DNA of 56,538 bases from NCBI GenBank assembly GCA_001821615.1, contig MHMS01000006.1, positions 1 through 56,538 on the forward strand, read 5' to 3'. Under the pieces are notes generated by a model. The model ran no database searches and was not told where the DNA came from. It saw only the letters and a list, made by a program, of their open reading frames with translations. Shown here piece after piece: positions 1 to 56,538 of this stretch. The position numbers were made by a program, and so were the translations under genes. How positions within the stretch are numbered: position 1 is the first letter of the stretch; each line of letters begins with the position of its first letter. The stretch comes from Candidatus Niyogibacteria bacterium RIFCSPLOWO2_12_FULL_41_13 (lineage in GTDB: Bacteria > Patescibacteriota > Minisyncoccia > 2-12-FULL-41-13).

Positions 1-1043
1 ATGTGCCCGAGCTTCAGTCCCAAAGCGGCTAAAATCAAACTGAATTCGGAAATTTGAGCGACGGTGACTCCGGTTAAAAAACTCGTTCTTTTCCTAAATC
101 CCATAATTCCCATAATTATGAGAACAATGAGCGGGTTGCCCAGAAGAACGAAAATTGAGAAAAGCAAAATCGGAATCGCAACATTACTGAAGTTTGAGAA
201 TACAAATGAAGCGCCTAAAATCACGAAGAAAATCAAAATGAAAAAATCTCGGAGTGTTTTTATTCTGGCGGCAATTTGAAAATTTTCCGAAGAATTAGCC
301 AAGGCCAAGCCGGCCAAAAGCCCGCCGATTTCAATTGAAAATCCTATTTTATTCATAAGGACGGAAATCGCAAAGAGCCAAGCCAAACTCAAAAGAAACA
401 AGAGTTCCGAGGAAACCGCGATTTTGTCAAGAATTAAGGGAATAATTTTGCGGCCAAGCCAAAGCATTGCGGCGAACAAAAATACGCCCAGAATAACGGT
501 TAAAATAGCTTTTTTAATTAAAAAATCGCTTTCGGAGTCGGAGCCCGCCAGAAAAATCAAGAGAAAAATCGCCACAAAATCTTGAATCAGCATTGTTCCC
601 ACGCTTATTCTGCCGTATAAACTATGCAAATCTTTTTTGTCGGAAAGAAGTTTGACAACGATAATCGTGCTTGAAAAAGTAAGAGCGATGGCGATGTAAG
701 CTGATTGAAGGTTGTTAAAATTCAAAGCAAGGGCGATGAAATATCCGATTGCGAAAGTGAAAATAACTTGGCCGAGTCCGACAATAAGCGCTGTTTTGCC
801 GACCAGCCGCAAAGACGAATAATTTATCTCCAGCCCCACCAGAAACAAAAGAAACATTATGCCCAAGTCGGAAAAAATTCTGAAAGTTTCTTTGTCGGCG
901 AGATTGAAAAATCCGAAGTATCCGATAAGCGCGCCGGTGGCGAGATAAGCCAGAATGACGGGCTGTTTTAAAAGTTTTGCGGCAACGCCGAAAATCGCGG
1001 AAAATAAAATTACAATCGCGAGTTCAAAAAGTCCGTCCGTCAT
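1..1043 (-). CDS. cation:proton antiporter (CPA2, Kef/NapA-like), 3' end cut by window edge
   Basis: Manual minus-strand translation from ATG at 1043 is open to the window edge: MTDGLFELAIVILFSAIFGVAAKLLKQPVILAYLATGALIGY...VAQISEFSLILAALG. Multi-TM, typical Na/K:H exchanger motifs. Absent from the ORF track because it has no stop in the window. Confidence 0.8.
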   Translation of the reverse strand, partial: MTDGLFELAIVILFSAIFGVAAKLLKQPVILAYLATGALIGYFGFFNLADKETFRIFSDLGIMFLLFLVGLEINYSSLRLVGKTALIVGLGQVIFTFAIGYFIALALNFNNLQSAYIAIALTFSSTIIVVKLLSDKKDLHSLYGRISVGTMLIQDFVAIFLLIFLAGSDSESDFLIKKAILTVILGVFLFAAMLWLGRKIIPLILDKIAVSSELLFLLSLAWLFAISVLMNKIGFSIEIGGLLAGLALANSSENFQIAARIKTLRDFFILIFFVILGASFVFSNFSNVAIPILLFSIFVLLGNPLIVLIIMGIMGFRKRTSFLTGVTVAQISEFSLILAALGLKLGH

Positions 1044-1044
1044 T

Positions 1045-1827
1045 TTATTTTATTTCATACCGTAAAGTTACGGTTGCGATGATTTCTTGGGAGCCCGGCT
1101 CAATCGTTGGCGAGGGCAAAGATGACGCGGCTTCTCCGCCAAAACCGCTTTTTGCGTAAAACGGCGAAGGGGCGTATCCTCCCTCCTCAATTGAGAGCAA
1201 TCTCCCTATTTTAAATCCGCCGGCTTTGGCGATTGAGGCCGCTTTTTCTTTTGCTTTTTTAATGGCTTGCTCCCGCGCCTGGTTTTGAAGAACTTCGGGC
1301 TCATCAACGCCGAAAGAAAGCTCTGAAACTGAATTTGCTCCGTTTTCAACCGCGCCGGACAGAATAACGCCTATTTTTTCAAAATTTCTGATTTTAACCG
1401 AAACGGTCTGGGAGATTGTATAGCCGACAATTTCCGGCGGCGGACATATTTCCGGTCTGCCGCCACCGAGAGGAATCGGGCAATTGAAATATTGGTATTT
1501 GGGATTCAGGTTATAATTTTGAGTTTTGATGTCTTTTGTTTCAACTCCTTGTGATTTTATGAATTCAATTATTTTGTTCGTTTTTTCCGTATTCTCTCTC
1601 TGCGGCTTAGCGATGTCTTTTCCTCCTTCGGTGATCACGCTAAAAGTAAATTCCGCAATATCGGGAATGGCCGTTATTTTTCCTTGTCCGTTTGCTGAAA
1701 AACTGCGGAAGGTTGACGGTTCAATTGATTTTGAATAAGTGCCGACATAGCTTATCGCCGCGTAAGCAAGCGCGAAAACTCCGATGATAATCGCGATTCC
1801 AAAATAATTTTTTATTTTTTCGTTCAT
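1045..1827 (-). CDS. SIMPL/DUF541-domain secreted protein
   Basis: 260-aa ORF with an N-terminal TM/signal. The C-terminal half (GYTISQTVSVKIRNFEKIG...QAREQAIKKAKEKA) resembles the SIMPL/26-kDa periplasmic protein family. Confidence 0.6.
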   Translation of the reverse strand: MNEKIKNYFGIAIIIGVFALAYAAISYVGTYSKSIEPSTFRSFSANGQGKITAIPDIAEFTFSVITEGGKDIAKPQRENTEKTNKIIEFIKSQGVETKDIKTQNYNLNPKYQYFNCPIPLGGGRPEICPPPEIVGYTISQTVSVKIRNFEKIGVILSGAVENGANSVSELSFGVDEPEVLQNQAREQAIKKAKEKAASIAKAGGFKIGRLLSIEEGGYAPSPFYAKSGFGGEAASSLPSPTIEPGSQEIIATVTLRYEIK

Positions 1828-1841
1828 ATTAATTAATATGT

Positions 1842-2717
1842 TTAAATTTTTTTATTTTTTAAATATCGTTTGAATTCGCCTTTGACCTCTTTGTGTTTCA
1901 AACCATAATCAACAATTGTTTTTAAAAACCCAATTTTTGAACCGCAGTCGTACATTGTTCCTTCATATTCCAAACCGTATATTGGTTTGGTTTTTAACAG
2001 CTTTTTAAACGCGTCGGTCAAATAAAGCTCTTGTTTTTTTAAATATTTCGGAAGTTTTTTTAATTTTTCCAAAATTTGGAAGATTTCCGGAGTAATTATA
2101 TATCTGCCGGCGAGCGCCAGATTTGAAGGCGCTTTTTCAGGCTCGGGTTTTTCCGCCATTCCGTCAATTTTGTATAATCTTTTTTCTATTTCTTTTCCTC
2201 TTATCACGCCGTATTTATGAACCTCCCTCTTTGGAACTTTTTTCAGGGCGACAACCGGCGCGTTATATTTTTCGTAAATATCAACTAATTGTTTAATAAC
2301 CGGTTTTTCGGAATCCGCTATCATATCGCCGAACAAAACAGCGCATGGTTCGTTATCAATCAAATGAGCGGCGTAAAGCAAAGCATCGCCGTTTCCTCTC
2401 GGCTCTTTTTGCCTGACATAAGAAAAATTCGCCATATCGGAAATTCTTTTAATTTCGTCGTATAGATTTTTTTTGCCGTTTTTAAGAAGAGCGCTTTCAA
2501 GTTCAAACGAATAATCAAAATGGTTTTCTATAGCGTGTTTGCCCCGGCCGGTGACAAAAATTATATCTTTAATGCCGGAAGCGACTGCTTCTTCTACAAT
2601 GAATTGGATAACCGGCTTATCAACAATCGGAAGCATTTCTTTCGGCTGGGCTTTTGTCGCCGGCAAAAATCTCGTGCCGAAACCCGCGACAGTGATAATC
2701 GCCTTTTTAATTTTCAT
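1842..2717 (-). CDS. galU: UTP-glucose-1-phosphate uridylyltransferase
   Basis: 291 aa. N-terminal AGFGTRFLPATKAQPKEMLPIVDKP nucleotidyltransferase motif typical of GalU. Confidence 0.9.
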   Translation of the reverse strand: MKIKKAIITVAGFGTRFLPATKAQPKEMLPIVDKPVIQFIVEEAVASGIKDIIFVTGRGKHAIENHFDYSFELESALLKNGKKNLYDEIKRISDMANFSYVRQKEPRGNGDALLYAAHLIDNEPCAVLFGDMIADSEKPVIKQLVDIYEKYNAPVVALKKVPKREVHKYGVIRGKEIEKRLYKIDGMAEKPEPEKAPSNLALAGRYIITPEIFQILEKLKKLPKYLKKQELYLTDAFKKLLKTKPIYGLEYEGTMYDCGSKIGFLKTIVDYGLKHKEVKGEFKRYLKNKKI

Positions 2718-2718
2718 A

Positions 2719-2857
2719 CCCAGTAAGACAATATCAAAATCCGCCTGCGTTCATCCGCAGTAGGACTTGTTAATGAATAATAGCTTAAATAGGGCTGGCT
2801 GTTCATTATGTTTATATAGAGATGGCGGGGATGAACTTTTGATATTGTCTTACTGGG
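2719..2857 (-). mobile_element. 139-bp TIR element, divergent-core member of the CCCAGTAAGAC family
   Basis: Perfect 21-bp TIRs CCCAGTAAGACAATATCAAAA (2719-2739) and its reverse complement (2837-2857). CATA lies on both outer flanks (2715-2718, 2858-2861). The core is unrelated to the 142-bp copies. Confidence 0.8.
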
Positions 2858-2867
2858 CATATTTTTG

Positions 2868-2875
2868 ATTATACA
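2868..2875 (-). promoter_or_regulatory. extended -10 promoter (TGTATAAT) upstream of the element/galU
   Basis: Minus strand reads TGTATAAT-caaaaat-ATG, with 7 nt between the -10 and the first ATG (2858-2860). Confidence 0.5.
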
Positions 2876-2894
2876 ATTTTTAAAATAAAAGAAA

Positions 2895-2916
2895 AAGCCC
2901 ATTAATTAAAGGGCTT
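2895..2916 (-). terminator. hairpin terminator (T-run on minus strand)
   Basis: AAGCCC-attaattaaa-GGGCTT stem-loop. The minus strand continues TTTTCTTTTATTTT. Confidence 0.5.
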
Positions 2917-3078
2917 GTTTTAATGAGAAGCGCCGCAACTTATGGAGGCGCTCATAACACAGAAAGGAGGAAAACTGTTATGAGCTTTGGAGGAAGCTGC
3001 GGCGCTACATAATACAGAACAATCTTCTAAAGATTAGTTTAAAAAATGCGCCGCGGAAAGTCAACCTCGTCCCCTCCC

Positions 3079-4356
3079 CTAGCGCGCCGCCAAAAAATCT
3101 CTTATTGCCTGAATTTTTTCTTGAACAACCGGATCATCATCGGCGTATCCCTGAATTTCTCCATTATCCCGCAAAATCATATAAGTGAAGGTCTCGGCGA
3201 TGTCTTCCATGGTTTCAGATGTAAAAATTATTTTCTCTATTTCAAATTCTACGACATCCTCAAAAAATTCGGCGTTTCTTTTAGCCATTTTAACGACGAA
3301 TTTTTTGTCATCATTATTGTCCGAATAAACATTCTTATAAAATTCAATTACGGTTTCTTTGTCCATTGTTTTCAGATATTCGGAATACACGCGCCCCCTT
3401 ATAGGATAAAAACTGACGTATCCTTCCGGCCTTTCTCTATTTGTTACGCCGTCCATCGCGAGCGGCGGCAATTGTTTGTTTAATTTACGGAATATTTTTT
3501 CAAGAACATCGGCTTTTTTAATTTCATTTTCGTGCAACAGATGAGCTATCTCATGAATTATTATTCCCTTGTTTGGATTTTCAATTTTAGAATATACAAA
3601 ATCAACAACATCCTTTCTGCCAAAAACAATCTCATTGAATTGAAAATCTCTTTTTTGCGATCTCATTCTTTCGCTTGATTCATTTATAATGAGGTCGTAA
3701 TAATTGGTGTCTTTTTTATTTCTTTCATTGGCTGAGGTGGAAAGCTTTATTATTATATCAGCATTGCTTCTTCCGGCCTGTTTTTCTTGATCGATATAAT
3801 TTTCCAAATCAGATGGCGACTGATAATAATTGGGAACAGCGCTCATCCCGTCATAAAATCCCCTCGGTAGTTTTAAAAACATCAGATTTAATTCTTCAAC
3901 CTTATTCGGCGCGACATTCCTAACCGACTTCAGTGCCTCTTCAATATCCTTCAACTCTTCCAACATATATTTATCTATCGGACCTAAAACATCAACATTG
4001 TATTTTTCTTTTAAAAATTGCTTTTGCTCCATTTGAGGCTTTAATTCTTCAAAACCCTGTTCTAATTCGCGATAAATCTCCGGGCCGTGTTCAAGGTCTC
4101 CTCTTTCGGCAAAAGCCCGCTCACCAACCGGAATTGAAAGAACGGCAGCCATGGCCATAACCCTTAATGATTCGCGGATTTTTTCCTTGGATAATAATTT
4201 GGGAAAATGTAAAATATCGCCAATTGTTTCTTTGACGTAGCTGAAAAAGATTTCTTCCGTTCTGGCAATCGCTTCCATTTTCTTTTCAGGCGGAGTTTCT
4301 CTTTCTTCCGTTTCTTTTTCCTGAAAAATGTTTATTTCCGGCTTAAATCTTTCCAT
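3079..4356 (-). CDS. hypothetical protein with HExxH zinc-metallopeptidase motif
   Basis: 425-aa ORF containing GIIIHEIAHLLHE. No other recognisable family signature. Confidence 0.5.
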   Translation of the reverse strand: MERFKPEINIFQEKETEERETPPEKKMEAIARTEEIFFSYVKETIGDILHFPKLLSKEKIRESLRVMAMAAVLSIPVGERAFAERGDLEHGPEIYRELEQGFEELKPQMEQKQFLKEKYNVDVLGPIDKYMLEELKDIEEALKSVRNVAPNKVEELNLMFLKLPRGFYDGMSAVPNYYQSPSDLENYIDQEKQAGRSNADIIIKLSTSANERNKKDTNYYDLIINESSERMRSQKRDFQFNEIVFGRKDVVDFVYSKIENPNKGIIIHEIAHLLHENEIKKADVLEKIFRKLNKQLPPLAMDGVTNRERPEGYVSFYPIRGRVYSEYLKTMDKETVIEFYKNVYSDNNDDKKFVVKMAKRNAEFFEDVVEFEIEKIIFTSETMEDIAETFTYMILRDNGEIQGYADDDPVVQEKIQAIRDFLAAR

Positions 4357-4607
4357 GGAGTTTTAAAAATTTTTCTTTCTTCGCCTAAAACTTTCAAAAA
4401 ATATTCCGGATTTTTAGTCAAAACCGCCCTTTCTTTTTCAATTAAAATTTTTGTCGCTCGGGATAAATCTTCGGGATAATTGTTTTTTAAAAAAATAAAC
4501 GCCTGAAAATATTCATCCGAAAGCTTATTCAGATTTCTTAGCCAAAAATCTTTGCCTTCTTTATCAAGAGGCAAATTAGCGACCAGATTGTCAAATTTTT
4601 TCCGCAT
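4332..4607 (-). CDS. hypothetical protein
   Basis: 91-aa ORF, co-oriented with and overlapping the downstream ORF by 25 nt. Confidence 0.4.
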   Translation of the reverse strand: MRKKFDNLVANLPLDKEGKDFWLRNLNKLSDEYFQAFIFLKNNYPEDLSRATKILIEKERAVLTKNPEYFLKVLGEERKIFKTPWKDLSRK

Positions 4608-4691
4608 ATTGATGTCAAATGTTATTTGTTATTCGTTTAATCATTTCCTCAACCTCTTTATTTGCGGTTATTCTATAAAATTTTGGCGCCA

Positions 4692-4719
4692 TTGACAAGC
4701 GTCTTAAAAAATATATAAT
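4692..4719 (+). promoter_or_regulatory. sigma70-type promoter
   Basis: TTGACA (4692-4697), 16-nt spacer, TATAAT (4714-4719). Lies about 95 nt upstream of the zinc-ribbon ORF. Confidence 0.55.
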
Positions 4720-4814
4720 ACGGCGTATAGTGGATTCGAGGATAAAATTAGCTGTCATAGCGTTGTTTTGCCTCGGGTTTTTAAAAGGTCGTAAAGTTAA
4801 TAAAACGAGGTAAA

Positions 4815-4997
4815 ATGGCGTATCAGGATAATAACGGCGGCTTTCAGCGGCAAATGTACGACGGAAAATGGAAATGTTCAAAGTGCGGAACGGAAATAAC
4901 TCAACTTCCGTTCCAACCTTCTCCAGACCGTCTTGACCAGTTAAAATGCCGAGATTGCTACCGCGATTCGCGACCTTCTTTCAACAGAGGCCGCTAA
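4815..4997 (+). CDS. small CxxC...CxxC zinc-ribbon protein
   Basis: 60 aa with CSKC...LPFQPSPDR...CRDCY, resembling the CxxC-x17-CxxC domain family. GAGG RBS upstream and a terminator downstream. Confidence 0.65.
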   Translation: MAYQDNNGGFQRQMYDGKWKCSKCGTEITQLPFQPSPDRLDQLKCRDCYRDSRPSFNRGR

Positions 4998-5008
4998 ATT
5001 AAAATAAA

Positions 5009-5037
5009 ACGCCCCGATTTTCGGGGCGTTTTATTTT
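5009..5037. terminator. bidirectional rho-independent terminator
   Basis: ACGCCCCGA-ttt-TCGGGGCGT with A-run and T-run flanks, between convergent genes. Confidence 0.8.
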
Positions 5038-5042
5038 ATTCA

Positions 5043-5107
5043 CCCCGTTAGAAGTCCGATGCGCTCCCGCATTAATAGTCGCCTTGGGCGACTTACTTCT
5101 AACGGGG
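5043..5107 (-). mobile_element. 65-bp miniature TIR element (CCCCGTTAGA family)
   Basis: 13-bp perfect TIR CCCCGTTAGAAGT (5043-5055) / ACTTCTAACGGGG (5095-5107). Flanks are TTCA (5039-5042) and TTCG (5108-5111). Confidence 0.7.
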
Positions 5108-5560
5108 TTCGTACTTTATTTCTATCTTGTCGTTGTCTCGCATAATATAGTTTTCAAATTCGCCGCTTTCTTTGCCGTTAATAAACATTTTTACTTTTCC
5201 AGTTTCGCCGTTGCAAAATTCAAAAATGCAGTTTGAATCAAATCTTTTTTTCCAAATTTTAAAAAATTGGCTAAGTTTAATATCGTTTTCTCTCACCGCG
5301 CGGCTGAATTCCATATGAATTATATTGTCGGCTTCATGAGTATGAAGGGGCAGATGAATCGCGCCAATACCGACATTTGCCGGAATTTCCTGTTTTTCGC
5401 CTTTGATATAAATTGAAAGCTCTGAATGCCAGTGAATTCCATTTTTGGAAATAAGTTTGTTATTCTCGCCATTGCTCGTTTTGCTCGCGGCGGAATACCA
5501 AATAAAAAAACCGGCAATCGCCGCCAAAATAATCGCAACTAAAATCGCCTTTTTACTCAT
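5099..5560 (-). CDS. membrane-anchored His-rich hypothetical protein
   Basis: 153 aa, N-terminal TM, HWHSELS...HTHEADNIIHME motifs. The last two codons and the TAG stop lie inside the element TIR. Confidence 0.55.
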   Translation of the reverse strand: MSKKAILVAIILAAIAGFFIWYSAASKTSNGENNKLISKNGIHWHSELSIYIKGEKQEIPANVGIGAIHLPLHTHEADNIIHMEFSRAVRENDIKLSQFFKIWKKRFDSNCIFEFCNGETGKVKMFINGKESGEFENYIMRDNDKIEIKYEPR

Positions 5561-5630
5561 ATACTAATTATACATTAAGTTTTATATAATATACAACAAA
5601 AAAACGAGTTAGGGCGTAATTCAGATAATT

Positions 5631-7100
5631 ATGGATTTAAAAAGACTTCAAAATAAAGTTAAAAAAATAACCAAAAAGTTAAATTTAGCAAATTCTCCGG
5701 AATTATGCGGTCTAGATTTCTCCAGTGAAGCTGGAGAAATATCCAAAGAAATTTTAGAATTAACAGACTATGGCCGAAGGGAGCATGTTTATAACCCTGA
5801 TTTAGCAAGAGAACTGGGAGACGCTTTTTATTCTTTGATTACACTGGCAAATATTTATGATATTAACTTAGAAGAACAATTATTAAGCAGTTTAAAAAAA
5901 TACGAAAAAAGAGAACAAAAAAGGAAAGATTTAACGCAATGCAAAGTAAAATTAGAGCCGATCGTATTGGCAAAAAATTTTTTATGTTTAAATAGTGTGG
6001 TTGGATGCAGAAATAATTGTGTTTATTGTTATAAACACGGATGGGATTTTGAAAATAAATTCAAACCGGCAAAAATTTTTGGGGTTTCAACAATTCTAAA
6101 GAACATCAAAAAATATAAATATTTTCACTCAAGTATCCCCCTGGCAATTCATAATAGCGCGACAGACCCATTTCAAGAAGGTGTTACTAAAACGACCTTT
6201 GAAATTTTAGACGGATTGGAAAAAATGAAAATAAATAATATTGTGGGATTAATTACGAAAGAGTATTTATCGGAGGAGATTATAAAACGATTGGAGAATT
6301 ATAAAAATATTCGTCTTGTTATTTTTATAACTTTTTCTTTGCTTCCTGAAAAATTTGAAAAAGTAATTAATGATAGAAGAATAGAATCAATGAAGAATCT
6401 TTCAAAATCAAAATTAAAGAAAGTTCTTTACTATAGACCTGTCATTTCGGGAATAAACGACTCAGAAAATATTGTCCAGAAAATAGTTGGTCTCGGGGAA
6501 AAATATTTCAATTGTATCGTTCGTTCATCTTTGAAAGTTGATATTAATACAATAGAATACATGGCGAAAAGAGGAATTTTTATTGATTCTAATTATGACA
6601 TTGGTTTGAATATCCATGATTCTTTAAAGCAAATGCCTTCTGAAACCAGAAAAAGAGTAGATAAAGTTTTAGTCAGATCAAAAATCCCATATTTCAAAAA
6701 AACTTCATGCGCAATAAGCTATTTATTTAACGAACCTGATTATAATTCTCAATGGGTAAGAAAAGAAATTTATTGCTCAGGGAATTGCCCGAAAGAGCAA
6801 CAAAAAATATGTTTGCGGCAATCATTAAAACAGCCAGATTCTCATGAAATAGAAAGGATTTTGCAACACTTAAAATTAAATGCCAAATATAAAATTTTCA
6901 AAGACAGAATAACAATAGAATCCAAGAATGTTTTTTATTCAGATATTAAATTTTTAAGAATTGTCTTAAGGTTTCCCGTTTTGATTCTTATTGATCAAGA
7001 AGAACTAACCGCAGAGGAATATGACAGAAAATATGTAAATGCTGACAGAAATGAAATAAGAAAGTTGATAAAAAAGAAAGGTATTTCTAATTATTCCTAA
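5631..7100 (+). CDS. MazG-like nucleotide pyrophosphohydrolase domain fused to radical SAM (SplB/COG1533-like) domain
   Basis: The N-terminal ~100 aa (EAGEISKEILE...ELGDAFYSLITLANIYDINLEE...KKYEKR) look MazG-like. This is followed by GCRNNCVYCY, a CxxxCxxC radical SAM cluster motif, and a TIM-like body. Confidence 0.65.
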   Translation: MDLKRLQNKVKKITKKLNLANSPELCGLDFSSEAGEISKEILELTDYGRREHVYNPDLARELGDAFYSLITLANIYDINLEEQLLSSLKKYEKREQKRKDLTQCKVKLEPIVLAKNFLCLNSVVGCRNNCVYCYKHGWDFENKFKPAKIFGVSTILKNIKKYKYFHSSIPLAIHNSATDPFQEGVTKTTFEILDGLEKMKINNIVGLITKEYLSEEIIKRLENYKNIRLVIFITFSLLPEKFEKVINDRRIESMKNLSKSKLKKVLYYRPVISGINDSENIVQKIVGLGEKYFNCIVRSSLKVDINTIEYMAKRGIFIDSNYDIGLNIHDSLKQMPSETRKRVDKVLVRSKIPYFKKTSCAISYLFNEPDYNSQWVRKEIYCSGNCPKEQQKICLRQSLKQPDSHEIERILQHLKLNAKYKIFKDRITIESKNVFYSDIKFLRIVLRFPVLILIDQEELTAEEYDRKYVNADRNEIRKLIKKKGISNYS

Positions 7101-7152
7101 GAATTTTAAATTATTCTAACAACAGCAAGCGTGATAAAAATACCTTTTTTAT

Positions 7153-9429
7153 TCATAATTTTTTCAATCTTAATGAATTTAACACAACGGAAACAGAGCT
7201 GAAAGCCATAGCGGCGCCGGCTAAAATTGGATTGAGCAAAATTCCGAAAAACGGATAAAGAGCGCCGGCCGCCACAGGAATCAAGACGATATTATAAACA
7301 TAAGCCCAGAAAAGATTTTGTTTTATATTGGTTAAAGTTCGTCGGCTTAATTTTATCGCCTCATAAATAGTGAGAGGGTCGCCGGAAATCAAAGTGATGT
7401 CGCCCGACTCTATGGCGATATCCGTGCCGGTGCCGATGGCGATACCCACATCCGCTTGAGCCAAGGCGGGCGCGTCGTTAATCCCGTCGCCAACCATCGC
7501 CGTTTTTTTGCCTTGCCGTTGAAGCTCTTTTATTTTTTCGGTTTTTTGCGCGGGAAGAACTCTTGCCATAATATTCGTAATACCGAGTTTTTTTCCAACC
7601 GCTTCTGCTGTTCTTTCGTTGTCTCCGGTAATCATCCAAACATCAAGACCCAATTTTTTCAATAATTTTACCGCCTCTACCGCTGTTTCTTTTATCTCGT
7701 CAGCCACGGCGATTATTCCGAGTGTCTTGCTCTCTTGAGCCAAAAAAAGCAGGGTTTTTCCTTCCGTTTCCAGAGAAAGAACTTGTTTTTCTGTTTCAGA
7801 AGAAATTTCCGCTCCTATTTCTTTAAGCATAGCCCGATTACCCAAAAATAATTTTTGGTATAGTTCGTTGATTTTGAGCTCTCCTTCAATTCCTTTTCCG
7901 GGATGAGCCAGAAAATTTTTAACTTCGTATAAATCGGCGTTTTCCGCTTTTTTAACCACTGCTTTTGCGATTGGGTGTTCGGAAAGTTTTTCCATACTCG
8001 CGGAAATCTTCAAAATTTCTTTTTCCGAAAATGTTTTTGTCAAAGATATGATGTCGGTTATCGCCGGCTCTCCCTTGGTAAGCGTTCCGGTTTTATCAAG
8101 AACGATTGTGTCAATTTTGCCGGCAAGTTCCAGCGCTTCGGCGTCGCGGATAATGATGCCGCGCTGCGCTCCTTTTCCCGTGCCGACCATAATCGCGGTG
8201 GGCGTGGCAAGCCCCAAAGCGCAGGGGCAAGCGATGACCAAGACCGCGACCGCGTTGATTAGCGCGAAGCTTAATGAAGGCGACGGTCCCCAAATAATTC
8301 CGCTTACAAAACTTAAAATCGCAACGAGCAGGACAATCGGCACAAACCAGCCGGTTATTCTGTCGGTAAATTGCTGAATCGGCGCTTTTGAAGATTGGGC
8401 CTCTTCAACAAGTTTTATAATTTGAGCTAAAAAGGTTTCTTTGCCGACTTTATTCGCTCTGAATTTAAAAGCGCCGGTTTTGTTGATTGTGGCTCCTATT
8501 ACTTCATTGCCAGCTTTTTTATCAACCGGCATTGGTTCGCCCGTCACCATTGATTCGTCAATCGCCGACTCTCCTTCAATAATAATGCCGTCTACGGGAA
8601 TTTTTTCTCCCGGTTTTACAATGACGATGTCGCCTTTTTGAACTTCTTCAATCGGTATTTCCATTTCATGTTTTCCTTCATGAAGGATTCTAGCTTTTTT
8701 CGCCTGAAGTTTTAAAAGTTTTTTAATCGCTTCCGAAGCCGCTCCTTTTGCCTTGGCTTCAAGATATTTTCCAAGAATGACTAGGGTTGTGACAATCGCC
8801 GATACGTCAAAATAAACCTTAAGATTACCGGTCGCAAATCGTAAATCGCCAATCGTTGAAAAAACAACAAAGGCGCTGAAAAAGAACGCCGCGCCGGTGC
8901 CCATCGCGACCAAGGTGTCCATATTGGCGGTGAAGTTTTTGAGCCCGTACCAAGCCCCCCGCCAAAATTGCCAGCCAACCAAAAATTCAATCGGAATTGT
9001 GATTAAAAAAAGAATAAAAAGCCGAAATAAATCCGGCATTAATTTTCCGATGGATTGAAAATAGTCGGGAAGACTTAATAAAACGACAAAGACAGAAAGA
9101 ACCGCACCTAAAATAAATTTCTTGCGAAGCGATTTTATTTCCGCCTCTTTTAGCATTCGGTGATGGTCATGCTCTTCGGTAGTCGGCCCGCGAGCTTCAT
9201 GGCCTTTATGTTTTTCGTCCGCGTCCGTAATCAATTGATAACCGGTTTTTGCCACTGCTTCTTTTAAAGTTTCGGGCGTTGCCGGATTTTCGTATTCAAC
9301 TGAAGCTTTTTCGGTCGCAAAATTGACTTCAGCGTTCTTAACTCCCGTAGCTTTTTTCAAAGCTCTTTCAACGGTCAAAGCGCATGAAGCGCAGTGCATG
9401 CCTGCAATTATAAATTGTTCTTTTTTCAC
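7153..9429 (-). CDS. copA: copper-translocating P-type ATPase
   Basis: 758 aa. N-terminal HMA domain [11 protein letters not shown] motif ([11 protein letters not shown]), [15 protein letters not shown]. Confidence 0.93.
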
Positions 9430-9432
9430 TAT

Positions 9433-9816
9433 TTATTTACTTAGCCATTCTTTAAATGATTTTGGCCAGCCGAGAATCAATAATAACGCCAAGGGCGCGC
9501 CCCAGTTTGCCCATCGTTCTACGAAATCCCAGATTGGTTCGCCGACAATCGGACGCAAAAGCGCTGTCCAAAATCCCCAAAACGCCGCCCAGAGAAGAAC
9601 GAGGCGAATTGGTCTTAACAAAACAATCAAAGCAACGATTAAATCCATTGCTCCAATTAAAAACAAAAGCGTTCCCGCTGTTTCCGCTCCCGCGCCTGTT
9701 AATTGCGAAATCCATCCAATCCACGCTTTTTTTCCCTGCAAAGCAAAAACGCCGTGCCCGATAAACTCTCCGGCAACCGCGATTCTCAAAACCCACTCAA
9801 TAAATTTGCCATTCAT
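9433..9816 (-). CDS. small integral membrane protein
   Basis: 127 aa with 3-4 predicted TM helices, 3 nt downstream of copA. Confidence 0.45.
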   Translation of the reverse strand: MNGKFIEWVLRIAVAGEFIGHGVFALQGKKAWIGWISQLTGAGAETAGTLLFLIGAMDLIVALIVLLRPIRLVLLWAAFWGFWTALLRPIVGEPIWDFVERWANWGAPLALLLILGWPKSFKEWLSK

Positions 9817-9871
9817 GTTTTATTTTTTTTAATTTAATTTATTCGACCTTTTATTATTCTATCAAATTTTA

Positions 9872-10747
9872 TCACGCGCCGCATCCTCCCCCGCCTTTTA
9901 ACTCCCGCGGTTCGGTTTCTTTAAGAATTCTTTGATAACCGGAAGCGCTGGAATAATTTTGTCCCAAAATTTCTTTTGGATTGACTTCGCTCCATTTGAT
10001 TCCTCTTTTTTCAAAATAATCGGCGATTGCGAGATATGTATCCGGAAACCAATATGAATTTACAATTAAGGCGTATTTGTACATTTCTTCTTCGGATAAC
10101 CCTTGAGAAGCCATCAGTTCCAGCAAACCGAGCATAGCCATTCCGTGATTGCAGTCGGGAAAATAAGTTGAATTGCCGCAACAGGGACGATAAATATTTT
10201 TGCTTGTTCGCTCAATTAATTCCTGCTGTTCTTTTGTCAGAATTATCAGCGGATGGCGGCTGTAATGAGCCATTGTTTCTCCCTTGGCAAGCGTCCAGCC
10301 GCCGGTTGAAGCGAAATTTTGAGCGCCGCCATAGCGGGAATCGTTCATCGGTCCCTGTTCCAAAATTTGATTTTTATTTCCAAGCCCGAGCGCCCACAAA
10401 AGATTAAGAATAACGCCGGAATTTTCTTTGGTTATTTTTAAATTTCCATTGTTTGAATCGTAAAGAAGTTTTTTAATGTCTTCGGGAAGTCCTCCGCGAC
10501 TCGCGTAAAGCGATTCAAATTTTTCCGCGTCTATCGCGCCCACGCTCGCCATTTTTACGCCAATGTCGCCCCAACGAACAGGCAAAACTATTTCTTCTGG
10601 GATTATATTTTCTTCAGAAATTATATTTTTTATCTCGGACGCGTTCTTTTTTTCATCTTTGGCTAACCATGCGCCCGCAAGAATAATGGCCGCAATCACT
10701 ATGCTTGCCGGCAAAGCGTAATTTTTATTTTCAATTTCGTTTTCCAT
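9872..10747 (-). CDS. membrane-anchored Cys-motif protein (CCGNSTYFPDCNHG)
   Basis: 291 aa, N-terminal TM, conserved-looking CCGxS...DCNHG block. Overlaps the upstream CcdA-like gene. Confidence 0.5.
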   Translation of the reverse strand: MENEIENKNYALPASIVIAAIILAGAWLAKDEKKNASEIKNIISEENIIPEEIVLPVRWGDIGVKMASVGAIDAEKFESLYASRGGLPEDIKKLLYDSNNGNLKITKENSGVILNLLWALGLGNKNQILEQGPMNDSRYGGAQNFASTGGWTLAKGETMAHYSRHPLIILTKEQQELIERTSKNIYRPCCGNSTYFPDCNHGMAMLGLLELMASQGLSEEEMYKYALIVNSYWFPDTYLAIADYFEKRGIKWSEVNPKEILGQNYSSASGYQRILKETEPRELKGGGGCGA

Positions 10748-11594
10748 AAATTTTGTACGCCAAGTAAAAAAAGAATCCTGCGATTAAAATACCCCACAAA
10801 AGATCGGGAATGCTCGCGGTTAATTTTAGCAAATTTTGAGTTTCTTGGTTCAGCGTTTCACCTATTTTCGCTTGAAATAAAGGCGACCAGTAAGTATTCC
10901 CGGAAAACGCCATAATCAAAAGAATAATCCCCACAGTCAGAAACACGAAAGCGGCGAATAAATTTGTTGAATGAACAAATAAAGTTTTTACGCCTATTTT
11001 GAACTCAAATATCTTTCCTTTAATGAATCTTGAATTTTCAATCTGAAACTTGTCGTAGAAATAGCCGGCAATAAACAGAGGAAAGGTCATTCCAAACACA
11101 TAGGCAAAAATCACGATGAGCGCTTTAGAGAACGCTCCCGAAAGGACAGCAAGGGTCATGGCGCCGGCAAGCACGGGAGCGCAACAAGAAGTGGCCGCTC
11201 CCGAGAAAACCCCGAGAAGAAAAACTGATTTTGAATCAGAGGCGTCTATTTTTAACGCCGTTCTTCCGGCCATTGGAATAATGGAAAAGCTCTTGCCTAA
11301 AATTGACATTGCAGCAAGGAAAATCATAAACATTCCGCCGAATATATACAGTTCTTGGTGAAAACTTTGGAATACTTTTGCAAGCCACGCCGCTCCCAGG
11401 CCGATAGGAATAAGGATTGCCGATATGCCGGCAAAAAAGACAAATGTCATTTTTAAAATGCCGGCTTTTTTCTTAAATACCGAAGCCATATAAGCCGGCA
11501 GAAGAATGGTGATGCAACAAGGCGCGAAAAGAGCGACCATACCGGCAAAGAATGAAGCGATTATTGAAGCTGAAAATATAATATTTGCGTCCAT
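10731..11594 (-). CDS. CcdA/DsbD-family thiol:disulfide transmembrane protein
   Basis: 287 aa, polytopic, with paired Cys motifs in TM helices (FAPCCITILLP, SCCAPVLAGA). Confidence 0.6.
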   Translation of the reverse strand: MDANIIFSASIIASFFAGMVALFAPCCITILLPAYMASVFKKKAGILKMTFVFFAGISAILIPIGLGAAWLAKVFQSFHQELYIFGGMFMIFLAAMSILGKSFSIIPMAGRTALKIDASDSKSVFLLGVFSGAATSCCAPVLAGAMTLAVLSGAFSKALIVIFAYVFGMTFPLFIAGYFYDKFQIENSRFIKGKIFEFKIGVKTLFVHSTNLFAAFVFLTVGIILLIMAFSGNTYWSPLFQAKIGETLNQETQNLLKLTASIPDLLWGILIAGFFFYLAYKIYGKRN

Positions 11595-11611
11595 ATTATT
11601 TTTTTGTTTTG

Positions 11612-12151
11612 TTATTTTGTCACCATCGCGCTGATTTCCAATTCAATTTTCGGCGTTTTTTCTGAATTAGTTTCAATATAAATGGTTCTTTTTGCCAATC
11701 CCACTCCCGAAGGCCCATGAGCCGCAGGGTCAAATTCCGCTTTTACTTCCACTGACTCGTTTGGCTTTATTTCTATATTTGCGATTGGCGAACCGCCGCC
11801 ATGCCCGGGCATTCCGAATGGTCCGTATTTTTTTCCGGAAGCGTCAATAATCAAAGCGCTTGTGCACATGCAGGAGGTGTAGATTTTTTTGATTGAAACC
11901 GCGCTTTCGCTTTCATTTTTAATTTTAAACGCGTGAGAAACATTTCCCTTACTCATTGAGATTGTTCCGAAATCAAAATTTTTTTCTTCCGCGATAAGAA
12001 TTCCGTTCGCGTCGGGAATTTTTTCAGCCCTTTGGCTATCTTGCGGATTAAGATTGGCAAATAAAATAATCGCGCCAACCGCAAGAACGGCTATAATTCC
12101 GATAATAATGTTTTTTGATTGATTCACCCCGTTAGAAATTTGTGCGTTCAT
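11612..12151 (-). CDS. DUF1573-like secreted protein
   Basis: FDFGTISMSKGNVSHAFKIKNESE...IKKIYTSCMCTSA matches the DUF1573 pattern. The current ATG (12149-12151) lies inside a mobile element. The track start at 12181 reads through element sequence. Confidence 0.65.
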   Translation of the reverse strand: MNAQISNGVNQSKNIIIGIIAVLAVGAIILFANLNPQDSQRAEKIPDANGILIAEEKNFDFGTISMSKGNVSHAFKIKNESESAVSIKKIYTSCMCTSALIIDASGKKYGPFGMPGHGGGSPIANIEIKPNESVEVKAEFDPAAHGPSGVGLAKRTIYIETNSEKTPKIELEISAMVTK

Positions 12152-12210
12152 AGTTAAATTGATTATTATGATGCGCCCCATTAGATAAATTGATTAAATT
12201 TCTAACGGGG
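12127..12210 (-). mobile_element. 84-bp miniature TIR element (CCCCGTTAGA family)
   Basis: 15-bp perfect TIR CCCCGTTAGAAATTT (12127-12141) / AAATTTCTAACGGGG (12196-12210). 4-bp direct flank repeat TTCA (12123-12126, 12211-12214). Confidence 0.8.
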
Positions 12211-12240
12211 TTCATGGAATTTTAATATTGAATGAAATAA

Positions 12241-12265
12241 ACAAAAAATCCCCCAAAAGGGATTT
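12241..12265 (-). terminator. rho-independent terminator
   Basis: AAATCCC-ccaaaa-GGGATTT. The minus strand is followed by TTTTTTG. Confidence 0.65.
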
Positions 12266-12295
12266 CAAAGGCGCTTTTATATAAGTTTCGTCCGA

Positions 12296-12670
12296 CTAAA
12301 ACGATTTTACAAAAAACGCCGGGGAAAAATAATTAGGGCTGTTTTCCAGAAGCGAGAGCCAGCGAATCGTTTTGTTTTCAAAAGAAGCGAATGATGATTC
12401 AAAAATGTTTTTTGAAAATTTTAAATCCGGCAAAGGCAAATTCGCCCCTAAAATTAAAAAAGCGGCAAACAATAGGAAAATTGCCAAAATCGCCAGAGAG
12501 AAATTTTTATAAGCGCCGATGCAATCCGTTCCTTTTGTTTTGGCGGCAAGGCAATTATCCAATTTTTGCCCGTCGTCGTGATTCATCGCCAAAAAACCGA
12601 AAACTGCCGCTCCGAGAACGGTTAAAATCAAAAAAGCCGTTAATATAAGCTTCATAATCTTTATATTCAA
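12296..12670 (-). CDS. hypothetical membrane protein
   Basis: 124 aa with two hydrophobic segments. Confidence 0.4.
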   Translation of the reverse strand: MNIKIMKLILTAFLILTVLGAAVFGFLAMNHDDGQKLDNCLAAKTKGTDCIGAYKNFSLAILAIFLLFAAFLILGANLPLPDLKFSKNIFESSFASFENKTIRWLSLLENSPNYFSPAFFVKSF

Positions 12671-12676
12671 AGTATA

Positions 12677-14083
12677 TTAAACTTTTTCAACCAACGCAAG
12701 ATTGGTGGCGCCGCTTTTGCCGAAAGGAATGCCGGCGCTGATAACGAAAGATTCGCCTTTTTTGAGTTTTAAAACGGGATTATCGCGGGCGATTTTTTTC
12801 GCTTCTTCAACTATTTGATAAAAATTTTTATGAACTTTTCCGAAAAGCGGATAAACTCCCCAAGTAAAATTCAATTTGCCTATTGTTTTTCGTTCGGGAG
12901 AAATCGCGATAATCGGCTGATGGGGCCGGCGCCTCGCGATTTTCCTTGCCGTAAATCCGCTTTTAGTAAAAACTAAAATGAGCTTGGCGCCGACTTTTTC
13001 CGCAAGATGCGTTACTGAATCGCTTACCGCGTCGGCGATTTCGTTTTCTTCGGAAAATTCCCTGAAAGAAACTTTTTGGTCCGCCTCTTCTATGATTTCA
13101 GACATCATTTTGACGACTTCTTCGGGATATTTACCGGTGGCTGTTTCGCCCGAAAGCATCACCGCGTCCGTGCCGTCAAGAATGGCGTTCGCGACATCGG
13201 TTACTTCCGCTCTTGTCGGCATAAGATTATTTGTCATTGATTCAAGCATTTGAGTGGCGGTGATGACGGGTTTCGCGTATTTTAAAGAAAGAGCGATAAG
13301 ACTTTTTTGGATATGAGGAAGTTCTGCCAACGGCACGGAAAGTCCCAAATCCCCTCTCGCTATCATTACGCCGTCGGCTGTTTTTATTATTTCTTCGGCG
13401 TTTTTTACCGAAGAATCGGTTTCTATTTTCGCTATCACGAGAGGCCGGTTTTTCGCCGGCAAAAGTTTTTTAACGGCTTCAATGTCTTTTTTGCCCATCA
13501 CGAACGAGACGGCAATGGCGTCAATCCCCGCTTCCGCCATTTTTGAAATATCGTTTTTGTCTTTCGCGCTTAATGTGAAATTGGCCAGATTTATTGTGTT
13601 TGCCGAAAAACCCATTCCTGAAATCAAATTGCCGCCCTTGATGACTTCGGCGATCGCGCCGTCTTTTATTTTCCGCCTCACTTTTAATTTAAGAGCGCCG
13701 TCTCCGAGATAAATATCCGCCCCCAAGGGAATGTTTTCTAAAATCTTCGGAAAATTAACGGAGAATTCTTTTCCCGAGCCCATAATTTGACGGCTGGAAA
13801 TTCTAACGCTTTCTCCGTTTTTGATCTTGGAATCCGGCGCGATTTTGCCTATTCGTATTTTTATGCCGGCAAGGTCGGCTAAAACGGCAAGCGGCCGGCC
13901 GAGCGTTTTTGAAGCGCGTTTTATGTTTATAAGCCTGCTTTTTATTTCTTCGTCGGTTGCGTGAGAAAGATTTATCCGAAAAACATCAACTCCCGATTTC
14001 GCCAGTTTTAAAATCATTTTTCCGCTTTCACTCGCCGGACCCAAGGTGGCGACAATTTTCACTTTTTTGAAAAAATTTGTCAT
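12677..14083 (-). CDS. pyk: pyruvate kinase
   Basis: 468 aa with KIVATLGPAS, MIARGDLG and C-terminal domain signatures. Confidence 0.92.
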   Translation of the reverse strand: MTNFFKKVKIVATLGPASESGKMILKLAKSGVDVFRINLSHATDEEIKSRLINIKRASKTLGRPLAVLADLAGIKIRIGKIAPDSKIKNGESVRISSRQIMGSGKEFSVNFPKILENIPLGADIYLGDGALKLKVRRKIKDGAIAEVIKGGNLISGMGFSANTINLANFTLSAKDKNDISKMAEAGIDAIAVSFVMGKKDIEAVKKLLPAKNRPLVIAKIETDSSVKNAEEIIKTADGVMIARGDLGLSVPLAELPHIQKSLIALSLKYAKPVITATQMLESMTNNLMPTRAEVTDVANAILDGTDAVMLSGETATGKYPEEVVKMMSEIIEEADQKVSFREFSEENEIADAVSDSVTHLAEKVGAKLILVFTKSGFTARKIARRRPHQPIIAISPERKTIGKLNFTWGVYPLFGKVHKNFYQIVEEAKKIARDNPVLKLKKGESFVISAGIPFGKSGATNLALVEKV

Positions 14084-14754
14084 ATATTTTCATTTCCCCA
14101 GGAGCAGTATTGGCATTCAGAATGACTTTTTGGCGCCGGGCCTTGTAAAGTTTTAATCCCCTCTTCAAAAAGTTTTTTCGCCCTTTCGTCGCTCGTTCCC
14201 ATTTTCTTGACGGCGATTTGAAATTGGATTACGCCGTTCGCGATGACCTCCTCCGGTTTGTAATAAACAAGATAGGCGATTTTTTTTGTTTTATAGCCGT
14301 TTGATTCCAGTAAAAAATTGTAAATATCAAGCTGATGCTGGTAATACCTTTCGGAATTAAAATGAAAATTATTACTGCCGGTGGTTTTAAAATCAATGGG
14401 AATGTAATATTCTCCGTCAAACAAGCAATCGTCAATCCCGCCAACCAACATAAAATTATACTCCGGGTGTTTGTAAATCAAAGCGGGATTGAGCGCGTTT
14501 CGCCATTTGTTGAGCAATTCCTGGTTTTTGAAAAGTTCGCCTTCAATTTTGCCGTTAAGTTCCGGAGGAATTTTATTCATTTCCCGGAATTTATCAAAAT
14601 ATTTTTTCAAAATCGCGTCAAAATTATTTTGAAGAGCGAAAGTTTGCTTCGGCCGGTGAATTCCTTTTTCTTTATAAAGCCAAAAACACTTGGGGCATTC
14701 CAGGTAAAGCGAAAGAGACGAAGGCGAAAGCTGGATTAATCTTTCTTGTCGCAT
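14080..14754 (-). CDS. PD-(D/E)XK (Cas4/RecB-like) nuclease family protein
   Basis: 224 aa. N-terminal LSPSSLSLYLECPKCFW, C-terminal ECQYCSW Cys cluster, central D...IDFK motif. ATGA overlap with pyk. Confidence 0.6.
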   Translation of the reverse strand: MRQERLIQLSPSSLSLYLECPKCFWLYKEKGIHRPKQTFALQNNFDAILKKYFDKFREMNKIPPELNGKIEGELFKNQELLNKWRNALNPALIYKHPEYNFMLVGGIDDCLFDGEYYIPIDFKTTGSNNFHFNSERYYQHQLDIYNFLLESNGYKTKKIAYLVYYKPEEVIANGVIQFQIAVKKMGTSDERAKKLFEEGIKTLQGPAPKSHSECQYCSWGNENI

Positions 14755-14769
14755 AAAAATAGGATAATT

Positions 14770-15105
14770 TTAATTTTTGCCGGCCTCGCCGGTTTTTAAT
14801 AATTTTATTCCAATCCCGGAAATCTGCGCTCCTCCGTAGATTAAAACAAAAACCATCATTGACCAAATTGCCAGATTTAGCGATTTTGGCAAGCTATCCG
14901 CCGGTAAAATTTCCCGCAATTGCCCGCTCAACATGCTTTCAATCGCCGAAGATTCGCCTTTTTTCGTTTTCGTTTCAATTTTAATAATTTCCGGCGCCGA
15001 CTTTCTCCCGGTAAAAACATTATAGGAGGAATACAAGCTCCAGCCGATAATCATAAGCCCCGCCGCCAGCAATATCCAGCCAAAAATAATTTTAGGAGAT
15101 TCCAT
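14770..15105 (-). CDS. hypothetical membrane protein
   Basis: 111 aa with two TM segments. Confidence 0.4.
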   Translation of the reverse strand: MESPKIIFGWILLAAGLMIIGWSLYSSYNVFTGRKSAPEIIKIETKTKKGESSAIESMLSGQLREILPADSLPKSLNLAIWSMMVFVLIYGGAQISGIGIKLLKTGEAGKN

Positions 15106-15250
15106 ATTTTTCGCATTATAACAACTGCGGCAATTTTTAGCAAAATTTTTTTAAAAAGCTTGACAAATTTAATCATAAAAGCAATTCTAAATTAGAATTC
15201 TTTCAGCGAGAAGTTATAAGAATCCCGAAATGAAAGGAGGTAATAACGCA

Positions 15251-15454
15251 ATGAAAAAGCCATGGATAATACTTGTTGCGGTAATTTTTTGCTTTTTTAT
15301 TATCGGCTCAATCACGATTTATTCCGACCTGACATCGGCAAAAGAGACAAGTAAGGCGGCTATTGAAGAAATATGCAGTTGTTGTAGCAAGGGCGGTATT
15401 TGTGACTGTCCGCCCGACGCGCAGTGTCGTTTTACGTGTCCCAAGTGTTCTTAG
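15251..15454 (+). CDS. small membrane-anchored Cys-rich peptide
   Basis: AAAGGAGG RBS 10 nt upstream of the ATG at 15251. 67 aa with an N-terminal TM. The last 27 aa hold 9 Cys (CSCCSKGGICDCPPDAQCRFTCPKCS). Confidence 0.6.
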   Translation: MKKPWIILVAVIFCFFIIGSITIYSDLTSAKETSKAAIEEICSCCSKGGICDCPPDAQCRFTCPKCS

Positions 15455-15478
15455 TAGTATTAATATTTATTTTTTTCA

Positions 15479-15508
15479 CCCCCGGATTTCACTACCGGGG
15501 CTTTTTTT
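15479..15508 (+). terminator. rho-independent terminator
   Basis: CCCCGG-atttcacta-CCGGGG followed by CTTTTTTT. Confidence 0.8.
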
Positions 15509-15523
15509 ATAGCGAATTACTGG

Positions 15524-15556
15524 TAAAAAAATACCTCTGTCACGCGACAGAGGTAT
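15524..15556 (-). terminator. rho-independent terminator
   Basis: ATACCTCTGTC-acgc-GACAGAGGTAT, with TTTTTTT on the minus strand. Confidence 0.8.
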
Positions 15557-16332
15557 TACTTACTTGATTCATGAAGATTGAACATCGCGAGCGCTTTGCA
15601 AAGATACTCCTTAACCACATTAAGATCCAAATGGTCTTCGTCAATGCTCAAAAAAGGGTATTTTTTAATAAGCGGCGCAATGAGGTCAAGTGTTTCCGGA
15701 TCAAGGCCGCCGGCCAAACCAATGCCTATTCCCGGCATTTCTTCTTGAATTTTCTCAATAAACGGCTCTAAGAAGTTTGCATCCAGCAATTTGCCGTAGC
15801 CGCCGCTTAAATCAAGAAGAACATAGTCCGCAAGACCGAGATATTCCTCCTTTATCTTAGACGCGATTTTCTCCGGAGAAGAATTTTCTCCAAAAGCCTT
15901 GCTGCCGACTTGAAGGATTAGTTGGATTTGTTTGTACATCCCCAAGTAAAGCATTCTAAATCGCTCTAACGATCTCGGGTCTGGCCAAGCAATATTCAAC
16001 TGAATACCGTCAAGATTGCCTCCGCCAACCTCAATCAATTTTTCTAATTGACTAAGCAATGTTTCATTTTCATTATGGCTGTAATGAAAATGTATGACAT
16101 TCATGGCAAGAGGATGTTCAATGAAGATTTTTCCGATTTCTTCTACGAGCGGATATCTATTCGGAAATTTGTTTTTTTCTCCCCTAAGCGTTTTTGAGCT
16201 TACCAGAACGCCAAACATTATTTTTCTTATAATTGGTTCGTCGGGAGAACAAGATTCGTTGATGAAAGACAAAATTTCAACAATTTCCTCCGGACGCATA
16301 AAACCGGTAATTCCGATATAAGGCAATGGCAT
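15556..16332 (-). CDS. TIM-barrel protein, phosphoribosylanthranilate isomerase (TrpF)-like
   Basis: 258 aa. YIGITGF start and LLDLSGGYGK...GLAGGLDPETL resemble TrpF C-terminal motifs. No other trp genes are nearby. Confidence 0.45.
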   Translation of the reverse strand: MPLPYIGITGFMRPEEIVEILSFINESCSPDEPIIRKIMFGVLVSSKTLRGEKNKFPNRYPLVEEIGKIFIEHPLAMNVIHFHYSHNENETLLSQLEKLIEVGGGNLDGIQLNIAWPDPRSLERFRMLYLGMYKQIQLILQVGSKAFGENSSPEKIASKIKEEYLGLADYVLLDLSGGYGKLLDANFLEPFIEKIQEEMPGIGIGLAGGLDPETLDLIAPLIKKYPFLSIDEDHLDLNVVKEYLCKALAMFNLHESSK

Positions 16333-16420
16333 TTCAATCTCCTCCTTTTCTCTTTTGTGAAACGAGCTGTTTTAAAACTAAATTAGTATAAGAAAAAAAT
16401 AAAATAATTTCAATAAAAAC

Positions 16421-16448
16421 GAAAAATCCCCGATTAAGGGGATTTTTC
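16421..16448. terminator. bidirectional hairpin terminator
   Basis: AAAAATCCCC-gattaa-GGGGATTTTT. Confidence 0.7.
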
Positions 16449-16470
16449 AGTTGTGAGAAACTGGAGAATC

Positions 16471-16830
16471 TTAGTAGCGATTTCTGCGTCCGCCGCCACC
16501 TCCTCCGAATCCACCACCACCTCCTCCGAATCCGCCGCCGCGACCGCCCCGGTCAAATCCGCCTTGCCTTGGGGGGCGAGCTTCCATCGGGCGAGCTTCG
16601 TTCACGGTGATAGTTCTTCCGTCAAGCTCCTTGCCGTTAAACATTTCAATCGCTTTCTGGGCTTCTTCGTCGGACGACATCTCCACAAAACCGAAACCCT
16701 TAGACCTTCCCGACATCTTGTCAATAATGATAACCGCCGATTCAATCGTTCCGGCTTGAGAAAAAGTTTCTCTTAAACCGTCTTCAGTGGTGTCATAAGA
16801 CAATCCACCGACATATAACTTTTTTGCCAT
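16471..16830 (-). CDS. RRM-type RNA-binding protein with Gly/Arg-rich tail
   Basis: KLYVGGLSY (RNP-2) and KGFGFVEM (RNP-1), with a C-terminal GGGFGGGGGG tail. Confidence 0.88.
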   Translation of the reverse strand: MAKKLYVGGLSYDTTEDGLRETFSQAGTIESAVIIIDKMSGRSKGFGFVEMSSDEEAQKAIEMFNGKELDGRTITVNEARPMEARPPRQGGFDRGGRGGGFGGGGGGFGGGGGGRRNRY

Positions 16831-16983
16831 CTTTTTACTTTGATAATTACTATGAAGTAAGTCGACCTCTTTTACTTTATATCCCGAGTTCGCATAAGTT
16901 ATATGGACTGAAGGGCAAAAAGAAACTGCTTACTATGCTATTTATGTTATTTTATTATTTAGAAAAAGTCAATATGCGATTAT

Positions 16984-17574
16984 TTAATCTTCTGCCGCGA
17001 CTTTTTCCATTATTACCGGACTTAACGGCTTGTCTTGGGAGTCCGTTTTTACATTTCCTATTTTATCAACAATATCCTGGCCTTTTACAACCTTTCCGAA
17101 AATAGTGTAATTATGGGGCAAGGGGTAATTTTCAAGCATTATGAAAAACTGACTGCCGTTTGTGTTTGGGCCGGCGTTTGCCATAACCACCGTTCCTTTT
17201 GTATAGCCGGCTTTGTACGATTCGGTCTGGGAATTTAGTTCGTCTTCAAATTGATATCCCGGGCCGCCGGCGCCGTTGCCGTTCGGGTCTCCGCCTTGAA
17301 TCATAAATCCCTTAATGACGCGATGAAAAGTCAAACCGTCGTAAAATCCCTTATTCGCCAGAGCGATAAAATTCGCGGCTGTTTTAGGCGCGTCAGAATC
17401 ATAAGTTTCAAACTGGATTTCGCCGAAATTGGTTTTAATGGAGATTAAATGTTTCATATTTTGATTTTGATTATTTGACGGCGTTGGTTTTGCCGATTTA
17501 TTATTCCAAAAAACATAAGCGCTGAAAACAATTAAAACCGCCAACGCGACAAAAACGATATTTTTTCCTTTCAT
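16984..17574 (-). CDS. ppiB: cyclophilin-type peptidyl-prolyl cis-trans isomerase with N-terminal anchor
   Basis: FHRVIKGFMIQGGDP...GPNTNGSQFFI motifs. Confidence 0.88.
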   Translation of the reverse strand: MKGKNIVFVALAVLIVFSAYVFWNNKSAKPTPSNNQNQNMKHLISIKTNFGEIQFETYDSDAPKTAANFIALANKGFYDGLTFHRVIKGFMIQGGDPNGNGAGGPGYQFEDELNSQTESYKAGYTKGTVVMANAGPNTNGSQFFIMLENYPLPHNYTIFGKVVKGQDIVDKIGNVKTDSQDKPLSPVIMEKVAAED

Positions 17575-17580
17575 TAATGT

Positions 17581-17589
17581 ATTATATCA
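17581..17589 (-). promoter_or_regulatory. extended -10 promoter, leaderless-type
   Basis: Minus strand reads TGATATAAT-acatta-ATG, with 6 nt between the -10 and the ppiB ATG. Confidence 0.5.
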
Positions 17590-17704
17590 TAATTTCAAAA
17601 ATTTTTTGTTTGGCGCGAAATCCCGAAATAAGACGAACGCGCGACGGCGCGTTTCGCGTTCGGTTTTGCTTTGACAAAAATTTTCATAATTAGATTGTAT
17701 CAGT

Positions 17705-17737
17705 AAAATAAAAAGTCCCCAAAATAAACAGGGACTA
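17705..17737 (-). terminator. rho-independent terminator
   Basis: AGTCCC-...-GGGACT, followed on the minus strand by TTTTATTTT. Confidence 0.65.
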
Positions 17738-17756
17738 TATTTCAAGAGATTTTTTA

Positions 17757-18200
17757 TCAAGATGTTAGAAATTTTAGAATTTCAGGAATGTTTTCCGCCT
17801 CTTTTCTCCATGCAACTTTCCATCCTTTTCTCACCATGATAAACGGCTTTGTCCAAAGATTGAAATCCGTTCTTATTTCAAACCACAGGATTTCGTTAAC
17901 TATTTCAATCAACTTGCTTAATTCAGCCAATTGATCCGTAATATCACCTAATTTTTCTTCATCCCGAAAAGATTCAGAAAGTTCTTGAAAGGCAAAATTA
18001 ACTTGATTTTGTTTTAAAATCTCCTTTCCCTCTTCTATCAATTCTGCTCTCAAAATCCAGAGTTTTTTGTGCTTTTTATCCAATTTGCCGACAACATTGT
18101 CCTCGTTTTCAACTTTGTCTTGCGGCCCTTTGATTCCATTAAGCTTTATCTTTTTCATTTCTTTCTCAATTTTTTTAAAAAGCGAAATTTGATTACTCAC
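17757..18200 (-). CDS. hypothetical protein
   Basis: 147 aa. GTG start preceded by an AAGGAGA RBS. Confidence 0.45.
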   Translation of the reverse strand: MSNQISLFKKIEKEMKKIKLNGIKGPQDKVENEDNVVGKLDKKHKKLWILRAELIEEGKEILKQNQVNFAFQELSESFRDEEKLGDITDQLAELSKLIEIVNEILWFEIRTDFNLWTKPFIMVRKGWKVAWRKEAENIPEILKFLTS

Positions 18201-18304
18201 GATTCTCTCCTTTTTGAAAAAGCCGAACTAAAAATCTACCTTCAGAAAGATAAAACAATTTCCAAAAAATGTCAAAAAAACCCGAAGTTCGCGCCGCGAA
18301 TAAT

Positions 18305-19066
18305 TTATACGGCCAACCAGCCGCCGTCCACATAAAATGTGGCGCCGGTAACATAACTTGATTCTTCCGAAGCTAAAAAAACTACCATACTAGAAACTTC
18401 TTCGGGTCTGCCGATTCTTTTTAGCGGGACGCGCTGGAGCATTGCGTCCATCGCTTGTTTTGGAATTTGCGCCGCTTGCACCATAGGCGTATCAATCGCG
18501 CCCGGCGCTATAACATTCACATTAATTCCGAGAGGAGCCCACTCAATCGCGAGAGTTTCCGACATGCCTATAATTCCGCCCTTTGACGCGGTGTAGTGCG
18601 CTCCGCCGGTGATTCCCACGCCAACTTGCCCGGAAGCAACCGATGAAATATTGATAATCCTCCCCCATTTGTTTTTTGCCATTTCTTTCGCGGCTCGTTG
18701 CGCGCAAAGAAATTGTCCTTTCAGATTAATATCAATCATTTTATCCCACTCTTCTTCGGTAAGTTCCAGCGCCGGTTTTGAAAAATAAATTCCCGCGTTA
18801 TTCACTAAAACATCCAGACGGCCAAACTGTTTTATAACTTCGTCAAAAACCTGATTCACTTCAGCTTTGTTTGAAACATCCATCTTGAAACAGGCCGCTT
18901 CCCCGCCTTTTGATTTTATTTCTTCAACAACCGGCGCGCATTCGTTCGCGTCAATGTCCGTCACAACAACTTTCGCGCCTTGGCTCGCCAAAGCCAATGC
19001 GTGAGTTCTTCCCATTCCTCGCCTGCCGCCAGTAATCAAAGCTATCTTATTTTTGAGTTCAAACAT
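18305..19066 (-). CDS. SDR-family oxidoreductase (FabG-like)
   Basis: TGGRRGMG Rossmann motif, NNAG, YTASK catalytic motif. Confidence 0.88.
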   Translation of the reverse strand: MFELKNKIALITGGRRGMGRTHALALASQGAKVVVTDIDANECAPVVEEIKSKGGEAACFKMDVSNKAEVNQVFDEVIKQFGRLDVLVNNAGIYFSKPALELTEEEWDKMIDINLKGQFLCAQRAAKEMAKNKWGRIINISSVASGQVGVGITGGAHYTASKGGIIGMSETLAIEWAPLGINVNVIAPGAIDTPMVQAAQIPKQAMDAMLQRVPLKRIGRPEEVSSMVVFLASEESSYVTGATFYVDGGWLAV

Positions 19067-19129
19067 ATTTTTATTATATCGCTTTTACGCGTTTTAAAAA
19101 AGTTTATTTATCCCCATATTTAGAAAAGC

Positions 19130-19584
19130 CGCTAGAGGCGGATCCGCCTTCGGCGGAAAAGCTTTGGCGAACAAATCGGCTGACAAGAATCCGACTTCTT
19201 CGGAAAACCTATCCCGTAGACAGACCTCGCTCTTTCCGCAGAAATGGCGGGGTTCTTCGGGGTCGGAAGTTCGTATCTAGTTTATTGGCTCCGAACGCTG
19301 AACGAAATCCGAACCTTTTTCCGCGAAAATCCTGACACTGATTTCTAACGCTCCGCCCCGCCGCCGCTCGCTAACGCTCGCCAGCCAGCAAAAAAGTTTT
19401 CTTCGCTTTTCCTGATTTGCGCGCGCCGGATTTTTTCTTCTGCAAAGGAAAAGAATGTTTTGCTTGGCTCTGCCCCTAACGAAGCAGGCGGCGGGGCTGG
19501 CCTCTTTTGTACTTGCTCGGACGGCTCGGCATTTCCTCCCCCCAACCCCCTCCTGCCGAGCCGTCCTTGCGTGGGCTGGCGGGA
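19130..19584. repeat. GC-rich mosaic repeat region R1
   Basis: Contains the 16-mer AGTTCGTATCTAGTTT (19268-19283). Also contains an inverted copy of a hairpin module with a 12-bp stem, GACGGCTCGGCA (19520-19531) / TGCCGAGCCGTC (19554-19565). Confidence 0.7.
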
Positions 19585-20874
19585 TTATTGAATTTTAACA
19601 GTTCCTTTCACTGGACGTCTAGTAATATCAGGTGAAACTCCGGCTTTTAATGCGGTTATAACGCCAGCGGCTTCCAGGTAATTATCCACGAAAAATACTT
19701 TATCATTTTTGAATGGAAGTTTTCGTAAGTCATTCTGCATCAGATTTTTATTTCCCCTTACAACAATCAGCGGAATATTGTTTTCTAAACATGCAAGCGT
19801 AGGCAAGCCAATACAACCATCGGGAATAACAACACAAGATACGTCCTCAAGGGTTATGCCATGATTTGACCCAACAATTCGAGGTGAACGGAACAACCCT
19901 TTTAGTACGCTATGCAAGTAGGTTGTGGAAGCAGATTCCGGTGCTTTTCTGGGGTCGACAACGCCTAACTCCAATTCCATAATTTCGCTTGAAGTCATCA
20001 TCGGAGAGTGAGCGCAGGGAATCTTGTATATTTCCGCAATACTATGAGTTAGCATCGCTTCTATGCCACCCCACGGGTTTATCATTTCGTCGGTTGAGAA
20101 ATACTTTTTGTGGTAGTCATCAGGCACTTTTATAAAAGTTGATAAACCGATAGCATCATAATTGTCTTTGAATTTCTCAATTACCGAAAAAAGATTTTCT
20201 AAACCACTTACTTCACCAATAGCTCGTCCAGATTGCGCATACTTTGAGATGCTTGTTATCAGATTCTCCATTTCATATACGTCGCAATCCATACCTAAGG
20301 TAATCCTGGCCGCCGATACCGCATTTATTATTTCTTCGTTGAAGAAACTTTCTGGGTGTTTATCCATCAGCATTAACACCCGGTTTGATCTGACCTTCTG
20401 CAACCCTATCTGACCAAGCAGTAACTTTGATAAAACGCTCCCTTCAACATACTGTGTGTTGTCTAGCATTTCGTTGATGTCCGCCGCATTAACTACATTT
20501 GGATGCGTTATGAGAATGTCGCTTGCCGCACCGATAAGCCGGGCAACTGAATTTCCATCGCCACAATGGCCTCCAATTTCTGCCCCGATACCCGTCGGGA
20601 TGAGAAGGACTGTGGTAAATTTATTGGTGTTTTCGTATTCCCGCTTCCTAAAATCAAAAACATTTCCTGCTAACGCAGTATATTTTTCCCCGGAAACGAT
20701 TGCGTCAATTTCACAATAATATCCTTGCTCATCAGATTTTGGGACGACAAATCTTACTATCCGATGAGGAATCTCTTTAGACAGAGTAGTCGCGTAATAA
20801 TGTTTCAAACTGGACAAATTTACTAAATCCAGTTTTTCTTTTGGGATGAATTGCTCAAAAGTTATTATTTTCAT
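19585..20874 (-). CDS. conserved uncharacterised protein (PTGIGAEIGGHCGDGN motif; possibly DUF3326-like)
   Basis: 429-aa ORF. LLIPTGIGAEIGGHCGDGNSVARLIGAASDILITHPNVVNAAD is reminiscent, from memory only, of DUF3326 proteins. ATGA overlap with the upstream gene. Confidence 0.5.
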   Translation of the reverse strand: MKIITFEQFIPKEKLDLVNLSSLKHYYATTLSKEIPHRIVRFVVPKSDEQGYYCEIDAIVSGEKYTALAGNVFDFRKREYENTNKFTTVLLIPTGIGAEIGGHCGDGNSVARLIGAASDILITHPNVVNAADINEMLDNTQYVEGSVLSKLLLGQIGLQKVRSNRVLMLMDKHPESFFNEEIINAVSAARITLGMDCDVYEMENLITSISKYAQSGRAIGEVSGLENLFSVIEKFKDNYDAIGLSTFIKVPDDYHKKYFSTDEMINPWGGIEAMLTHSIAEIYKIPCAHSPMMTSSEIMELELGVVDPRKAPESASTTYLHSVLKGLFRSPRIVGSNHGITLEDVSCVVIPDGCIGLPTLACLENNIPLIVVRGNKNLMQNDLRKLPFKNDKVFFVDNYLEAAGVITALKAGVSPDITRRPVKGTVKIQ

Positions 20875-21266
20875 TTTCTATTGACTACTATTTTGCTTGC
20901 TATCCTACCCTCGAAGAATTTACGAGAAAATTCTGCTGCTTCGTTGGCGTTAAAATCCTTACAGGAAAATATATTCAGGTAGACACTTTTCAAAATATCT
21001 AGTGTATGAATAGTGATGTTGCTTGTCATAATGAATTGTACCGCAGACGTGCCTTTAAGATGGGGCTCTGTCTGGCGTTCTTTAACTGGAAGACTATAAT
21101 CGTCCCACCAGTACAATTCCGCGCGTTGCATATCAATCAAGTTGCATAGTTTGATAAAGAATTTTTTAATAGTTCTTCTTTTGAATTTTTGCTGATTACA
21201 CTCATGCAAATCTAAAATAAGCTCTTTGCCGTAATACTTTTCCATCTTTGATGAGGGGGTTTTCAT
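20871..21266 (-). CDS. S-adenosylmethionine decarboxylase (SpeH/SpeD pyruvoyl fold)-like protein
   Basis: 131 aa. YGKELILDLHEC... and IMTSNITIHT...NIFSCKDF align to the SpeD pattern G.H...D...C / ISESHLTIHTWPE...DLFTCG. The processing ES is replaced by TS. Confidence 0.55.
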   Translation of the reverse strand: MKTPSSKMEKYYGKELILDLHECNQQKFKRRTIKKFFIKLCNLIDMQRAELYWWDDYSLPVKERQTEPHLKGTSAVQFIMTSNITIHTLDILKSVYLNIFSCKDFNANEAAEFSRKFFEGRIASKIVVNRK

Positions 21267-21272
21267 AACGAT

Positions 21273-21770
21273 TTATTTACAATCGATGTTCTTTTCGTAT
21301 ACAAGCGCATCACCCAAAAATATAAGATTCGGCCACCACTTTTCACCTTTCCCATCAACATCATTGATATAACTTCTCAATTCCTCATTTGAGAATGCTT
21401 TTTGGATGTAATAAGCAAAATTCACCCTGAATGTCTCGCAATCTATCAACTTTCTCTTGTATAGATTTCCGAGCGTTTCGAACGTCCCTAAATATCTATC
21501 AATTTCTCCCACACTAAACGGCCCTTCGGGCTGAAAAACTTTTTTAGTTTTATCTTCCGTATCGAGAGCATCCGAGATATTCAAATAAGGGCTATCGTCA
21601 AGATATTCACCAAATTTTAATGCAATGTCTGCAGATGTTCTTGATCGATAATCTCCGACCTGAATAAACGCGAAAACAACGCCAACAATAATCGCGATAT
21701 TCGCTATTTGTTGCAGAGAATGTTTCAAAATTTTGAAAGCATCCCTACGTTTTTCTTCCAATGTATTCAT
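21273..21770 (-). CDS. single-TM hypothetical protein (DUF4760-like?)
   Basis: 165 aa with an N-terminal TM (IANIAIIVGVVFAFIQV) and a soluble C-terminal domain. The family assignment is tentative. Confidence 0.4.
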   Translation of the reverse strand: MNTLEEKRRDAFKILKHSLQQIANIAIIVGVVFAFIQVGDYRSRTSADIALKFGEYLDDSPYLNISDALDTEDKTKKVFQPEGPFSVGEIDRYLGTFETLGNLYKRKLIDCETFRVNFAYYIQKAFSNEELRSYINDVDGKGEKWWPNLIFLGDALVYEKNIDCK

Positions 21771-21779
21771 AATAGTAAT

Positions 21780-22619
21780 TTACAATTTTCCCTCCTCTAG
21801 CTTTTCTGGAGGCGGCTCAATTCCGAGAAATTCCCGATAGATTCGATTTTTATATTCCGTCCCGATTTCATTTACCGCCTCTATAAATGCTTTGTATGTT
21901 CCAAGTCCACCAATCTTTTCCCAAAATTCGTCTCCGATTAAAACCACTTCGTCATTTTTCATATCAAACCACCGAGCTGAGAAAGCCCATGAGTAATTTT
22001 CCCGTTTTCCAAAAGGATTATATGGAAGCGCATAAAAAGCATCATCAACTTGTAGTGGCTCCATACAATAGAGTTTGAGCATTTTCTCTTTACTTACTTT
22101 CGTTTGATCGCTATTCGGCAATGGTGCTTTCAACTCAAAAGCATATTTCTTTTTATTTTTCCTATCCTCTGCATATACATCAGAAATAACCGTAACAGGA
22201 ATAAATTTTGTATTCTTACCTTCTAAAATGTATTCCAGTTCTTTGTCCCAATCTGGCTTAATCCGTTTCTTGTCCTTTACTCCATGTTCGAGATTATTCA
22301 GCACTTCTTGAATCCTGCGCAACCTTTCCGCATTTACTTTGCCTGTTATCGTGCGTCCCTTTTCTCCATATCCAAGACCCTTGTTTGCCGCCACTATTGC
22401 GAGTTTTTCCCAAACGCCGCCAAATGGTGTAACAAAGCGACGCTCAAAATGAGAGCCCTTAAATATCTCATCTGGCACTAAAGCGGCGTAAAGCGGCTTC
22501 TTGGCTCTATGCTCTTCTTTCATAAAAGGTTCTTCAACCAAAACTTTATTCATGACCCTATCCATCATCATTTTGATGACAGATTGGATTGCTTTTTTCA
22601 TTTCTTGTTTCTCGGTCAT
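21780..22619 (-). CDS. type II restriction endonuclease (TdeIII-like, PD-(D/E)XK)
   Basis: ORF adjacent to the methyltransferase. D...FELK catalytic-like motif (ISDVYAED...YAFELKAP). The ATG at 22617-22619 forms an ATGA overlap with the MTase stop. The track start at 22631 is a TTG. Confidence 0.6.
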   Translation of the reverse strand: MTEKQEMKKAIQSVIKMMMDRVMNKVLVEEPFMKEEHRAKKPLYAALVPDEIFKGSHFERRFVTPFGGVWEKLAIVAANKGLGYGEKGRTITGKVNAERLRRIQEVLNNLEHGVKDKKRIKPDWDKELEYILEGKNTKFIPVTVISDVYAEDRKNKKKYAFELKAPLPNSDQTKVSKEKMLKLYCMEPLQVDDAFYALPYNPFGKRENYSWAFSARWFDMKNDEVVLIGDEFWEKIGGLGTYKAFIEAVNEIGTEYKNRIYREFLGIEPPPEKLEEGKL

Positions 22620-23809
22620 ATTTTTTGCCAAATTAAAATACTTTCATAAAATGCACCTTCACGTCGTCCGGTTCGGCGGTTCACATGACGCTCAACCCTG
22701 CCAATTTCCTTAAAACCAGCGACTTCGGGCTTGTATAGCTTGTATTTATCATTTACCACAATGAGCGCGAGCGCATTTTTCGCCATATAATCTCGCGTGT
22801 GTAGCAAAACATCGTTTATCCCCTTGATGTAATCGCTCTTTGCTTGCTGTGATTGTCCATTCTTTGCTGGACCAATTTCTCGTATCTCATTGTTCTTTAG
22901 CCCCAATAATTCATAGGCATATTTATGCTGTTCGTGGTAATCAATTAACCCAATGTATGGGGGGGAGGTAAAAACCATATCAATACCTTTCGGCAATTCA
23001 ACTTCGCGAGAATCCCCGTGATTTACCACAACTTTAGCTTTTGTTTTTATCTTTGAAAATTCCTTTATGCGATCTAATGTATCAATCGTGTAACGCGATA
23101 AGAATTTATATGCTTCCTCCACCGGCTGACATGTTCGTTGGTGCTTATAACATTGATACGGTTTTGTCTGCGGCTCTTTAGGAAAATCCAAATCGTAATG
23201 CGTAACGAGCCGAGCCGAACGCGCCGAACGAGATAATATAGTTTTTAGTAAATCTTGATAAGTATAATCCTTAATGAGTCGCGAATAACATAAAAGTTCT
23301 TTTTGCGTGTTTGGCGCAAACCATTTTTGTATATATTCATTTTTTGTCGAGAAAAGCCTATTCACTTTTTCATCTTTCGAAAATTTGCTTTTGTAGGTAT
23401 CAAGACGCTTCAAAGTACCGTAAATTTCTTTTTCAAGAAGCGGAATGTCATAATCGGCAGTTTTGACTTTTGAAAGTAAGGCATTAAAAGCAGAAATGTC
23501 CGTGCCGACTGAATCTATACCGAGAGCGTTTGCCTCAACCAAAGTTGTTCCGCTTCCCGCGAACGGATCATAAACAAGGGTTGGTTTATATTTCCGCAAA
23601 AATATCTCTACAAGTTGCGGAATAAATTTGCCGAGGTAGGGATGTAAGCGGTGAACGTGTTTTGTCCGTTGATATTCCGGCAAATCGCGCTCGCGCCAAT
23701 TCAAATTCAAAGCGTCAAGCGGCGTTTCCGGTTTTACACTTGCAAAATCGGTCAGTGGTTGCTGTTTATATTGCCGAGCTATTTTTTGTGCGATTGTATT
23801 GTCGTACAT
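22616..23809 (-). CDS. DNA methyltransferase (N6-A or N4-C, SPPY type)
   Basis: Motif I VYDPFAGSGTT and motif IV FTSPPY about 190 aa later. The start is uncertain: ATG at 23809, 7 nt after the wHTH stop, with the ORF open to 23881. Confidence 0.85.
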   Translation of the reverse strand: MYDNTIAQKIARQYKQQPLTDFASVKPETPLDALNLNWRERDLPEYQRTKHVHRLHPYLGKFIPQLVEIFLRKYKPTLVYDPFAGSGTTLVEANALGIDSVGTDISAFNALLSKVKTADYDIPLLEKEIYGTLKRLDTYKSKFSKDEKVNRLFSTKNEYIQKWFAPNTQKELLCYSRLIKDYTYQDLLKTILSRSARSARLVTHYDLDFPKEPQTKPYQCYKHQRTCQPVEEAYKFLSRYTIDTLDRIKEFSKIKTKAKVVVNHGDSREVELPKGIDMVFTSPPYIGLIDYHEQHKYAYELLGLKNNEIREIGPAKNGQSQQAKSDYIKGINDVLLHTRDYMAKNALALIVVNDKYKLYKPEVAGFKEIGRVERHVNRRTGRREGAFYESILIWQKI

Positions 23810-23816
23810 GGATTTA

Positions 23817-24113
23817 TTACTTGGTAAGTTCATTGAGTGCCTGCTCGACACCTTCGAGATTGACCATTGAGTAGTAGGCACGACGACCAGCGCGGGAAGT
23901 GCCTTCTTTTCTCAAAATGCCGAAGCTGACGAGCAAGCGTAGATTTGAAAACCTAAGCCCTTTTTTCTGCACACGCTTAAATACCCACGTCCCGGCAAAA
24001 TCGCCCTTAATCTCTTTCGAGAGATTCAAGCACTCTTGCACTATGGGTAGCCAGTCTGGTCGTTCAACGGCAAGCCGCTTGACGGCCTTGTATCCAGAAA
24101 TTTCCTCGGTCAT
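23817..24113 (-). CDS. small winged-helix DNA-binding protein (putative controller of the operon)
   Basis: 98 aa from the ATG at 24113 (MTEEISGYKAVKRLAVERPDW...). The longer track ORF to 24287 runs into the GC-rich repeat and is discounted. Confidence 0.55.
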   Translation of the reverse strand: MTEEISGYKAVKRLAVERPDWLPIVQECLNLSKEIKGDFAGTWVFKRVQKKGLRFSNLRLLVSFGILRKEGTSRAGRRAYYSMVNLEGVEQALNELTK

Positions 24114-24119
24114 GCTATA

Positions 24120-24149
24120 ATCATAATGTATCAATGTGATACAAGTCAA
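24120..24149 (-). promoter_or_regulatory. promoter with embedded palindromic operator
   Basis: Minus strand reads TTGACT-tgtatcacattgatacat-TATGAT-tatagc-ATG. The 17-bp palindrome TGTATCA-nnn-TGATACA (24127-24143) fills the spacer. Confidence 0.55.
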
Positions 24150-24155
24150 TAAACC

Positions 24156-24520
24156 GCCCCGCAAAAAATCCGCCAGCCCACGCGAAGACGGCTCGGCAGG
24201 AGGGGGTTTGGGGGACGCCCCGAAGCAGAACAAGTTCGCTACGGGGTAAAAATGCCGAGCCGTCCGAGCGAACCCTCTTATCTTCAAAATCCGAGTTCGT
24301 ATCTAGTTTTGTGACTCTGTATTCTTAAGATAGTTCGAACGCATTTCGCCGCCTGCGGCGGCGAGGAAGTCCCGCCCGCAAGTGCGGCTCTGCCGCGCCG
24401 ACCTGTCCGCCGAAGTTTTAACGAAGGCGGATGACAATTTTCCGCCTACGTTTTCCGAGCTACGGCGGACAAGCAAGTTTTTCTTTGGCGGCAAATTCTT
24501 TGTTCTTTCAAATTCAAAAA
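24156..24520. repeat. GC-rich mosaic repeat region R2
   Basis: Direct-orientation hairpin module (stem 24187-24198 / 24253-24264), the 16-mer AGTTCGTATCTAGTTT (24294-24309), and a module shared with 30350-30472. Confidence 0.7.
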
Positions 24521-24521
24521 T

Positions 24522-24558
24522 AAAAAAGGGCCGAGGAGTGAAACTCCAAGGCCTCGGT
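24522..24558 (-). terminator. rho-independent terminator of the GC-rich gene
   Basis: Minus strand reads CCGAGGCCTTGGAGTTTCACTCCTCGGCCC followed by TTTTTTATTTTT. Confidence 0.7.
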
Positions 24559-24563
24559 GCGGA

Positions 24564-25196
24564 TCATGCTTCCTTCGGAATCAGCGAGAACGCGAGTTCC
24601 TCGACTTCAACCATCTGAGCGAGGTTGAGAGCTTGGTTGTAGAGCGACTTGCGGTGTTCCGCAAAGCCCTTGATGACCTTACCAAGCTCTTTCCACATCC
24701 GCTGGGGTTTCTCCTTGGTCTTTGTAGCGATAGCGGGTAGGTCGGTCTCGACAATCTCGACAGTTCTTGCTCTCTCGTAGCCGCGATCCTTGTAACCATT
24801 CTCACCCACGAAACCGATGGTCACGAGAACCCACAGGCCGGAACGCGTGAGTCCCCATACTCGCATTGTTCCGTCTGGACAGTTCACACCGCCAGGAGGT
24901 GGACGATGACCGCTGTTGGGGATTCGCTCCACGGCTGACCACGGCTGTATCCGGAAGATTCCCTGCGTCTTGAGCGAGAACCGCTCGTCTCCGATGGTGG
25001 TTGCGATGTCCAACCGAAGCATGTGTGTGAAGCTGGTTTCACTCCGCATGCATTCGAGCGTGCCGAGTTCGGGAAGCGTGAATGAATCAAGGTGCGGTTT
25101 GATGAGCTCGCGACGGGCCTCGATTAGGCCAAACCACTCCTCATCGATGAGCTGATTCTTACGAACGAACACTTCTAATCCTTTGGTTGAGGGCAT
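24564..25196 (-). CDS. hypothetical protein, compositionally foreign (GC-rich)
   Basis: 211 aa from the ATG at 25196, preceded by GGAGGAGGG. GC content is visibly far above the surroundings. It has its own terminator. No recognisable domain. Confidence 0.6.
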   Translation of the reverse strand: MPSTKGLEVFVRKNQLIDEEWFGLIEARRELIKPHLDSFTLPELGTLECMRSETSFTHMLRLDIATTIGDERFSLKTQGIFRIQPWSAVERIPNSGHRPPPGGVNCPDGTMRVWGLTRSGLWVLVTIGFVGENGYKDRGYERARTVEIVETDLPAIATKTKEKPQRMWKELGKVIKGFAEHRKSLYNQALNLAQMVEVEELAFSLIPKEA

Positions 25197-25458
25197 ACCC
25201 TCCTCCTTTCTGGTTTTGAGAGGCGTACCTCTCGCCAAAAGTATCTTCGCACACGTCTAGTTATTAGTCAATCAAAAACAGAAATTTTTTCAAGTTTCCG
25301 TTTCCAAAATCATTATGCAAAATTTTTCTTTTCCCAAAATGGAAAACCGCCAATTCAAATTTTCGCCCAGAAAACCTTACGATTTGGTCGCCGAGTCCGC
25401 CAAAAGGGCGGATAAACTCCGCGAGGCGACTTCCAAAACCTTGCAATTTTCTAACTGA

Positions 25459-25757
25459 CTCCGCGGGTAGGATTCGAACCTACGACCAAGTGCTTACAAC
25501 TTTCTCATTATTACTAACGAGGTTGGACTATATCTTTACCATACCAAATTTTTAATTCGGATTAGGTATCTCGGTATCTAGTCTCTACGGCGCCCGAGCA
25601 CATAAAGCATTATGTGCTCGGTTCCCACGGTATTACCGAGCACATAACAAGTTTATGTGCTCGGCTTCACCGTTATCCCAAGATGTTCATTCCAAAGTTT
25701 CCTTTGGAAGCTGCAAGTTTTTTACAGGCACCTGCGCTACCGCTGCGCTACCGCGGA
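25459..25757 (-). tRNA. tRNA-Asn(GUU) interrupted by a group I intron in the anticodon loop
   Basis: 5' exon 25724-25757 (TCCGCGGTAGCGCAGCGGTAGCGCAGGTGCCTGT) and 3' exon 25459-25496 (TAAGCACTTGGTCGTAGGTTCGAATCCTACCCGCGGAG). The spliced product is a cloverleaf with U1-A72, G73 and anticodon loop CUGUUAA. Confidence 0.8.
25497..25723 (-). ncRNA. group I (IC3-like) intron, 227 nt, no ORF
   Basis: The 5' exon ends in U, paired as U.G in P1 (CUGU/GCAG). The intron ends in G. The core GUAGAGACUAGA is identical to the Azoarcus/Anabaena tRNA intron core as recalled from memory. There is a P9-like hairpin CUCGUUA-GUAA-UAAUGAG. Confidence 0.75.
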
Positions 25758-25863
25758 ATATTTTCCTATATTCAACTTAAATCAAATTTAATTTTTGGTC
25801 AAGTTTTTAAATTGACTTTTGAATTTTGACTTGTAATTTTGCCTTTTGCCTTTTGATTTTTTA

Positions 25864-27093
25864 TCAATATCCTTCAAGGCGATACGCCAGCTTGTGCTTT
25901 TTTATTTTTTCCAGCGCCTTCATTTCAATTTGCCGGATTCTTTCACGGGTTACGCCGAATTCTTTGCCGACTTCTTCCAAAGTGTAAGACACGCCGTCTT
26001 CCAAACCGAATCTCATCGCCAAAATTTTCTGCTCTCGGGGCGCGAGCTCGGAAATGATTTCTTTTATCTGGTCGCGCAAAAATTTGAGGCTTGTCGCTTG
26101 TTCGGGAGAAAGAGTTTTCTCGTCGGGCACGAATTCCCGAATCGTCACTTCTTCTTTTTCTTCCGGTTCTCCCACGGGCGTTTCCAAAGAAATAGTGTCT
26201 TGCGAAATTTTCTGCAGATGGCGGACTTTTTCAACCGGCAAATTCATTTCAGCCGCGATTTCCTGAATAAACGGGTCGCGGCCGAGTTCTTGCGTCAATC
26301 TCCTGACCGCTTGCTGGTATTTGCTTAAAATTTCAACAATATGAACCGGTAGCCGTATGATTTTTCCCTGGTCGGCCAACGCTCTGGTGATTGCCTGGCG
26401 TATCCACCAGGTGGCATAGGTTGAAAATTTAAAACCCCTTCTCCAGTCAAATTTTTCAACCGCCCGGAAAAGCCCCAGATTTCCTTCTTGAATCAAATCA
26501 AGCATAGTCAGATTGGAACTGCGTCCGAGATAACGTTTGGCGATTGAAACTACGAGTCGCAGATTCGCCAAAATCAGCTTGTTTTTCGCTTCTTCATCTC
26601 CTTGTTCAATCCTTTTTGATAAATCTTTTTCTTCCTGAAAAGTAAGAAGTTTAATTTTGCCGATTTCCCGCAAGTAGGATTGAATGGAATCCATGGAGAG
26701 ATGCTCCATAACATGTTCGGGTTCGGCGCTCGCGCCTGATTTTTTCTTTTCTTTTTCAAGTTCAAAGGGGCTTTTTTCTTCTATAATTTCAATATTAGAG
26801 CCCCTTATTTTTTCAAATGTTTCTTCCAAAAATAAAATATCTTCTTCAATGTTCGGAAAGTAAGTTAAAATTTCGCCGTGGGTCACAAATCCCTTTGCCC
26901 TGCCCTTTTTTATAAGCTCTTTCAATTTTTCTTCTTTTTTGCCGGCTTTCAGCGTTTTTTCGGCGACTGTTTCCAACTTGACCTTTTTTGGCCTTCCTCT
27001 TTTTTTGCCCGCCTGCCGGTAGGCATTGCCCGCCTGAATTTTTTTTGAAATTTTGGCGGATGCGGATGATTTTTTCGGTCTTCCTCTTTTCAT
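25864..27093 (-). CDS. rpoD: RNA polymerase sigma-70 factor with AT-hook-like N-terminus
   Basis: Regions 2-4 are conserved ([48 protein letters not shown]). Confidence 0.93.
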
Positions 27094-27094
27094 A

Positions 27095-27236
27095 CCCAGT
27101 AAGACTAAATCGAATATTTCTTGCTAAATCCGCAAGCGGATATTCGACTATTATTATACTTAATTTTAATTTTGTAATAAAACATGTTTATACCACGCAA
27201 GAAACTAGATTTAGCATTCGATTTTGTCTTACTGGG
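27095..27236 (-). mobile_element. 142-bp TIR element, CCCAGTAAGAC family (copy A)
   Basis: TIRs are 21 bp with one mismatch. CATA on both flanks (27091-27094, 27237-27240). Nearly identical to copies at 29014 and 47347. Confidence 0.85.
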
Positions 27237-27251
27237 CATATTTTTTAATCG

Positions 27252-29000
27252 CTAAACATTAAGTTCTTTGCTTAATTTATGAAACTCGTCAAGGCATTTT
27301 TTGATATTTTCGCCGTCTCCGGCTATTTCGCATTCGCGTATTTTTTGGCTCAACGACAAAAGTTCGTCCTTTAAATATTCCCGCTTCAATTCCATCGCCA
27401 GTTTATTCAACTCTTCCTCGGGCTTGTCCAGATTGCTGTAATAAAGTTCGGCTTCCAGGGCTAATTTATTAAGATAGTGCTCCGAAGCGATTTCAGTCCC
27501 GCTATTCAACGCTTTTTCAAGTATGAATTTTCTTGCCGGAGAAAAATAATTTTGCCAATCTTTATTAAAAAAAGCGGCAAGTTCTTTTTTCCAAAGTAAA
27601 ATTCCGATTAATTTTTCTTCAAGCAAATCGCGGCGGGAAACGGAAGACGGCTTGCGGCTATTTTCGGTTTCAACGCTTTCCGCGCTATCGCTATTCCCTC
27701 TTTTTAATTTTTTTGAATATTTGGCGAGACTTTGCCAAACCGCTTCTTCTTTTAAACTCAAAAAAACAGCCACTTCTTTGAGCCAATGCGCTTGTTCAAT
27801 ATTGCTTGCGATATTCGCGATGTAAGGAATAATGACTCTTTCGGTTTCTTTCGCGAGTTCTCTTTTTTCTTTAACTTTTTCGCTTAAAAAATCCAGATAA
27901 TATCTTATAATCGGTTTCGCCCGCTTGATGGCGAGAAGCCAAGTTTCGGGATTTTCTTTTATTATATCAGCCGGGTCGTCTTTGTCAATCGGGAGAATCT
28001 TGACATCAAAATTATTTTTTAGAGCCAAGTCCACTCCCCTTTTAGTTGCCGCGATTCCTCCGGCGTCCGGGTCAAGAGCAATGTATAAATTGGGCGAGAG
28101 CCGTTTTAATTTAGCTAATTGGTCTTCGGTCAAAGCCGTCCCCGAAACCGCGACTGTGTTTAAAAATCCCGCCTGGTGCGACATAATGACATCCATCTGC
28201 CCTTCAACCAAAACGCAAAAATTGTTTTTTCTGATTTCGTTTTTTGCGAAATTCAAGCCGTAAAGCGCTTTTGATTTATCGTACAAAAGAGTGTTCGGGG
28301 TATTGATGTATTTTGCCGGTTTTTCTTCCTCTTTTAAATCCTTTCTCAAATCTTTTTCAAAAATTCGTCCGGAAAAACCGATTGTTTCGCCAAGCTGATT
28401 GAAAATTGGAAACATTATTCTGGCGCGGAACCGGTCGTAATAAGAAACGCTTCCCGCTTCTTCTTTTTTCACGACGAGCCCCGAATTTTCAATTTCTTCT
28501 TTTGAAAATCCGCCCTGCGAAAGAAATTCATAAATTTCGTCCCAGTTCGGCATAGCGTACCCTATCTCAAAAGTTTCAATTGTTTTGTCTTTCAATCCCC
28601 GCTCTTTCAGATACTCTTTGACATCCGAGCGCCGTTTAAAATTTTCTTTGTAGAATTCTTTGGCTTTGTTGAGAATTTCCGAAAGCCGGGTTTTTTGAGC
28701 GGCCAATTTTTCATCAACTTTCTGAAGCTTCACGCCGGTCATTTTCGCCAAAATTCTAAGCGATTCCGGAAACTCAACTTTTTCCATTTCCATCACGAAT
28801 CGGAAATGGTCGCCTCCGCGAGAACATCCGAAACAATGCCAAATCTGGCGTCCCGGCGAAACATAAAACGACGGAGTTTTTTCTTTGTGGAACGGACAGA
28901 CGGATTTGAAATTCACTCCGGCTTTGTCCAGTTTGATGTAAGACTGGATTAAATCAATAATATCCAGTTTTTCTTTGATTTGTTCAATTGGAGAGAGCAT
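27252..29000 (-). CDS. dnaG: DNA primase
   Basis: Zinc-finger CPFHKEKTPSF...HCFGCSRGGD and a TOPRIM region. Confidence 0.92.
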   Translation of the reverse strand: MLSPIEQIKEKLDIIDLIQSYIKLDKAGVNFKSVCPFHKEKTPSFYVSPGRQIWHCFGCSRGGDHFRFVMEMEKVEFPESLRILAKMTGVKLQKVDEKLAAQKTRLSEILNKAKEFYKENFKRRSDVKEYLKERGLKDKTIETFEIGYAMPNWDEIYEFLSQGGFSKEEIENSGLVVKKEEAGSVSYYDRFRARIMFPIFNQLGETIGFSGRIFEKDLRKDLKEEEKPAKYINTPNTLLYDKSKALYGLNFAKNEIRKNNFCVLVEGQMDVIMSHQAGFLNTVAVSGTALTEDQLAKLKRLSPNLYIALDPDAGGIAATKRGVDLALKNNFDVKILPIDKDDPADIIKENPETWLLAIKRAKPIIRYYLDFLSEKVKEKRELAKETERVIIPYIANIASNIEQAHWLKEVAVFLSLKEEAVWQSLAKYSKKLKRGNSDSAESVETENSRKPSSVSRRDLLEEKLIGILLWKKELAAFFNKDWQNYFSPARKFILEKALNSGTEIASEHYLNKLALEAELYYSNLDKPEEELNKLAMELKREYLKDELLSLSQKIRECEIAGDGENIKKCLDEFHKLSKELNV

Positions 29001-29013
29001 TTTTTATTATATA

Positions 29014-29155
29014 CCCAGTAAGACTAAATCGAATATTTCTTGCTAAATCCGCAAGCGGATATTCGACTATTATTATACTTAATTTTAATTTTGTAATAAA
29101 ACATGTTTATACCACGCAAGAAACTGGATTTAGCATTCGATTTTGTCTTACTGGG
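29014..29155 (-). mobile_element. 142-bp TIR element, CCCAGTAAGAC family (copy B)
   Basis: Nearly identical to copy A (at least one substitution, 27206 a vs 29125 g). Flanks are TATA (29010-29013) and CATA (29156-29159). Confidence 0.85.
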
Positions 29156-29166
29156 CATATTAAATT

Positions 29167-29817
29167 TTAAACCTTTTTTCCGCGTTTTTCCCGCCATTCT
29201 TTTATTTTTTTATGGTGTCCCGACAAAAGGATTTTTGGAACGGCGTATTTTTTATTTTTCCATTTTATAATTTCCGGCCTTGTATAGACCGGATATGAAC
29301 CTTTGATTTCTTCGAGCGAGCCGTATTTGCCCAAAACTCCGGGAATATGGCGAACCAAAGCGTCAATAAAAACCATTGCGGGAAGCTCGCCTCCGGTTAA
29401 AACGTAATCCCCTGTTGAAACTTCCTCCGCTTTTAAAATTTTCTTGACTCTTTCGTCAATTCCTTCGTAGCGTCCGCAAATCAAAATAAAATTATCGTAT
29501 TTTTCGGCGAAATTTCTTGCCATTTTTTGATTAAATGTTTTTCCTCTCGGCGAAAAAATAATAATTTTTGAATTTGCGTTTTGCGATTTGCGCTTTGCTT
29601 TGTCCGCCGCTTTAACTATCGGTTCAACTTGCATCACCATCCCTGGCTCTCCTCCATAAGGCCGAGTGTCAACCTTGCGGCGCTTGTCGCTTGTAAAGTC
29701 GCGGGGATTATAAAATTTTACTTTGAGAAATTTATTTTTGGCCCGGCTCAAAATTGAACTGTTTAAATAAGAATCAAATGATTCCGGAAAAATCGTGATG
29801 ATATGAAAATTTTTCAT
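29167..29817 (-). CDS. trmD: tRNA (guanine37-N1)-methyltransferase
   Basis: MKNFHIITIFPESF start and GGELPAMVFIDA...LLSGHH motifs. The track ORF is extended upstream to 29856. Confidence 0.9.
   Translation of the reverse strand: MKNFHIITIFPESFDSYLNSSILSRAKNKFLKVKFYNPRDFTSDKRRKVDTRPYGGEPGMVMQVEPIVKAADKAKRKSQNANSKIIIFSPRGKTFNQKMARNFAEKYDNFILICGRYEGIDERVKKILKAEEVSTGDYVLTGGELPAMVFIDALVRHIPGVLGKYGSLEEIKGSYPVYTRPEIIKWKNKKYAVPKILLSGHHKKIKEWREKRGKKV
29573..29600. repeat. 4 x heptamer tandem repeat (TTTGCNN) inside trmD
   Basis: tttgcgt tttgcga tttgcgc tttgctt. Confidence 0.7.
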
Positions 29818-29889
29818 ATATAAAAACCAAAAACCACGCGTTTTTTTAAGCGGCATGGTTTTTGTTTTAAAACTACTTTTCAGAATTTC

Positions 29890-30186
29890 TTAGAGCTCTA
29901 ATCCTTCGGTTGATTCTTTTGGAGCCCTCATTCCGCCGGCTGGCTCTTCAATCTTGAGATTGATTCTGGCTTTGTTCTTTAAACCGACAATCCTCAATAA
30001 GTTTCTAATGGCTTTGGCGGTGTTTCCCTCCCGGCCGATAATTTTTCCCATATCGGCTGGATTGACTTTCAGCGAGAGTAAAACTCCCATTTCATCAACC
30101 TGCCTCGCAACCTTAACCTCGTCGGGATAATCAACTAAATTTTTAACCAGATATTCAAGAAATTCTTGGTCTTTGAATTCTGCCAT
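29890..30186 (-). CDS. KH-domain RNA-binding protein (YlqC/UPF0109 family)
   Basis: IIGREGNTAKAIRNLLR KH motif, in the usual neighbourhood of trmD. Confidence 0.85.
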   Translation of the reverse strand: MAEFKDQEFLEYLVKNLVDYPDEVKVARQVDEMGVLLSLKVNPADMGKIIGREGNTAKAIRNLLRIVGLKNKARINLKIEEPAGGMRAPKESTEGLEL

Positions 30187-30324
30187 AATTGGTTTTTCAA
30201 AAATACGATTTTCTGATTTTTCGACCTCCGTAGCTGTTTATTTCGGTCCGGGCCAGATTTTCTATGATTTTCTGACAACCAGAACCATGCTACTTTTCAC
30301 CTATATTATATCTGTTTCTAAAAA

Positions 30325-30472
30325 TAAATCAAATCTTGCCCGTCCTCGCCTTGAAGCGGAAGCGAAAAGGACGATTTTCCGCCGTTGCCCTTCGGGCTAT
30401 GGCGAACAAGCAAGTTTTCTTTGCTTTGCCCTACGGAGCCTTGGCGAAGTATGGGGCGGCAAATTCTTTATT
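30325..30472. repeat. GC-rich mosaic repeat region R3
   Basis: Shares ATTTTCCGCC, GGCG(A/G)ACAAGCAAGTTTT(T)CTTTG and GCGGCAAATTCTTT with 24436-24505. Confidence 0.65.
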
Positions 30473-31043
30473 AAATTTCCTCCCAAATAAAATAAGTACT
30501 TTTGTCAGGTTGCTCTTCCACATATCCATTTTGTTTAAATTGTTTTTGGTTCAATATTGCTTCAAATTTATGACGGATATATTGAGATTGTAAACCAGGA
30601 TAGCTTGGTGATGTAAGTAATTGTTCATCGGTGCCAGTTTCTGTCAGAATAATTTCACCCACTATACCTAATTCTTCCTGTATTCCGCGAATCATAGCAT
30701 CATTGGGATTTTCATCCGGTTTCATTTTTTCAGAAACTGCTTGACCTAAATCTCTGCGTCTTTCGCGTCCGTCTTTGAACACCTGTCTATCCTCTTTCAA
30801 GCGGTATTTTTTTCCTTCTGGAGAAACATAAAATACATCAGCACCACCAACCACGACTTTCCTTAAAAGTTCTCCTTCTTTACCCTTTATCAAGATAGTT
30901 TCGCCACTTTCAATCTCTTTTTGGAGATGTGCTAATGTTTTTGCTTGTCCGGTGCCCCATACAGAAGTATCAATTCCAGCGCCCTCAAGCTGTTGTTTTA
31001 ATACATTGGGGGCAATTTCATTTGTTTTTTCAAAATTTTCCAT
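30471..31043 (-). CDS. Nudix-like hydrolase (variant box)
   Basis: 190 aa from the ATG at 31043. E-x7-RGIQEELGI resembles the Nudix box, with RG in place of RE. Confidence 0.5.
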   Translation of the reverse strand: MENFEKTNEIAPNVLKQQLEGAGIDTSVWGTGQAKTLAHLQKEIESGETILIKGKEGELLRKVVVGGADVFYVSPEGKKYRLKEDRQVFKDGRERRRDLGQAVSEKMKPDENPNDAMIRGIQEELGIVGEIILTETGTDEQLLTSPSYPGLQSQYIRHKFEAILNQKQFKQNGYVEEQPDKSTYFIWEEI

Positions 31044-31060
31044 AAAAGTTCCCTTAAAAA

Positions 31061-31168
31061 TCAACTTAACAAATCCTCTATTGAAACGCCAAGAGCTTTA
31101 GCGATCTTCGCCATAGTTTGGACGCTTGGCTTGTTGGTTACTATTTTTTTTACAAATGTAATTAAATT
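31061..31168 (-). pseudogene. decayed XRE-type HTH gene fragment (direct repeat copy 1)
   Basis: Minus strand encodes ...IVTNKPSVQTMAKIAKALGVSIEDLLS*, the C-terminal end of a Cro/C1-type HTH. There is no intact N-terminal helix or start. Repeated at 32527-32620. Confidence 0.6.
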
Positions 31169-31368
31169 AGGCGAAGCGAAGGCGGTGCCTTTTGGTTAAA
31201 ATCCGAACTTTTTTTGACGAAAATCCGGACGTTGAATTCTGAAATCCGAACGCTCGGGCGGGTAAAAAGGAAGGGGGTTGGGGGGGGGAAGGAATTTTTG
31301 CCCCCCCTCGCTTTTCCACCGCCGCTGAATTTCGTGCCAGCGAAGCTGGCGCGCCGCCATAAATAAAT
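31169..31368. repeat. GC-rich mosaic repeat region R4
   Basis: Contains GGAAGGGGGTTGGGGGGGGGAAGG, similar to G-tracts at 24199-24214 and 19532-19553 (rc), and AAATCCGAAC motifs. Confidence 0.55.
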
Positions 31369-32457
31369 TTATTTTTCTGATTCTTCAATTTTTACGCCCA
31401 AGTTCATTTTTCTAAAAACTACACTTGGCACAACGGTTAAAGCATAATCTAACCTGTTATCTTTGGATTCTGCGATAATTATTCCCTTTACTTTCTGGCT
31501 ATTTTTACATAAATTCTCATTTACCCAACCCATGTACCGAAGAATTTGACCTAATGTTTGATCTGTAGAATTTCTTTTCAACTCGATGACTACCAAGTCT
31601 TTGTTTTTATCAACTGTCAAAAAATCAATTATACCAACCTCTTGTGTATCGAACTGGCCATGCTTTTCATTTTGCCTTTCAAGATCATAATAACTCAACT
31701 CTCCGCCAAAGAGCTGTGTAAAGTTTCTATGAATAAGACTTTGGTAATGCTGAACTTCCAAGGCTTCGATCTGTGGCGTAATCTCGGTGCGTTCAACTTC
31801 AATAGTATCTGTTTCAAAAATATCAAATAACTTATACAAAAGATGCCCAAAATCATCATTTGACAAATTGGGTGCATATTTATTTTTTGTATCTAATAAC
31901 AAATAATTATTTCTAAGATAAAGTTCCACCCCGGAAGTTTCGGGCATATAATCTTCATATAATTTTGCAAGAAAGGCATCCTGATGGCCAAAAATGTTAA
32001 TAAAAATCCCCGGGAAGTAAATCGAAAGTGCTTTACCAACCAATGCCCGTCTAACGCCCTTAATATCTTTTGAATCTTTTATAATCTCTTGCGAAAATTG
32101 AGTTAATTCACCTGTCGGTGTATAAAATTGTTCAATTGAATTATTGGCGGAAATAATTTTTATTAAATATTTCTTGATTTTATCAAAATCTTGTTCGTAT
32201 CCAAATTTATAAACGCTACCACCACCGATACTACCCAAAAACTTAGAGCCCCATTCCAATTCATAACTAAAATTTCCTTGCATTATGCCCCGCCCCTGAA
32301 AATAGTGGTCTTTATCTAACCTTGCGATTTTTTCTTTAGAAAATTCGCTTAAAAAATAATTCCTTTTGCTTTCAATCTCTTTCTTGTCTTCATCCGATAA
32401 GTGAAACTTATCAGCGTTTTCGATAATTAAACCCTTTGCGTTTTCTTTTAGTATCAT
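31369..32457 (-). CDS. NucS/DUF91-like PD-(D/E)XK nuclease domain protein with novel N-terminal domain
   Basis: The C-terminal VGIIDFLTVDKNKDLVVIELKRNSTDQTLGQILRYMGWV...KGIIIAESKD is the NucS-type nuclease signature. The N-terminal ~240 aa are unassigned. Confidence 0.6.
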   Translation of the reverse strand: MILKENAKGLIIENADKFHLSDEDKKEIESKRNYFLSEFSKEKIARLDKDHYFQGRGIMQGNFSYELEWGSKFLGSIGGGSVYKFGYEQDFDKIKKYLIKIISANNSIEQFYTPTGELTQFSQEIIKDSKDIKGVRRALVGKALSIYFPGIFINIFGHQDAFLAKLYEDYMPETSGVELYLRNNYLLLDTKNKYAPNLSNDDFGHLLYKLFDIFETDTIEVERTEITPQIEALEVQHYQSLIHRNFTQLFGGELSYYDLERQNEKHGQFDTQEVGIIDFLTVDKNKDLVVIELKRNSTDQTLGQILRYMGWVNENLCKNSQKVKGIIIAESKDNRLDYALTVVPSVVFRKMNLGVKIEESEK

Positions 32458-32526
32458 GATAGTTTTATTTAAATTATTTTAATAATATTTAATCCCCTTT
32501 TCCACAATGATTATTTAATTAAATCA

Positions 32527-32620
32527 TCAACTTGAACCTCTAATGTTTTGGCGATTTTTCGCCATAGTTTGAACGCTTGGCTTGTTGGCTACTATCATTT
32601 TTTACAAATGTAATTAAATT
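32527..32620 (-). pseudogene. decayed XRE-type HTH gene fragment (direct repeat copy 2, frameshifted)
   Basis: Same block as 31061-31168, with a ~13-nt deletion and a frameshift (MIVANKPSVQTMAKNRQNIRGSS*). Confidence 0.6.
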
Positions 32621-32789
32621 AAATGTTTATTAATAAACGCTCTGCCAAAACCTGATTTCAAATATTTTTCAAATTTAAAAGCTCTTAGCGAAGCTCGCCT
32701 TCGCGAAGCTTCTTGACGGACTGCATCACGCCGAAGCCGAGCCGATTCCCGCCTTTGTTTTGCGGAGCAAAACTTCGGCGAGGCGAAGG

Positions 32790-32876
32790 CGGAAGGGGTG
32801 GGATTTGAACCCACGAAAGGATTTCTCCTTTACGGCTTTTCCAAAGCCGCGCACTAGACCGCTATGCGACCCTTCC
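32790..32876 (-). tRNA. tRNA-Ser(GGA)
   Basis: GGAAGGG acceptor, 3-bp D stem, anticodon loop UUGGAAA, long variable arm, GTGGG-TTCAAAT-CCCAC T arm, discriminator G. Confidence 0.88.
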
Positions 32877-33533
32877 TTTAAAATATTCTTTTGTTTCTTT
32901 GGTTGGATTTTCAGAAATCTCTTTCACCCCTTCATTAAAACCGAAATTTTCTTTTATATAGCGTAATTCCTGAACCGTCGGCTGACGATTAATAATATTA
33001 TTTGGGTTTGCGTTGGGAGGCAAAATGTCAACCGATTCGCCTTTTTCGTTTACTCTTGTAATTCTTATCCACTTCTTCGGTTTTATCAAGCCCTTGTAAA
33101 AATCAATTATTTCTCCGCCGGCAAAGATATAATTTGTAAATTCCTTGAAAAAATCTTTATTGCTTTTTACTCTATTTTCGTAAAGTTTCCAATTAAATAT
33201 TTTATTCACCAAATATCCGGAAAAATATTCTTTTGTTTCGCGTTTTTTATTTAGATATTCTTTTTCTCCTATTTCGCCATCTGCCGCCGGTAGGACGGTC
33301 TTACTCTTCCATAATTTAAACTTTTCTTCATCCAATGTCCCTGTTTTATATTCTTCGTATATTAAAAAATCATCGCGAGTTAATAAATCGAGATTGAGTC
33401 TTTCTTCTCTTAAATGGGGGTCATTTGTTTTCTCTGCCAATTGCCTGATTTCATTTTTAAATCCCTCTATATTATCCAAATGTTTTTCCAAATGCTCCGG
33501 CAATTTTCCGAATTTTTCCAATCCTTCCGTCAT
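32862..33533 (-). CDS. hypothetical protein
   Basis: 224 aa from the ATG at 33533 (ATGA overlap with the htpX stop). The last 15 nt overlap the 5' end of tRNA-Ser. Confidence 0.45.
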   Translation of the reverse strand: MTEGLEKFGKLPEHLEKHLDNIEGFKNEIRQLAEKTNDPHLREERLNLDLLTRDDFLIYEEYKTGTLDEEKFKLWKSKTVLPAADGEIGEKEYLNKKRETKEYFSGYLVNKIFNWKLYENRVKSNKDFFKEFTNYIFAGGEIIDFYKGLIKPKKWIRITRVNEKGESVDILPPNANPNNIINRQPTVQELRYIKENFGFNEGVKEISENPTKETKEYFKGRVA

Positions 33534-34426
33534 ATTTTCATTCCTCTTAAAATCGCTATTCGCTCTTCTATCGGCGGATGAGTCATAAATAATTTTGCCA
33601 GAAAAGAACGCTTTTTTCCATAAGGGTCGGCAAGCCAAAGATGGGCCGTGGAATTATTGGCAACAGCCATTGGTTTTGAATATTGGGAAATTTTTTCCAA
33701 AGCGCTTGCCAAGCCGTCGGGATAACGGGTAAGCAAGGCGCCTGAAGCGTCAGCCAAAAACTCGCGCCGGCGCGAAATCGCAAGCTGAATCAAGGCGGCG
33801 GCAATCGGAGCAAGAATCGCCAAAATAACGCCAATTGCGATAAAAATCGCTTGGCCTCCGCCTTTTCTTTCGCTTCCGCGAGACATTCCTCCCCAGAACA
33901 TTGACCTTAAAAACATATCGGAAAGTATGGCGATAAAACCGACCAAAACCACAGCCATGGTTGAAACCAGCATATCGCGGTTTCCGACATGAGAAAGTTC
34001 GTGGGCAACAACGCCTTCTATTTCAGAACGGTCAAGCCGCTCAACTAAGCCGCGCGTCACCGCCACAACCGCGCGTTCCGGATTGCGGCCGGTGGCAAAA
34101 GCGTTGGGCATTTCTTCGTCCACGATATAAACTCTCGGCATAGGAAGGCCGGCGGCAATCGTCAAATTCTCCACGATATTATAAAGCTCGCGATAATTTT
34201 CCCGGCTCACCGGTTTTGCCCGCGTCATTGCCAAAACTATTTTATCCGAATACCAGTAGCTGATAAAACTTGTTGCGATTGAAAACAAAACGGCAATAAT
34301 CAAAATCGCCGAGCTGTTATAAATCTGGCCGAATGTCCAGCCAACGCCGATTATAAAAATCAGAAAAGCCGCGAATAAAACCCAAGTTTTGCGGATATTT
34401 TTATCCTTTTCCGAATATAAATTCAT
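33530..34426 (-). CDS. htpX: M48-family zinc protease HtpX
   Basis: HELSHVGNRD zinc motif, 4 TM segments, C-terminal THPPIEERI. Confidence 0.9.
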   Translation of the reverse strand: MNLYSEKDKNIRKTWVLFAAFLIFIIGVGWTFGQIYNSSAILIIAVLFSIATSFISYWYSDKIVLAMTRAKPVSRENYRELYNIVENLTIAAGLPMPRVYIVDEEMPNAFATGRNPERAVVAVTRGLVERLDRSEIEGVVAHELSHVGNRDMLVSTMAVVLVGFIAILSDMFLRSMFWGGMSRGSERKGGGQAIFIAIGVILAILAPIAAALIQLAISRRREFLADASGALLTRYPDGLASALEKISQYSKPMAVANNSTAHLWLADPYGKKRSFLAKLFMTHPPIEERIAILRGMKI

Positions 34427-34504
34427 ATTATTCGGCTATTTTAGCAAAAATTTTGTTTTAAATAAAGAAGGAAAAAATGTTTTTAAAATAAAAAGGCGCT
34501 CTCC

Positions 34505-35029
34505 TTAAATAGAAAACGCCACTTCTTTTCCAAACTCAACAAGAACAAGCCTATTGAGATGAAAGGGATGCTCTCTTTGCGAAAATATTTCAGCAAAGTT
34601 TTTGGCATCGTTTTCTTGATTAAAATAAAGAGGGGTGAAACTACCCACAAAACTGCAAAAGCCAATATTAACCCCGTCATACTCAACCATCCAATTTGCT
34701 CTTCTCATAGAGGAGAGAACGCCCAATCCTTTCAAAATAAAAAGCATGTCATTTGCCTGAGGAATATGATTTTCATTTCCCCTCCTTGCGCCCTCATACA
34801 GAAGATAAAGATGTTCCCAATCTACACTAATAATCCGCCCTGTTTGATCTTGCTTTATTAACTCTTCATCAAGCAAAATCTGTAATCTTTTTTCAAAGTC
34901 ATTAATTGCGCAAGCTTTGCAGACAAGAGCATCCTTAAAGACAGAACACCTTCTGCCATTGGGTATGGTGGAAAAATGAATTCTCTGAGCTGGTCTTGAT
35001 TCTTTGCCGCAATAACGACAGGTAAACAT
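34505..35029 (-). CDS. hypothetical protein with N-terminal CxxC...CxxC zinc ribbon
   Basis: 174 aa with CRYCGK...CKAC. Confidence 0.45.
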   Translation of the reverse strand: MFTCRYCGKESRPAQRIHFSTIPNGRRCSVFKDALVCKACAINDFEKRLQILLDEELIKQDQTGRIISVDWEHLYLLYEGARRGNENHIPQANDMLFILKGLGVLSSMRRANWMVEYDGVNIGFCSFVGSFTPLYFNQENDAKNFAEIFSQREHPFHLNRLVLVEFGKEVAFSI

Positions 35030-35132
35030 TTTTCAGCCTCCTTTCAAACAGTCAAACAGTTGTGTAAATTAACTAAATTCTATAAAAGAGATTATACAAA
35101 TATTAATATTAAGTCAATACTTTTAAAAAGAG

Positions 35133-36476
35133 TCAAATTTCAAAAACATCGCCGTATTTTGGAATAACGACTTCGCGGCCGAGATTGTCGCGGATTAACT
35201 GGGCCAAAAAGAAACTGGCTCTGGGCTCGGAGTGGATTAAAAAAACTTTTTCAAGATTGTCTTTTGCCTGTTCAATGAATTCAAAAAGTTCGTTGTAATC
35301 GGCGTGGGCGGAAAAACCGGAGATGCTTTCAATTCTCGCCCTTACATCAATAATTTTTCCGTGAATAACGATTTTTTTTATCCCCTCTTTTAATCTCCTG
35401 CCAAGCGAGCCGACGGCTTGATAACTTACGATAAGCAAGGTTGAATTCGGGTCGGACAAATAGCGTTCTTCATGAAATAATATTCTTCCGCCTTCGGACA
35501 TTCCCGAGCCGGCAAGAATGATTTTCGGAGAAGGAACATCGTTGATTTTCTTGGATTCTTCAACGCTCGGAGTCAATGTAAGCCCCGAGAAATTAAAAAT
35601 ATCGTCAATTTTCATCTGGGACTTGACATCAAGATTAAAATAGCGGCTATGCTGTTTATAAACATCAAGCGCTTTAATGGCCAGAGGAGAATCAATAAAA
35701 GCGGGAAAACGGGGCACTCTTCCCCGCTCTATTAAATTATTTATTTCAAAAAGAAGCTCCTGGGTTCGCTCCAAAGAAAAAGCGGGAATCATCAGGACTC
35801 CTTTTTTGTTCATTGTGTCTTCTATGACTCTCTCTAATTTTATTTTTCTTTCCGACACGCCCTCGTGAAGAGAGTCGCCGTAAAGACTGTCGGCGATTAA
35901 AAAATTCGCGTCTTGAATCTTCTCGGGCGGTTTTAAAAGGTCGGATGATTTGTTTCCGAGGTCTCCCGTAAAAACTACTTTCTTTCCTCCGTGGAGAACT
36001 TCCACCATTGCCGAACCCAAAATATGGCCGGCTTCCAAAAATCTAAACTCAAAATCGGGGAAGGCGATTTTTTCGCCGTATTCGGCGCTTTTCCAGAGAG
36101 TAAGCGCCTTTTTCACATCCTCCATTTTATAAAGCGGGGCTATTTTTTGTTCTTCCGCTTCCCTTTTCATCAAAGATTGGCTGTCTTCCAGCATTATTTT
36201 TGACAAATCCCGCGTTGGCTCTGTTGAGTAAATTTTTCCCTGAAAGCCGTCTTTAACGAGTTTTGGAATTCTGCCGATGTGGTCAATATGAGAATGGGTG
36301 ACGAAAACCGCTTCTATTTCTTTTGGATTAAAAGGAAACGGGTCGTGATTTTGCCTTTCGCAAAGCCGGGCGCATTGCCATAATCCGCAATCAATCAGAA
36401 ATTTCGCCTGTTTATTCTCCAATAAGAAACACGAGCCGGTTACTTCCTGGCTCGCGCCATAAAAATGGATTTTCAT
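35133..36476 (-). CDS. MBL-fold beta-CASP RNA-metabolising hydrolase
   Basis: THSHIDHIGRIP motif and the C-terminal beta-CASP/RMMBL pattern (SGFSAHAD). Confidence 0.85.
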   Translation of the reverse strand: MKIHFYGASQEVTGSCFLLENKQAKFLIDCGLWQCARLCERQNHDPFPFNPKEIEAVFVTHSHIDHIGRIPKLVKDGFQGKIYSTEPTRDLSKIMLEDSQSLMKREAEEQKIAPLYKMEDVKKALTLWKSAEYGEKIAFPDFEFRFLEAGHILGSAMVEVLHGGKKVVFTGDLGNKSSDLLKPPEKIQDANFLIADSLYGDSLHEGVSERKIKLERVIEDTMNKKGVLMIPAFSLERTQELLFEINNLIERGRVPRFPAFIDSPLAIKALDVYKQHSRYFNLDVKSQMKIDDIFNFSGLTLTPSVEESKKINDVPSPKIILAGSGMSEGGRILFHEERYLSDPNSTLLIVSYQAVGSLGRRLKEGIKKIVIHGKIIDVRARIESISGFSAHADYNELFEFIEQAKDNLEKVFLIHSEPRASFFLAQLIRDNLGREVVIPKYGDVFEI

Positions 36477-36501
36477 TATAAAAATTTAACAAGAATATTT
36501 T

Positions 36502-37587
36502 TTATACCTTTTTCGCTCTTCTTAAAAAGGCCGGCACTGATTCCCAATCATCGTCTGACTTTCCGGTTCTTGGCTGGATTTTCGGTTTATCTCCGCCCAA
36601 ATCAAGCGGCAGATTGAAAGTGTCCTGTTTTTGCGGAAACTTGGCGGCTATGACCGTTATTTTAATTTCCTCTTTTTTTAAATTCGGGTCGTGAAGCGCG
36701 CCAAAAATAATTTTCGCCTGGCGGTCAACCGATTCGGTGATTATTCTTGCGGCTTCTTGAATTTCCCACATTGTCAAATCAGGACCTCCCGCAACCGCGA
36801 AAAGCACTCCTTGCGCGCCGTGTATTGACAAATCAAGCAAAGGAGAATTAACGGCAAGCTGAGCGGCCGATTCGGCTCTTTTTTCTCCTTGAGCGACTCC
36901 GATTCCCATCAAAGCCGTTCCCGCGTCTTTCAAAACCGTTTTGACATCGGCGAAATCAATGTTAATAATGCCCGGAATGGTGATTATGTCGGAAATTCCC
37001 TGCACGGCTTGACGTAAAACTTCGTCGCAAACAACGAAAGCGCTGAGAAAAGTCGTGTCTTTCGCCACGATTGAAAGCAACTTTTCATTGGGAACGACGA
37101 TAACCGCGTCCACTTCTTCTTTTAATCTCGCGAGTCCTTCTTCTGCCAATCTCATTCTTTCCTGGCCTTCAAAATGAAACGGCCTTGTGACAACGCCGAT
37201 GGTTAAAGCCCCAATTTTGTTTTTTGCGATATTTGCCACCACCGGCGCCGCGCCCGTGCAAGTTCCTCCACCCATTCCGCCGGCGATAAAAATCATATCC
37301 GCGCCCTTGAGCGATTCTTCTATTTCTCCGGAATTTTCTTCAGCCGAAGCGCGGCCGATTTCCGGATTCATTCCGGCGCCAAGCCCCTTGGTCAGTTGTT
37401 TTCCGATTTGAACTTTTTTTGGCGCGAAACTGTGATGAAGGTCTTGAGCGTCGGTGTTTATGCCGATAAATTCAACTCCTTTGACTTTGGAGTGAATCAT
37501 ATGGTCAACGGCATTGCAACCCGAGCCGCCCACGCCAACCACTTTTATTTTTCCCGATATTTCAAAATCCGGTTTAATGTGAGCCAT
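36502..37587 (-). CDS. ftsZ: cell division protein FtsZ
   Basis: GGGTCTGAAPV tubulin signature and NTDAQ motif. Confidence 0.95.
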   Translation of the reverse strand: MAHIKPDFEISGKIKVVGVGGSGCNAVDHMIHSKVKGVEFIGINTDAQDLHHSFAPKKVQIGKQLTKGLGAGMNPEIGRASAEENSGEIEESLKGADMIFIAGGMGGGTCTGAAPVVANIAKNKIGALTIGVVTRPFHFEGQERMRLAEEGLARLKEEVDAVIVVPNEKLLSIVAKDTTFLSAFVVCDEVLRQAVQGISDIITIPGIINIDFADVKTVLKDAGTALMGIGVAQGEKRAESAAQLAVNSPLLDLSIHGAQGVLFAVAGGPDLTMWEIQEAARIITESVDRQAKIIFGALHDPNLKKEEIKITVIAAKFPQKQDTFNLPLDLGGDKPKIQPRTGKSDDDWESVPAFLRRAKKV

Positions 37588-37589
37588 AC

Positions 37590-37676
37590 TTAATAAAAAT
37601 TTCTAATTTCTAATATCTAATTTCTAAATAATCCAAAATTCAAAATCCCAAATCCTAAACTTTTCAATTCTAAACC
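37590..37676. repeat. 7-nt periodic AT-rich array upstream of ftsZ
   Basis: tttctaa tttctaa tatctaa tttctaa ataatcc aaaattc aaaatcc caaatcc. Partly duplicated at 39132-39181. Confidence 0.6.
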
Positions 37677-37696
37677 TTAATTAAAGAATAATCAAA

Positions 37697-38008
37697 TTAT
37701 TTCCTGTTTATTATTTTTGATTCAAGGAGAGCCACTCTTTTTGTTAAAATTTCAAATTCTTCAAAATCAACTTTTTTTCGCAAAGAGTTTTTAATTATTT
37801 CCATATTCATTTTTATCATCACTATGTCTTCGGTATTTTTTGCCACCATTTCGCGAAGGATAACGAGTTGTTCCTGAATTCCGCCGACAGATTCCGCCAA
37901 TAATTTCATATCAGACCTCAAATCCTCGGCCACTATGTCAAAATGCCGCCGAGTTTCCTCGCTCTGCTTTTTAATAAACGATTTCAATTTTTCCTCATTG
38001 ATTTCCAT
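37697..38008 (-). CDS. small coiled-coil hypothetical protein (inserted ORF)
   Basis: 103 aa. The ORF is bounded within 1 nt by 19-bp direct repeats (37677-37695, 38008-38026). Confidence 0.55.
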   Translation of the reverse strand: MEINEEKLKSFIKKQSEETRRHFDIVAEDLRSDMKLLAESVGGIQEQLVILREMVAKNTEDIVMIKMNMEIIKNSLRKKVDFEEFEILTKRVALLESKIINRK

Positions 38009-38047
38009 TAATCAAAGAATAAACAATGGTTTAAAAATAGTCAAAAC

Positions 38048-38076
38048 TTGACAAAATTTTGGGAATTTGCTATTCT
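38048..38076 (+). promoter_or_regulatory. sigma70-type promoter (cassette copy 1)
   Basis: TTGACA-17 nt-TATTCT, within a ~120-bp block duplicated at 39182-39303. Confidence 0.55.
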
Positions 38077-38131
38077 TTTTGCAGGATTTATTCTTTATTT
38101 TTAAGGTCTTTAACTAAAAGGAAGGTGGAAA

Positions 38132-38341
38132 ATGGAAATTTTTCTTATAGTAGGATTCTTTGGTGTTATGAGTTTTTTATGCGCCGCTATGGTCGGGGCT
38201 TCTTATCAACGCGGGTTCCCAATGGATAAAATGGGATTGATGCTGTGTCTAACCCTTTTCCTGATAATTAATGGACTCATGTTGATTGCGTTTGCAGAGT
38301 ACAGAAGGACATTAGGCGAGACGAAGGTGTTTGGGCAATAG
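38132..38341 (+). CDS. small two-TM membrane protein
   Basis: 69 aa with a GGAAGGTGG RBS. Confidence 0.5.
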   Translation: MEIFLIVGFFGVMSFLCAAMVGASYQRGFPMDKMGLMLCLTLFLIINGLMLIAFAEYRRTLGETKVFGQ

Positions 38342-38352
38342 AAGGAAATAAA

Positions 38353-38538
38353 ATGTATTGGGTGGTTTCCCAAACGAAAGTGGATCTTCCTGGAGAGGAA
38401 GAAACCAGTATAATAGCATTGATACACGCGGATAAAAGTAATAAAGTCATGGTCTTCAGGGTCCCCCAAGAATTGCCCCCTTTCTTTATAAAGGTACAGA
38501 TAGAAGGAGGGAAAATAGAATATCTCCCCTATCCTTAG
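38353..38538 (+). CDS. small hypothetical protein
   Basis: 61 aa with an AAGGAA RBS, 11 nt after the upstream stop. Confidence 0.4.
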   Translation: MYWVVSQTKVDLPGEEETSIIALIHADKSNKVMVFRVPQELPPFFIKVQIEGGKIEYLPYP

Positions 38539-38640
38539 CCAAGCTCCTAAATTTAAAGCCACACTCCCCTATATACATAGGCGAGTGTGGCTCTTTAATT
38601 TTATAGATAAAACTTGTGTTATAATTTATGTATGATATTT

Positions 38641-38907
38641 TTATTCTTTATATATTTTATCTCGGCGGCCAATATGGTGAATTGTAATTAATTTCTTTAA
38701 TATTTCTATTTCGTATATTATTCTCCAATCGCCAACTCGCAATTTAAAAAATCCTTTCCATTCGCCGCCAAGCGGAATTGGAATAATTTTATCAAAATTT
38801 TCCTTAAACCATTTTAATTTTTCCAAAATGCGCTGGCGAATTTGTTCGTCTAACTTGTCTAAATCTGCTTCGGCTTCCGAAGTAATGATAAACTTCCAGT
38901 CCGCCAT
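38641..38907 (-). CDS. RelE/ParE-family type II toxin
   Basis: 88 aa. ...LDKLDEQIRQRILEKL...FKLRVGDWRIIYEI...ITIHHIGRRDKIY is a typical RelE/ParE pattern. Confidence 0.8.
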   Translation of the reverse strand: MADWKFIITSEAEADLDKLDEQIRQRILEKLKWFKENFDKIIPIPLGGEWKGFFKLRVGDWRIIYEIEILKKLITIHHIGRRDKIYKE

Positions 38908-38912
38908 AAATT

Positions 38913-39122
38913 TTACAACTGGTATTTTGCAAAAATTTTTTCCAAGCTTCTATATCTGCCGATTTTTTTTGAATGAACTGATTTTTTAATTCTTTTTATC
39001 GCGTCTTTGCCTAAAACAAGACCGGCGTCGGGATCGCTCAGCAACTCTCGCATTGCCTCCGCAATTTGCCGGCGAATAATTGTATTTATGCGTCCTTCTC
39101 AATTTTTTATTAGAGTAGCCAT
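38913..39122 (-). pseudogene. putative antitoxin with in-frame TGA at codon 8
   Basis: ATG GCT ACT CTA ATA AAA AAT TGA GAA GGA... continues in frame for 61 more codons to a TAA 5 nt before the toxin ATG. Confidence 0.5.
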
Positions 39123-39221
39123 ATCCAAATAATGTCTAATTTCTAAATAATCCAAAATCCCGAACTTTTAAATTCTAAACCTTAATCAAAGAATAAACAA
39201 TGGTTTAAAAATAGTCAAAAC

Positions 39222-39250
39222 TTGACAGAATTTTGAGAATTTGCTATCCT
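39222..39250 (+). promoter_or_regulatory. sigma70-type promoter (cassette copy 2)
   Basis: TTGACA-17 nt-TATCCT. Paralogue of 38048-38076. Confidence 0.55.
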
Positions 39251-39309
39251 TTTTGCAGGATTTGTTATATTTTCTGGTCTTTAACTAAGAAACTAAGAGG
39301 AGGTTGGGA

Positions 39310-39579
39310 ATGAGATTGGGAAGAATACTTTCTGCTCTTTGTTTTATCTTGTGCGCTGTTCTTGGGGCTTACTGTTGTGTAGACATCATAATCGCGACGA
39401 ATGAGCCCTGGAATGAAGAACTTAGAGCTAATAGGGCGTTCTTAGCAGTCATGTACTTCATAATATCATGTATGATGTATATTATTTATTTATCTATGGA
39501 TACTGATGATTACTTGAAAAAAAGTGTACTAGGTAATTTCCCAAATCGAAAAAAGGCCACGTCCTGCACATGCAGATAA
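39310..39579 (+). CDS. small Cys-rich two-TM membrane protein
   Basis: 89 aa from the ATG at 39310. AAGAGGAGG RBS 6 nt upstream. Confidence 0.5.
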   Translation: MRLGRILSALCFILCAVLGAYCCVDIIIATNEPWNEELRANRAFLAVMYFIISCMMYIIYLSMDTDDYLKKSVLGNFPNRKKATSCTCR

Positions 39580-39612
39580 GCGTGGCTCTTTTAATTTTAT
39601 AGATAAAACTTG

Positions 39613-39621
39613 TGTTATAAT
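39613..39621 (+). promoter_or_regulatory. extended -10 promoter, leaderless-type, for recG
   Basis: TGTTATAAT-ttatgt-ATG, with 6 nt to the recG ATG at 39628. An identical block is duplicated at 38619-38636. Confidence 0.55.
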
Positions 39622-39627
39622 TTATGT

Positions 39628-41808
39628 ATGTTTCTCCAAGAACCTCTTGAAAAATATCTTTATCTGAACAAAAAACAAAAATTCGTTCTTCAAAAAGCCG
39701 GATTTAATAAAGTTGAGGATTTGCTCCGCCATTTTCCGAACGACTATAAAAAATTCGTTTCGCTGAAAAAAATACGGGAATTGAAACCGGATGAAGAAGC
39801 GAGAATAGGGGCGAAAATTTTATCAAGCAAACTCAAGAGAAGCTGGAAAAAAAGAATTCCGGTTGTTGAATTTTTGGTTCAGGATGAAAGCGGAATTCTG
39901 CGGATTACTTGGTTCAATCAGCCGTATTTGGCAAAAACATTAAAACAAGGAGAATTTTATTATTTCACCGGAAAAATTTATCGCGACAAATCCGGTTCAT
40001 TGATGATAAATCCCGTCTGGGCGCTTTCCGCCGATAGGCAAGAAAAAGAAATTGAGGAAATTTCCAACGAAGAAAAATTTTATCCGGTTTATCCTGAAAT
40101 TTACGGATTATCCAGCCGATGGATTGCCGAAAAAATCAAAAAACTGCTCTTGGAAATCAAAGATATTGATTTGCCCGAAATTTTGCCGAAATTCATCCTT
40201 CAAAAATATCATCTTCCGGATTTTAAAACCAGCGTTTTCGCGGCTCATCAGCCGAAAAATCCGAAACATTTTGAAGCCGTCAAAAAACGCTTTTCTTTTG
40301 AAGAAATTTTTTTATTGCAATTGTCGCGGCTTAAAGAAAAAATCTCCCGCAAAAAACTTCCGGCCTTTGAAATGAAAATCAGCCGGAAAGAAATAAATTC
40401 ATTCATTAAGTTTTTTGATTTTGAACTGACAAACGCTCAAAAAAAAGCCGTTAAAACGCTCTTGGACGACCTAAAAAAACCGGAATCAATGACAAGATTG
40501 CTTGAAGGAGATGTTGGCTCCGGAAAAACGGCGGTTGCGATTATTATTTCTTACGCCGCGCTAAAATCCGGTTATCAAATCGCTTATATGGCGCCGACCG
40601 AAGTTTTGGCCCGCCAAATTTACGAAGAATTTATAAAATTTTTAAAACCCTTCCGCGCCAAAATCGGACTCCTTACTTCTTCTCAAAGCCGAAAATATCC
40701 GTCAAAAGCTTTTCCAAACAAAGATACGCAAATTTCAAAAAATCAGCTGTTGAAATGGGTTTTAGGCGGCGAAATTCCCGTTTTAATAGGAACTCACAGT
40801 TTAACCTATGAAAAAGTGAAATTTAACAAGCTTGGGCTTGTCATTATAGACGAACAGCACCGTTTCGGAATCAAACAAAGAGGGCTTTTAGCAAAAAAAA
40901 CTTCAAAAGAATTGCCCTCCATTCCCCATCTTCTTTCAATGACCGCCACGCCGATTCCAAGAACATTGGCGCTTACCATTTACGGCGACCTTGATTTGAC
41001 ATTGCTTGATGAAATGCCCCCAGGCAGAAAAAAAATCAAAACCATAATCGTGCCGCCGGAACAGAGAGAAAGAGCCTATGAGATGATGAGAGAAGAAATA
41101 AAAAACGGAAGGCAAGCGTATGTGGTCTGTCCGAGAATAGAACAAAAATCGCAAATCGCAAAGCGCAAAGCGCAAAGCGCAAAATTTGAAGAAAAACTTC
41201 ATCAAGAACCGGAGGAAGAAATAAAAGCGGTAAAGAGCGAATATAAAAGATTGAGCGAGAAAATTTTTCCGGAATTAAAACTTGGGATTTTACACGGCCG
41301 GCTTTTGCCAAAAGAAAAAGAAGAAGTCATAAAAAAATTTAAAAAAGGCGAAATTCAGATTTTAACAAGCACTTCGGTTATTGAAGTGGGCATAAATATC
41401 CCGAATGCCACAATGATTTTAATAGAAGGCGCGGAAAGATTCGGTTTAGCGCAATTACACCAATTAAGAGGCCGGGTCTTGAGAAGCGTCTATCAGCCGT
41501 ATTGCTTTATTTTCACCGAACATTCATCGCAAAAAATACTGGCTCGCTTAAACGCCTTGACTAAATCGCAAAACGGATTTGAACTCGCGGAATACGATTT
41601 AAAATTCCGCGGTCCCGGGGAACTGACCGGCGCAAAACAATGGGGAATTTCTGATATCGGAATGCTCGGCCTTAAAAACCTCAAAATGGTTGAAGCGGCG
41701 AGAACCGAAGCCGAAGAACTCCTGCGAGAAGATTTTGAACTCAAAAATTATCCGTTGTTAAAGGAAACAATTTCAAAATTATCGCGTTCCCCCGTCCATT
41801 TAGAATAA
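39628..41808 (+). CDS. recG: ATP-dependent DNA helicase RecG
   Basis: Wedge/OB N-terminus, GDVGSGKT Walker A, DEQHRFG, and helicase C motifs. The start is taken at MFLQEPLEKY. Confidence 0.9.
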   Translation: MFLQEPLEKYLYLNKKQKFVLQKAGFNKVEDLLRHFPNDYKKFVSLKKIRELKPDEEARIGAKILSSKLKRSWKKRIPVVEFLVQDESGILRITWFNQPYLAKTLKQGEFYYFTGKIYRDKSGSLMINPVWALSADRQEKEIEEISNEEKFYPVYPEIYGLSSRWIAEKIKKLLLEIKDIDLPEILPKFILQKYHLPDFKTSVFAAHQPKNPKHFEAVKKRFSFEEIFLLQLSRLKEKISRKKLPAFEMKISRKEINSFIKFFDFELTNAQKKAVKTLLDDLKKPESMTRLLEGDVGSGKTAVAIIISYAALKSGYQIAYMAPTEVLARQIYEEFIKFLKPFRAKIGLLTSSQSRKYPSKAFPNKDTQISKNQLLKWVLGGEIPVLIGTHSLTYEKVKFNKLGLVIIDEQHRFGIKQRGLLAKKTSKELPSIPHLLSMTATPIPRTLALTIYGDLDLTLLDEMPPGRKKIKTIIVPPEQRERAYEMMREEIKNGRQAYVVCPRIEQKSQIAKRKAQSAKFEEKLHQEPEEEIKAVKSEYKRLSEKIFPELKLGILHGRLLPKEKEEVIKKFKKGEIQILTSTSVIEVGINIPNATMILIEGAERFGLAQLHQLRGRVLRSVYQPYCFIFTEHSSQKILARLNALTKSQNGFELAEYDLKFRGPGELTGAKQWGISDIGMLGLKNLKMVEAARTEAEELLREDFELKNYPLLKETISKLSRSPVHLE
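41149..41183. repeat. 5 x heptamer tandem repeat (NCGCAAA) inside recG
   Basis: tcgcaaa tcgcaaa gcgcaaa gcgcaaa gcgcaaa. Confidence 0.8.
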
Positions 41809-41830
41809 AAAAGAGCCTGCGCGGCTCTTT
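41808..41830. terminator. bidirectional hairpin terminator
   Basis: AAAGAGCC-tgcgc-GGCTCTTT between convergent genes. Confidence 0.65.
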
Positions 41831-41839
41831 AAAAAAATA

Positions 41840-42061
41840 TTACTCACCATTCTCGTCGTATCTTCGCGGATAACCACGATCACGAATGACACTTACCACA
41901 TCGTAAGCTGTGTTCTTATTCATCAAATCACCTAAAAACTTCTCAATATCCTCTTTTTTTAATCCGGCAATCAATTTTAATGTTTCCACAAATTTAATTG
42001 CCAATTCATCAGGAATAATATGATTTTTCCTCTCTTCATCTATCCAATGTATTTTTGGCAT
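41840..42061 (-). CDS. hypothetical protein
   Basis: 73-aa ORF with a GGAGG RBS. Confidence 0.45.
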   Translation of the reverse strand: MPKIHWIDEERKNHIIPDELAIKFVETLKLIAGLKKEDIEKFLGDLMNKNTAYDVVSVIRDRGYPRRYDENGE

Positions 42062-42111
42062 TTTTCAGCCTCCTTTAAAAAAGACCAATAAATTATCCTA
42101 AATAAAATATA

Positions 42112-50349: not shown

Positions 50350-51261
50350 TTAATTTTGATTTGATCTTAACAACTCAAGCCCTTTATCAATAATTTTCCT
50401 GACATCGTCATAAATTTTAAGCTCGCCCAATTCTTCTTCCTTAAACCATTTTGCGTCATCAAGCCCGCCGCTCGCGTGCAAAGCAAGTTCTTTATCGGAT
50501 GTTTCCGCCAAAAAATAAGTTACCTGCCGCCTGACAAGTCCCCTTTCCGGATCCGACGCAAAATACTCGTTCTCGCCTATTTTTTCTTTGAGTTCAAAAT
50601 TTTTAATGCCGAGTTCTTCTTTAAGCCCCCTTGCGGCTCCTTCTTCAACTTTTTCCCCTTCTTCAAGATGCCTTTTTGAGAGCGTCCAGTAGCCGAAAAC
50701 ATCGTGAACAAGGGCTAAAAATAATCCTTTCTCATGATTGCGGTAAACAACGCCTCCGCCCAATTTTTCAATCGGCAATTTTGACAAATCTGAAATATCT
50801 TTCAATTTTTCTCTTGTTTTCTTCTCGTCGTATTTGCCGGGCTCCCCCATTTCGCGATAAACCGTTCCCAAAACGCCGTTGACGAATTTTCCGGAAGAAT
50901 CGGAGCCGAAATTTTTCGCGAGTTCTATCGCCTCGTTAATCGCCACTTTCGGCGGAGTTTCCCCGCGGTCGGCGAAAAGCAGTTCGTAAAGTCCCAACCG
51001 CAAAACAGTTCTGTCAATTCTCGCAATCTGTTCAATCGGCCATTCCGGCGCCGTTTTTTCAATAATTTTGTCAAGAATGTCTTTTTTTTCCACGACTCCT
51101 TCAACCAAATTTTTTGTCAGATTTTGATTGTCCAAATCCGCCCCGAATTCTTTTAAGTTCAATTCAAGGAATTGATTCGCCTTTTTTTGGTCATAATCGT
51201 AAAAATCCCACTCAAAGAGGGTTTGCATCGCGATTGACCTGGCTAAGTGGCGACTACCCAT
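50350..51261 (-). CDS. nusB: NusB antitermination factor fused to a C-terminal Nudix domain
   Basis: The N-terminal 140 aa are NusB-like (ARSIAMQTLFEWDF...AINEAIELAKNFG...FVNGVLG). The C-terminal domain has GEKVEEGAARGLKEELGI, a Nudix box. Confidence 0.8.
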   Translation of the reverse strand: MGSRHLARSIAMQTLFEWDFYDYDQKKANQFLELNLKEFGADLDNQNLTKNLVEGVVEKKDILDKIIEKTAPEWPIEQIARIDRTVLRLGLYELLFADRGETPPKVAINEAIELAKNFGSDSSGKFVNGVLGTVYREMGEPGKYDEKKTREKLKDISDLSKLPIEKLGGGVVYRNHEKGLFLALVHDVFGYWTLSKRHLEEGEKVEEGAARGLKEELGIKNFELKEKIGENEYFASDPERGLVRRQVTYFLAETSDKELALHASGGLDDAKWFKEEELGELKIYDDVRKIIDKGLELLRSNQN

Positions 51262-51532
51262 GTTTAGAAAGTTTTTCGGCGCTAAGCGGTTCTTCTTTTT
51301 TTGACTCCTGGTCTTTTAATTCTTTTTCTTTCATTTTCTTTTGTTTTTTGTCCAGTTTCGCCAAAACATCAATAATTTGCCTGCCTTTATATTCGCCGCA
51401 ATTTTTGCATATCGCGTGGGAAAGCTTCGGCGCTTTGCACTTTGGGCAAGAAGCCGGATTCAACGGCTTAAGAGCGTGATGACTCCTCCTCATTCTTGTT
51501 TTTGAGCGGGTATGCCGCATTCGCACAACCAT
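51254..51532 (-). CDS. rpmF: 50S ribosomal protein L32 with Lys/Glu-rich C-terminal extension
   Basis: RHTRSKTRMRRSHHAL...CPKCKAPKLSHAICKNCG. Confidence 0.88.
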   Translation of the reverse strand: MVVRMRHTRSKTRMRRSHHALKPLNPASCPKCKAPKLSHAICKNCGEYKGRQIIDVLAKLDKKQKKMKEKELKDQESKKEEPLSAEKLSKHG

Positions 51533-51699
51533 AATTCTTAAATTTACCCGAAATTCAAAAAACTTGCAAGATTAACCCCGTTCCGTCTTCGGTGGGGAGA
51601 TTGTTACTTGCTTTTATTGAAAAAAAGCGCAAGAATATAAACAGATAGGCGTTGTTTTGATAGCCCCTTAAAACCATTAAAACCATTGAAGGAGAAAAA

Positions 51700-52254
51700 A
51701 TGTCTAAAAACAAAGGCAAGTTTTTAAAGGTGGCGACGAAGCGTGACGAAAAAGAAGCTCTCCAAATCGCTAACACCCTTAAAGAAGAATTTTGTTTAAC
51801 GTATGATGAGAAAAAAAATCTCCCAAAAACGTTTGGAGAAAAGTCTAAAATGCCAGAACTTTTTGTCGTAGCGGGAGAGCTCGGACCGGATTGTATGGTC
51901 ACTAATATGGCGTTGGCGACATTGTGTCCAAAAGAAAAAAAGAAAATTATTATAACCCAACTGCCTCAAGGGTCGGGAATACCTATAGAAATCAGAAATG
52001 GCTGGATTGGAGTTGTTATCAGTGGAACTCGCGGACCATTTTCTACCGGCACAAAATCGATAGTCAACGGAGAACTGAAGGCGACAAAATTTACCGAAGG
52101 TTACGCCGTTGATACTCTTGTGGCGCTAAAATCATTAAAAAGGGTCAATTCCCGATCTTGGAAGTGGTTTCGCTCGAGAAAACTTCCAAAACATTTATTT
52201 TTCAATAAAGAATGTTGTAAGGTCGTCTCTAAACCAAAGGGCAAGCTTCTTTAG
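51700..52254 (+). CDS. hypothetical protein
   Basis: 184 aa, GAAGGAG RBS, with its own terminator. Confidence 0.5.
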   Translation: MSKNKGKFLKVATKRDEKEALQIANTLKEEFCLTYDEKKNLPKTFGEKSKMPELFVVAGELGPDCMVTNMALATLCPKEKKKIIITQLPQGSGIPIEIRNGWIGVVISGTRGPFSTGTKSIVNGELKATKFTEGYAVDTLVALKSLKRVNSRSWKWFRSRKLPKHLFFNKECCKVVSKPKGKLL

Positions 52255-52271
52255 CTTCGCCCTCTTTTTTT
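52239..52271 (+). terminator. rho-independent terminator
   Basis: GGGCAAGCT-tcttt-AGCTTcGCCC followed by TCTTTTTTT. Confidence 0.75.
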
Positions 52272-52317
52272 GACTTGGAAACTATAAACTATGGAGGTAA
52301 ACTATGGAGGTTGAACC

Positions 52318-52740
52318 TCAATAGTGATTTAACCCAAATAATTTTTCGGCTTTTTTGAGAATTTCTTTTGAATTTTTAAAGGTTAATTTCAAAACAGCTT
52401 CTTCGTATGGCAACCACTGGTAATCTTTATGCTCAAAAGAAATTTTGACATCTCTTGTTTTTGTCTCGGCAAGAAAAAAAGTTATGAATTTCAGCCGCAA
52501 TTCCCCTTCCCATTTGTAAAAAACTTTGATTGTTTCTTTAAATCCGTCAACGAATTTCAAATCATCAATACCCGCTTCTTCTTTTGTTTCTCTCGCGGCC
52601 GCGTCAATCGCCTTTTCTCCTTTTTCAATATTTCCTTTTGGAAAATCCAATTGTCCGTTTTCTTTTTCCAAAAGAAGATAAAATCTTTTGTTGTTTTCTT
52701 TCCTGAAAACGACCGCTCCCGCCGACTTTTCTATTGTCAT
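52318..52740 (-). CDS. Nudix hydrolase
   Basis: GNIEKGEKAIDAAARETKEEAGI is a canonical Nudix box. Confidence 0.85.
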   Translation of the reverse strand: MTIEKSAGAVVFRKENNKRFYLLLEKENGQLDFPKGNIEKGEKAIDAAARETKEEAGIDDLKFVDGFKETIKVFYKWEGELRLKFITFFLAETKTRDVKISFEHKDYQWLPYEEAVLKLTFKNSKEILKKAEKLFGLNHY

Positions 52741-55529
52741 AAATATTTTCCAGTATAGCTTATTTTTGATTTCGCGATTGTTTCCGGCGGGCCCTCTGCG
52801 ATAATCTTTCCGCCACGCTCTCCTCCTTCCGGCCCCAAATCAATCAGCCAATCGCAGTTTTTTAAAACATCGGGATTATGTTCAATGACGATAACCGTGT
52901 TTCCTTTTTTAACCAATCCTTTCAAAACGTTCAAAAGTTTTTTTATGTCTTCAAAATGGAGTCCAGTGGTGGGTTCGTCCAAAATATAAAGGGTTCTGCC
53001 GGTTTCTTTTTTCGCTAATTCTTTGGCGAGTTTCACTCTTTGCGCTTCGCCGCCAGAGAGCGTGGTCGCGCTTTGCCCCAATTTCACATAGCCCAATCCA
53101 ACCTCAATCAAAGTTGACAAAATTCTTTTAACCGGAGGAATGTTTTTAAAAAATAAAAAGGTTTTTTCAACGGGCATATCTAAAATTTCGGCGATGTTTT
53201 TATTTTTGTATAAAATTGAAAGGGCTTCCTGATTGTATCTCGTTCCCTTGCATTCTTCGCATTCAACATAAATATCCGGCAAAAAATACATTTCAATTTT
53301 TTTCACTCCTTGGCCTTCGCATTCTTCGCATCTCCCGCCTTTAACATTGAAACTAAATCTGCCCGGCGTGTAGCCCCTTGAGCGCGCCTCAACGGTCTTG
53401 GCGAATAAATCGCGGATGTGGCTGAAAACTCCCGCGTAAGTAGCCGGATTTGACCTCGGAGTCCTGCCGATTGGCGACTGGTCAATTACCGCTATCTTGT
53501 CAATGCTATGGATTCCTTCTATTGTTTTATGCTTTCCCGGTTCTTCCCTTGAGCCGTAAAAATGCTTTGCCAGGCTTTTTGCCAAGATATCGTTGACTAA
53601 TGTTGATTTTCCCGAGCCGGATACGCCGGAAACTCCGATTAAAAAAGCGAGAGGAAACTTAGCGTCAATATTTTTCAAATTGCGCGCTTCCGCTCCTCTT
53701 ACAATCAAAAAAGATTTAGGCGCGATTTTTTGCTTTTCAAACTCTATCTTTTCCTTTTCAGAAAGATACCGGCCGGTCAAAGTTTTCGCTTTTAAAATTT
53801 CTTTGTAAGGCCCGGCAAAAACAACCCGGCCTCCTTTTTCTCCCGCGCCCGGCCCCAAATCAACGATCCAGTCCGCGTTTTCCATCGTGAATTTATCGTG
53901 TTCAACCACAATGATGGTATTTCCCAAGTCGCGAAGCTCTTTTAATGTTTTAATCAGCCGCAAATGGTCTCTCGGGTGAAGCCCGATTGACGGCTCGTCC
54001 AAAACATAAAGAACGCCGGAAAGGCCGGAACCGATTTGAGTCGCCAGCCGCACCCTCTGGCTTTCTCCGCCCGAAAGAGTCGTTGATTCTCGGCCTAATG
54101 ACAAATAATTAAGTCCGACTTCCAATAAAAAACCGAGCCGCTTTGAAATTTCATTCAATAAGGGCGAAAACGCGGGATAATCCTGTTTTTTGATTCCGCT
54201 TATAAAATCCAGAGCTTTGTCCACGCTTAAATCGGAAACTTCGGCGATATTTTTTCCATTGATTTTCACCGAGAGCGCTTCTCTGCGCAATCGCAATCCT
54301 CCGCAAATTTTACAAACCTCTTCTTTCATATATCGCTCCAATTCGGCCCTTGTCCATTCGGATTCTGTTTCAAAATAACGCCGTTCCAAATTGTTAACCA
54401 CTCCTTCAAATTCGCTTTTTTCATCGCCGTATAAAACAATGTCTAAAATTTTTTGAGGAAGATTTTTGAGCGGCTCGTTAAGAGAAAACCCGTGTTTTTG
54501 AGCCAAGTCTTCCAAAAGCCACCAATACCAATTTTGTCTGCCCCCGCGGCGCGATGAGCCCGCCCACGGGAAAATCGCCCCTTCCGCCAAACTCAATTCT
54601 TTGTTCGGCATAATCAAATCCGGGTCGGGTTTCAGTTTTTTGCCCAATCCGTGGCAATTCTGGCAAGCGCCGAAAGGGCTGTTAAAAGAAAATAATCTCG
54701 GTTCAATGGCTGGAAACGAAATCTCGCAAATCGGGCAGGCAAAATTCTCCGAAAATAAAATTTCTTCGGTTTTTCCGTTTTTCCCATGCCTATCGGCAGA
54801 CAAGTCTTTAAGAATAATTATAACTCCTTTCGCCAAACCAAGGGCTTGCTCCAGAGAATCGCGAATCCGTTCCCGTTCAACCTCTTCGTCCAAAATCAAC
54901 CGGTCTATGACTGCTTCAATTGAATGTTTTTTGTGCTTATCAAGTTTTTGTTCAAGCGATTCTTCCGTTCTTAAAACATTTTTGTCAATCCTTACTCTTA
55001 AATATCCTCGTTCTTTGATATTTTCCAAAATTTTCCGATGCTCCCCCTTTTGTCCGGTTGCCACCGGAGCAAGAATATAAATCACGCTTCCTTTCTCAAA
55101 CTTTAAAATCTGCCGGAGCATTTCGTCAATCGTCTGTTTTTTTAATATCCGGCCGCAGTTTGGACAGAAGGCCGTTCCCATTCTGGCGAATAAAATCCTT
55201 AAATAATCGTGAATTTCGGTGATTGTGCCCACGGTTGACCTGGGATTTTTGGCGATTGACCTCTCGGTGATGGAAATCGCCGGCGAAAGGCCGGTGATTT
55301 TTTCAACATCGGGTTTTTCTTTCACGCCCAAAAACTGGCGGGCGTAGCTTGAAAGCGACTCAACGAATCTTCGCTCCGATTCGGCGTAAATCGTGTCAAA
55401 AGCAAGCGAAGATTTTCCCGAACCCGAAAGCCCGGTGATAACCACGAATTTATTTTTCGGAATTTTAAGAGAAATATTTTTGAGATTATGAACCTTTGCT
55501 CCCCTTATCTCAATAAAATTGTTTTTCAT
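52737..55529 (-). CDS. uvrA: excinuclease ABC subunit A
   Basis: 930 aa with two ABC modules ([18 protein letters not shown]), zinc-finger Cys clusters and LSGGE signatures. Confidence 0.95.
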
Positions 55530-55539
55530 AAATCAGGAG

Positions 55540-55547
55540 ATTATACA
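55540..55547 (-). promoter_or_regulatory. extended -10 promoter close to the uvrA ATG
   Basis: Minus strand reads TGTATAAT-ctcctgattt-ATG, 10 nt. Confidence 0.45.
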
Positions 55548-55649
55548 CCAATCCGGAGGAAATTGAAATAGAACCAGTGGTAATAAAGCCGCTTGTTCTA
55601 AAAATTATAACCCGTTGCGCTATTGTGCGCGCTGTATAAATTTTACTTA

Positions 55650-55679
55650 AACAATAGTTCGCGATCGCGAACTATTGTT
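55650..55679. promoter_or_regulatory. 30-bp perfect palindrome upstream of uvrA
   Basis: AACAATAGTTCGCGA|TCGCGAACTATTGTT. Confidence 0.5.
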
Positions 55680-55745
55680 ATAGATGAGGGTATAATTTAG
55701 ACGTAAACAACGCTCGGAAATCTTACAAATTTGAGTATCTTAAAT

Positions 55746-55773
55746 TTGACAATTTATTTTTTATGAGTATAAT
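55746..55773 (+). promoter_or_regulatory. consensus sigma70 promoter
   Basis: TTGACA-16 nt-TATAAT. Confidence 0.6.
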
Positions 55774-55835
55774 TAAACAGGATTGGTAAAATTTAGAACT
55801 TTTAACCAGGAGTTTTAACCGAAAGGAAGGTGAAT

Positions 55836-55931
55836 ATGATTAAAAAACTATTAAGATGGATATGCGATCTAGCCGGAAAACAGGGACGGGCTTCGGGAAG
55901 TCGTAAGAATAAATTTATAAAACCACGATAA
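55836..55931 (+). CDS. 31-aa basic peptide
   Basis: GAAAGGAAGGTG RBS. MIKKLLRWICDLAGKQGRASGSRKNKFIKPR. Promoter upstream and a weak hairpin plus T-run downstream (55955-55985). Confidence 0.4.
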   Translation: MIKKLLRWICDLAGKQGRASGSRKNKFIKPR

Positions 55932-55987
55932 AACTGGAGGTGTTAAGCCTTGATAGAGACTGTAATTAAATCTCTTTTTTATTATTT

Positions 55988-56404
55988 TTACAACCCTTCG
56001 CAGTTTCCAGCCGGTTTATATCCCGCTTTTTCCGCCTCTTCTTTGGAAGAAAAATAAATTTTATTTTCTTCTTTTATTCTTTTCGCTCCTGAACACCAAG
56101 TATAGTGGTAAAGATTGCTGTTTTTGCTCCCGACTAAGATTCTATTCTGTTCTTTATTTTCTGTAATTTGCGATTTGCTATTTGCTATTTGCGCTTTGCT
56201 ATCCGCGCTTTGCGATTTATCGGCGATTTTTTCTTCTCCAACCTCTTCAAACCAAATCGGATATTTTTGCTCTTCCAAAACCGACATCCTTCCCAATCCA
56301 AAAGCGATAAAAGCCATTAAAATAAAACTCGCGCTTATAAATAACTCTTTTTTATTGTCGTCAATGAATTTCTTGACTTTCTTTATTTTCTCAATTAAAC
56401 TCAT
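55988..56404 (-). CDS. membrane-anchored protein with C-terminal Cys-pair domain
   Basis: 138 aa with an N-terminal TM. C-terminal NLYHYTWCSGAKRI...FSSKEEAEKAGYKPAGNC. Confidence 0.5.
   Translation of the reverse strand: MSLIEKIKKVKKFIDDNKKELFISASFILMAFIAFGLGRMSVLEEQKYPIWFEEVGEEKIADKSQSADSKAQIANSKSQITENKEQNRILVGSKNSNLYHYTWCSGAKRIKEENKIYFSSKEEAEKAGYKPAGNCEGL
56167..56215. repeat. 7 x heptamer tandem repeat (TTTGCNN) inside a CDS
   Basis: tttgcga tttgcta tttgcta tttgcgc tttgcta tccgcgc tttgcga. Confidence 0.8.
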
Positions 56405-56455
56405 GAAATAACTTTACTTTAAACTTTTCACTTTTAACTTTCAACTTGTAATATG

Positions 56456-56538
56456 CCCAGTAAGACAAAATCGAATGCTAAATCTAGTTTCTTGCGTGGT
56501 ATAAACATGTTTTATTACAAAATTAAAATTAAATATAA
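56456..56538 (+). mobile_element. CCCAGTAAGAC-family element (copy D), opposite orientation, cut by window end
   Basis: The plus strand reads TATG|CCCAGTAAGACAAAATCGAATGCTAAATCTAG..., the reverse complement of copies A-C. Confidence 0.8.

Follow-up and report, generated by a model that had tools for sequence, protein, structure and literature searches.

MIRUs are GC-rich repeats of mycobacteria. They lie, in gene direction, at start codons or between neighbouring genes of an operon, and their internal ORF has a stop that overlaps the next start with a spacing of –4 nt, of the ATGA type; this coupled ORF is thought to permit insertion with little effect on expression (PMC12548453). MIRUs measure ~40–100 bp, form tandem arrays that are used for typing, have at most imperfect TIRs, and their filled sites are bordered by tetranucleotide direct repeats (PMC3184786). 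The family described here, of which one copy lies at the start of galU in a 56,538-nt contig of Candidatus Niyogibacteria (the whole stretch analysed, hereafter the window), likewise sits at start codons in gene direction and carries a short ORF that abuts or overlaps the next start. It differs from MIRUs in being AT-rich (core GC ~26–43%), in its length of 137–147 bp and in its perfect 21-bp TIRs, which in the B-type copies are ~33 bp long and imperfect, being interrupted by a single mismatch and a single internal loop. It also has a defined TATG target and Patescibacteria as hosts, and the stop of the B-type is encoded by the element itself, 11 nt before the start. Because the family departs from MIRUs in composition, in size and in having long perfect TIRs, we do not file it as MIRU; the resemblance appears to be one of analogy, and kinship in sequence would be unlikely and is not expected.

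Correia elements (CREE/NEMIS) are MITEs of ~100–155 bp with long TIRs that are co-transcribed with neighbouring genes and form long RNA hairpins; they can carry promoters and be RNase III substrates. They duplicate TA and insert intergenically throughout, in either orientation, and we know of no description of start-codon targeting or of a bridging ORF in them. The present family is also a MITE of comparable size with long TIRs and a predicted RNA hairpin, but its duplication is TATG and its TIR, CCCAGTAAGAC..., appears unrelated to the Correia consensus. A general description of Correia elements is given in PMC3184786. Neisseria REP2 and similar upstream repeats of Borrelia lie directly upstream of genes and supply the ATG and the translational start context (PMC3184786). 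Those repeats have no TIRs or target duplications and fuse promoter, ribosome-binding site and ATG to the gene, whereas the present element would form a cistron of its own that is coupled to the gene. The palindromic elements of Rickettsia (RPE) are small mobile elements that expressed genes tolerate on account of their open frame (Ogata et al., 2000, as summarised in PMC3184786). RPEs lie in frame within the coding sequence and join the protein, unlike the present frame, which is out of frame and ends at the gene start. The strictly oriented insertion at a fixed tetranucleotide, the hairpin formed by the whole element and the presence of a RAYT-like Y1 gene in the genome recall IS200/IS605 and REPINs. 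Elements derived from IS200/IS605, including REPINs, leave their target unduplicated and carry subterminal hairpins or REP doublets, whereas the duplications at off-target copies and the long TIRs of the present family point to a staggered-cut transposase. In literature searches on start-codon MITEs, TATG-specific insertion sequences and Patescibacteria MITEs, no account of this family turned up.

Direct reading of the sequence bears out the 139-bp element (2719–2857) with perfect 21-bp TIRs and duplicated TATG flanks that an earlier note on this DNA had described at galU (Table 1). The element termini are CCCAGTAAGAC...GTCTTACTGGG, the gene-proximal arm (CCCAGTAAGACAATATCAAAA) is the perfect reverse complement of the other arm over 21 bp, and with the flanks counted in the inverted repeat amounts to 24 nt at 96%. 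Both flanks read CATA, which is TATG on the gene strand. No chance match to the TIR pair occurred in 100 shuffles. The TIRs and the target duplication are far beyond chance. The gene downstream encodes the same 291-aa protein as GenBank entry OGZ32516.1, annotated as UTP--glucose-1-phosphate uridylyltransferase. Eight of the nine loci fetched from ENA, JGI and NCBI assemblies have the identical arrangement, and recurrence of the layout in separate assemblies excludes an assembly artefact; a GalU protein of exactly this sequence, together with the element, recurs across many samples and assemblies.

Table 1. Features of the galU element and of the related copies, by position in the window.
Feature	Position	Strand	Remarks
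galU, UTP-glucose-1-phosphate uridylyltransferase	1842..2717	-	291 aa; Pfam NTP_transferase match
Element ORF with TGA stop	2714..2860	-	48 codons, spans whole element; ATGA overlap with galU
Inner TATG copy, gene-proximal	2715..2718	-	ATG 2717-2715 is galU start codon
Gene-proximal TIR	2719..2739	.	21 bp; TIR search
A-type element core	2740..2836	-	block TATAAACAT (common to B-type), in-frame internal ATG, short GC hairpin
Promoter-proximal TIR	2837..2857	.	21 bp; TIR search
Outer TATG copy, promoter-proximal 4-bp target duplication	2858..2861	-	ATG 2860-2858 opens element ORF
Extended -10 box (putative) TGTATAAT	2868..2875	-	7 nt upstream of outer ATG
B-type copy at rpoD	27091..27240	-	142-bp element 27095-27236, TATG both sides
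B-type copy at dnaG	29010..29159	-	element 29014-29155, 13 nt upstream of dnaG ATG (29000)
B-type copy at rpsP	47321..47492	-	element 47347-47488
B-type copy at rpmA	56452..56538	+	copy cut by window end

On the minus strand TGTATAAT (2875–2868) is followed by caaaaat (2867–2861) and then by the outer ATG, so the extended –10 box noted earlier is indeed found 7 nt from that codon. This distance is typical of leaderless mRNA. A leaderless promoter is a credible reading of the box because SD sequences are rare in the genome and TATAAT stands 6–10 nt before the ATG of other window genes (5099..5560, 16984..17574, 18305..19066 and 14770..15105); transcription of galU would then start from this box. 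The 48-codon ORF reported with it is uninterrupted from 2860 to 2714 and encodes MPSKTISKVHPRHLYINIMNSQPYLSYYSLTSPTADERRRILILSYWV; no Pfam family matched the peptide. Its TGA (2716–2714) overlaps the galU ATG, as had been claimed: the outer and the inner ATG are 139 + 4 = 143 nt apart, which places the ORF in frame +1 and makes it end on ATGA. The GC hairpin of the core reads CTGCG-gatgaa-CGCAG. In the mRNA the TIRs are predicted to pair in a stem of 23–24 bp with both AUGs at its foot, and the predicted fold energies are –52.6 and –51.3 kcal/mol (z ~–6). No covariation was seen among the 46 predicted pairs and no compensatory changes beyond the TIRs. For the element and its upstream region Rfam gave no match at the gathering score; below threshold it listed only plant miRNA precursor hairpins, with 13–22 bits against thresholds of 100–171.

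The empty site that one would look for in relatives exists: in two GalU genes with 88% and 85% identity (L159 and L160) the gene begins TATG ACG ATT, and the element is missing. Two further GalU variants, P0122 (L162) and P0002 (L161), were considered as empty alleles and rejected; foreign N-terminal parts are joined to galU in both, which are probably assembly chimeras or recombinants. With a length below 400 bp, no transposase gene, TIRs, a target duplication, dispersed copies and empty orthologous sites, the element has the properties of a MITE.

Its TIRs, for which the earlier note had suggested a wider search, are not confined to galU and belong to a multi-copy family with identical termini. 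Four further copies lie in the window, at the starts of rpoD, dnaG, rpsP and rpmA (five in total); an extension of the contig by ~10 kb on each side contained no additional ones. The rpoD copy sits exactly on the start codon of its gene (25864..27093), and its ORF of 44 codons (27239→27105) stops at a TAG that lies within the gene-proximal TIR and is separated from the rpoD ATG by 11 nt. At dnaG the gene-side duplication reads TATA and thereby creates TATAAT 5 nt before the ATG. The rpsP copy is followed by an 18-nt solo-TIR stub (47325–47342) and then by the TATG start of rpsP (47015..47323), and the SMC gene upstream of it now terminates at a TAA within the element TIR. The rpmA copy is complete in locus L164, where it ends on the TATG start of rpmA (L27, MAHVKK...; plus strand of the window). 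Scanning metagenomes yielded 31 loci with ~28 distinct insertion sites in Patescibacteria of the Rifle aquifer (Candidatus Niyogibacteria and relatives). Some of these metagenome contigs join one flank to different partners, so that some flank combinations are assembly chimeras; 27 of the 33 combinations of flank and element are 139 or 142 bp long. The only ORFs in the family have 44–48 codons and no Pfam match. Across 21 B copies each arm shows no variation in its terminal ~34 nt, and the core varies. A pattern with 14 specified bases gave 118 chance hits in genome contigs, none with a paired TIR, and viral contigs gave chance matches only. A 1.3-kb inverted pair in L174, considered as an insertion sequence, was dismissed, as it sits within two long unrelated coding ORFs.

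Across the family, TATG alone is conserved within 24 nt of either flank, and it stands on both sides of the element in 22 of the 26 distinct downstream flanks. Copies away from this target duplicate the flank of their own site (TAAT/TAAT in L147, TCATA/TCATA in L152, and ATG/ATG). Relative to TATG, all 26 A- and B-type sites have the element in a single orientation. Of 28 non-tandem sites, 21 coincide exactly with the start ATG of an ORF of 94 codons or more, against an expectation of ~26% (20 of the 76 non-coding TATGs in the window are start codons; binomial P ~1e-7), and all are co-oriented with the gene. Three copies off start codons are co-oriented with neighbouring genes, two of them in the standard TATG orientation. 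The target genes are mostly housekeeping genes. rpoD, rpsP, rpmA and, twice, galU were confirmed by Pfam or alignment; judged from N-terminal sequences only, serS, ddl, mreB, pth and the genes of ribosomal proteins L10, L25, S6 and S1 would be further targets.

Taken alone, the open frame of the galU copy is not beyond chance (P ~0.16; 0.157 in dinucleotide shuffles of the core), and its significance is drawn from the family. The A-139 frame is open for 48 codons up to ATGA, and the B-139 and B-142 frames are open for 43 and 44 codons and end at a TAG 14 nt before the A of the gene ATG, with 11 nt between stop and start; corresponding shuffles of the core leave the frame open with probabilities of 0.062 and 0.028. 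B frame and TAG position are kept throughout the B-139 and B-142 classes (22 distinct sequences) despite many substitutions, the length difference of 3 nt between them is in-frame, and the TAG arises from the single mismatch in the TIR. With the element reversed, a stop would end the frame after 15 codons in the A-type and after 11 in the B-type. Stop-creating variants were not seen among the B copies, but since only ~0.85 were expected, this zero is no evidence of selection. Element lengths are not distributed at random, and the predominant classes of 139 and 142 bp are both 1 mod 3, in favour of the earlier note. Closure of the frame on ATGA is peculiar to the galU subfamily, and B-type copies stop at the element-encoded TAG instead. 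Frames are uninterrupted up to the gene-proximal TIR in the main length classes, as had been anticipated, but a few members on intact genes have interrupted frames: a 143-bp element in L136 (3550–3692) has an ORF that ends 57 nt short of a 396-codon gene, the ORF of the 147-bp C-type element in L134 ends after 14 codons, on a 289-aa GalU, and that of the 138-bp element in L127 is split into two ATGA-linked pieces.

With a probability of roughly 0.6, we regard the galU insertion as a non-autonomous start-codon MITE that is tolerated through translational coupling. The family integrates at TATG and duplicates this tetranucleotide, which at galU was the start codon preceded by T. The outer ATG retains the original initiation context of galU, with the TGTATAAT box 7 nt upstream, and the inner ATG copy stays joined to the gene. 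Ribosomes may initiate on the outer AUG and, by translating the 48 codons through the element, melt the TIR stem around both AUGs; termination at the UGA of AUGA could then lead to re-initiation on galU, or to a new ribosome starting there. In B-type relatives an equivalent relay would operate via the TAG 11 nt before the gene AUG. A gene would stay expressed only after insertion at its start codon in one orientation, and for that reason such copies would be the ones to survive in a compact, largely essential genome. The suggestion of the earlier note that galU has become a coupled second cistron is supported, as each of its proposed checks that lends itself to in silico work gave a favourable outcome. 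The note does not mention that TATG is the universal target of the family, that the family is locked in orientation on start codons of housekeeping genes, or that MIRUs offer a precedent for the principle. Several observations weaken this reading. Besides the 16% probability of an open frame in the galU element and the uninformative lack of stops in B copies, the interrupted members L136, L134 and L127 still precede intact genes and some flank combinations are chimeric. The orientation lock could stem from an enzyme that is itself orientation-specific, and selection on the ORF would then lose one of its arguments; where the TIRs are symmetric, a DDE-type (acidic-triad cut-and-paste) transposase supplies no mechanistic cause of orientation.

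galU might instead be driven by an outward promoter in the element, or by direct internal initiation on its unstructured AU-rich 3' part, and the ORF would then be incidental. Promoter-like hexamer pairs are predicted on the gene strand at galU (TGAACA-17-TATTAT, 2805..2777) and in the rpoD copy (TAAACA-16-TAAAAT and ATTACA-17-AATAAT), and the block TAAACA is conserved between A and B types. A transcript starting within the element would be missing the TIR arm at the 5' side and leave the gene AUG free. Variants with a broken ORF still precede intact genes. However, the predicted sites are weak (9/12 matches; 2–3 found vs ~1 expected in shuffles) and the candidate –10 differs among B copies (TATAAT, CGTAAT, CACAAT). 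We consider this account unlikely, as it leaves both the open frame up to the gene-proximal TIR in three diverged subfamilies and the 3-nt length difference unaccounted for. Quite improbable, in our view, is that the TIR hairpin suffices without translation of the ORF, either through an RNase III cut that yields a galU mRNA with a short leader, as with Neisseria Correia elements, or through looping-out of the insertion, which would bring the original initiation context up to the inner AUG. The perfect stem predicted with both AUGs at its foot and the RNase III gene of the genome (49607..50299 in the window; Pfam Ribonuclease_3 and dsrm) would fit such processing. The invariant arm termini with variable core would fit as well, but transposase binding predicts them equally. 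A hairpin is symmetric and does not account for the strict orientation, 0 of 46 predicted pairs covary, and looping-out cannot restore a 5'-terminal AUG on a leaderless mRNA.

The biases could also be set by the chemistry of transposition and not by selection, if a HUH/Y1-type enzyme inserted single strands 3' of TATG and the second TATG were part of the element, which would then supply its own replacement start codon. The single orientation at 26 of 26 sites relative to a non-palindromic tetranucleotide, as in IS200/IS605, would be explained in this way, as would the co-orientation of the three copies off start codons with neighbouring genes, and the entire element can be folded into one long hairpin. 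A RAYT-like (REP-associated) Y1 transposase gene with HYH and a YIHLNP tyrosine motif lies ~430 bp from the rpmA copy. Unrelated REP-like hairpins of its own (CGACAT-NNN-ATGTCG) border this gene, which is single-copy in the sequence examined, does not adjoin other copies of the MITE and is absent from the other loci; on these grounds it was considered an unlikely mobiliser. Instead of a one-sided target without duplication, L147 and L152 have a non-TATG flank repeated at either end of the element, which in 2–3 informative cases points to a true staggered-cut duplication of 3–5 bp, and the family has long TIRs in place of distinct subterminal hairpins. Single-strand insertion of this kind is not a likely origin of the biases, and it would cover mobility only and be compatible with coupling as the explanation of expression. 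A search for transposases of any kind in the window gave none, and an autonomous partner with the same TIRs was sought without success there, in related loci totalling ~355 kb and among viral contigs. Inverted repeats of 54 nt in the window (19537/24162) bracket a restriction-modification island without transposase. Finally, the insertion might be a neutral or mildly deleterious accident, with galU expressed weakly or by read-through and frame and ATGA coincidental. The chance of 0.16 for the open frame, the lack of power of the substitution test for stops and the dependence of ATGA on the second galU codon AAA would permit this. It is highly improbable given that the geometry is repeated on essential genes that cannot be silent (rpoD, rpsP, rpmA), that start codons are enriched (P ~1e-7), that orientation is locked in every A/B copy, that the frame is open in three subfamilies and that the GalU protein with its element persists in many samples and assemblies.

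Going beyond coupling as a means of tolerance, we tentatively propose, as possible though doubtful, that the family is a dedicated start-codon-homing element that recognizes TATG with fixed polarity, possibly on single-stranded DNA, and whose sequence has been shaped by evolution into a portable translational relay. This relay would have four parts: a TIR compatible with ATG, a core free of stops, a stop that the element encodes in its distal TIR, and a stem that ties downstream initiation to translation of the relay. If so, the element could colonise essential genes of minimal genomes at their start codons without killing the host, and housekeeping genes might come under common translational control. 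Coupling by itself would already offer transposons a way to multiply in streamlined genomes, where hardly any DNA is dispensable, with the start codon as landing site and the coupled frame repairing the damage. The family is an independent, TIR-bearing counterpart of MIRUs and suggests that inserting at start codons and bringing a relay ORF along is a recurrent solution, not a mycobacterial oddity. Its copies provide natural test cases for re-initiation on leaderless or SD-less mRNAs, with an ATGA overlap or an 11-nt gap and with or without the 24-bp stem. For the annotation of Patescibacteria, inserts of 140 bp enlarge 'intergenic' regions, break metagenome assemblies and carry the risk of being miscalled as extra N-terminal residues; the annotated length of the rpmA product is 82 or 94 aa depending on the assembly.

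Direct reading of the sequence and a search with the 21-mer CCCAGTAAGACAATATCAAAA confirmed the 139-bp element described in the earlier note, including its perfect 21-bp terminal inverted repeats (TIRs) and CATA on both flanks. With up to three mismatches, the 21-mer was found in both galU arms and at four related sites of the window, whereas none was expected in shuffles. The gene strand, TGTATAAT-caaaaat-ATG CCC AGT AAG ... TAC TGG GTA TGA AAA ATT, also contains the two other features claimed in that note: a -10 box (TGTATAAT) followed by caaaaat and the promoter-proximal (outer) ATG, and a frame that runs uninterrupted from this ATG (2860) for 48 codons and ends in a TGA overlapping, as ATGA, the start codon (inner ATG) of a 291-codon ORF (1842..2717). 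This ORF encodes GalU, with a Pfam NTP_transferase match; the identical protein is recorded in GenBank as OGZ32516.1 for a Candidatus Niyogibacteria bacterium, one of the Patescibacteria of the Rifle aquifer. The same 139-bp insert was present at the same place in eight of the nine loci fetched with the exact GalU protein from ENA, JGI and NCBI assemblies. Few genes in the window have SD sequences, and several carry TATAAT 6–10 nt before the ATG (TGTATAAT-tagtat-ATG at 5560, GATATAAT-aaaaat-ATG at 19066). As judged from its sequence, the galU junction TGTATAAT-caaaaat-ATG fits this putative leaderless promoter type, common in this genome. Between a 425-aa ORF and the galU promoter (2881-3078, minus strand) lies a long imperfect hairpin (about 2925-3012), followed 3' by a terminator-like stem AAGCCC-N10-GGGCTT with a T-run (2881-2916). 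An Rfam search of 2881-3078 gave no match; the region may encode an unannotated small RNA with its terminator immediately before the galU -10 box.

Element copies in the window: the A-type element at galU and the B-type copies
Feature	Position	Context
Gene-proximal TIR arm (galU)	2719-2739	plus strand reads CCCAGTAAGACAATATCAAAA; CATA (2715-2718) just before
Promoter-proximal TIR arm (galU)	2837-2857	perfect reverse complement of CCCAGTAAGACAATATCAAAA; CATA (2858-2861) directly after
B-type copy	27095-27236	exactly on the ATG of rpoD
B-type copy	29014-29155	13 nt upstream of the dnaG ATG
B-type copy	47347-47488	followed by an 18-nt solo-TIR stub, then the rpsP ATG
B-type copy	56456 onward	cut by the window end; complete copy in the fetched locus L164 ends on TATG GCT CAC GTC, the rpmA start (MAHVKK)

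Besides the A-type element at galU, the window contains four copies of a related 142-bp B-type element. Both types have CCCAGTAAGAC at the termini, contain a TATAAACAT block and carry a short GC hairpin. Extension of the contig by ~10 kb on each side revealed no further copies, resulting in five copies in ~76 kb. A scan of JGI metagenomes with the pattern CCCAGTAAGAC-N(100-130)-GTCTTACTGGG yielded 31 loci, most of them from the same aquifer; together with the window, these represent 33 combinations of flank and element with 32 distinct element sequences. The idea that element length keeps to one class modulo three holds for 27 of the 33 combinations, which measure 139 bp (n=13) or 142 bp (n=14) and thus differ by a 3-nt step, but not for the rest (137, 138, 143 (two), 146 and 147 bp). 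Given its CC termini and 4–5 bp duplications, the family may have had an IS1380-like parent. Short tandem heptamer-like repeats (ATTTGCG/ATTTGCT, complement CGCAAAG) occur at 56159-56214, 29572-29599 and 41137-41183 of the window, two of the three sites being near element copies.

The family is a miniature inverted-repeat element (MITE) that duplicates a TATG target and is found, in a single orientation, at the start codons of housekeeping genes. Since several metagenome contigs pair one flank with different partners, sites were counted on distinct downstream flanks. The inner ATG opens an ORF of at least 94 codons in 21 of 28 non-tandem sites. The window contains 319 TATG on both strands, 76 of them non-coding, of which 20 are start codons. 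The observed 75% of sites on start codons is thus well above the 26% expected if non-coding TATGs were hit at random (P about 1e-7). Host genes identified by Pfam or alignment encode sigma-70, ribosomal proteins S16 and L27, and GalU in two different organisms; N-terminal sequences suggest ribosomal proteins L10, L25 and S6, an S1-like protein, SerRS, Pth, Ddl and MreB as further hosts. Where checked (GalU relatives, L27, S16), the proteins all start at this ATG. The presence of the element on essential genes such as rpoD, rpsP and rpmA means that an insertion must still allow expression. Upstream of rpsP, the SMC gene (47481..49748) ends in a TAA within the element TIR (47481-47492; frame TAT GCC CAG TAA); in the reconstructed sequence without insertion it would end 6 nt later, overlapping the rpsP start.

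Within 24 nt upstream and downstream, flank conservation is limited to the TATG adjoining the element. Non-canonical copies duplicate their own flank (TAAT on both sides in L147, TCATA in L152, ATG in L135), indicating that TATG is a real target-site duplication and not part of the element; the duplication is evidently made by a staggered cut of 3–5 bp, as the flanking sequences suggest. When A- and B-type elements were oriented by internal sequence, TATG, and never CATA, preceded the same end in 26/26 distinct sites. Some copies lie in tandem (B-139 and then A-137 in L129/L145; a full copy and the stub at rpsP), as would follow if every insertion generated a fresh TATG target. At dnaG, where the duplication lies at 29156-29159 and 29010-29013, the gene-side copy reads TATA, not TATG, which places an exact TATAAT 5 nt upstream of the dnaG start codon and may represent a compensatory new leaderless promoter. 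This TATA-bearing copy is identical in a related strain (L163).

An empty target site was found in relatives. The closest GalU homologues with usable contigs, 88% and 85% identical (L159, L160), start with TATG ACG ATT AAA AAG without an element, but their upstream regions are unlike that of the window and hence do not directly confirm the reconstructed promoter junction. In the related strain GCA_036721485.1, the dnaG and rpoD copies are unchanged and the element at galU is a 138-bp hybrid whose upstream flank is not that of the window (L127), probably due to recombination or mis-assembly between two A-type copies. One element flank with different partner flanks in different metagenome contigs was also observed in L133/L137/L151 and L155/L157, as in L127; either the 140-bp repeat causes assembly chimeras or it mediates real recombination between copies.

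In the three main lineages, a stop-free frame joins the duplicated ATG to the ATG of the gene. The outer-ATG frame of A-139 closes on ATGA, and those of B-139 and B-142 run for 43 and 44 codons to a TAG with its first base 14 nt before the A of the gene's start codon. The position of this TAG is kept in 22/22 distinct B-139 and B-142 sequences despite many peptide differences and the 3-nt indel between classes. The TAG arises at the one position where the terminal 24 bp of the two TIR arms do not match (GACAAAATC in one arm, GATTTAGTC in the other), so that the element encodes its own stop, whatever the second codon of the gene. Core shuffles left the frame open with probabilities of 0.157 (A), 0.062 (B-139) and 0.028 (B-142), so that the frames by themselves provide moderate evidence; a substitution test was without power (~0.85 stop-creating variants expected, 0 observed). 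The open frame reported at galU extends to A-139, B-139 and B-142, but is interrupted in the 137-bp copy, the A-like copy of L143 and the 147-bp copy on galU of L134 (14 codons). Two 143-bp copies have a 1-nt insertion, and in one of them the frame stops 57 nt before a 396-codon gene. In the L127 hybrid it is split into ORFs of 18 and 30 codons, and ATGA overlaps connect the two ORFs with one another and with galU. The 147-bp element (C-type; L134 888-1034) has the same 11-nt termini and an unrelated core; lying on the galU TATG start of a different organism (metagenome Ga0315274), it is a second independent insertion at galU.

We favor, with a probability of about 0.6, a start-codon MITE that is translationally coupled to its gene. 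The gene's native initiation signal would pass to the outer ATG, and ribosomes starting there would read across the element, melt the stem of the paired TIRs and stop at the gene's AUG or shortly upstream of it. Re-initiation or unmasking, both established mechanisms of translational coupling (review PMC12548453), would then allow the gene to be translated. In the predicted galU transcript, the TIRs form a stem of 23–24 bp (-52.6 kcal/mol, z = -6.0) in which the outer AUG would pair with the UAU preceding the inner AUG; the same fold is predicted for the rpoD copy (-51.3 kcal/mol, z = -6.6). A comparison of 21 B copies showed ~34 unchanging nt at either end, a variable core and no compensatory changes. 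As rival explanations, such a hairpin could be processed by RNase III, the gene for which lies at 49607..50299, or looped out, or the element could contain an outward-facing promoter.

In a reversed element the frame would close after 15 (A) or 11 (B) codons, >95 nt before the gene, and the gene's AUG would be left in the stem, so that such insertions would be removed by purifying selection and the family would be locked in one orientation. Integration by an orientation-specific, HUH-type mechanism would account for the lock without selection, and a single-copy gene for a RAYT-like Y1 (HUH) transposase of 231 aa does lie just past the window's right end (L164 1686-2381), between pyrG and rpmA and about 430 bp from the rpmA copy. 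However, this gene has its own REP-like hairpins, three flanking CGACAT-NNN-ATGTCG palindromes, and was not found near other element copies; one further hairpin of this kind is present in L146, and the window has none.

Start-codon insertion with a coupled ORF is not new in principle. Mycobacterial interspersed repetitive units (MIRUs) have been described as mobile repeats inserting at start codons, with the repeat ORF coupled to the gene at -4 nt (PMC12548453), and earlier work reported tetranucleotide direct repeats as well as ORFs that overlap neighbouring genes (PMC3184786). The present family would work the same way, but differs from MIRUs in its long perfect TIRs, defined TATG target, size, composition and phylum. 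Correia elements are similar in size, TIR hairpin and co-transcription, and differ in target, position and orientation rules. Our literature search turned up no account of a TIR element specific for start codons, of an insertion sequence specific for TATG or of MITEs in Patescibacteria.

Several other features of the window were observed. Just downstream of rpoD, 25504-25733 (minus strand) matches group I introns (Rfam RF00028, 59.9 bits; gathering score 50); ARAGORN detected no tRNA there, and the adjacent ORF 24564..25238 had no Pfam match. A GC-rich 54-nt inverted repeat (19537-19590 / 24162-24215, 89% complementary) surrounds a 4.6-kb block with higher GC content than its surroundings, which encodes a TdeIII-type restriction endonuclease, an N6/N4 DNA methylase, a DUF3326 protein and AdoMet decarboxylase and is probably a mobile restriction-modification island. 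Direct repeats of 92 nt (38008-38099 / 39182-39273, 92% identical) and 52 nt (37644-37695 / 39149-39200) hold promoter-like TTGACA...GCTATTCT and represent a duplicated upstream region, about 1.2–1.5 kb apart.

Follow-up and report, generated by a model that had tools for sequence, protein, structure and literature searches.

The Correia/NEMIS elements of Neisseria are short inverted-repeat sequences that lack a transposase and occur in many copies; they duplicate TA, can supply promoters and form mRNA hairpins, and they sit near genes and not precisely on start codons, with neither rebuilding of the start nor an oriented in-frame ATG. We know of no autonomous partner identified for them. The palindromic elements of Rickettsia (RPEs) are reportedly mobile elements that survive in frame inside protein-coding genes; they are longer than the elements of the CCCCGTTAGA family described here, and to our knowledge no linked nuclease gene and no docking on start codons is known for them. 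The REP/BIME repeats with their RAYT (Y1) proteins, like IS200/IS605, are hairpin repeats spread by a small hairpin-recognising HUH/Y1 nuclease, and they leave no target duplication. Mycobacterial interspersed repetitive units (MIRUs) are small repeats at gene junctions that preserve translational coupling through short ORFs overlapping the flanking stop and start codons; they are built of direct tandem repeats and have neither inverted termini nor target duplications nor a partner nuclease.

Hairpin repeats of the NTS/SRM type accompany the Ssn nucleases, among them SsnA of Neisseria meningitidis (Chenal et al. 2025, PMC11893778). Ssn is a single-domain GIY-YIG protein of ~90-100 residues, its gene is bracketed by inverted-repeat DNA, and many further repeat copies are gene-less (PMC11893778). 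Further marks of the Ssn system are its place in CDD family cd10448 and the site-specific cutting of single-stranded DNA beside the hairpin. The authors liken this layout of gene and repeats to that of an insertion sequence, present Ssn as a domesticated transformation modulator and not as a transposon, report no target duplications and do not mention start codons (PMC11893778).

We describe an 84-bp miniature inverted-repeat element (MITE) that lies between a start codon and its gene in a very small bacterium from groundwater. Our literature searches returned nothing relevant on MITEs in Patescibacteria and no link between RPEs and a GIY-YIG nuclease, and the CCCCGTTAGA family is apparently previously undescribed. 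We consider it probable that the element inserted with a 4-bp duplication at the A^TGAA start of a DUF1573 gene (the caret marks the point of entry), that its family is linked to a nuclease, and that copies docked in this manner are replacement start modules keeping the host gene alive.

Anatomy of the element and its host gene

Within the window, by which we mean the whole analysed stretch of 56,538 nt, the element separates the ancestral ATG of the gene from its reading frame (Table 1). The initial annotation had recognized 15-bp perfect terminal repeats with TTCA on both flanks, and this anatomy is borne out: the arms are complementary over 15 nt, or 16 nt counting the adjoining A/T, and the tetranucleotide is present on either side. 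Removal of the element and one repeat from the minus strand gives ...TTCCATGAATCAATCAAAAAAC, which reads M N Q S K N in frame with the DUF1573 ORF and restores the ATGAATCAA (MNQSK) start, in agreement with the empty site proposed earlier; the orphaned ATG does open a 27-codon element ORF that ends in the terminal repeat, as that annotation had stated. Insertion and duplication together add 84 + 4 = 88 nt, which is not a whole number of codons. The terminal 15-mer has only two occurrences in the window, which are the two arms, and about 18 instances of the termini with flanking repeats of 4 bp are spread over the genome; the palindrome is therefore not a chance one. The layout with an internal third terminus-like motif is also found in four other copies (L087, L097, L111 and L113), and the spacing between the -10-like box and the in-element ATG is 10-13 nt, compared with the 6 nt typical for leaderless genes of this genome.

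Table 1. Coordinates of the element, its host gene and related features in the window
Feature	Position	Strand	Remarks
84-bp non-autonomous element (MITE), CCCCGTTAGA family	12127..12210	- (oriented by host gene)	inverted repeat I1; ~18 genomic copies; >120 stretches elsewhere
Terminal inverted repeat, gene-distal arm (5' arm, gene strand), CCCCGTTAGAAATTT	12196..12210	.	arms perfectly complementary
Terminal inverted repeat, gene-proximal arm	12127..12141	.	AAATTTCTAACGGGG on the gene strand; codes ..ISNG in host frame
Upstream 4-bp target-site duplication	12211..12214	-	TGAA on gene strand (TTCA forward)
Downstream 4-bp target-site duplication	12123..12126	-	TGAA on gene strand (TTCA forward)
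Internal third terminus-like motif CCCCATTAGA	12176..12185	.	local pairing with gene-distal arm possible
-10-like AT-rich box CATAATAAT	12162..12170	-	10-13 nt upstream of in-element ATG; consensus match only
Host gene, DUF1573-family membrane-anchored protein	11612..12127	-	171 codons from GTG; Pfam PF07610, E = 5e-14
Orphaned ancestral ATG of DUF1573 gene	12213..12215	-	empty-site reconstruction; orthologues begin at aligned position
27-codon ORF from orphaned ATG, MNPVRNLINLSNGAHHNNQFNYERTNF	12132..12215	-	TAA 12134-12132 in gene-proximal arm; stop begins 7 nt before first base of GTG
Second in-frame ATG, further upstream (MGRIIIINLT...)	12179..12181	-	used by public gene callers on 22 contigs
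In-element in-frame ATG (MNAQISNGV-NQSKN...)	12149..12151	-	no stop ahead of GTG
Regenerated GTG	12125..12127	-	last base of element, G (12127), plus TG of duplication; exact position of old ATG
Terminator-like hairpin with T-run after upstream gene	12245..12266	-	structure at locus
Second family copy, 65 bp, double-hairpin type	5043..5107	.	on stop codon of 151-aa ORF
Gene-bearing relative, 280 bp, termini TCCCGTTAGAG...CTCTAACGGGA	44078..44357	-	sole gene GIY-YIG nuclease, fused to host ATG; its TGA overlaps regenerated ATG

Orthologues of the DUF1573 gene were found in 12 of the 40 other genomes of the class that were searched, with conserved gene order. Orthologues at 39-57% identity to the DUF1573 protein lack the element, and their first residue is the aligned one (MQQNKNIVVG, MTQQKAVIIG), with ATGAAT in three of them. 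The initial annotation had proposed to look for an MNQSKN N-terminus in relatives; MQQNKN with ATGAAT stands where MNQSKN is reconstructed, the 84 bp are absent from the orthologous sites, and neither of the two findings that it had named as contrary to the insertion was obtained. One core-like match upstream of an orthologue was rejected as an element, being a lone half-site with one mismatch. A scan of metagenomes for near-identical strains in which the site is unoccupied reached no more than 57% identity, that of the closest element-free orthologue; in all 12 near-identical public contigs that we fetched the element is present and identical in sequence, and no empty-site allele was found among them. 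A 63-nt difference in one of the sequences compared reflects a deletion bounded by 9-bp direct repeats and has nothing to do with the elements. A terminator-like hairpin lies between the upstream gene and the element; by implication, the DUF1573 gene has start signals of its own immediately ahead of the old ATG. A promoter scan of the gene strand at this locus returned no consensus promoter.

The predicted fold of the element is a 16-bp stem (-26.4 kcal/mol, z = -4.5) with the GTG at its foot. A stable hairpin between identical 4-nt repeats resembles the arrangements from which sequence is removed or skipped after transcription, as with T4 gene 60 and the mitochondrial byp elements, and excision of the RNA at the hairpin base, or hopping of ribosomes between the duplicated UGAA, would take out 88 nt and restore AUG-AAU. 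The likeness is one of resemblance only: the Rfam covariance models gave no match to the element at E <= 1, and the polarity of ATG codons and the regenerated start, both described below, already account for the survival of the gene, which makes this route very improbable.

Family, target and gene-bearing relative

The genome-wide census that had been proposed as a check recovers about 18 family copies of 61-140 bp on 11 contigs of the 562-kb genome, and almost every one is flanked by a 4-bp duplication. The family termini, CCCCGTTAGA...TCTAACGGGG, also given as CCCGTTAGA termini, are found in exact form in more than 120 stretches from Patescibacteria, Planctomycetota, Omnitrophota, Desulfobacterota, Nitrospirota and Gammaproteobacteria, and a perfect 4-bp duplication flanks 61 of 124 copies from other genomes. 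Judged by its sequence, the 84-bp stretch is thus a non-autonomous MITE of a widespread small inverted-repeat family with conserved termini; inverted termini, a duplication of fixed length, dispersed copies too small for a transposase gene and a gene-bearing relative are all observed here. The hairpin in itself would suit a native, non-mobile regulatory structure or a chance palindrome, and nothing further speaks for either; this reading is refuted by the family census, and the duplications, the copies in several phyla and the element-free orthologues also stand against it, so that its probability is practically nil. The claim of a genuine transposition into ATGAA draws its support from the same census, from the stretches in other genomes, from the gene-bearing relative and from the orthologues that lack the element.

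The consensus of the family target is R^TVAA. Although other target classes prefer G at position -1, the TGAA class consists almost solely of ATGAA (12 to 1). Element length equals 2 modulo 3 in 78 of the 124 copies and in every one of the 33 elements that lie inside open frames; in-frame coding inserts of the family were found in SecA, DnaE, CarB, a Mur ligase and HypE of other genomes.

What could have moved these elements? The only gene of the 280-bp relative encodes a GIY-YIG nuclease (Pfam PF01541, E = 1.5e-18) of the single-domain type, 86-95 residues long, for which NCBIfam gave a weak sub-threshold match only and the nearest PDB structure is the UPF0213 protein 1ZG2. Of 201 genomes of the class, 144 contain homologues of this nuclease. 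Family termini are present at 24 of the 30 closest homologous nuclease loci in other genomes, and at least 11 of those loci have landed on an ATGAA or ATGAG; there the nuclease ORF is joined to the host ATG, and the rebuilt start overlaps the TGA that ends this ORF. The 280-bp element is, on these sequence comparisons, the likely autonomous partner of the 84-bp MITE, and its nuclease the likely mobilising enzyme.

The nuclease might instead be a mere passenger or a homing-type selfish gene of elements that are mobile by other means, their termini being moved in trans by another enzyme, such as a Y1 (IS200/RAYT-like) protein or an enzyme of another replicon. Two Y1_Tnp genes are present in the genome (C25:2522-3193 and C14:34336-35028), the literature searched contained no demonstrated GIY-YIG transposase and no GIY-YIG element with inverted repeats and duplications, and three gene-bearing copies (L148, L161 and L163) lack the left-hand duplication. 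Against this, no family termini lie within 1.5 kb of either Y1 gene, Y1/HUH transposition is established, for IS200/IS605, to proceed without target duplication, and rve and DDE_Tnp_1 genes are absent from the genome. The termini moreover accompany the nuclease gene at 24 of the 30 closest loci in other genomes, and 280 bp offers no space for anything more. We therefore regard a passenger role of the nuclease as rather unlikely. A wider proposal can be put forward tentatively: the elements of ~280 bp may be autonomous DNA transposons of a new class, with a minimal GIY-YIG nuclease of 86-95 residues as transposase, that spread across phyla with their 10-nt termini intact and persisted in streamlined genomes because their copies are harmless, being either in-frame inserts or start replacements that take over the initiation signals of the host and return a new start and sometimes a promoter.

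Docking on gene starts and initiation of the DUF1573 gene

Seven of the 18 genomic copies occupy A^TGAA gene starts, ligA and yidD being among the host genes, whereas only 183 of the 25,675 TRAR sites in the genome are gene starts; the enrichment is strong against all sites (p = 3e-11) and against sites that do not disrupt a gene (p = 5e-6), with the reservation that copies within one sub-lineage share descent, so that these p-values and those for the ATG codons overstate independence. Among 19 start-docked copies, 15 carry an in-frame ATG without a stop before the host frame, as opposed to 31 of 261 non-docked orientations (p = 5e-10), and the ATG faces the host gene, since at the opposite ends of the same copies it is found in 1 of 19 (p = 3e-6), the independence of copies being overstated in both figures. 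Against the same 15 of 19, each of the other frames gives 0 of 19 and shuffles give a mean of 3.2. Eight of the 19 docked copies, and 3 of the 261 non-docked orientations, have a -10-like box 4-12 nt ahead of the in-frame ATG; the sequences ahead of this ATG are promoter-like in L083 and L095 and resemble Shine-Dalgarno motifs in L097 and L112. The preference for starts might be mechanistic, with a nuclease specific for single-stranded DNA acting on the melted promoter bubble over the ATG of leaderless genes.

We envisage that an element of the family enters an R^T-V-A-A target, here the A^TGAA of the DUF1573 start, with a 4-bp duplication. The last base of the element and the duplication rebuild a start codon at exactly the old position, GTG in this case and ATG in most gene-bearing copies; a few codons farther upstream the gene-proximal part supplies an in-frame ATG, often behind a stretch that resembles a -10 box or a Shine-Dalgarno motif. 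Where a copy persists on a gene start it would serve as a replacement start module, and the DUF1573 protein is, on that account, presumably still made.

The opposite outcome, in which the insertion silenced the gene and left a decaying pseudogene, would be in keeping with the separation of the canonical ATG from the ORF and with the absence of a Shine-Dalgarno motif ahead of either new start. But the frame of 171 codons is intact and retains ~50% identity to its orthologues over the whole length, ligA and yidD tolerate equal docking, and docked copies systematically provide in-frame starts; decay of the gene is accordingly improbable.

Which start codon does the gene use? The initial annotation held that translation could restart only at an ATG within the element. 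This was overstated: the G at 12127 and the TG at 12126-12125 form a GTG exactly where the old ATG stood, and the gene is thus not dependent on the in-element ATG alone. A GTG is likewise regenerated in all six gene-less start-docked copies of the genome and, among the 124 copies sampled elsewhere, in 18. In the yidD copy an in-frame stop lies six codons ahead of the GTG, so that this GTG must act as the start. For the DUF1573 gene, the related claim that its start now lies inside the element gains comparative support from the orientation of the ATG codons, though it stops short of proof. An exact-protein look-up retrieved element-bearing protein forms on 46 contigs, with public gene callers starting at ATG 12151 on 24 of them and at ATG 12181 on 22; no exact-protein record matched a 171-residue ATG form.

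Translation solely from the GTG, with the protein unchanged, is the other way in which the gene could be read. Ribosomes from the orphaned ATG would traverse the 27-codon ORF, melt the hairpin, stop at the TAA and reinitiate. Shine-Dalgarno motifs are scarce in the genome and a -10 peak of the leaderless type is seen, so that a 5'-terminal AUG would load ribosomes; the orphan ORF is open across the whole element and terminates just ahead of a GTG at the precise site of the old start, gene-bearing copies use an ATGA overlap of stop and start, and the yidD copy can use its GTG alone. As a general rule, however, orphan-ORF coupling was rejected, the read-through reaching the junction in 6 of 16 docked copies, no better than in controls. 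This reading also leaves the strong, oriented enrichment of in-frame ATG codons unexplained, and it has to begin at a codon that is base-paired in the predicted fold, with a mean unpaired probability of 0.26-0.28 against 0.51 for ATG 12151. Exclusive use of the GTG thus appears somewhat unlikely to us. As far as the sequence allows a choice, a protein carrying the 9-residue N-terminal extension MNAQISNGV- is somewhat more likely than the unchanged protein from GTG. Initiation within the element, if it occurs, predicts an N-terminal peptide MNAQISNGVNQSK or MGRI....

Implications and relation to described systems

If the replacement-start interpretation is correct, selfish DNA can persist in very small, gene-dense genomes by landing on start codons, on stop codons or in frame, and by bringing a replacement start of its own; docking is tolerated even by essential genes such as ligA. 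Start-docking is a recurrent design of the family and not a single accident. Many GTG starts and N-terminal extensions (MNPVR..., ...SNGV) in Patescibacteria and Planctomycetota may have been made by such elements, with consequences for annotation. The proposed role of the nuclease, if true, would tie Ssn-like single-domain GIY-YIG proteins to transposon behaviour, with duplications, an R^TVAA target and non-autonomous derivatives, and the GIY-YIG element may be the smallest autonomous mobile element.

The family shares individual traits with each of several described systems. Other members of the CCCCGTTAGA family are in-frame coding inserts and in this respect resemble RPEs, whereas the 84-bp copy, at 88 nt with its duplication, is not. 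Like MIRUs, these are small repeats at gene junctions with overlaps of stop and start codons. They differ from REP/RAYT and IS200/IS605 in that 4-bp duplications are the rule and both Y1 genes are unassociated with the termini, and from the Correia elements in the termini themselves, in the 4-bp duplication, in the GIY-YIG-linked relative and in the docking on start codons. The SRM/NTS motif (HGTCWY...RNCYNB) was sought here and rejected: the genome contains 3 matches where ~1 is expected, none of them close to an element or a GIY-YIG gene. With the Ssn system the family has in common a small single-domain GIY-YIG gene within inverted repeats and gene-less copies of the repeat; but the two termini described here enclose the gene by pairing with one another, and each flank of the Ssn gene is a separate hairpin of 20-50 nt.

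The element at the DUF1573 gene and its orthologues

The 84-bp element at the start of the minus-strand DUF1573 gene has the anatomy described in the initial annotation, with perfect inverted termini and TTCA on both flanks. The arms reach 16 nt when the adjoining A/T pair is included, and the 15-mer CCCCGTTAGAAATTT has no occurrence in the window beyond these two arms. On the minus strand the start reads ...TTCC ATGAA (84 bp) TGAA TCAATC..., and removal of the element together with one repeat yields ATG AAT CAA TCA AAA AAC in frame with the 171-codon ORF, which matches the Pfam DUF1573 domain (E = 5e-14); the rebuilt sequence thus agrees with the ancestral start proposed earlier. The orphaned ATG, the ancestral start now cut off from its ORF, opens the 27-codon reading frame noted before, which stops at a TAA within the gene-proximal arm (minus strand). 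The claim that the host gene can restart only from an ATG within the element holds in part: two such ATGs are in frame, yet they are not the sole candidates, as a GTG stands at the exact former ATG position, composed of the element's last base G (12127) and the duplicated TG. The element is predicted to fold into a 16-bp stem (-26.4 kcal/mol, z = -4.5), the last pair of which takes in the G of this GTG.

The DUF1573 orthologues found, at 33-57% identity, retain the gene order, being preceded by the gene of a small membrane protein and followed by that of a DsbD_TM protein. They start at the aligned position (MQQNKNIVVG, MTQQKAVIIG, MKQPILYVLG), the start codon and the next reading ATGAAT in three and ATGAAA in one, and none of them carries the element on its start. 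Orthologues beginning elsewhere, or the same 84 bp at this site in distant relatives, had been named as evidence against a mobile element; neither was encountered, because the orthologues start in register and are free of the element there. The interpretation as a transposition into ATGAA is supported and needs amending in two respects, namely the GTG rebuilt at the junction and the recurrence of this design across a family. No empty allele of the site was found, nor is the 171-residue ATG form on record by exact-protein look-up. Element-bearing protein forms occur on 46 contigs from aquifer assemblies, and the 12 contigs compared are all identical over 1.5-1.8 kb with the element present. In the DsbD_TM gene of one aquifer assembly (L178), 63 nt are deleted in frame between two 9-bp copies of the direct repeat TCGGGAGCG, and the segment with the SCC motif is lost. 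The site lies some 1.0 kb past the old ATG in the downstream direction (window ~11140-11200), and the deletion may reflect either variation in the population or an artefact of assembly.

Coordinates of the element's parts and of nuclease and transposase genes (C-numbers are contigs of the same genome)
Feature	Position	Strand or remark
Gene-proximal arm, perfect inverted repeat CCCCGTTAGAAATTT	12127-12141	complement is the other arm
Gene-distal arm, complement of CCCCGTTAGAAATTT	12196-12210	
Flanking TTCA direct repeats	12123-12126 and 12211-12214	
In-element ATG in frame with the DUF1573 ORF, MNAQISNGV-	12151	minus
In-element ATG in frame with the DUF1573 ORF, MGRI...	12181	minus
GIY-YIG gene, inverted termini CCCAGTAAGACAAAATCGAAT, TATG duplication	C7:2561-2806	TATG at C7:2567
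GIY-YIG gene, decayed, termini CCCAGTAAGACAAAATCGAAT, TATG duplication	C16:1056-1223	on rpmH start
GIY-YIG gene, termini CCCTCACCTAGAAAACTTT	C23:15592-15789	inserted at tRNA gene 5' end, which it rebuilds
Y1_Tnp genes (IS200/RAYT-like), 224-231 residues	C25:2522-3193 and C14:34336-35028	

A family on gene starts and within coding sequence

A genome-wide census, which the initial annotation had proposed, was made with the 10-nt terminal core (562 kb in 26 contigs, of which the window is C6) and returned about 18 copies, each an inverted pair of the core, 61-280 bp long and together spread over 11 contigs. Their interiors are highly diverse, being G+C-rich double hairpins in some and A+T-rich in others, and almost every copy stands between 4-bp direct repeats (TTCA/TGAA, TAAA/TTTA, TCAA, CGAG, TTAG). 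When the empty site is reconstructed for each copy, the duplication begins one base past the A of the gene's ATG in seven, and several further copies sit on stop codons. The hosts of such docked copies include NAD-dependent DNA ligase, YidD, D-Ala-D-Ala carboxypeptidase and a glycosyltransferase. Docking on starts in 7 of 18 copies greatly exceeds what chance would give (p = 3e-11 relative to all sites, 5e-6 relative to tolerated sites), because gene starts make up only 183 of the 25,675 TRAR sites of the rebuilt genome and 183 of its 4,277 non-disruptive ones.

Individual copies show further peculiarities. The 65-bp double-hairpin copy at 5043-5107 of the window lies on the stop codon of a minus-strand 151-aa ORF; its upstream repeat is now CGAA, so that the ORF extends two codons into the terminus and ends in TAG (CCC CGT TAG). 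At C13:3294-3433, a 140-bp copy with variant termini CCCCGTCAGACAAAATG directly adjoins, on its right flank, a terminus that belongs to the CCCAGTAAGACAAAATCGAAT family, so that the two families are adjacent or nested there. Outside the window, the copy at C16:6643-6752 (L002 ~1408-1517) is the sole other one with the AAATTT sub-terminal sequence of the 84-bp element. It is without a clean duplication and contains a complete tRNA-Ala(CGC) gene with a G3:U70 pair, followed by fragments resembling tRNA 3' halves (GAGTTCGATTCTC...TCCA); the copy may carry the tRNA as cargo or be a scrambled integration site.

When a single genome of each species is scanned for the exact pattern, termini 57-87 bp apart recur in at least 120 stretches, and the matches listed come from many Patescibacteria lineages, Planctomycetota, Omnitrophota, Desulfobacterota, Nitrospirota and Gammaproteobacteria. 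Of the 124 copies among these listed matches, 61 are bounded by a perfect 4-bp duplication. The target consensus at 71 clean sites is R|T-V-A-A, with a strong preference for G at -1 in the TAAA (16 G vs 6 A) and TCAA (11 G vs 1 A) classes. The clean TGAA class comprises 12 ATGAA and one GTGAA, which implies that insertions into TGAA survive almost exclusively at ATG start codons. Of the 124 listed copies, 18 have a regenerated GTG with 60 or more open codons after it, and 11 of these combine a perfect duplication with an ancestral ATG or GTG.

Length is 2 mod 3 in 78 of the 124 listed copies (chi-square p = 1e-11), so that element plus duplication adds whole codons. All 33 listed elements within frames open for at least 40 codons on each side have this length. 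Their hosts, identified from translated sequence, include SecA, DnaE, CarB, Mur ligase and HypE, in each of which the insert is translated as [N/D]PVR...SNG[V/A]; these short in-frame copies are at L051, L073, L140, L141, L029 and 28 further loci, in the named hosts and others.

A gene-bearing partner and the start of the host gene

The 280-bp copy at 44078-44357, docked on the carboxypeptidase gene, codes for an 86-residue GIY-YIG domain (PF01541, E = 1.5e-18). The nuclease frame extends upstream through the terminus to the host's orphaned ATG (MSPVRDPNL-MYCTYVIES...) and ends in a TGA that shares bases with the regenerated host ATG. In sub-terminal sequence this 280-bp copy matches the short ones at C25:6432 and C8:23329. 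The nuclease has homologues in 144 of the 201 genomes sampled from the class; 24 of the best 30 homologous loci are 270-284-bp elements with termini [C/T]CCCGTTAGAG...CTCTAACGGG[G/A], and at least 11 of those 24 are likewise docked on ATGAA or ATGAG. On this basis the short elements derive from a minimal element in which this nuclease is the sole gene. Other GIY-YIG genes of the genome have different termini, yet they too lie at gene 5' ends.

Where would translation of a docked host begin? Few genes of this genome have a Shine-Dalgarno motif (54 of 435 crude starts), and the frequency of -10-like boxes is highest at -12 relative to the start codon, a pattern suggestive of leaderless mRNAs in many cases. 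GTG is also a rare start codon (16/435), and the six GTG starts made by elements may thus form a considerable part of the total. Between the upstream gene and the old DUF1573 ATG lies a terminator-like hairpin. In whole-element transcripts the predicted mean unpaired probability is 0.26-0.28 for the GTG region, 0.51 for ATG 12151 and 0.67 for ATG 12181.

Of 19 docked copies, 15 have an ATG that reads in frame to the GTG without an intervening stop, compared with 31 of 261 non-docked orientations (p = 5e-10). At the other end of these copies the figure is 1/19 (p = 3e-6) and in each other frame 0/19, and interior shuffles give a mean of 3.2 and a maximum of 9. A -10-like box lies 4-12 nt upstream of this ATG in 8/19 versus 3/261. 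Promoter-like pairs (TTGAC/TG...TATTAA/TTAAAT) are seen at L083 and L095, and AGGAG(G) precedes the ATG at L097 and L112. This enrichment of ATG and box on the host-facing side indicates that docked copies are oriented, with a putative start module towards the host gene.

The same comparative evidence of oriented ATGs favours a start of the DUF1573 gene at the in-element ATG, giving a putative 9-residue extension. The regenerated GTG is a strong competitor, and both codons may be used at the DUF1573 gene. In the yidD copy an in-frame stop stands six codons ahead of the GTG, which must therefore serve as the start there. Translational coupling from the orphan ORF is another conceivable route, which suits the geometry of the 84-bp copy but shows no enrichment across copies.

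Relation to known systems

Mobilisation of the Y1/RAYT type is unlikely, since the elements are as a rule flanked by duplications and neither Y1_Tnp gene has a family terminus within 1.5 kb; rve or DDE_Tnp_1 genes are absent from the genome. We found no description of such an element in the literature searched. Correia elements share outward promoters with the family, RPEs in-frame coding inserts and MIRUs junction ORFs, and none of the three is known to combine the whole design. The solved structure nearest to the nuclease is the UPF0213 protein 1ZG2. The closest published system is the Ssn family, which comprises single-domain GIY-YIG nucleases that act on single-strand DNA and are encoded between hairpin repeats named NTS/SRM (PMC11893778). 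The SRM motif is absent here and, in contrast to the present elements, the Ssn paper reports no duplications and makes no mention of start codons; its authors find the layout reminiscent of an insertion sequence (PMC11893778).

Follow-up and report, generated by a model that had tools for sequence, protein, structure and literature searches.

Staphylococcal cassette chromosome elements (SCCmec and the ccr-less pseudo-SCC) are moved by large serine recombinases (LSRs), with the 3' end of a single conserved gene as insertion site. Direct repeats of about 15-18 bp delimit them, with imperfect inverted repeats at the termini, and they stack in tandem. Recombinase-less SCC cassettes persist and are mobilisable in trans, and restriction-modification (R-M) genes are often carried. 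Each of these traits (LSR, 3'-end target, repeats, tandem stacking, recombinase-less cassettes and R-M cargo) has a counterpart in the elements considered here, whose hosts are ultra-small (CPR/Patescibacteria) bacteria and which are set beside SCC by traits, not by ccr sequence. The target is rlmH in SCC, whereas it is a tRNA 3' end in the CPR family. Furthermore, unlike in SCC, the recombinase and the cargo of the CPR family each lie within long (114-356 bp) near-perfect inverted repeats, and the att core is spanned by the end of the recombinase reading frame.

A comparable organization is found in the streamlined genome of Prochlorococcus, where the integrative elements called tycheposons occupy tRNA genes, carry cargo and have partial tRNA copies on their flanks; newcomers push older elements deeper into the island, and the older events are marked by fragmented integrases and extra partial tRNAs (10.1101/2020.12.28.424599). 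Most of them (910 of 937) use tyrosine recombinases and many possess replication modules (10.1101/2020.12.28.424599). Tycheposons thus resemble the CPR family in being cargo elements at tRNA genes with partial tRNA copies and layered older remnants, but paired inverted repeats or an internal inverted attP are not described for them, and their cargo serves mainly nutrient acquisition rather than R-M (10.1101/2020.12.28.424599). The large serine integrases of phages and ICEs (phiC31, Bxb1, A118, SPbeta SprA) share the domains Resolvase, Recombinase and Zn_ribbon_recom with the CPR LSR and likewise leave hybrid junctions by site-specific integration. Their elements, however, have one attP and short att sites with arms that are not duplicated as long inverted repeats, and they are far larger than the CPR recombinase module of about 1.5 kb plus a cargo cassette of 1.3-6 kb.

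In the P1 C segment (Cin), the Mu G segment (Gin) and the 2-micron plasmid, as in the CPR family, the crossover site is at the outer end of long inverted repeats and the recombinase gene stands beside the segment. This likeness is one of sequence architecture alone: Cin and Gin are small serine invertases and FLP is a tyrosine recombinase, and none of these systems targets tRNA genes, unlike the CPR family. A 2-micron-like circle, in which two inverted repeats part two unique arcs, would nevertheless fit the free form proposed below. Integron gene cassettes (attC hairpins, IntI) are also recombinase-less, bounded by structured imperfect palindromes and arrayed as accessory genes, but attC sites are all co-oriented and recombined single-stranded by a tyrosine recombinase. 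The CPR hairpins form inverted pairs, show no attC R/L boxes (no GTTRRRY boxes in the consensus) and are linked to a serine recombinase and tRNA ends, and an integron origin was rejected.

For the serine-integrase family itself, no description was found in the searchable literature. The 5-kb island analysed here, located in a 56,538-nt stretch of Candidatus Niyogibacteria DNA (the window), is a decayed R-M cassette of this widespread family that has lost its integrase. As judged from sequence, the family inserts at tRNA genes of CPR bacteria.

Organization of the island

The preliminary description had reported a 16-mer in the same orientation at both ends of the island, and this repeat is indeed exact. 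AGTTCGTATCTAGTTT occurs at 19268-19283 and 24294-24309, both on the plus strand; these are its only exact copies in the whole 562-kb, 26-contig assembly, and the shuffle expectation is 0.02 matches, even with 2 mismatches tolerated. The direct repeat extends to about 54 nt at 70% identity. In both copies a degenerate tRNA 3' end comes after the 16-mer, the adjoining pseudo-tRNA ends having the form GTTCG...GAG(C/T)CA-N-AAAC, and these ends share homology with the real tRNA-Asn junctions of L067, L087 and about 30 GTDB loci. The left border of the island is composed as follows.

18305..19066, minus strand: SDR/FabG-like gene, distal flank of the island array (Pfam adh_short_C2, 3.8e-72)
19067..19267, no strand: GC-rich non-coding flank X, outside the element; homology to related elements ends at the 16-mer
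19268..19283, plus strand: left 16-mer, att motif; attR-type junction A-core-X, exact repeat, abutting the 309-nt element terminus; the motif also follows tRNA-Asn in dozens of genomes
19284..19504, minus strand: A arm, structured central domain plus degenerate tRNA 3' end (...AAAAAGGTTCGGATTTCGTTCAGCGTTCGGAGCCAATA), with 17 further copies at other loci
19505..19592, minus strand: left hairpin module H1, in sense orientation directly 3' of the DUF3326 stop; CM R1 107 bits, stem covariation seen

Relatives of the SDR gene (75-92% aa identity) are present in 80 metagenome contigs, otherwise without synteny with the window, and BLAST with flank X (19067..19267) returned no related copy. The A arm contains a long helix with compensatory and G-U changes, and its terminal motif aligns with the 3' ends of real tRNAs.

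Two inverted hairpin modules had been described as bracketing a six-gene operon without a recombinase, and both statements were confirmed. The inverted arms are 89% complementary, over 54 nt for 19537-19590/24162-24215 and over 27 nt for 19515-19541/24243-24269. Each module copy carries the 12-bp stem GACGGCTCGGCA/TGCCGAGCCGTC, the loop being 22 nt long in one copy and 54 nt in the other, and the conserved heads (CCGCCAGCCCACGC) face inward, toward the genes. On the left, the module forms just the inner end of a longer conserved element of 309 nt (19284-19592), which abuts the 16-mer; the right module is without the tail of this element and stops after the hairpin. Exactly between the modules are six intact ORFs, all on the minus strand, and none of them encodes a recombinase.

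19585..20874, minus strand: DUF3326 protein, 429 aa, last operon gene (Pfam PF11805, 2.8e-84; no PADLOC match)
20871..21266, minus strand: AdoMet-decarboxylase-like (AdoMet_dc-like) protein, 131 aa (Pfam PF02675, 7.3e-13)
21273..21770, minus strand: 165-aa protein, no match in Pfam or PADLOC
21780..22631, minus strand: type II restriction endonuclease, TdeIII family (Pfam PF09520, 2.9e-72; PADLOC REase_II, 2.1e-40)
22616..23881, minus strand: type II N4/N6 DNA methyltransferase, 421 aa (Pfam N6_N4_Mtase; PADLOC MTase_II, 3.9e-91)
23817..24113, minus strand: 98-aa first operon gene, putative controller, in the position held by an HTH_3 gene in 18 of 25 sister cassettes; no Pfam match
24114..24152, minus strand: promoter-like TTGACT...TATGAT with the palindrome TGTATCA-CAT-TGATACA in the spacer, read from the sequence and with a putative function
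24160..24280, plus strand: right copy of module H1, antisense to the operon; its loop carries an inserted mini-hairpin of 32 nt; CM R1 93.5 bits, aligned to the left copy

The adjacent endonuclease and methyltransferase genes of recognised families make the cargo a predicted type II R-M system.

The tRNA-Asn side and the recombinase relics

The tRNA-Asn mentioned in the preliminary description does exist, at 25459-25757 on the minus strand; ARAGORN does not detect it, the gene being interrupted by a group I intron. It lies 1.15 kb from the right 16-mer and is co-oriented with both pseudo-ends, with another element remnant between. At this real tRNA-Asn the att motif is degenerate.

24266..24325, plus strand: LSR relic, last ~20 codons (ERTLLSSKSEFVSSFVTLYS*), running through the 16-mer; its translation matches the L047 LSR tail ERTLSSSKNEFVSNFMAPPTEHY
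24294..24309, plus strand: right 16-mer, junction A2-core-B; core plus linker CGGATTTTGAAGATAAGAGGGTTCGCTCG also stand beside LSR genes elsewhere
24310..24401, minus strand: A2 arm, a second degenerate 3' end of tRNA-Asn and part of the adjacent, tRNA-proximal remnant
24474..24498, minus strand: LSR N-terminal coding relic of 25 nt (GAATTTGCCGCCAAAGAAAAACTTG, 'EFAAKEKL'); the same string is within the L216 LSR 5' fragment
24564..25238, minus strand: GC-rich 224-aa ORF at the expected LSR gene position, no Pfam or PADLOC match
25250..25458, minus strand: B1-like arm (LSR leader type), a weak assignment, directly after tRNA-Asn; 67% over 120 nt to the L216 LSR-fragment leader, resembling the L054 B arm
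25459..25757, minus strand: tRNA-Asn(GTT) split by a group I intron (Rfam RF00028, 59.9 bits, 25504-25733; exons read), anchor of the island array

The right 16-mer together with the A2 arm (24294-24401) is 94% identical to L216 over 108 nt, and in L216 the same A2 arm comes before the core, followed by the B arm. GC content is 0.53-0.57 over the 224-aa ORF and its 3' flank, as against about 0.40 for the contig. At 24200-24313 there is a weak tblastn match to LSR. The serine-recombinase catalytic domain (PF00239) had no match in the whole assembly, where the sole LSR piece lies on contig C12, in a gene that is truncated at its 5' end and adjoins tRNA-Ala. Thus, instead of an LSR gene with its own inverted repeats beside the cassette, only the two relics remain. 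Since the LSR gene is reduced to relics, we file the island as a decayed derivative and not as an intact member of the family. The earlier view that such an island would be mobilised in trans or be fossilised therefore holds, the recombinase being gone save for the 20-codon tail relic: the island is either a fossil or mobilisable only in trans, and any present-day mobility would depend on a recombinase encoded elsewhere.

H1 cassettes and recombinase modules in other genomes

A CM R1 search detected H1 in 22 of 41 and in 100 of 301 sampled genomes of the same class. At least 25 same-contig pairs were arranged left(-)/right(+), heads inward and 1.3-6 kb apart. Most of these cassettes begin with an HTH gene and carry R-M cargo; their 104 ORFs (25 cassettes) comprise HTH_3 in 18, N6_N4 MTase in 8, D12 MTase in 5, C5 MTase in 2 and LexA-like proteins in 5. 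The paired copies are long inverted repeats (identical bases, for instance, 290/290, 294/294, 146/146 and 346/356). A second pair in the same genome, on contig C4, frames another TdeIII R-M system, whose endonuclease has only 25% identity to that of the window; the hairpin flanks and loop are conserved. None of eleven other pairs had direct repeats of at least 7 nt directly at the termini, the sole 7-nt flanking match (L063) being internal to the flanks. The preliminary description had regarded a scatter of hairpins and 16-mers over many loci unrelated to island boundaries as an argument against a mobile island; the many loci were found, yet they are themselves island boundaries.

Seven well-flanked loci share one layout: flank, cargo within a pair of inverted repeats (IR_A), LSR within a second pair (IR_B), and a real tRNA 3' end. 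In IR_A, the hairpin H1, with its G-rich loop, is the inner end, beside the cargo, and a degenerate tRNA 3' end is the outer one. LSR genes stand 110-260 nt outside the cassette (L047, L048, L051, L052, L054, L062, L063), and the four scanned against Pfam contain Resolvase, Recombinase and Zn_ribbon_recom. The recombinase is normally just outside the hairpin-bracketed cassette, which was hidden from the preliminary description. Each LSR is flanked by its own inverted repeat of 114-151 bp, 85-100% identical (at least 97% in 6 of 7), that begins 3-11 nt from the IR_A terminus. The far end of intact elements abuts real tRNAs (Leu, Lys, Gln, Asn), a tRNA-Ser adjoins the partial LSR of L026, and LSR orientation relative to the tRNA is constant at every locus checked. 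The H1 hairpins are accordingly the inner ends of the inverted repeats framing the cargo module of the family. In the window, too, the cargo is framed by an inverted IR_A pair starting with H1, heads inward, to which the two hairpins belong; the right end of the island matches neither a standard IR_A nor a standard IR_B copy.

In L047, L087 and L216, a pseudo-tRNA end, TAGATACGAACT and the linker are contiguous, that is, the left arm of the window is joined to the right arm, in attP-like order. The motif GAGCCANNAAAYTAGATACGAAC is present in 104 GTDB stretches, nearly all from Patescibacteria, and in about 30 of them it comes immediately after a complete tRNA-Asn. In many Patescibacteria an LSR family is integrated at this conserved motif downstream of tRNA-Asn. 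The 16-mer also encodes part of the LSR C-terminal tail. LSRs of the L047 type, whose 3' end abuts a tRNA, share 84-96% aa identity across MAGs (90-96% over matches of at least 200 residues) labelled Nomura-, Sacchari-, Magasanik-, Harrison- and Parcubacteria. As the sampled collections hold no genome of the same family, sites for comparison come from distant loci: L157 and L166 have tRNA-Asn and the motif followed by other DNA, and L087 has an 85-nt scar.

Origin of the island and competing explanations

With a probability of about 0.78, we consider the island to be one half, the cargo-bearing one, of an integrative element that targets tRNA genes; an LSR normally moves such elements, and here its gene has been deleted. 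On the minus strand, the window would read tRNA-Asn, a decayed LSR-module remnant that contains the GC-rich 224-aa ORF and terminates in pseudo-tRNA arm A2, 16-mer, and then the LSR-tail relic fused to H1, the R-M operon, H1, the central domain, pseudo-tRNA arm A, 16-mer, flank and SDR gene. From this reading we infer that the 16-mer is an att motif duplicated by site-specific integration, presumably catalysed by the LSR. The preliminary description had proposed that the island is or once was mobile, with structured inverted ends and att-like repeats, and the att motif of the LSR family together with the IR_A homology supports this. In intact relatives, IR_A and IR_B meet at a short shared core, across which the LSR reading frame ends. 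The free form could be a circle carrying two inverted copies of the attachment region, and integration through one of them would give the observed layout. As a reconstruction, the body of the LSR was probably lost by deletion between CGAGC-flanked hairpins. Several points count against this explanation: if the island arrived second, beside an occupied tRNA, its LSR would have had to accept an attL-like site, and the 16-nt junction identity exceeds what a serine integrase needs. The non-standard right end, the weak B1-arm assignment and the degenerate motif at the real tRNA-Asn also speak against it, and a search of the sampled collections for an orthologous empty site found none.

The cassette might instead be an invertible (flip-flop), phase-variable segment, with its inverted repeats as substrates of the neighbouring serine recombinase or of RecA (compare the phage P1 C segment and the 2-micron plasmid). 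Long perfect inverted repeats, the shared core at their outer ends and a recombinase gene just outside would agree with this, and one locus, L052, has its cargo turned round with respect to the LSR as compared with the six other loci, which come from different genomes. The window, however, has direct and not inverted 16-mers and no LSR, and its operon appears to have its own promoter, so that inversion would change nothing obvious. Moreover, inversion leaves unexplained the tRNA-end copies at the outer junctions, and the LSR keeps a constant orientation relative to the tRNA at all checked loci. We regard this explanation as unlikely, although inversion could coexist with integration as a secondary activity.

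Very improbable is a reading in which the hairpins are common REP-like structures of this lineage, terminators or insulators flanking the operon by chance, with the 16-mer a coincidence or regulatory box and nothing mobile. Single H1 copies do usually follow a stop codon immediately, in sense orientation, with A-runs before the head, and the hairpin is very stable; but no U-tract adjoins the stem in either orientation, the second copy stands antisense with no gene before it, and copies are identical within a pair and different between pairs of one genome. The low chance expectation of the 16-mer and the homology of the arms to LSR att regions at tRNAs add to this, and the LSR/tRNA context largely refutes the idea, H1 possibly acting as a terminator inside the element. 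Scarcely credible, finally, is a composite or non-autonomous transposon made of two MITE-like hairpin elements served in trans by a DDE or Y1 transposase. Inverted ends, the lack of a transposase inside and the many copies at contig ends would suit it, but the enzyme that accompanies these elements is a serine recombinase, insertion takes place at tRNA 3' ends, and the eleven other pairs show no target duplication. The 16-mer, which would have to be a target-site duplication, is not a variable, random target but a conserved sequence common to more than 100 loci, the motif of the 104 GTDB stretches. Composite and MITE-flanked transposons were consequently rejected and, of the earlier alternative of att-like or target direct repeats, the former stands, as an integrase att motif following tRNA-Asn.

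Beyond the cargo-half reading, we tentatively propose, as possible rather than probable, that the island is a cassette without a recombinase, mobilisable in trans, from a distinct and undescribed class of minimal mobile elements that would be a vehicle for R-M and other defence genes in much of the CPR. Such elements would combine a highly conserved serine integrase whose att site lies in its own last codons, a tRNA 3' end as target, and a 2-micron-like circle in which both att arms persist as long inverted repeats and an attP lies inverted inside. If this is true, the H1-bracketed cargo modules could be exchanged, inverted or abandoned as self-contained cassettes, and the conserved structured domain of about 200 nt beside H1 would serve the system as a functional co-factor, either RNA or DNA.

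Organization of the island and its bracketing repeats

The island, an R-M cassette of ~5 kb beside tRNA-Asn, is delimited by two identical copies of the 16-mer AGTTCGTATCTAGTTT, at 19268-19283 and 24294-24309, both on the + strand. As the preliminary description had claimed, this same-orientation pair is exact at both sites. No further exact copy occurs in the whole 562-kb, 26-contig genome (~40% GC), and shuffles gave 0.02 chance matches with two mismatches permitted. The hairpin modules (H1) reported just inside the repeats are likewise borne out by complementary arms of 54 nt (19537-19590 / 24162-24215, 89%) and 27 nt (19515-19541 / 24243-24269, 89%), by their stems and by loops of 22 and 54 nt. 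Each H1 copy consists of a 12-13 bp stem with a 2x2 internal loop and two closing G-C pairs, and the conserved heads (CCGCCAGCCCACGC) point towards the genes. Six intact minus-strand ORFs lie between the modules, in agreement with the six-gene operon proposed there, and a recombinase is indeed absent among these six bracketed genes.

Genes of the island operon
Gene 1, (-): 98-aa protein, promoter-like site upstream with a palindromic spacer
(-): N4/N6 MTase
(-): TdeIII-family REase
(-): 165-aa protein
(-): AdoMet_dc-like protein
(-): DUF3326 protein

A tblastn search with the cargo proteins in every fetched locus revealed no second copy of this operon. No Rfam family matched the hairpin or the surrounding 309-nt element at E values up to 5; in the window, the gathering score was reached by a group I intron and tRNA-Ser only. 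The loop of the right H1 contains a mini-hairpin of ~30 nt (CCCCGAAGCAGAACAAGTTCGCTACGGGG, 24215-24246), seen again in the H1 loop of another genome and beside att cores (L044/L013, L154, L166, L167). In this recurrence, it resembles a very small mobile palindrome.

Hairpin-bracketed cassettes in related genomes

A covariance model built on three copies detected H1 in 22/41 and 100/301 genomes of the same class, none of them from the window's family, with one to nine copies per positive genome, many at contig ends. At least 25 same-contig pairs are arranged left(-)/right(+), heads inward, 1.3-6 kb apart; the reverse arrangement was found for ~10 pairs, half of them too partial for orientation. 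In 36 distinct copies, aligned by fitting to the model, 98.3% of the stem cells are paired, 14/15 stem pairs show compensatory changes and G-U pairs are very few. The stem changes are almost solely double Watson-Crick swaps, which fits a DNA-level palindrome. H1 could be a terminator, an insulator or a protein-binding palindrome. The preliminary description had proposed looking for H1 and the 16-mer elsewhere as a check on the island boundaries, and the boundaries stand: H1 pairs bracket cassettes in many genomes, and the window's own genome holds no other exact 16-mer.

Pfam assignments of 104 ORFs from 25 cassettes comprise HTH_3 (18 ORFs), N6_N4 MTase (8), D12 MTase (5), LexA-like (5), C5 MTase (2), TdeIII (2), Vsr (2) and AAA_15 (2). 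In nearly all cassettes with an HTH_3 gene, it occupies the first position, beside the antisense hairpin. The window's genome carries a second inverted H1 pair on contig C4 (36256-39844; L001 6257-9845), enclosing an HTH controller, a TdeIII REase, an N6_N4 MTase and an AAA_15 ATPase. The right H1 is cut off by the contig end, the repeat having broken the assembly. The C4 stem (GGGCGAGGCGGA/TCCGCCTCGCCC) covaries, and head and G-rich loop are kept. Since the TdeIII REases of the two cassettes share only 25% identity, the ends are far better conserved than the cargo.

Extending the H1 copies outward revealed a conserved element of ~300 nt, composed of three parts.

Parts of the ~300-nt element
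Part 1: H1
Part 2: central domain, comprising a small hairpin that covaries and a helix of ~22 bp showing compensatory and G-U changes
Part 3: terminal motif ...AAAAAGGTTCGGATTTCGTTCAGCGTTCGGAGCCAATA

The window carries a full copy (19284-19592, -), whose terminus falls exactly at the 16-mer, and a right-hand copy without the element tail. The long helix of the central domain (19284-19504) has many G-U pairs, which fits RNA or single-strand structure. A structured RNA is one possible role for this domain. Elsewhere, the inverted repeat framing the cargo (IR_A) is formed by nearly or fully identical arms (290/290, 294/294, 146/146, 191/192 and 346/356 bases) with sharp outer boundaries. Inverted ends of this kind would suit a transposon; since no target duplication was found at eleven other pairs, this reading was abandoned. 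IS200/IS605-type, integron attC, pdif-module and Helitron-like ends were also considered and were excluded by the orientation and by the enzyme found.

Recombinase modules and putative docking at tRNA genes

This enzyme is a large serine recombinase (LSR). In locus L047 of another genome, the right repeat is followed by ...GGGAGCCATAAA-ATTAGATACGAACTC-ATTTTTTGAAGATGAGAGTGTTCGCTCG-hairpin and then by a 468-aa ORF with Resolvase, Recombinase and Zn_ribbon_recom domains. In L048, L051, L052, L054, L062 and L063 a homologous gene is found 110-260 nt beyond the cassette, and a partial one is present in L026. Each LSR gene is framed by a second inverted repeat, IR_B, of 114-151 bp (97-100% identical in six loci, 85% in L063), which starts within 3-11 nt of the IR_A terminus and in whose distal copy the LSR reading frame ends. 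Past the distal IR_B stands a real tRNA 3' end (Leu, Lys, Gln, Ser or Asn), and a degenerate copy of such an end forms the outer terminus of IR_A. With A denoting the arm that finishes in this degenerate copy, B the LSR-side arm and X the non-element flank, each locus shows three junction types: tRNA / B, A / B and A / X. These are the junctions expected if a circle with two inverted attachment regions (A-core-B) integrated via one copy into a tRNA 3' end, and we infer that such an integration produced them. Flipping of the LSR module is unsupported, its 3' end facing the tRNA in every checked locus. In one locus, L052, the cargo is reversed relative to the LSR.

In the GTDB species set, 104 stretches contain the motif TAGATACGAACT with GAGCCA-NNAAAY in front, nearly all of them from Patescibacteria with many different lineage names. 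Among the loci displayed, a complete tRNA-Asn(GTT) lies directly 5' of the motif in ~30 and tRNA-Gln in two; at tRNA loci the usual sequel is a B arm and an LSR with its 3' end towards the tRNA. The tRNA-linked LSR shows 90-96% aa identity over matches of at least 200 residues, shorter fragments going down to 84%, across MAGs labelled Nomura-, Sacchari-, Magasanik-, Harrison- and Parcubacteria, which points to a recent spread of this integrase type across phylum-named lineages. The reverse complement of the 16-mer is similar to the tRNA T-loop (AGTTCGTATCTA vs GGTTCGAATCCTA) and, together with the T-arm, forms an imperfect dyad centred at the acceptor end. This dyad is likely the integrase site, with a crossover near GAGCC. 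Head-to-head pairs of the att motif, 17-66 nt apart, were observed in L161, L188, L190 and L219; the arrangement resembles that of an LSR module after collapse between its inverted repeats.

Probable history of the locus and relation to known elements

ARAGORN reported no tRNA at the island because a group I intron without an ORF (RF00028, 59.9 bits) interrupts the anticodon loop of the tRNA-Asn(GTT) gene (25459-25757, -). Several further features lie between this gene and the island.

Junctions of the island and features towards tRNA-Asn
Left junction: A-end / 16-mer / X (19067-19267)
Right junction: A2 (right degenerate tRNA 3' end) / 16-mer / linker plus hairpin
24294-24401: arm A2, 94% identity to L216 over 108 nt, right 16-mer included
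Between right junction and tRNA-Asn: LSR N-terminal coding relic, 25 nt
24564-25238, (-): GC-rich 224-aa ORF, at the place expected for an LSR gene
Adjoining tRNA-Asn: leader-like arm

The A side and the linker side, separated in the window, adjoin as one stretch in L047, L087 and L216; this contiguity is the mark of site-specific integration and not of target duplication. The translation of 24266-24325 (+), ERTLLSSKSEFVSSFVTLYS*, agrees with the LSR C-terminal tail ERTLSSSKNEFVSNFM..., so that the 16-mer falls into the terminal codons of an LSR gene now lost. As in intact elements, the reading direction of that gene would have been from the cargo to A2. H1 and the tail relic meet at CGAGC, a pentamer found beside the IR_B hairpin of relatives too, which suggests a deletion that would have taken the distal part of IR_A, the core, IR_B and the LSR body. 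Later, a second element would have inserted at tRNA-Asn and displaced the R-M island outward, its presumed remnant being the stretch between the right junction and the tRNA; this order of events is the one we favour. We judge the island to be a real, decayed, recombinase-less member of the tRNA-targeting LSR element family.

GC content over the 24564-25238 ORF and its 3' flank is 0.53-0.57 vs ~0.40 for the contig. Another GC-rich ORF lies inside an LSR 5' fragment of L216 (~700-1200), with GAATTCGCCGCCAAAGAAAAACTTG duplicated on its two sides; such ORFs may reflect a distinct type of insertion, in which a gene enters an integrase gene. The right flank has a further GC-rich repeat (24433-24508), with copies of 90-96% identity on contig C23 of the same genome and a 28-nt match at 100% in several metagenome loci. 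The only LSR piece of the assembly, on contig C12 (1-1140; L145), is 5'-truncated, retains Recombinase and Zn-ribbon domains only, abuts the 3' end of tRNA-Ala(GGC) and is preceded at the contig start by two tandem 58-nt repeats; it may be the missing neighbour of the C4 cassette. No Resolvase domain was found in the assembly (95.7% complete). In the window, nhmmer matches 31183-31421 (-) to part of the central domain and terminus of the ~300-nt element (E = 1.8e-5), and H1 is weakly matched at 31229-31322, among small accessory genes near tRNA-Ser(GGA) (32788-32876). This arrangement suggests that another decayed array of this type lies beside tRNA-Ser.

An orthologous empty site was not found in 80 metagenome contigs carrying homologues (75-92% aa identity) of the SDR gene (18305-19066, -) on the distal flank of the island, nor in the collections searched, which hold no genome of the same family. 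None of the 80 contigs shares the window's neighbours beside the SDR homologue, and none has homologues of flank X or of the genes past SDR. In the distant group L087-L095, tRNA-Asn is followed by an 85-nt scar, 1.8 kb and then an SDR gene, a layout that may parallel an empty site. An SDR gene also lies downstream of the tRNA-Asn islands in L067 and L087, so this gene, too, might travel as part of a cassette.

In function, the closest parallels of the island are SCC cassettes without ccr and decayed tycheposons. Tycheposon newcomers likewise push older elements outward (10.1101/2020.12.28.424599). SCC arrays behave similarly. Compared with known serine-integrase elements, this family differs in both att arms being doubled as long inverted repeats, in the att core lying within the integrase's own 3' end, in its very small size and in its use of tRNA genes as target. 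In the literature searched, we found no description of such a family and no paper linking serine integrases, tRNA targets and CPR. Few mobile elements have been recognised in the tiny genomes of CPR/Patescibacteria, whose acquisition of defence genes is poorly understood. For annotation, H1 and the tRNA-end/TAGATACGAAC motif mark island boundaries and assembly breaks in these genomes. Together, the locus and its relatives represent a compact serine-integrase system with tRNA genes as docking sites; its cargo consists of self-regulated R-M cassettes, and stacked recombinase-less islands are left behind. If functional, the two-inverted-repeat design would be a new organisation for a site-specific element and would make very small serine-integrase/att pairs available from nature.

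Follow-up and report, generated by a model that had tools for sequence, protein, structure and literature searches.

PrrC in EcoprrI is an example of a defence gene embedded in a restriction–modification (R-M) operon. Such embedding, in R-M and Hma operons, has been described as "guilt by embedding" (bioRxiv 10.1101/2024.01.29.577857); to date, nucleases, ATPases, and RNases have been described in such positions, none is a decarboxylase paired with a DUF3326 protein, and the Pfam accessions of both families are missing from the supplements of that preprint. In Retron-Septu (type I-A retrons: PtuAB, reverse transcriptase, and msDNA), PtuAB is coupled within one operon to a biosynthetic module with a non-protein product. 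For many SpeD homologues, activity as ornithine or arginine decarboxylases has been proven, and in CPR and DPANN these homologues have spread horizontally within polyamine clusters; the neofunctionalised forms (SpeDC/SpeDA) are found with HSS, SpeY, or CASDH/CASDC (PMC10407285). The carboxy(nor)spermidine dehydrogenase/decarboxylase route follows a two-step logic, an enzyme plus a decarboxylase. The same logic applies to PavB, a DUF3326 protein, and PavA, whose decarboxylase domain is annotated as carboxynorspermidine decarboxylase; in the one genetic study, both are needed for N-(5-aminopentyl)pentane-1,5-diamine and pavettamine (bioRxiv 10.64898/2026.06.12.731819).

The locus analyzed here lies in a window of 56,538 nucleotides, the whole stretch of DNA under study, from a groundwater CPR bacterium. 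After recomputation of the coordinates, all six minus-strand ORFs of the original prediction were present (24113–19585), with the same inter-gene gaps of 7, −4, 9, 6, and −4 nt. The operon is flanked by rpoD on one side and an SDR gene on the other, and the identical six-ORF set is intact in eight other groundwater contigs at 91–94% nucleotide identity. The block is best explained as one cassette, bounded by inverted repeats and containing two co-transcribed modules: a conventional type II R-M system led by a small candidate regulator, and a portable trio of a DUF4760-like membrane protein, a SpeD-like pyruvoyl decarboxylase, and a DUF3326 protein.

The promoter scan identified a promoter-like site, TTGACT-18-TATGAT (24120..24149, minus strand), and the palindrome GTATCACATTGATAC (24142–24128) falls within its spacer, in agreement with the predicted overlap of promoter and palindrome. 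The −10 element ends 6 nt from the first ATG, suggesting a nearly leaderless transcript. In line with the earlier claim, no terminator-like site was found on the minus strand within the operon. The companion claim that internal promoters are lacking is open to doubt: several weak (9 of 12) promoter-like matches occur there at chance frequency (12 found versus 11.8 expected), so an internal promoter may exist.

Genes 1 to 3 encode a type II R-M system of ordinary composition. The first gene (23817..24113, minus strand) encodes a putative controller or DNA-binding protein of 98 aa, of which a 105-aa homologue is kept at another locus (L086). Because this protein had no profile match in Pfam, NCBIfam, PADLOC, or PHROGs, the wHTH fold assigned to it earlier is unverified. 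The second gene (22616..23809, minus strand) encodes an N6/N4 DNA methyltransferase of 397 aa from the ATG (Pfam N6_N4_Mtase, 4e-12; PADLOC MTase_II, 3.9e-91), in which the motifs TSPPY and DPFAGSGTT are visible, as expected from its description as an SPPY methyltransferase. The third (21780..22619, minus strand) encodes a 279-aa type II endonuclease of the TdeIII/HinfI family (RE_TdeIII, 2.9e-72; PADLOC REase_II, 2.1e-40), in keeping with the endonuclease predicted there. The small leading gene, the overlapping or near-abutting ORFs, and the palindrome inside the promoter are all as in C-protein-controlled type II R-M operons (HinfI/TdeIII plus N6/N4 methyltransferase); unlike in those operons, the first-gene product has no C-protein or HTH profile match, and three more co-directional genes are joined at the 3′ end.

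These three distal genes form a discrete module, as indicated by the bounds of the homology block shared with the nearest other lineage, which starts ~80 nt into the gene of the membrane protein and runs as far as the DUF3326 stop codon. The trio also recurs elsewhere, which supports the earlier view of genes 4 to 6 as a unit. Gene 4 (21273..21770, minus strand) encodes a 165-aa single-pass membrane protein with its one hydrophobic helix at the N terminus. The suggested DUF4760 affiliation was not found directly (no match at E ≤ 0.1) but emerged from remote homologues, 52 of 92 of which are DUF4760 members, marking the protein as a divergent member of that superfamily. Its family comprises 20 cluster representatives, and in all loci read, the membrane protein is encoded directly upstream of the SpeD-like and DUF3326 genes. 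It is a lineage-specific third partner of this enzyme pair, with a possible role in exporting, anchoring, or responding to the pair's product.

Gene 5 (20871..21266, minus strand) encodes a 131-aa pyruvoyl-type decarboxylase, and its predicted SpeD fold was borne out by PF02675 (AdoMet_dc; 7.3e-13, 49 bits versus a cut-off of 25). The processing motif, IMTSNITIHT, has TS in place of ES, as had been noted, and self-cleavage is predicted between Thr81 and Ser82. The processing and catalytic residues Ser82, His87, and Cys102 are invariant in every SpeD-like member aligned. Decarboxylation of AdoMet by this protein would alter the cofactor supply of the methyltransferase or provide aminopropyl groups, and the PF02675 membership and a match to the PHROG "S-adenosylmethionine decarboxylase" (4.3e-15) are consistent with such a role. 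However, the protein scored 26 bits against the AdoMetDC equivalog TIGR03330, whose cut-off is 76, and besides the TS substitution its Leu-Asp aligns with the Trp-Pro-Glu of T. maritima AdoMetDC. In addition, no spermidine-synthase-type gene is among the recurring annotated neighbours, the proven activities of many SpeD homologues lie elsewhere, and at other loci the SpeD-like enzyme is swapped for nspC-like or phosphatidylserine-decarboxylase-like enzymes, whose characterised members are not AdoMet decarboxylases. AdoMet is probably not the substrate, and AdoMet manipulation is an extremely unlikely role for the trio; the earlier inference of an AdoMet-linked accessory module is supported as regards a discrete module attached to R-M and not as regards the AdoMet link. 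Like SpeDC/SpeDA, the present decarboxylase combines a SpeD fold with an improbable AdoMet decarboxylase role, is horizontally mobile and common in CPR/DPANN, and is clustered with a second polyamine-type enzyme. It differs in its Thr-Ser cleavage site, in its defence-type context instead of a polyamine operon, and in its DUF3326 partner, which the main text of PMC10407285 never names.

Gene 6 (19585..20874, minus strand) encodes the 429-aa DUF3326 enzyme (PF11805, 2.8e-84, residues 87–416), which has an additional N-terminal domain of ~86 aa. Homologues at 48–95% identity occur in many phyla. The AF2 model is confident, and it gave no fold match in the PDB; with no structural relative there, the proposed chemistry rests on one preprint and gene context. 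DUF3326 was always paired with a decarboxylase, invariably encoded by an adjacent or overlapping gene and belonging to one of three non-homologous types. In a set of 111 scored loci, 22 of them on IMG/VR contigs, the partner was SpeD-like at 66 loci and an nspC-like PLP enzyme, a full-length nspC relative, at 17 (TIGR01047, 1.7e-83); in one clade of IMG/VR contigs it was phosphatidylserine-decarboxylase-like. All three families decarboxylate an amino-acid moiety that carries something else on its side chain. The DUF3326 protein and the decarboxylase form a two-enzyme unit that may build an aminoalkylated amine, a polycation of the polyamine type. A carboxy-aminoalkyl intermediate would be made or used by DUF3326, and the decarboxylase would strip the α-carboxyl, as in the carboxyspermidine route. 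We infer this type of product by analogy with PavA/PavB and nspC; it comes close to the small-molecule aminopropyl-type product among the options originally listed. In contrast to the carboxy(nor)spermidine route, the Pfam scan linked DUF3326 to no dehydrogenase family, and unlike in either that route or PavA/PavB, the decarboxylase of the present cassette is a SpeD-fold pyruvoyl enzyme.

Counted as raw adjacency, an R-M gene borders the trio at 9 of the 10 trio loci that include upstream sequence, and four unrelated R-M kinds are involved; the frequency of R-M genes across CPR genomes tempers this association. The gaps between trio and R-M gene are −4 to 9 nt, and in L001 the trio is inserted between hsdM and hsdS. 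Moreover, 26 of 89 cellular loci (~29%), from at least nine bacterial phyla, have PtuA (4.8e-54) and PtuB (9e-51) next to the enzyme pair. In all but two of these Septu loci, PtuAB immediately precedes the pair on the same strand; the distance from PtuB to the decarboxylase has a median of 3 nt and ranges from −35 to 50 nt. Septu-linked pairs are found in scattered parts of the DUF3326 tree, with SpeD-like as well as nspC-like decarboxylases. Both associations favour the earlier view of a link to R-M and defence, and the linkage of the enzyme pair to anti-phage systems that cut DNA, which extends over at least nine phyla, is apparently new. No PADLOC model matched genes 4 to 6, and the combination is described nowhere in the searchable literature, consistent with the earlier statement that no described defence system has this composition; HEC-07 has merely a fused AdoMetDC-like domain, unlike the separate pair here.

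The trio within hsdM/hsdS and its fusion to type II R-M operons recall embedded defence genes, as do Septu plus pair beside a PLD-SNF2 helicase and an Eco57I-type methylase (L045) or beside a methylase (L074). The coupling of PtuAB to a biosynthetic module in one operon is the same as in Retron-Septu, but the module here would yield a small amine instead of msDNA and is placed downstream of PtuB, and the present window contains no PtuAB. With moderate confidence, we regard the trio as a mobile module in alliance with nuclease-based defence, its product being an amine of the polyamine type and AdoMet handling being improbable. The unit would be evolutionarily allied with DNA-cutting immunity, through R-M here and Septu PtuAB elsewhere, sometimes inside Hma-like loci. 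As the likeliest mechanism, its product, made alongside the nuclease, may act on DNA or on the nuclease itself; protection of self DNA, tuning or restraint of the nuclease, and hindrance of phage DNA are possible effects that we propose with low confidence.

The surroundings of other pairs bear on this reading. Housekeeping loci, which would speak against a defence link, were found for the enzyme pair, which stands alone among ftsK, recA, dnaK, and similar genes in L094 and L096, and not for the three-gene module. The pair is also present in bona fide phage contigs, a finding that suits general metabolism and defence equally well. These observations, together with the biosynthetic nature of PavB and the horizontal spread of SpeD homologues in polyamine clusters, could mean that the pair and its transporter-like membrane partner are a mobile polyamine pathway serving host or phage physiology, in which case R-M and Septu would share its cassettes as selfish, stabilising elements without functional coupling to it. 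We consider this possible but unlikely, given the R-M adjacency, the insertion between hsdM and hsdS, and the order PtuA-PtuB-decarboxylase-DUF3326, which is kept with strand and near-zero gaps across the phyla and across the decarboxylase swap. The association with DNA nucleases and the phage contigs might also reflect aminoalkyl modification of DNA or nucleotides, in which DUF3326 would add an amino-acid-derived group and the decarboxylase would trim it. The resulting mark would label self DNA for nucleases, PtuB among them, and would protect phages against restriction; in thymidine hypermodification, PLP decarboxylases are known to serve as tailoring enzymes (PMC13458397). Such DNA modification is highly unlikely, since the PLP partner is a relative of a small-molecule enzyme, PavB works in small-molecule synthesis, and the pair is not accompanied by genes for DNA-binding proteins, kinases, glycosylases, or pyrophosphorylases.

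Further genes directly upstream of the pair encode a c8 membrane protein, c9, HDOD, cyclase-TPR, TM165, and TM185. The membrane, HDOD, and cyclase-TPR partners suit a signal-plus-effector arrangement better than DNA coating. In such an arrangement, a non-nucleotide metabolite from the pair, acting as signal or antitoxin, would control a variable neighbouring effector (PtuAB, a DUF4760-like or other membrane protein, or HD/HDOD), much as retron msDNA restrains PtuAB or CBASS signals activate effectors, and the membrane protein here would be an abortive-infection effector backing up R-M. The modular build, a conserved pair with a variable gene immediately upstream, agrees with it, as do the extra N-terminal domain, which is present in cellular DUF3326 and missing from short forms on some IMG/VR viral contigs, and the matches of the PADLOC retron models ATPase_I-A and HNH_I-A to these PtuA/PtuB proteins. 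It is nevertheless quite unlikely: some pairs have no effector-like neighbour, no sensor is evident, and the promoter shared with the R-M genes suggests constitutive synthesis of the product. Separately, chemistry on aldehydes or imines is hinted at by some neighbours of the pair, namely an MfnB-like aldolase (13 matches), an ornithine cyclodeaminase/mu-crystallin protein, and a Zn-alcohol-dehydrogenase-like protein.

The inverted repeats that bracket the cassette (~54–108 nt) are newly seen, and assemblies break inside them. The GC-rich upstream arm (24162..24269), just outside the promoter, pairs through segments I1 (54 nt, 89%) and I2 (27 nt, 89%) and is itself a hairpin with a 13-bp stem by fold prediction. 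The downstream arm (19515..19590), also a hairpin, begins at the stop codon of the DUF3326 gene; its G-rich core, GGAGGGGGTTGGGGGGAGGAA, also occurs in the L101 cassette. In the window, this repeat is present only at the two cassette flanks. In relatives, the cassette has a context other than rpoD/SDR, and a repeat-flanked cassette that changes context would also suit a pair carried merely as cargo. Contigs L137 and L138 begin at 19571 and 19570, inside the downstream arm, and seven more places resemble L137. Outside the inverted repeats are two direct repeat copies on the plus strand (19268..19321 and 24294..24347), which share AGTTCGTATCTAGTTT exactly over 16 nt and are 70% identical over 54 nt.

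The operon is laid out on the minus strand as six ORFs, each with a likely ATG start, encoding a 98-aa protein (24113-23817), a 397-aa methyltransferase (23809-22616), a 279-aa endonuclease (22619-21780), a 165-aa membrane protein (21770-21273), a 131-aa SpeD-like protein (21266-20871), and a 429-aa DUF3326 protein (20874-19585). All six ORFs were found where the original prediction had placed them, and its intergenic gaps of 7, -4, 9, 6, and -4 nt were identical when recomputed from the coordinates. A promoter-like TTGACT-18-TATGAT element is located at 24149-24120 (minus), and the predicted palindrome, GTATCACATTGATAC, sits in its spacer. With regard to the claim of a single promoter, no coding-strand terminator-like site was found inside the block, but weak promoter-like matches are present at chance frequency, so one transcript for all six genes is probable. 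The six ORFs recur intact on eight other groundwater contigs at 91-94% nucleotide identity, indicating that the genes are real and conserved. Profile searches supported four of the six proposed gene identities, whereas the 165-aa protein gave no direct match and the 98-aa protein matched no profile in the four libraries searched.

The restriction-modification (R-M) part of this cassette is ordinary. The translated methyltransferase contains an AdoMet-binding motif, DPFAGSGTT, and a catalytic motif of the (D/N/S)PP(Y/F) type, TSPPY, and it matched Pfam N6_N4_Mtase (4e-12) and PADLOC MTase_II (3.9e-91). The endonuclease gene overlaps the methyltransferase gene by 4 nt, and its product covers the whole RE_TdeIII profile (2.9e-72) and matched PADLOC REase_II (2.1e-40); this adjacent endonuclease completes a type II R-M system. 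The first gene, encoding the 98-aa protein without a profile match, and the palindrome in the promoter spacer may represent a candidate controller (C-protein) and its operator.

The three distal genes form a discrete module, hereafter the trio. In a comparison with L001, the locus from the nearest other lineage (72% nucleotide identity), homology began approximately 80 nt inside the membrane-protein gene and stopped at the end of the DUF3326 gene. The family of the membrane protein (TM165) is small, with 20 cluster representatives, and its gene was directly upstream of the SpeD-like and DUF3326 genes in every readable locus. Among the 10 non-identical trio loci having upstream sequence, an R-M gene was directly upstream on the same strand in eight; in one (L100) an endonuclease adjoins the trio in divergent orientation, and in one (L134) the trio is preceded by a 158-aa ORF without assignment. 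The trio was found attached to four unrelated kinds of R-M system, namely the TdeIII/HinfI-type system of the window (9-nt gap to the trio), a type I system in which the trio separates hsdM from hsdS (L001, 4-nt overlap), a beta-class methyltransferase with a 173-aa PD-ExK-like protein (6-nt gap), and an HTH_3/256-aa protein/methyltransferase arrangement (1-nt gap). This repeated fusion to R-M operons bears out the R-M-associated accessory module proposed in the original prediction. None of the trio proteins (165, 131, and 429 aa) matched a PADLOC-DB v2.0.0 model at E ≤ 0.01, and the generic SpeD family was the only PHROG matched. Within the type I operon of L001, two more genes follow the trio (8329-9688); one encodes a 157-aa protein without a family, the other a 294-aa protein bearing an ETEC_3214 domain (NCBIfam 6.9e-28). 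On another trio contig, L097, frameshifts appear to interrupt the two genes preceding the trio, those for the methyltransferase and a small endonuclease-like protein (6787-7924); R-M decay beside an intact trio was not used as evidence, since the frameshifts lie at homopolymers and may be sequencing errors on a contig that may be a long-read assembly.

The original prediction had suggested DUF4760 (PF15956) as a profile to try for the unknown proteins, which bears on the 165-aa protein. It showed no direct match at E ≤ 0.1, but the TM165 family profile found 475 cluster representatives, and 52 of the 92 tested were DUF4760 proteins (best E 4e-11), so the suggestion probably holds at the superfamily level. 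Kinship of TM165 with the small proteins beside the enzyme genes in two other loci (L003, 172 aa; L095, 185 aa) was rejected, as the hhalign probability was below 1%. A remote TM165 homologue, P0141, had no tblastn match in PLSDB plasmids.

The 131-aa protein belongs to the AdoMet_dc family (PF02675; 7.3e-13, 49.2 bits versus a gathering threshold of 25, profile positions 2-106 of 107). The class 1b processing serine and the conserved histidine and cysteine are all present; these residues (S82, H87, and C102) are invariant across the aligned SpeD-like members and correspond to S63, H68, and C83 of Thermotoga maritima AdoMetDC. This family membership would favour the idea that the module manipulates AdoMet, one of the possibilities in the original prediction; that reading was rejected on the following grounds. 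The protein scored only 26.3 bits against the AdoMet decarboxylase equivalog TIGR03330, far below the curated cut-off of 75.65. Moreover, Thr-Ser and HTL(D/E) were found in 46 of 46 SpeD-like members, whereas the structures 1TLU/1VR7 have ES and HTWPE; Leu-Asp thus takes the place of the Trp-Pro-Glu of the T. maritima enzyme. The conversion of SpeD homologues into ornithine or arginine decarboxylases is well documented (PMC10407285). Together, these features make AdoMet an unlikely substrate, and AdoMet manipulation is the least supported of the alternatives; the family appears to be a new neofunctionalised branch of the SpeD fold.

The 429-aa protein matched PF11805 (DUF3326) over residues 87-416 (2.8e-84, 283.5 bits versus a gathering threshold of 25). 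Its homologues, 48-95% identical, are spread over CPR bacteria, DPANN archaea, Bacteroidota, Planctomycetota, Chloroflexota, Zixibacteria, Marinimicrobia, Nitrospirota, and further groups. The partner of DUF3326 was scored as a decarboxylase gene within two genes of it in 111 non-redundant loci, 22 of which are IMG/VR viral contigs. A SpeD-like partner was present in 66 of these loci, and in 17 the partner was a PLP protein of approximately 398 aa, a full-length relative of carboxynorspermidine decarboxylase (nspC) that falls below the equivalog cut-off (TIGR01047 1.7e-83, 280 versus 409 bits). In a clade of IMG/VR viral contigs (L106-L118), no SpeD-like gene was found, and a 261-282-aa phosphatidylserine-decarboxylase-family gene directly follows DUF3326. 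This is a third, non-homologous decarboxylase partner, and the occupation of the same position by three non-homologous decarboxylases argues that DUF3326 is coupled to an obligatory decarboxylation.

The structural searches gave DUF3326 no known relative. A first AF2 model from 15 sequences was poor (pLDDT 64), whereas a second from 92 sequences was confident (pLDDT 88, pTM 0.89). A Foldseek search of this model against the PDB returned nothing below E 5e-3, with matches only to flavodoxin-like and lumazine-synthase subdomains; a profile search of PDB sequences gave no match, and DUF3326 matched no dehydrogenase family and no PDB fold. In contrast to the CASDH/CASDC spermidine pathway, the window has neither a saccharopine-dehydrogenase-type CASDH nor a PLP-type CASDC (nspC). 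The sole functional datum on DUF3326 comes from one preprint, in which the formation of a C5-N-C5 triamine and of pavettamine depends on PavB, a DUF3326 protein, together with PavA, one domain of which is annotated as carboxynorspermidine decarboxylase (bioRxiv 10.64898/2026.06.12.731819). Among the genes neighbouring the decarboxylase-DUF3326 pair are those for an MfnB-like aldolase (13 matches in a profile scan), an ornithine-cyclodeaminase/mu-crystallin protein, and a Zn-alcohol-dehydrogenase-like protein, which suggest aldehyde or imine small-molecule chemistry. From the PavA/PavB result, the decarboxylase partners, and these neighbours, we infer that the pair makes a polyamine-type aminoalkylated amine. 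The pair thereby gives biochemical access to DUF3326, whose more than 5,500 proteins have no solved structural relative and always occur with one of the three decarboxylases.

The MfnB-like gene, a (5-formylfuran-3-yl)methyl phosphate synthase (4HFCP_synth) relative, adjoins PtuA upstream of the PtuAB-decarboxylase-DUF3326 block in L004, L021, L036, L054, L058, L061-L063, L070, and other loci, often with an unassigned 393-aa protein. In L022, L037, L042, L047, and L065, loci from Planctomycetota, Verrucomicrobiota, and Chloroflexota, a DUF350 membrane protein follows DUF3326, usually with an unassigned lipoprotein-like protein of approximately 295 aa. A yjfLMC-like reading of the DUF350, c6, and c54 genes downstream of some pairs was dropped, as DUF350 alone was confirmed and c6 and c54 matched nothing.

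Outside the window, the pair is in a share of loci linked to the Septu defence system. PtuA and PtuB adjoin the pair in 26 of 89 cellular loci (PADLOC 4.8e-54 and 9e-51), directly upstream and on the same strand in all but two, and the gap from PtuB to the decarboxylase gene ranges from -35 to 50 nt, with a median of 3. These loci come from at least nine phyla and are scattered over the DUF3326 tree. The linkage was seen with both SpeD-like and nspC-like decarboxylases, and chance adjacency would not survive such a swap of decarboxylase type. In two loci, the Septu-plus-pair block follows either a PLD-SNF2 helicase and an Eco57I-type methylase (L045) or such a methylase (L074), an arrangement resembling Septu embedded in Hma (concept: bioRxiv 10.1101/2024.01.29.577857). 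Other genes found immediately upstream of the decarboxylase encode a 408-aa membrane protein, a 524-aa protein, an HDOD/HD protein, and a cyclase-TPR protein. In the window, PADLOC detected no PtuA or PtuB among the six cassette and two flanking proteins scanned. No paper in the searchable sources connects Septu or R-M with either DUF3326 or SpeD-like proteins, and the trio and its wider Septu/R-M association are undescribed in these sources.

Given this linkage, we tentatively propose that the polyamine-type product would serve the neighbouring nuclease system. With similarly low confidence, it might shield or compact the cell's own DNA, hold the nuclease in check, or impede phage DNA, while the membrane protein would take charge of the product or react to it. 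Less likely alternatives are that the pair may be a signal or antitoxin system, or that it may modify DNA. A bolder and rather improbable reading makes the pair the small-molecule arm of a hitherto unrecognised class of nuclease-based immunity. Its polyamine-type product would then either act as a non-nucleotide immune signal or antitoxin, gating PtuAB and membrane effectors, or mark self DNA covalently with an aminoalkyl group, and the window would represent the CPR form, bolted onto an R-M system. Several observations speak against a purely defensive role: the pair is found by itself amid housekeeping genes in two loci (L094 and L096), it occurs on contigs that PHROGs confirm as phage, and tblastn found no DUF3326 relative of the window's subfamily in the cultured phages of GenBank or the plasmids of PLSDB. 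The first two of these suit the main rival explanation, under which the pair would be metabolic cargo and merely share its mobile cassettes with R-M and Septu genes that are selfish; the persistence of the Septu linkage across decarboxylase types counts against it. If the coupling is functional, amine/polyamine biosynthesis would join the parts list of bacterial immunity, and Septu, R-M, and Hma-type systems would gain a recurrent, testable accessory in at least nine phyla.

The shared-cassette explanation also finds a counterpart in the flanks of the operon. Two inverted repeats, both absent from the original prediction, bracket the block: one is 54 nt long with 89% complementarity (19537-19590 and 24162-24215), and the other lies at 19515-19541 and 24243-24269. 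The bracketed block reaches from the stop codon of DUF3326 at one end to a point just beyond the promoter at the other; each inverted-repeat arm itself forms a hairpin with a 13-bp stem. Outside them, approximately 25 nt away on the upstream side and 190 nt on the downstream side, lies a direct repeat (19268-19321 and 24294-24347; 16 nt exact, 54 nt at 70%). No further copies of the inverted or direct repeats were found elsewhere in the 56-kb window, and no transposase or integrase was found in or beside the cassette. With flank-unique inverted repeats, a direct repeat set apart from them and no recombinase of its own, the block is a candidate for a transposon-like or MITE-like mobile cassette. 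A different R-M-plus-trio cassette (L101; HTH_3, 256-aa protein, methyltransferase, and trio) has a perfect 95-nt inverted repeat (1-95 and 4225-4319) sharing the G-rich core GGAGGGGGTTGGGGGGAGGAA with the window repeat. The L101 arm starts at base 1 of its contig and may be partly an assembly artefact, and this repeat was therefore set aside as main evidence in favour of the imperfect 89% repeat of the window.

Four contigs (L087, L088, L092, and L093) resemble the window up to a point within the repeat, beyond which their sequence is unrelated. Two contigs from other samples (L137 and L138) match the window at 100% identity and start within the repeat arm, at 19571 and 19570; L137 has at least seven further similar places. 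Since an imperfect repeat of 54 nt should be no obstacle to an assembly at k=141, these breaks point to population heterogeneity at the arm, either inversion or presence/absence of the cassette. A search for an empty site found only cassette-bearing contigs or contigs breaking in the repeat. For CPR bacteria, the window thus documents a compact cassette with flanking repeats, which would carry defence and metabolic genes from place to place as one unit.

The cassette is set among housekeeping genes, the order being dnaG, rpoD, a GC-rich ORF, the cassette, an SDR gene, cyclophilin, and pyruvate kinase. The GC-rich ORF between rpoD and the cassette (224 aa, 24564-25238, minus) lies in a segment of 54% GC, compared with approximately 40% for the genome; it matched nothing in Pfam, PADLOC, or PHROGs, corresponds to a 210-aa gene call in the contigs L135 and L136, and is followed by a hairpin and T-run at approximately 24556-24515. 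On the other side, the last 4 nt of a PDDEXK_1 nuclease-superfamily gene (14080-14754, minus) are also the first 4 of the pyruvate kinase gene (12677-14083, minus), and this pairing is kept in L135-L138.

Follow-up and report, generated by a model that had tools for sequence, protein, structure and literature searches.

The window, the whole stretch of 56,538 nt that was analysed, carries on its minus strand a tRNA-Asn(GUU) gene in two halves that are separated by 227 nt (Table 1). The split gene follows dnaG and rpoD, and trmD is among the other flanking genes recognised by Pfam. These neighbours indicate that the locus belongs to a bacterial chromosome. The host is a member of the Patescibacteria (CPR): the nearest RpoD proteins among GTDB species representatives come from Patescibacteria/CPR MAGs and show 52-61% identity over the best segment. 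A distant blastn search with the split gene found no match in phage genomes. Between 25200 and 26000, neither a sigma-70-type promoter upstream of the gene nor an intrinsic terminator on its strand was found, the counts being equal to the expectation from shuffles, and past the 3' end of the tRNA an inverted repeat at about 25387-25430 has a fold no more stable than those of shuffled sequences (z = -1.5). The split gene is probably co-transcribed with dnaG-rpoD or transcribed just after it.

Table 1. Features of the split tRNA-Asn gene, its intron and the genes upstream of it in the window.
Feature	Position	Strand	Length or sequence	Basis or remark
dnaG	27252-29000	-		Pfam; precedes rpoD
rpoD (sigma-70)	25864-27093	-		Pfam; 106 nt upstream of the tRNA gene
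5' exon, tRNA positions 1-35, ending ...CUGU (U35)	25757-25724	-	34 nt; TCCGCGGTAGCGCAGCGGTAGCGCAGGTGCCTGT	
Group I intron, ORF-less, type A of the tRNA-Asn family	25723-25497	-	227 nt	
P1	25727-25722 / 25716-25711	-	exon CUGU and intron AA with UUGCAG; 5-nt loop AAAAC	U35.G wobble
P2	25709-25690	-	8 bp; GAAA tetraloop L2 (25701-25698)	MFE, covariation
P3	25684-25678 / 25574-25568	-	AUCUUGG with CCGAGAU	Rfam, MFE, covariation
P4	25673-25668 / 25632-25627	-	ACGGUG with UACCGU	encloses J4/5 and P5 hairpin
P5 hairpin	25664-25636	-	12-bp stem CCGAGCACAUAA/UUAUGUGCUCGG	
P6 and P6a hairpin (25621-25594)	25626-25589	-	P6 GG/CC	Rfam, MFE
J6/7 and P7 5' strand	25588-25577	-	GUAGAGACUAGA	
P7	25585-25579 / 25530-25525	-	G(A)GACUA with UAGUCC	bulged A
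P8	25566-25539	-	contains CCUAAU...UAUGG	MFE; pairs kept in relatives
J8/7 and P7 3' strand	25534-25525	-	GAUAUAGUCC	agrees with Rfam consensus AAGAUAUAGUC
P9	25521-25504	-	7 bp; GUAA (GNRA) loop	MFE, covariation
P9.0 (possible)	25524-25522 / 25500-25498	-	2-3 bp; AAC/GUU	
Terminal guanosine (omega-G), 3' splice site	25497	-		
3' exon, U36 to G73	25496-25459	-	38 nt; TAAGCACTTGGTCGTAGGTTCGAATCCTACCCGCGGAG	

As it stands in the genome, the locus is invisible to tRNA searches. Neither ARAGORN nor the Rfam tRNA model reports a tRNA in the unspliced locus, and the sole tRNA that ARAGORN finds in the raw 56 kb is tRNA-Ser(GGA) at 32788-32876. When the two exons are joined (...GGTGCCTGT to TAAGCACT...), ARAGORN returns a 72-nt cloverleaf and calls it tRNA-Asn(gtt). 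Its anticodon stem is GGUGC/GCACU and its loop is CUGUUAA. The anticodon GUU, U1-A72, G73 and the variable loop of 5 nt all agree with a bacterial tRNA-Asn, for which we take U1-A72 and G73 to be identity elements. The 3' exon does not encode CCA, and TCA comes next. An earlier note on this DNA had proposed two tRNA halves 227 nt apart on the minus strand that join into a canonical cloverleaf with this loop, and both the coordinates and the tRNA are exactly as it gave them.

The position of the splice sites was examined by running every junction near both exon ends through ARAGORN. Many artificial joins are called tRNA-Tyr, tRNA-Leu or other tRNAs, but these alternatives violate the group I rules, the 7-nt loop or the short variable arm and were rejected. 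The junction between U35 and U36 is the only one in which the 5' exon ends in a U paired with G, the intron ends in G and the anticodon loop has 7 nt, so the claim of the earlier note that a single junction obeys both group I rules is borne out. At this junction U35 forms a U.G pair with the internal guide GCAG (25714-25711), and the last base of the intron is G (25497). The intron was also said to lack an ORF. This holds for sense-strand ORFs of at least 60 aa, of which there are none; one mechanical ORF overlaps the intron at 25614-25829 (+) and is antisense.

The intron is recognised as group I by Rfam. It matches the Intron_gpI model (RF00028) over model positions 1-253 of 253 with a significant score of 59.9 bits (E = 9.8e-13; 25733-25504, minus strand), the gathering score of the model being 50 bits. 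The unconstrained minimum free energy (MFE) fold has -94.8 kcal/mol, compared with -54.7 ± 4.4 for shuffled sequences (z = -9.06), and contains P1, P2, P3, P4, P5, P6, P8 and P9 together with the anticodon stem formed between the exons. The helix map in Table 1 combines the Rfam alignment, this fold and the comparative data described below. The core motif GUAGAGACUAGA, the GNRA-capped hairpin near the 3' end and the two near-identical hairpins, all of which had been noticed in the earlier reading of the sequence, correspond to J6/7 with the 5' strand of P7, to P9, and to P5 and P6a. P2.1, P5abc, P7.1/7.2 and P9.1 were not found in the fold. P2 without P2.1, the lack of P5abc, a single P9 and the lack of P7.1/P7.2 are the IC3 layout; this layout is of the compact bacterial tRNA-intron type and appears IC3-like, or at least compatible with IC3. 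The core string GUAGAGACUAGA is presumably also present in the Azoarcus intron, and we take the tetraloop partners to be found there as well. The P8 motif CCUAAU...UAUGG resembles the 11-nt GAAA-tetraloop receptor, and by established RNA structural knowledge it would be the receptor for the GAAA of L2. L2, this receptor-like motif and the GNRA loop L9 together suggest a self-contained tertiary fold. Pairing of the 3' exon with the guide (P10) amounts to 3 bp at best with a skipped base. Since P10 is weak, we assume that the anticodon stem aligns the exons.

The same split is found in other genomes. A Patescibacteria MAG (L068) has a group I intron of 107.4 bits just downstream of rpoD, and its sequence (...GGAAGCTGT / intron ending in G / TAACTTC...) is a tRNA-Asn(GUU) split at 35/36. 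In three other loci that were located through RpoD in Patescibacteria genomes (L002, L010 and L054), an uninterrupted tRNA-Asn occupies the syntenic position downstream of rpoD. The tRNA-Asn of L010, which has no intron, matches the spliced tRNA of another locus, L183, base for base. This indicates that intron-plus and intron-minus alleles of one tRNA exist. We then scanned metagenomes for a pattern consisting of the P7 3' strand, 20-50 nt, G/TAA and a T arm, which reaches only U35/U36 junctions before A37 A38, in effect those of Asn(GUU) or Lys(YUU), and which retrieved at least 120 stretches. Together with the window and L068, at least 93 complete cases were recovered, and all are tRNA-Asn(GUU) split at U35/U36. 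The 93 listed complete cases share a 5' exon ending in CUGU, an intron-final G, U1-A72, G73 and the anticodon GUU without exception, and they comprise 77 distinct spliced tRNAs. The other listed loci are cut by contig ends, have no recognisable 5' exon or (two loci) have a spurious 5'-exon assignment. Of the 22 listed loci in which rpoD is visible, 20 have it on the strand of the tRNA gene and upstream of it. The earlier note was right that a group I intron splits the gene between positions 35 and 36, as the Rfam model, the fold, covariation and at least 92 further complete split genes agree. The locus is not an isolated case but belongs to a family of tRNA-Asn U35/U36 introns that is widely distributed on metagenome contigs resembling Patescibacteria. 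Rfam found no other group I introns besides the tRNA-Asn ones on the contigs of this family (147 kb).

Two ribozyme architectures occupy this one site, as judged by motif among the listed introns. In type A (31 introns), to which the window belongs, P7 leads straight into P3' (...AGAGACUAG/AUACCGAGA...). In type B (62 introns, including L068), one or two additional hairpins lie between P7 and P3'. The listed introns measure 184-352 nt (66 introns) or 463-636 nt (27 introns), and both types include introns with and without an ORF. The nearest relatives of the window intron among the matches listed are 70-75% identical to it. The window locus itself recurs as well. At least 24 contigs, which come from several metagenome samples, encode exactly its RpoD protein. 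Six of these places were fetched, and in five of them, from five other samples, the split gene is the same or almost the same. In the sixth, L204, the agreement stops where the P6a hairpin ends and unrelated DNA follows, owing either to a chimeric assembly at the hairpin or to a rearrangement.

Comparison of the type A introns gives evidence on the fold. We aligned 22 short type A introns with MAFFT (alignment A3), mapped the helices of the window onto them, treating P7 as a pseudoknot, and tallied the base pairs; alignment and pair counting took the place of a dedicated covariance model. Standard pairs occupy 93.4% of cells, compared with 32-45% when the 3' partners are slid by 1-3 columns. 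Changes on both sides were observed at 24 of 50 pairs across the 22 introns, and none of 500 shuffles reached a covariation score as high as that observed. Both-side changes are distributed as 8/8 in P2, 6/7 in P9, 4/7 in P3 and 2/3 at the base of P5, followed by 1/6 in P4, 1/2 at the base of P8 and one in the P1 extension. P4 is 100% paired in the 22 sequences, with one pair AU/UA. P6 and P7 are invariant, and P7 is 100% paired; because they never vary, they are uninformative for covariation, and the invariance of the P7 3' strand in the relatives is forced by the search pattern. Neither CTGT nor GCAG varies in alignments A2 and A3 or among the 59 aligned introns, and AGAGACTA, which pairs with UAGUCC, is likewise constant (59/59). 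In 89% of 88 unique introns, the first intron base forms a pair with the base on the 5' side of GCAG, and this pair covaries (GC 42, CG 16, AU 14, GU 5, UG 1). The window keeps every column that is invariant in the 22 type A introns, including those of P7, J4/5, J6/7 and J8/7. Nearly all type A introns have GAAA in L2 together with CCUAA[G/A]...UAUGG in P8, and this co-occurrence fits a tetraloop-receptor contact. No consistent link was observed between the loop type of L9 and a receptor motif in P5 among type A introns. Taken together, these comparative data indicate that the type A fold is under selection, and hence that the introns most likely splice.

One feature of the window copy is peculiar to it. 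The P5 and P6a hairpins have identical 12-bp stems (CCGAGCACAUAA/UUAUGUGCUCGG), and no exact copy occurs in the window beyond these four arms, the chance expectation being 0.12 matches at up to one mismatch. Among the 59 aligned short introns, the duplication was found in the window copy only. A relative (L185) has the same P6a hairpin but an ordinary, different P5. Since L185 has the stem in P6a alone, the P5 stem looks like a duplication particular to the lineage of the window. It is possible that the 5' arm of P5 pairs with the 3' arm of P6a, forming a competing long-range helix.

Long members of the family encode an HNH-like homing endonuclease. In 23 long introns, about one quarter of the listed copies, there is a conserved sense ORF of 101-132 aa with the motif CxxCGY...HH...CANCHREVH. 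Its score against Pfam HNH is 20.9 bits, just under the cut-off of 21.4. A profile of 17 ORF proteins hits 6me0, the maturase reverse transcriptase of a group II intron, at residues 472-554 (E = 2.6e-5) and gives a weak match to McrA; these residues belong to the C-terminal region of 6me0, which presumably holds its HNH endonuclease domain. Within the intron, the ORF begins at about nt 30-45 and the guide GCAG follows at about nt 314-348, which places the gene in the P1 loop. The guide and the 5' strand of P2 (...ACGCAGCUUCC...) also code for the conserved TQLP at the C-terminus of the protein. The window intron has no endonuclease ORF and a P1 loop of 5 nt and does not itself qualify as a mobile intron with a homing endonuclease.

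From these results we propose, with a probability of roughly 0.88, that the window intron is functional, that it removes itself by group I splicing and so yields tRNA-Asn, and that it belongs to a mobile family but lacks the endonuclease. We infer that the split gene is expressed and spliced, that it is the sole tRNA-Asn gene of its genome, and that the window copy is an ORF-less descendant of the mobile introns. According to this proposal, the gene would first be transcribed, probably along with dnaG-rpoD or shortly after it, and the intron would fold into P1-P9. Exon CUGU would pair with the guide GCAG and make the U35.G wobble, and an external guanosine held in P7 would attack after U35. 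The terminal G would next enter the G site. The exons would be held by the anticodon stem rather than by a strong P10, ligation would give the normal 72-nt tRNA-Asn, and CCA would be added afterwards.

Several other explanations have to be weighed against self-splicing. That the two halves lie together by chance, through an assembly artefact, or as parts of another tRNA such as a tRNA-Tyr with the loop CUGUAAA is hardly credible. ARAGORN does name many arbitrary deletions tRNA-Tyr or other tRNAs, but U35/U36 alone gives the U.G pair, the intron-final G and the 7-nt loop, and the same structure recurs in independent assemblies and in 92 other listed loci. Bacterial tRNA-Tyr is a class II tRNA with a long variable arm, whereas the arm here has 5 nt, and L010 and L054, which have no intron, also show U1-A72/G73 in their tRNA-Asn. 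The junction, the variable arm and the independent assemblies therefore refute these readings. It is also very unlikely that the intron has decayed and no longer splices, the locus being a tRNA-Asn pseudogene with a second, intact tRNA-Asn elsewhere. Such decay would be in line with the missing homing endonuclease, with a stem duplication in P5 that is specific to this copy and could cause misfolding, with an Rfam score only about 10 bits above the cut-off and with the contig L204 that breaks off within the intron. However, all columns invariant in type A are kept in the window, all helices are intact in the MFE fold, the exons make a perfect cloverleaf, and five other samples contain the locus in the same or almost the same form. 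The type A subfamily as a whole scores low with Rfam, which makes a low score no sign of decay. In CPR bacteria, a tRNA usually has just one gene, which also speaks against a second tRNA-Asn.

Another possibility is that the intron is removed in vivo but depends on a host protein, chaperone or maturase-like, because its periphery is reduced. The small size of the intron, the weak P10 and the potentially competing P5/P6a stems would agree with such dependence, and protein-assisted group I splicing is well known elsewhere (PMC3984707). On the other hand, the equally small Azoarcus intron (205 nt) self-splices robustly (PMC13168695), the GAAA of L2 with its receptor-like partner in P8 and the GNRA loop of L9 suggest a fold that needs no such help, and Pfam identified no linked candidate cofactor gene in the window. 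We regard a protein requirement as very unlikely, and self-splicing remains the preferred reading.

The Rfam scores also reveal a gap in detection. Type B introns score 60-107 bits with Rfam Intron_gpI, with one exception (L103) that falls below the E = 0.01 threshold. Among type A introns, L123, L143 and L196 score about 50-58 bits, and L084, L185 and L088 score 43, 41 and 31 bits. Seven further type A introns give no Rfam report at E <= 0.01, and four additional ones are missed at the gathering score. Because tRNA finders are blind to the split gene and Rfam misses most type A introns, routine annotation would overlook the tRNA-Asn of such genomes. As a result, an essential tRNA-Asn would seem to be absent from many Patescibacteria genomes, and inferences on completeness and codon usage would be distorted.

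The question of priority depends on the literature. Group I introns in bacterial tRNAs have been reported in Leu(UAA), fMet, Ile(CAU) and Arg(CCU) (PMC8450103, PMC5733544, PMC3984707), and the host tRNA-Asn(GUU) and the site 35/36 match none of the Leu-UAA, fMet-CAU, Ile-CAU and Arg-CCU classes. The earlier note knew of no group I intron in tRNA-Asn. This stands in so far as none was found described in the literature searched, but group I introns in CPR tRNAs were already on record. Lui et al. mentioned them in 2021 and found that the tRNA set of complete CPR genomes is complete only with intron-containing tRNAs, the supplements not itemising the intron-bearing tRNAs (PMC8172020). A 2025 preprint by Nakagawa, Amikura, Omae and Suzuki (bioRxiv 10.1101/2025.07.03.662931), cited in PMC12641178, concerns group I introns in the tRNA genes of Patescibacteria. 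The tRNA-Asn 35/36 site may well be the very one that it describes, and priority is uncertain. The tRNA-Asn U35/U36 introns might form a lineage of group I introns in bacterial tRNAs that has not been described before and that occurs widely in Patescibacteria, with two architectures and an HNH gene in the P1 loop. This is a tentative claim to which we give less than even odds, and it holds only if the preprint concerns another site or another tRNA. If it is true, bacterial tRNA group I introns gain a new host tRNA and a new site inside the anticodon. A natural population with intron-plus and intron-minus as well as endonuclease-plus and endonuclease-minus alleles suits the study of the cycle of homing and degeneration in reduced genomes. 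The type A introns, at 184-230 nt, are small natural ribozymes that come with comparative data for work on folding and structure.

Among known systems, the Azoarcus tRNA-Ile intron resembles the window intron in several respects. It is compact, ORF-less, located in the anticodon loop and of similar size (205 nt), and it self-splices robustly (PMC13168695). In both introns the U at the end of the 5' exon pairs with G in a short guide, P2, P5, P6, P8 and P9 are single hairpins, GNRA loops cap P2 and P9, and P8 has a receptor-like motif. The differences lie in the host, tRNA-Ile(CAU) of Betaproteobacteria versus tRNA-Asn(GUU) of Patescibacteria, and in the site. The Azoarcus intron sits after position 36, its 5' exon ending in CAU, whereas the window intron is inserted after anticodon position 35. 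The duplicated 12-bp stem of P5 and P6a is a feature of the window and not of Azoarcus, and self-splicing, which is proposed for the window intron, has been demonstrated for the Azoarcus intron.

The introns of cyanobacterial and plastid tRNA-Leu(UAA) and of cyanobacterial tRNA-fMet are also located in the anticodon loop and sporadically present among relatives. They differ in tRNA, in phylum and in their position in the loop, that of the tRNA-Leu intron being 34/35. Splicing of the Anabaena intron is reported to need exon pairing in the anticodon stem (Zaug et al. 1993, cited in PMC3984707), and this requirement fits the weak P10 of the window intron. A gene for a homing endonuclease is present in some of the tRNA-fMet introns (PMC5733544; PMC8450103; PMC3984707). 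Unlike in the tRNA-Leu and tRNA-fMet introns, the endonuclease of the tRNA-Asn family is an HNH-like protein of about 105 aa whose gene lies in the P1 loop and overlaps the guide. Introns in the rRNA genes of CPR bacteria, which belong to the same phylum, often encode LAGLIDADG enzymes, whereas the enzyme of the tRNA-Asn family is of the HNH kind. Such rRNA introns are frequent in CPR (PMC11270868; PMC11809585).

The site between positions 35 and 36 of tRNA-Asn is occupied not only by type A introns, the ribozyme architecture of the window, in which P7 leads straight into P3', but also by a second architecture, type B. In alignment A2, which covers 59 short tRNA-Asn introns, type B has one or two additional hairpins between P7 and P3', and its L2, the loop of P2, is mostly GUAA. 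Type B may have invaded the site on its own, or the two types may have diverged there. Among the matches listed, 23 long introns at this site hold a conserved HNH-like ORF of 101-132 aa in the P1 loop. The DNA coding for its C-terminal TQLP motif is the guide sequence of the ribozyme, which pairs with the 5' exon, plus a P2 strand, so that this sequence is common to protein and ribozyme.

Features of the window and of the loci compared with it
Feature	Position or loci	Strand	Remark
Nested inverted repeat GTCGCC...TCCGCC CTTTT GGCGGA...GGCGAC	window 25387-25430	-	just downstream of tRNA
ORF, 224 aa	window 24564-25238	-	directly downstream of tRNA
Restriction-modification pair	window 21780-23881	-	~1.6 kb downstream of tRNA
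DUF3326 protein	window 19585-20874	-	Pfam E 2.8e-84
Contig diverging inside the intron	L204:3337-3700		same organism; counterpart of window 25757-25594 and beyond
Intron-less tRNA-Asn gene	L010:5358-5430		Falkowbacteria MAG
Type B examples	L068:4342-4400, L092, L118		alignment A2
Introns with HNH-like ORF	L089, L090, L100, L105, L136, L137, L140-L142, L145, L150, L151, L158, L159, L169, L174, L184, L187, L189, L193, L195, L196, L199		intron interiors
Type A loci missed by RF00028	L084, L086, L088, L091, L099, L115, L119, L127, L128, L139, L155, L163, L177, L185
LOOT RNA (RF03000)	L084:1210-1325	-	77.7 bits; intron-bearing metagenome contig

The intron-less gene of L010 has the same sequence as the spliced exons of L183, a metagenome locus whose tRNA-Asn contains the intron. 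This presence/absence polymorphism, read from the sequences, is consistent with either gain or loss of the intron. Contig L204 has an rpoD, the gene upstream of the tRNA, identical to that of the window. It follows the window across the 5' exon and into the intron as far as the last base of the P6a hairpin; the sequence past this hairpin is absent from the entire 56-kb window. Either the contig was wrongly joined at the hairpin during assembly, or a genuine rearrangement has destroyed the tRNA gene in a strain.

On the 3' side of the tRNA, no T run follows the inverted repeat, and there is no support for the repeat as a terminator, as its fold is no better than that of shuffled sequences (z = -1.5). 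The neighbouring 224-aa ORF, which is 210 aa long in the gene callers' version on sister contigs, has no Pfam match. The restriction-modification pair consists of overlapping genes for a restriction endonuclease of the TdeIII type (Pfam E 2.9e-72) and a DNA methyltransferase.

Most type A relatives stay under the gathering score (50 bits) of RF00028, the Rfam Intron_gpI model, with 31-43 bits or no reported hit. The relatives that were missed nevertheless align well with the window intron. The public RF00028 model has a sensitivity gap for the type A subfamily.
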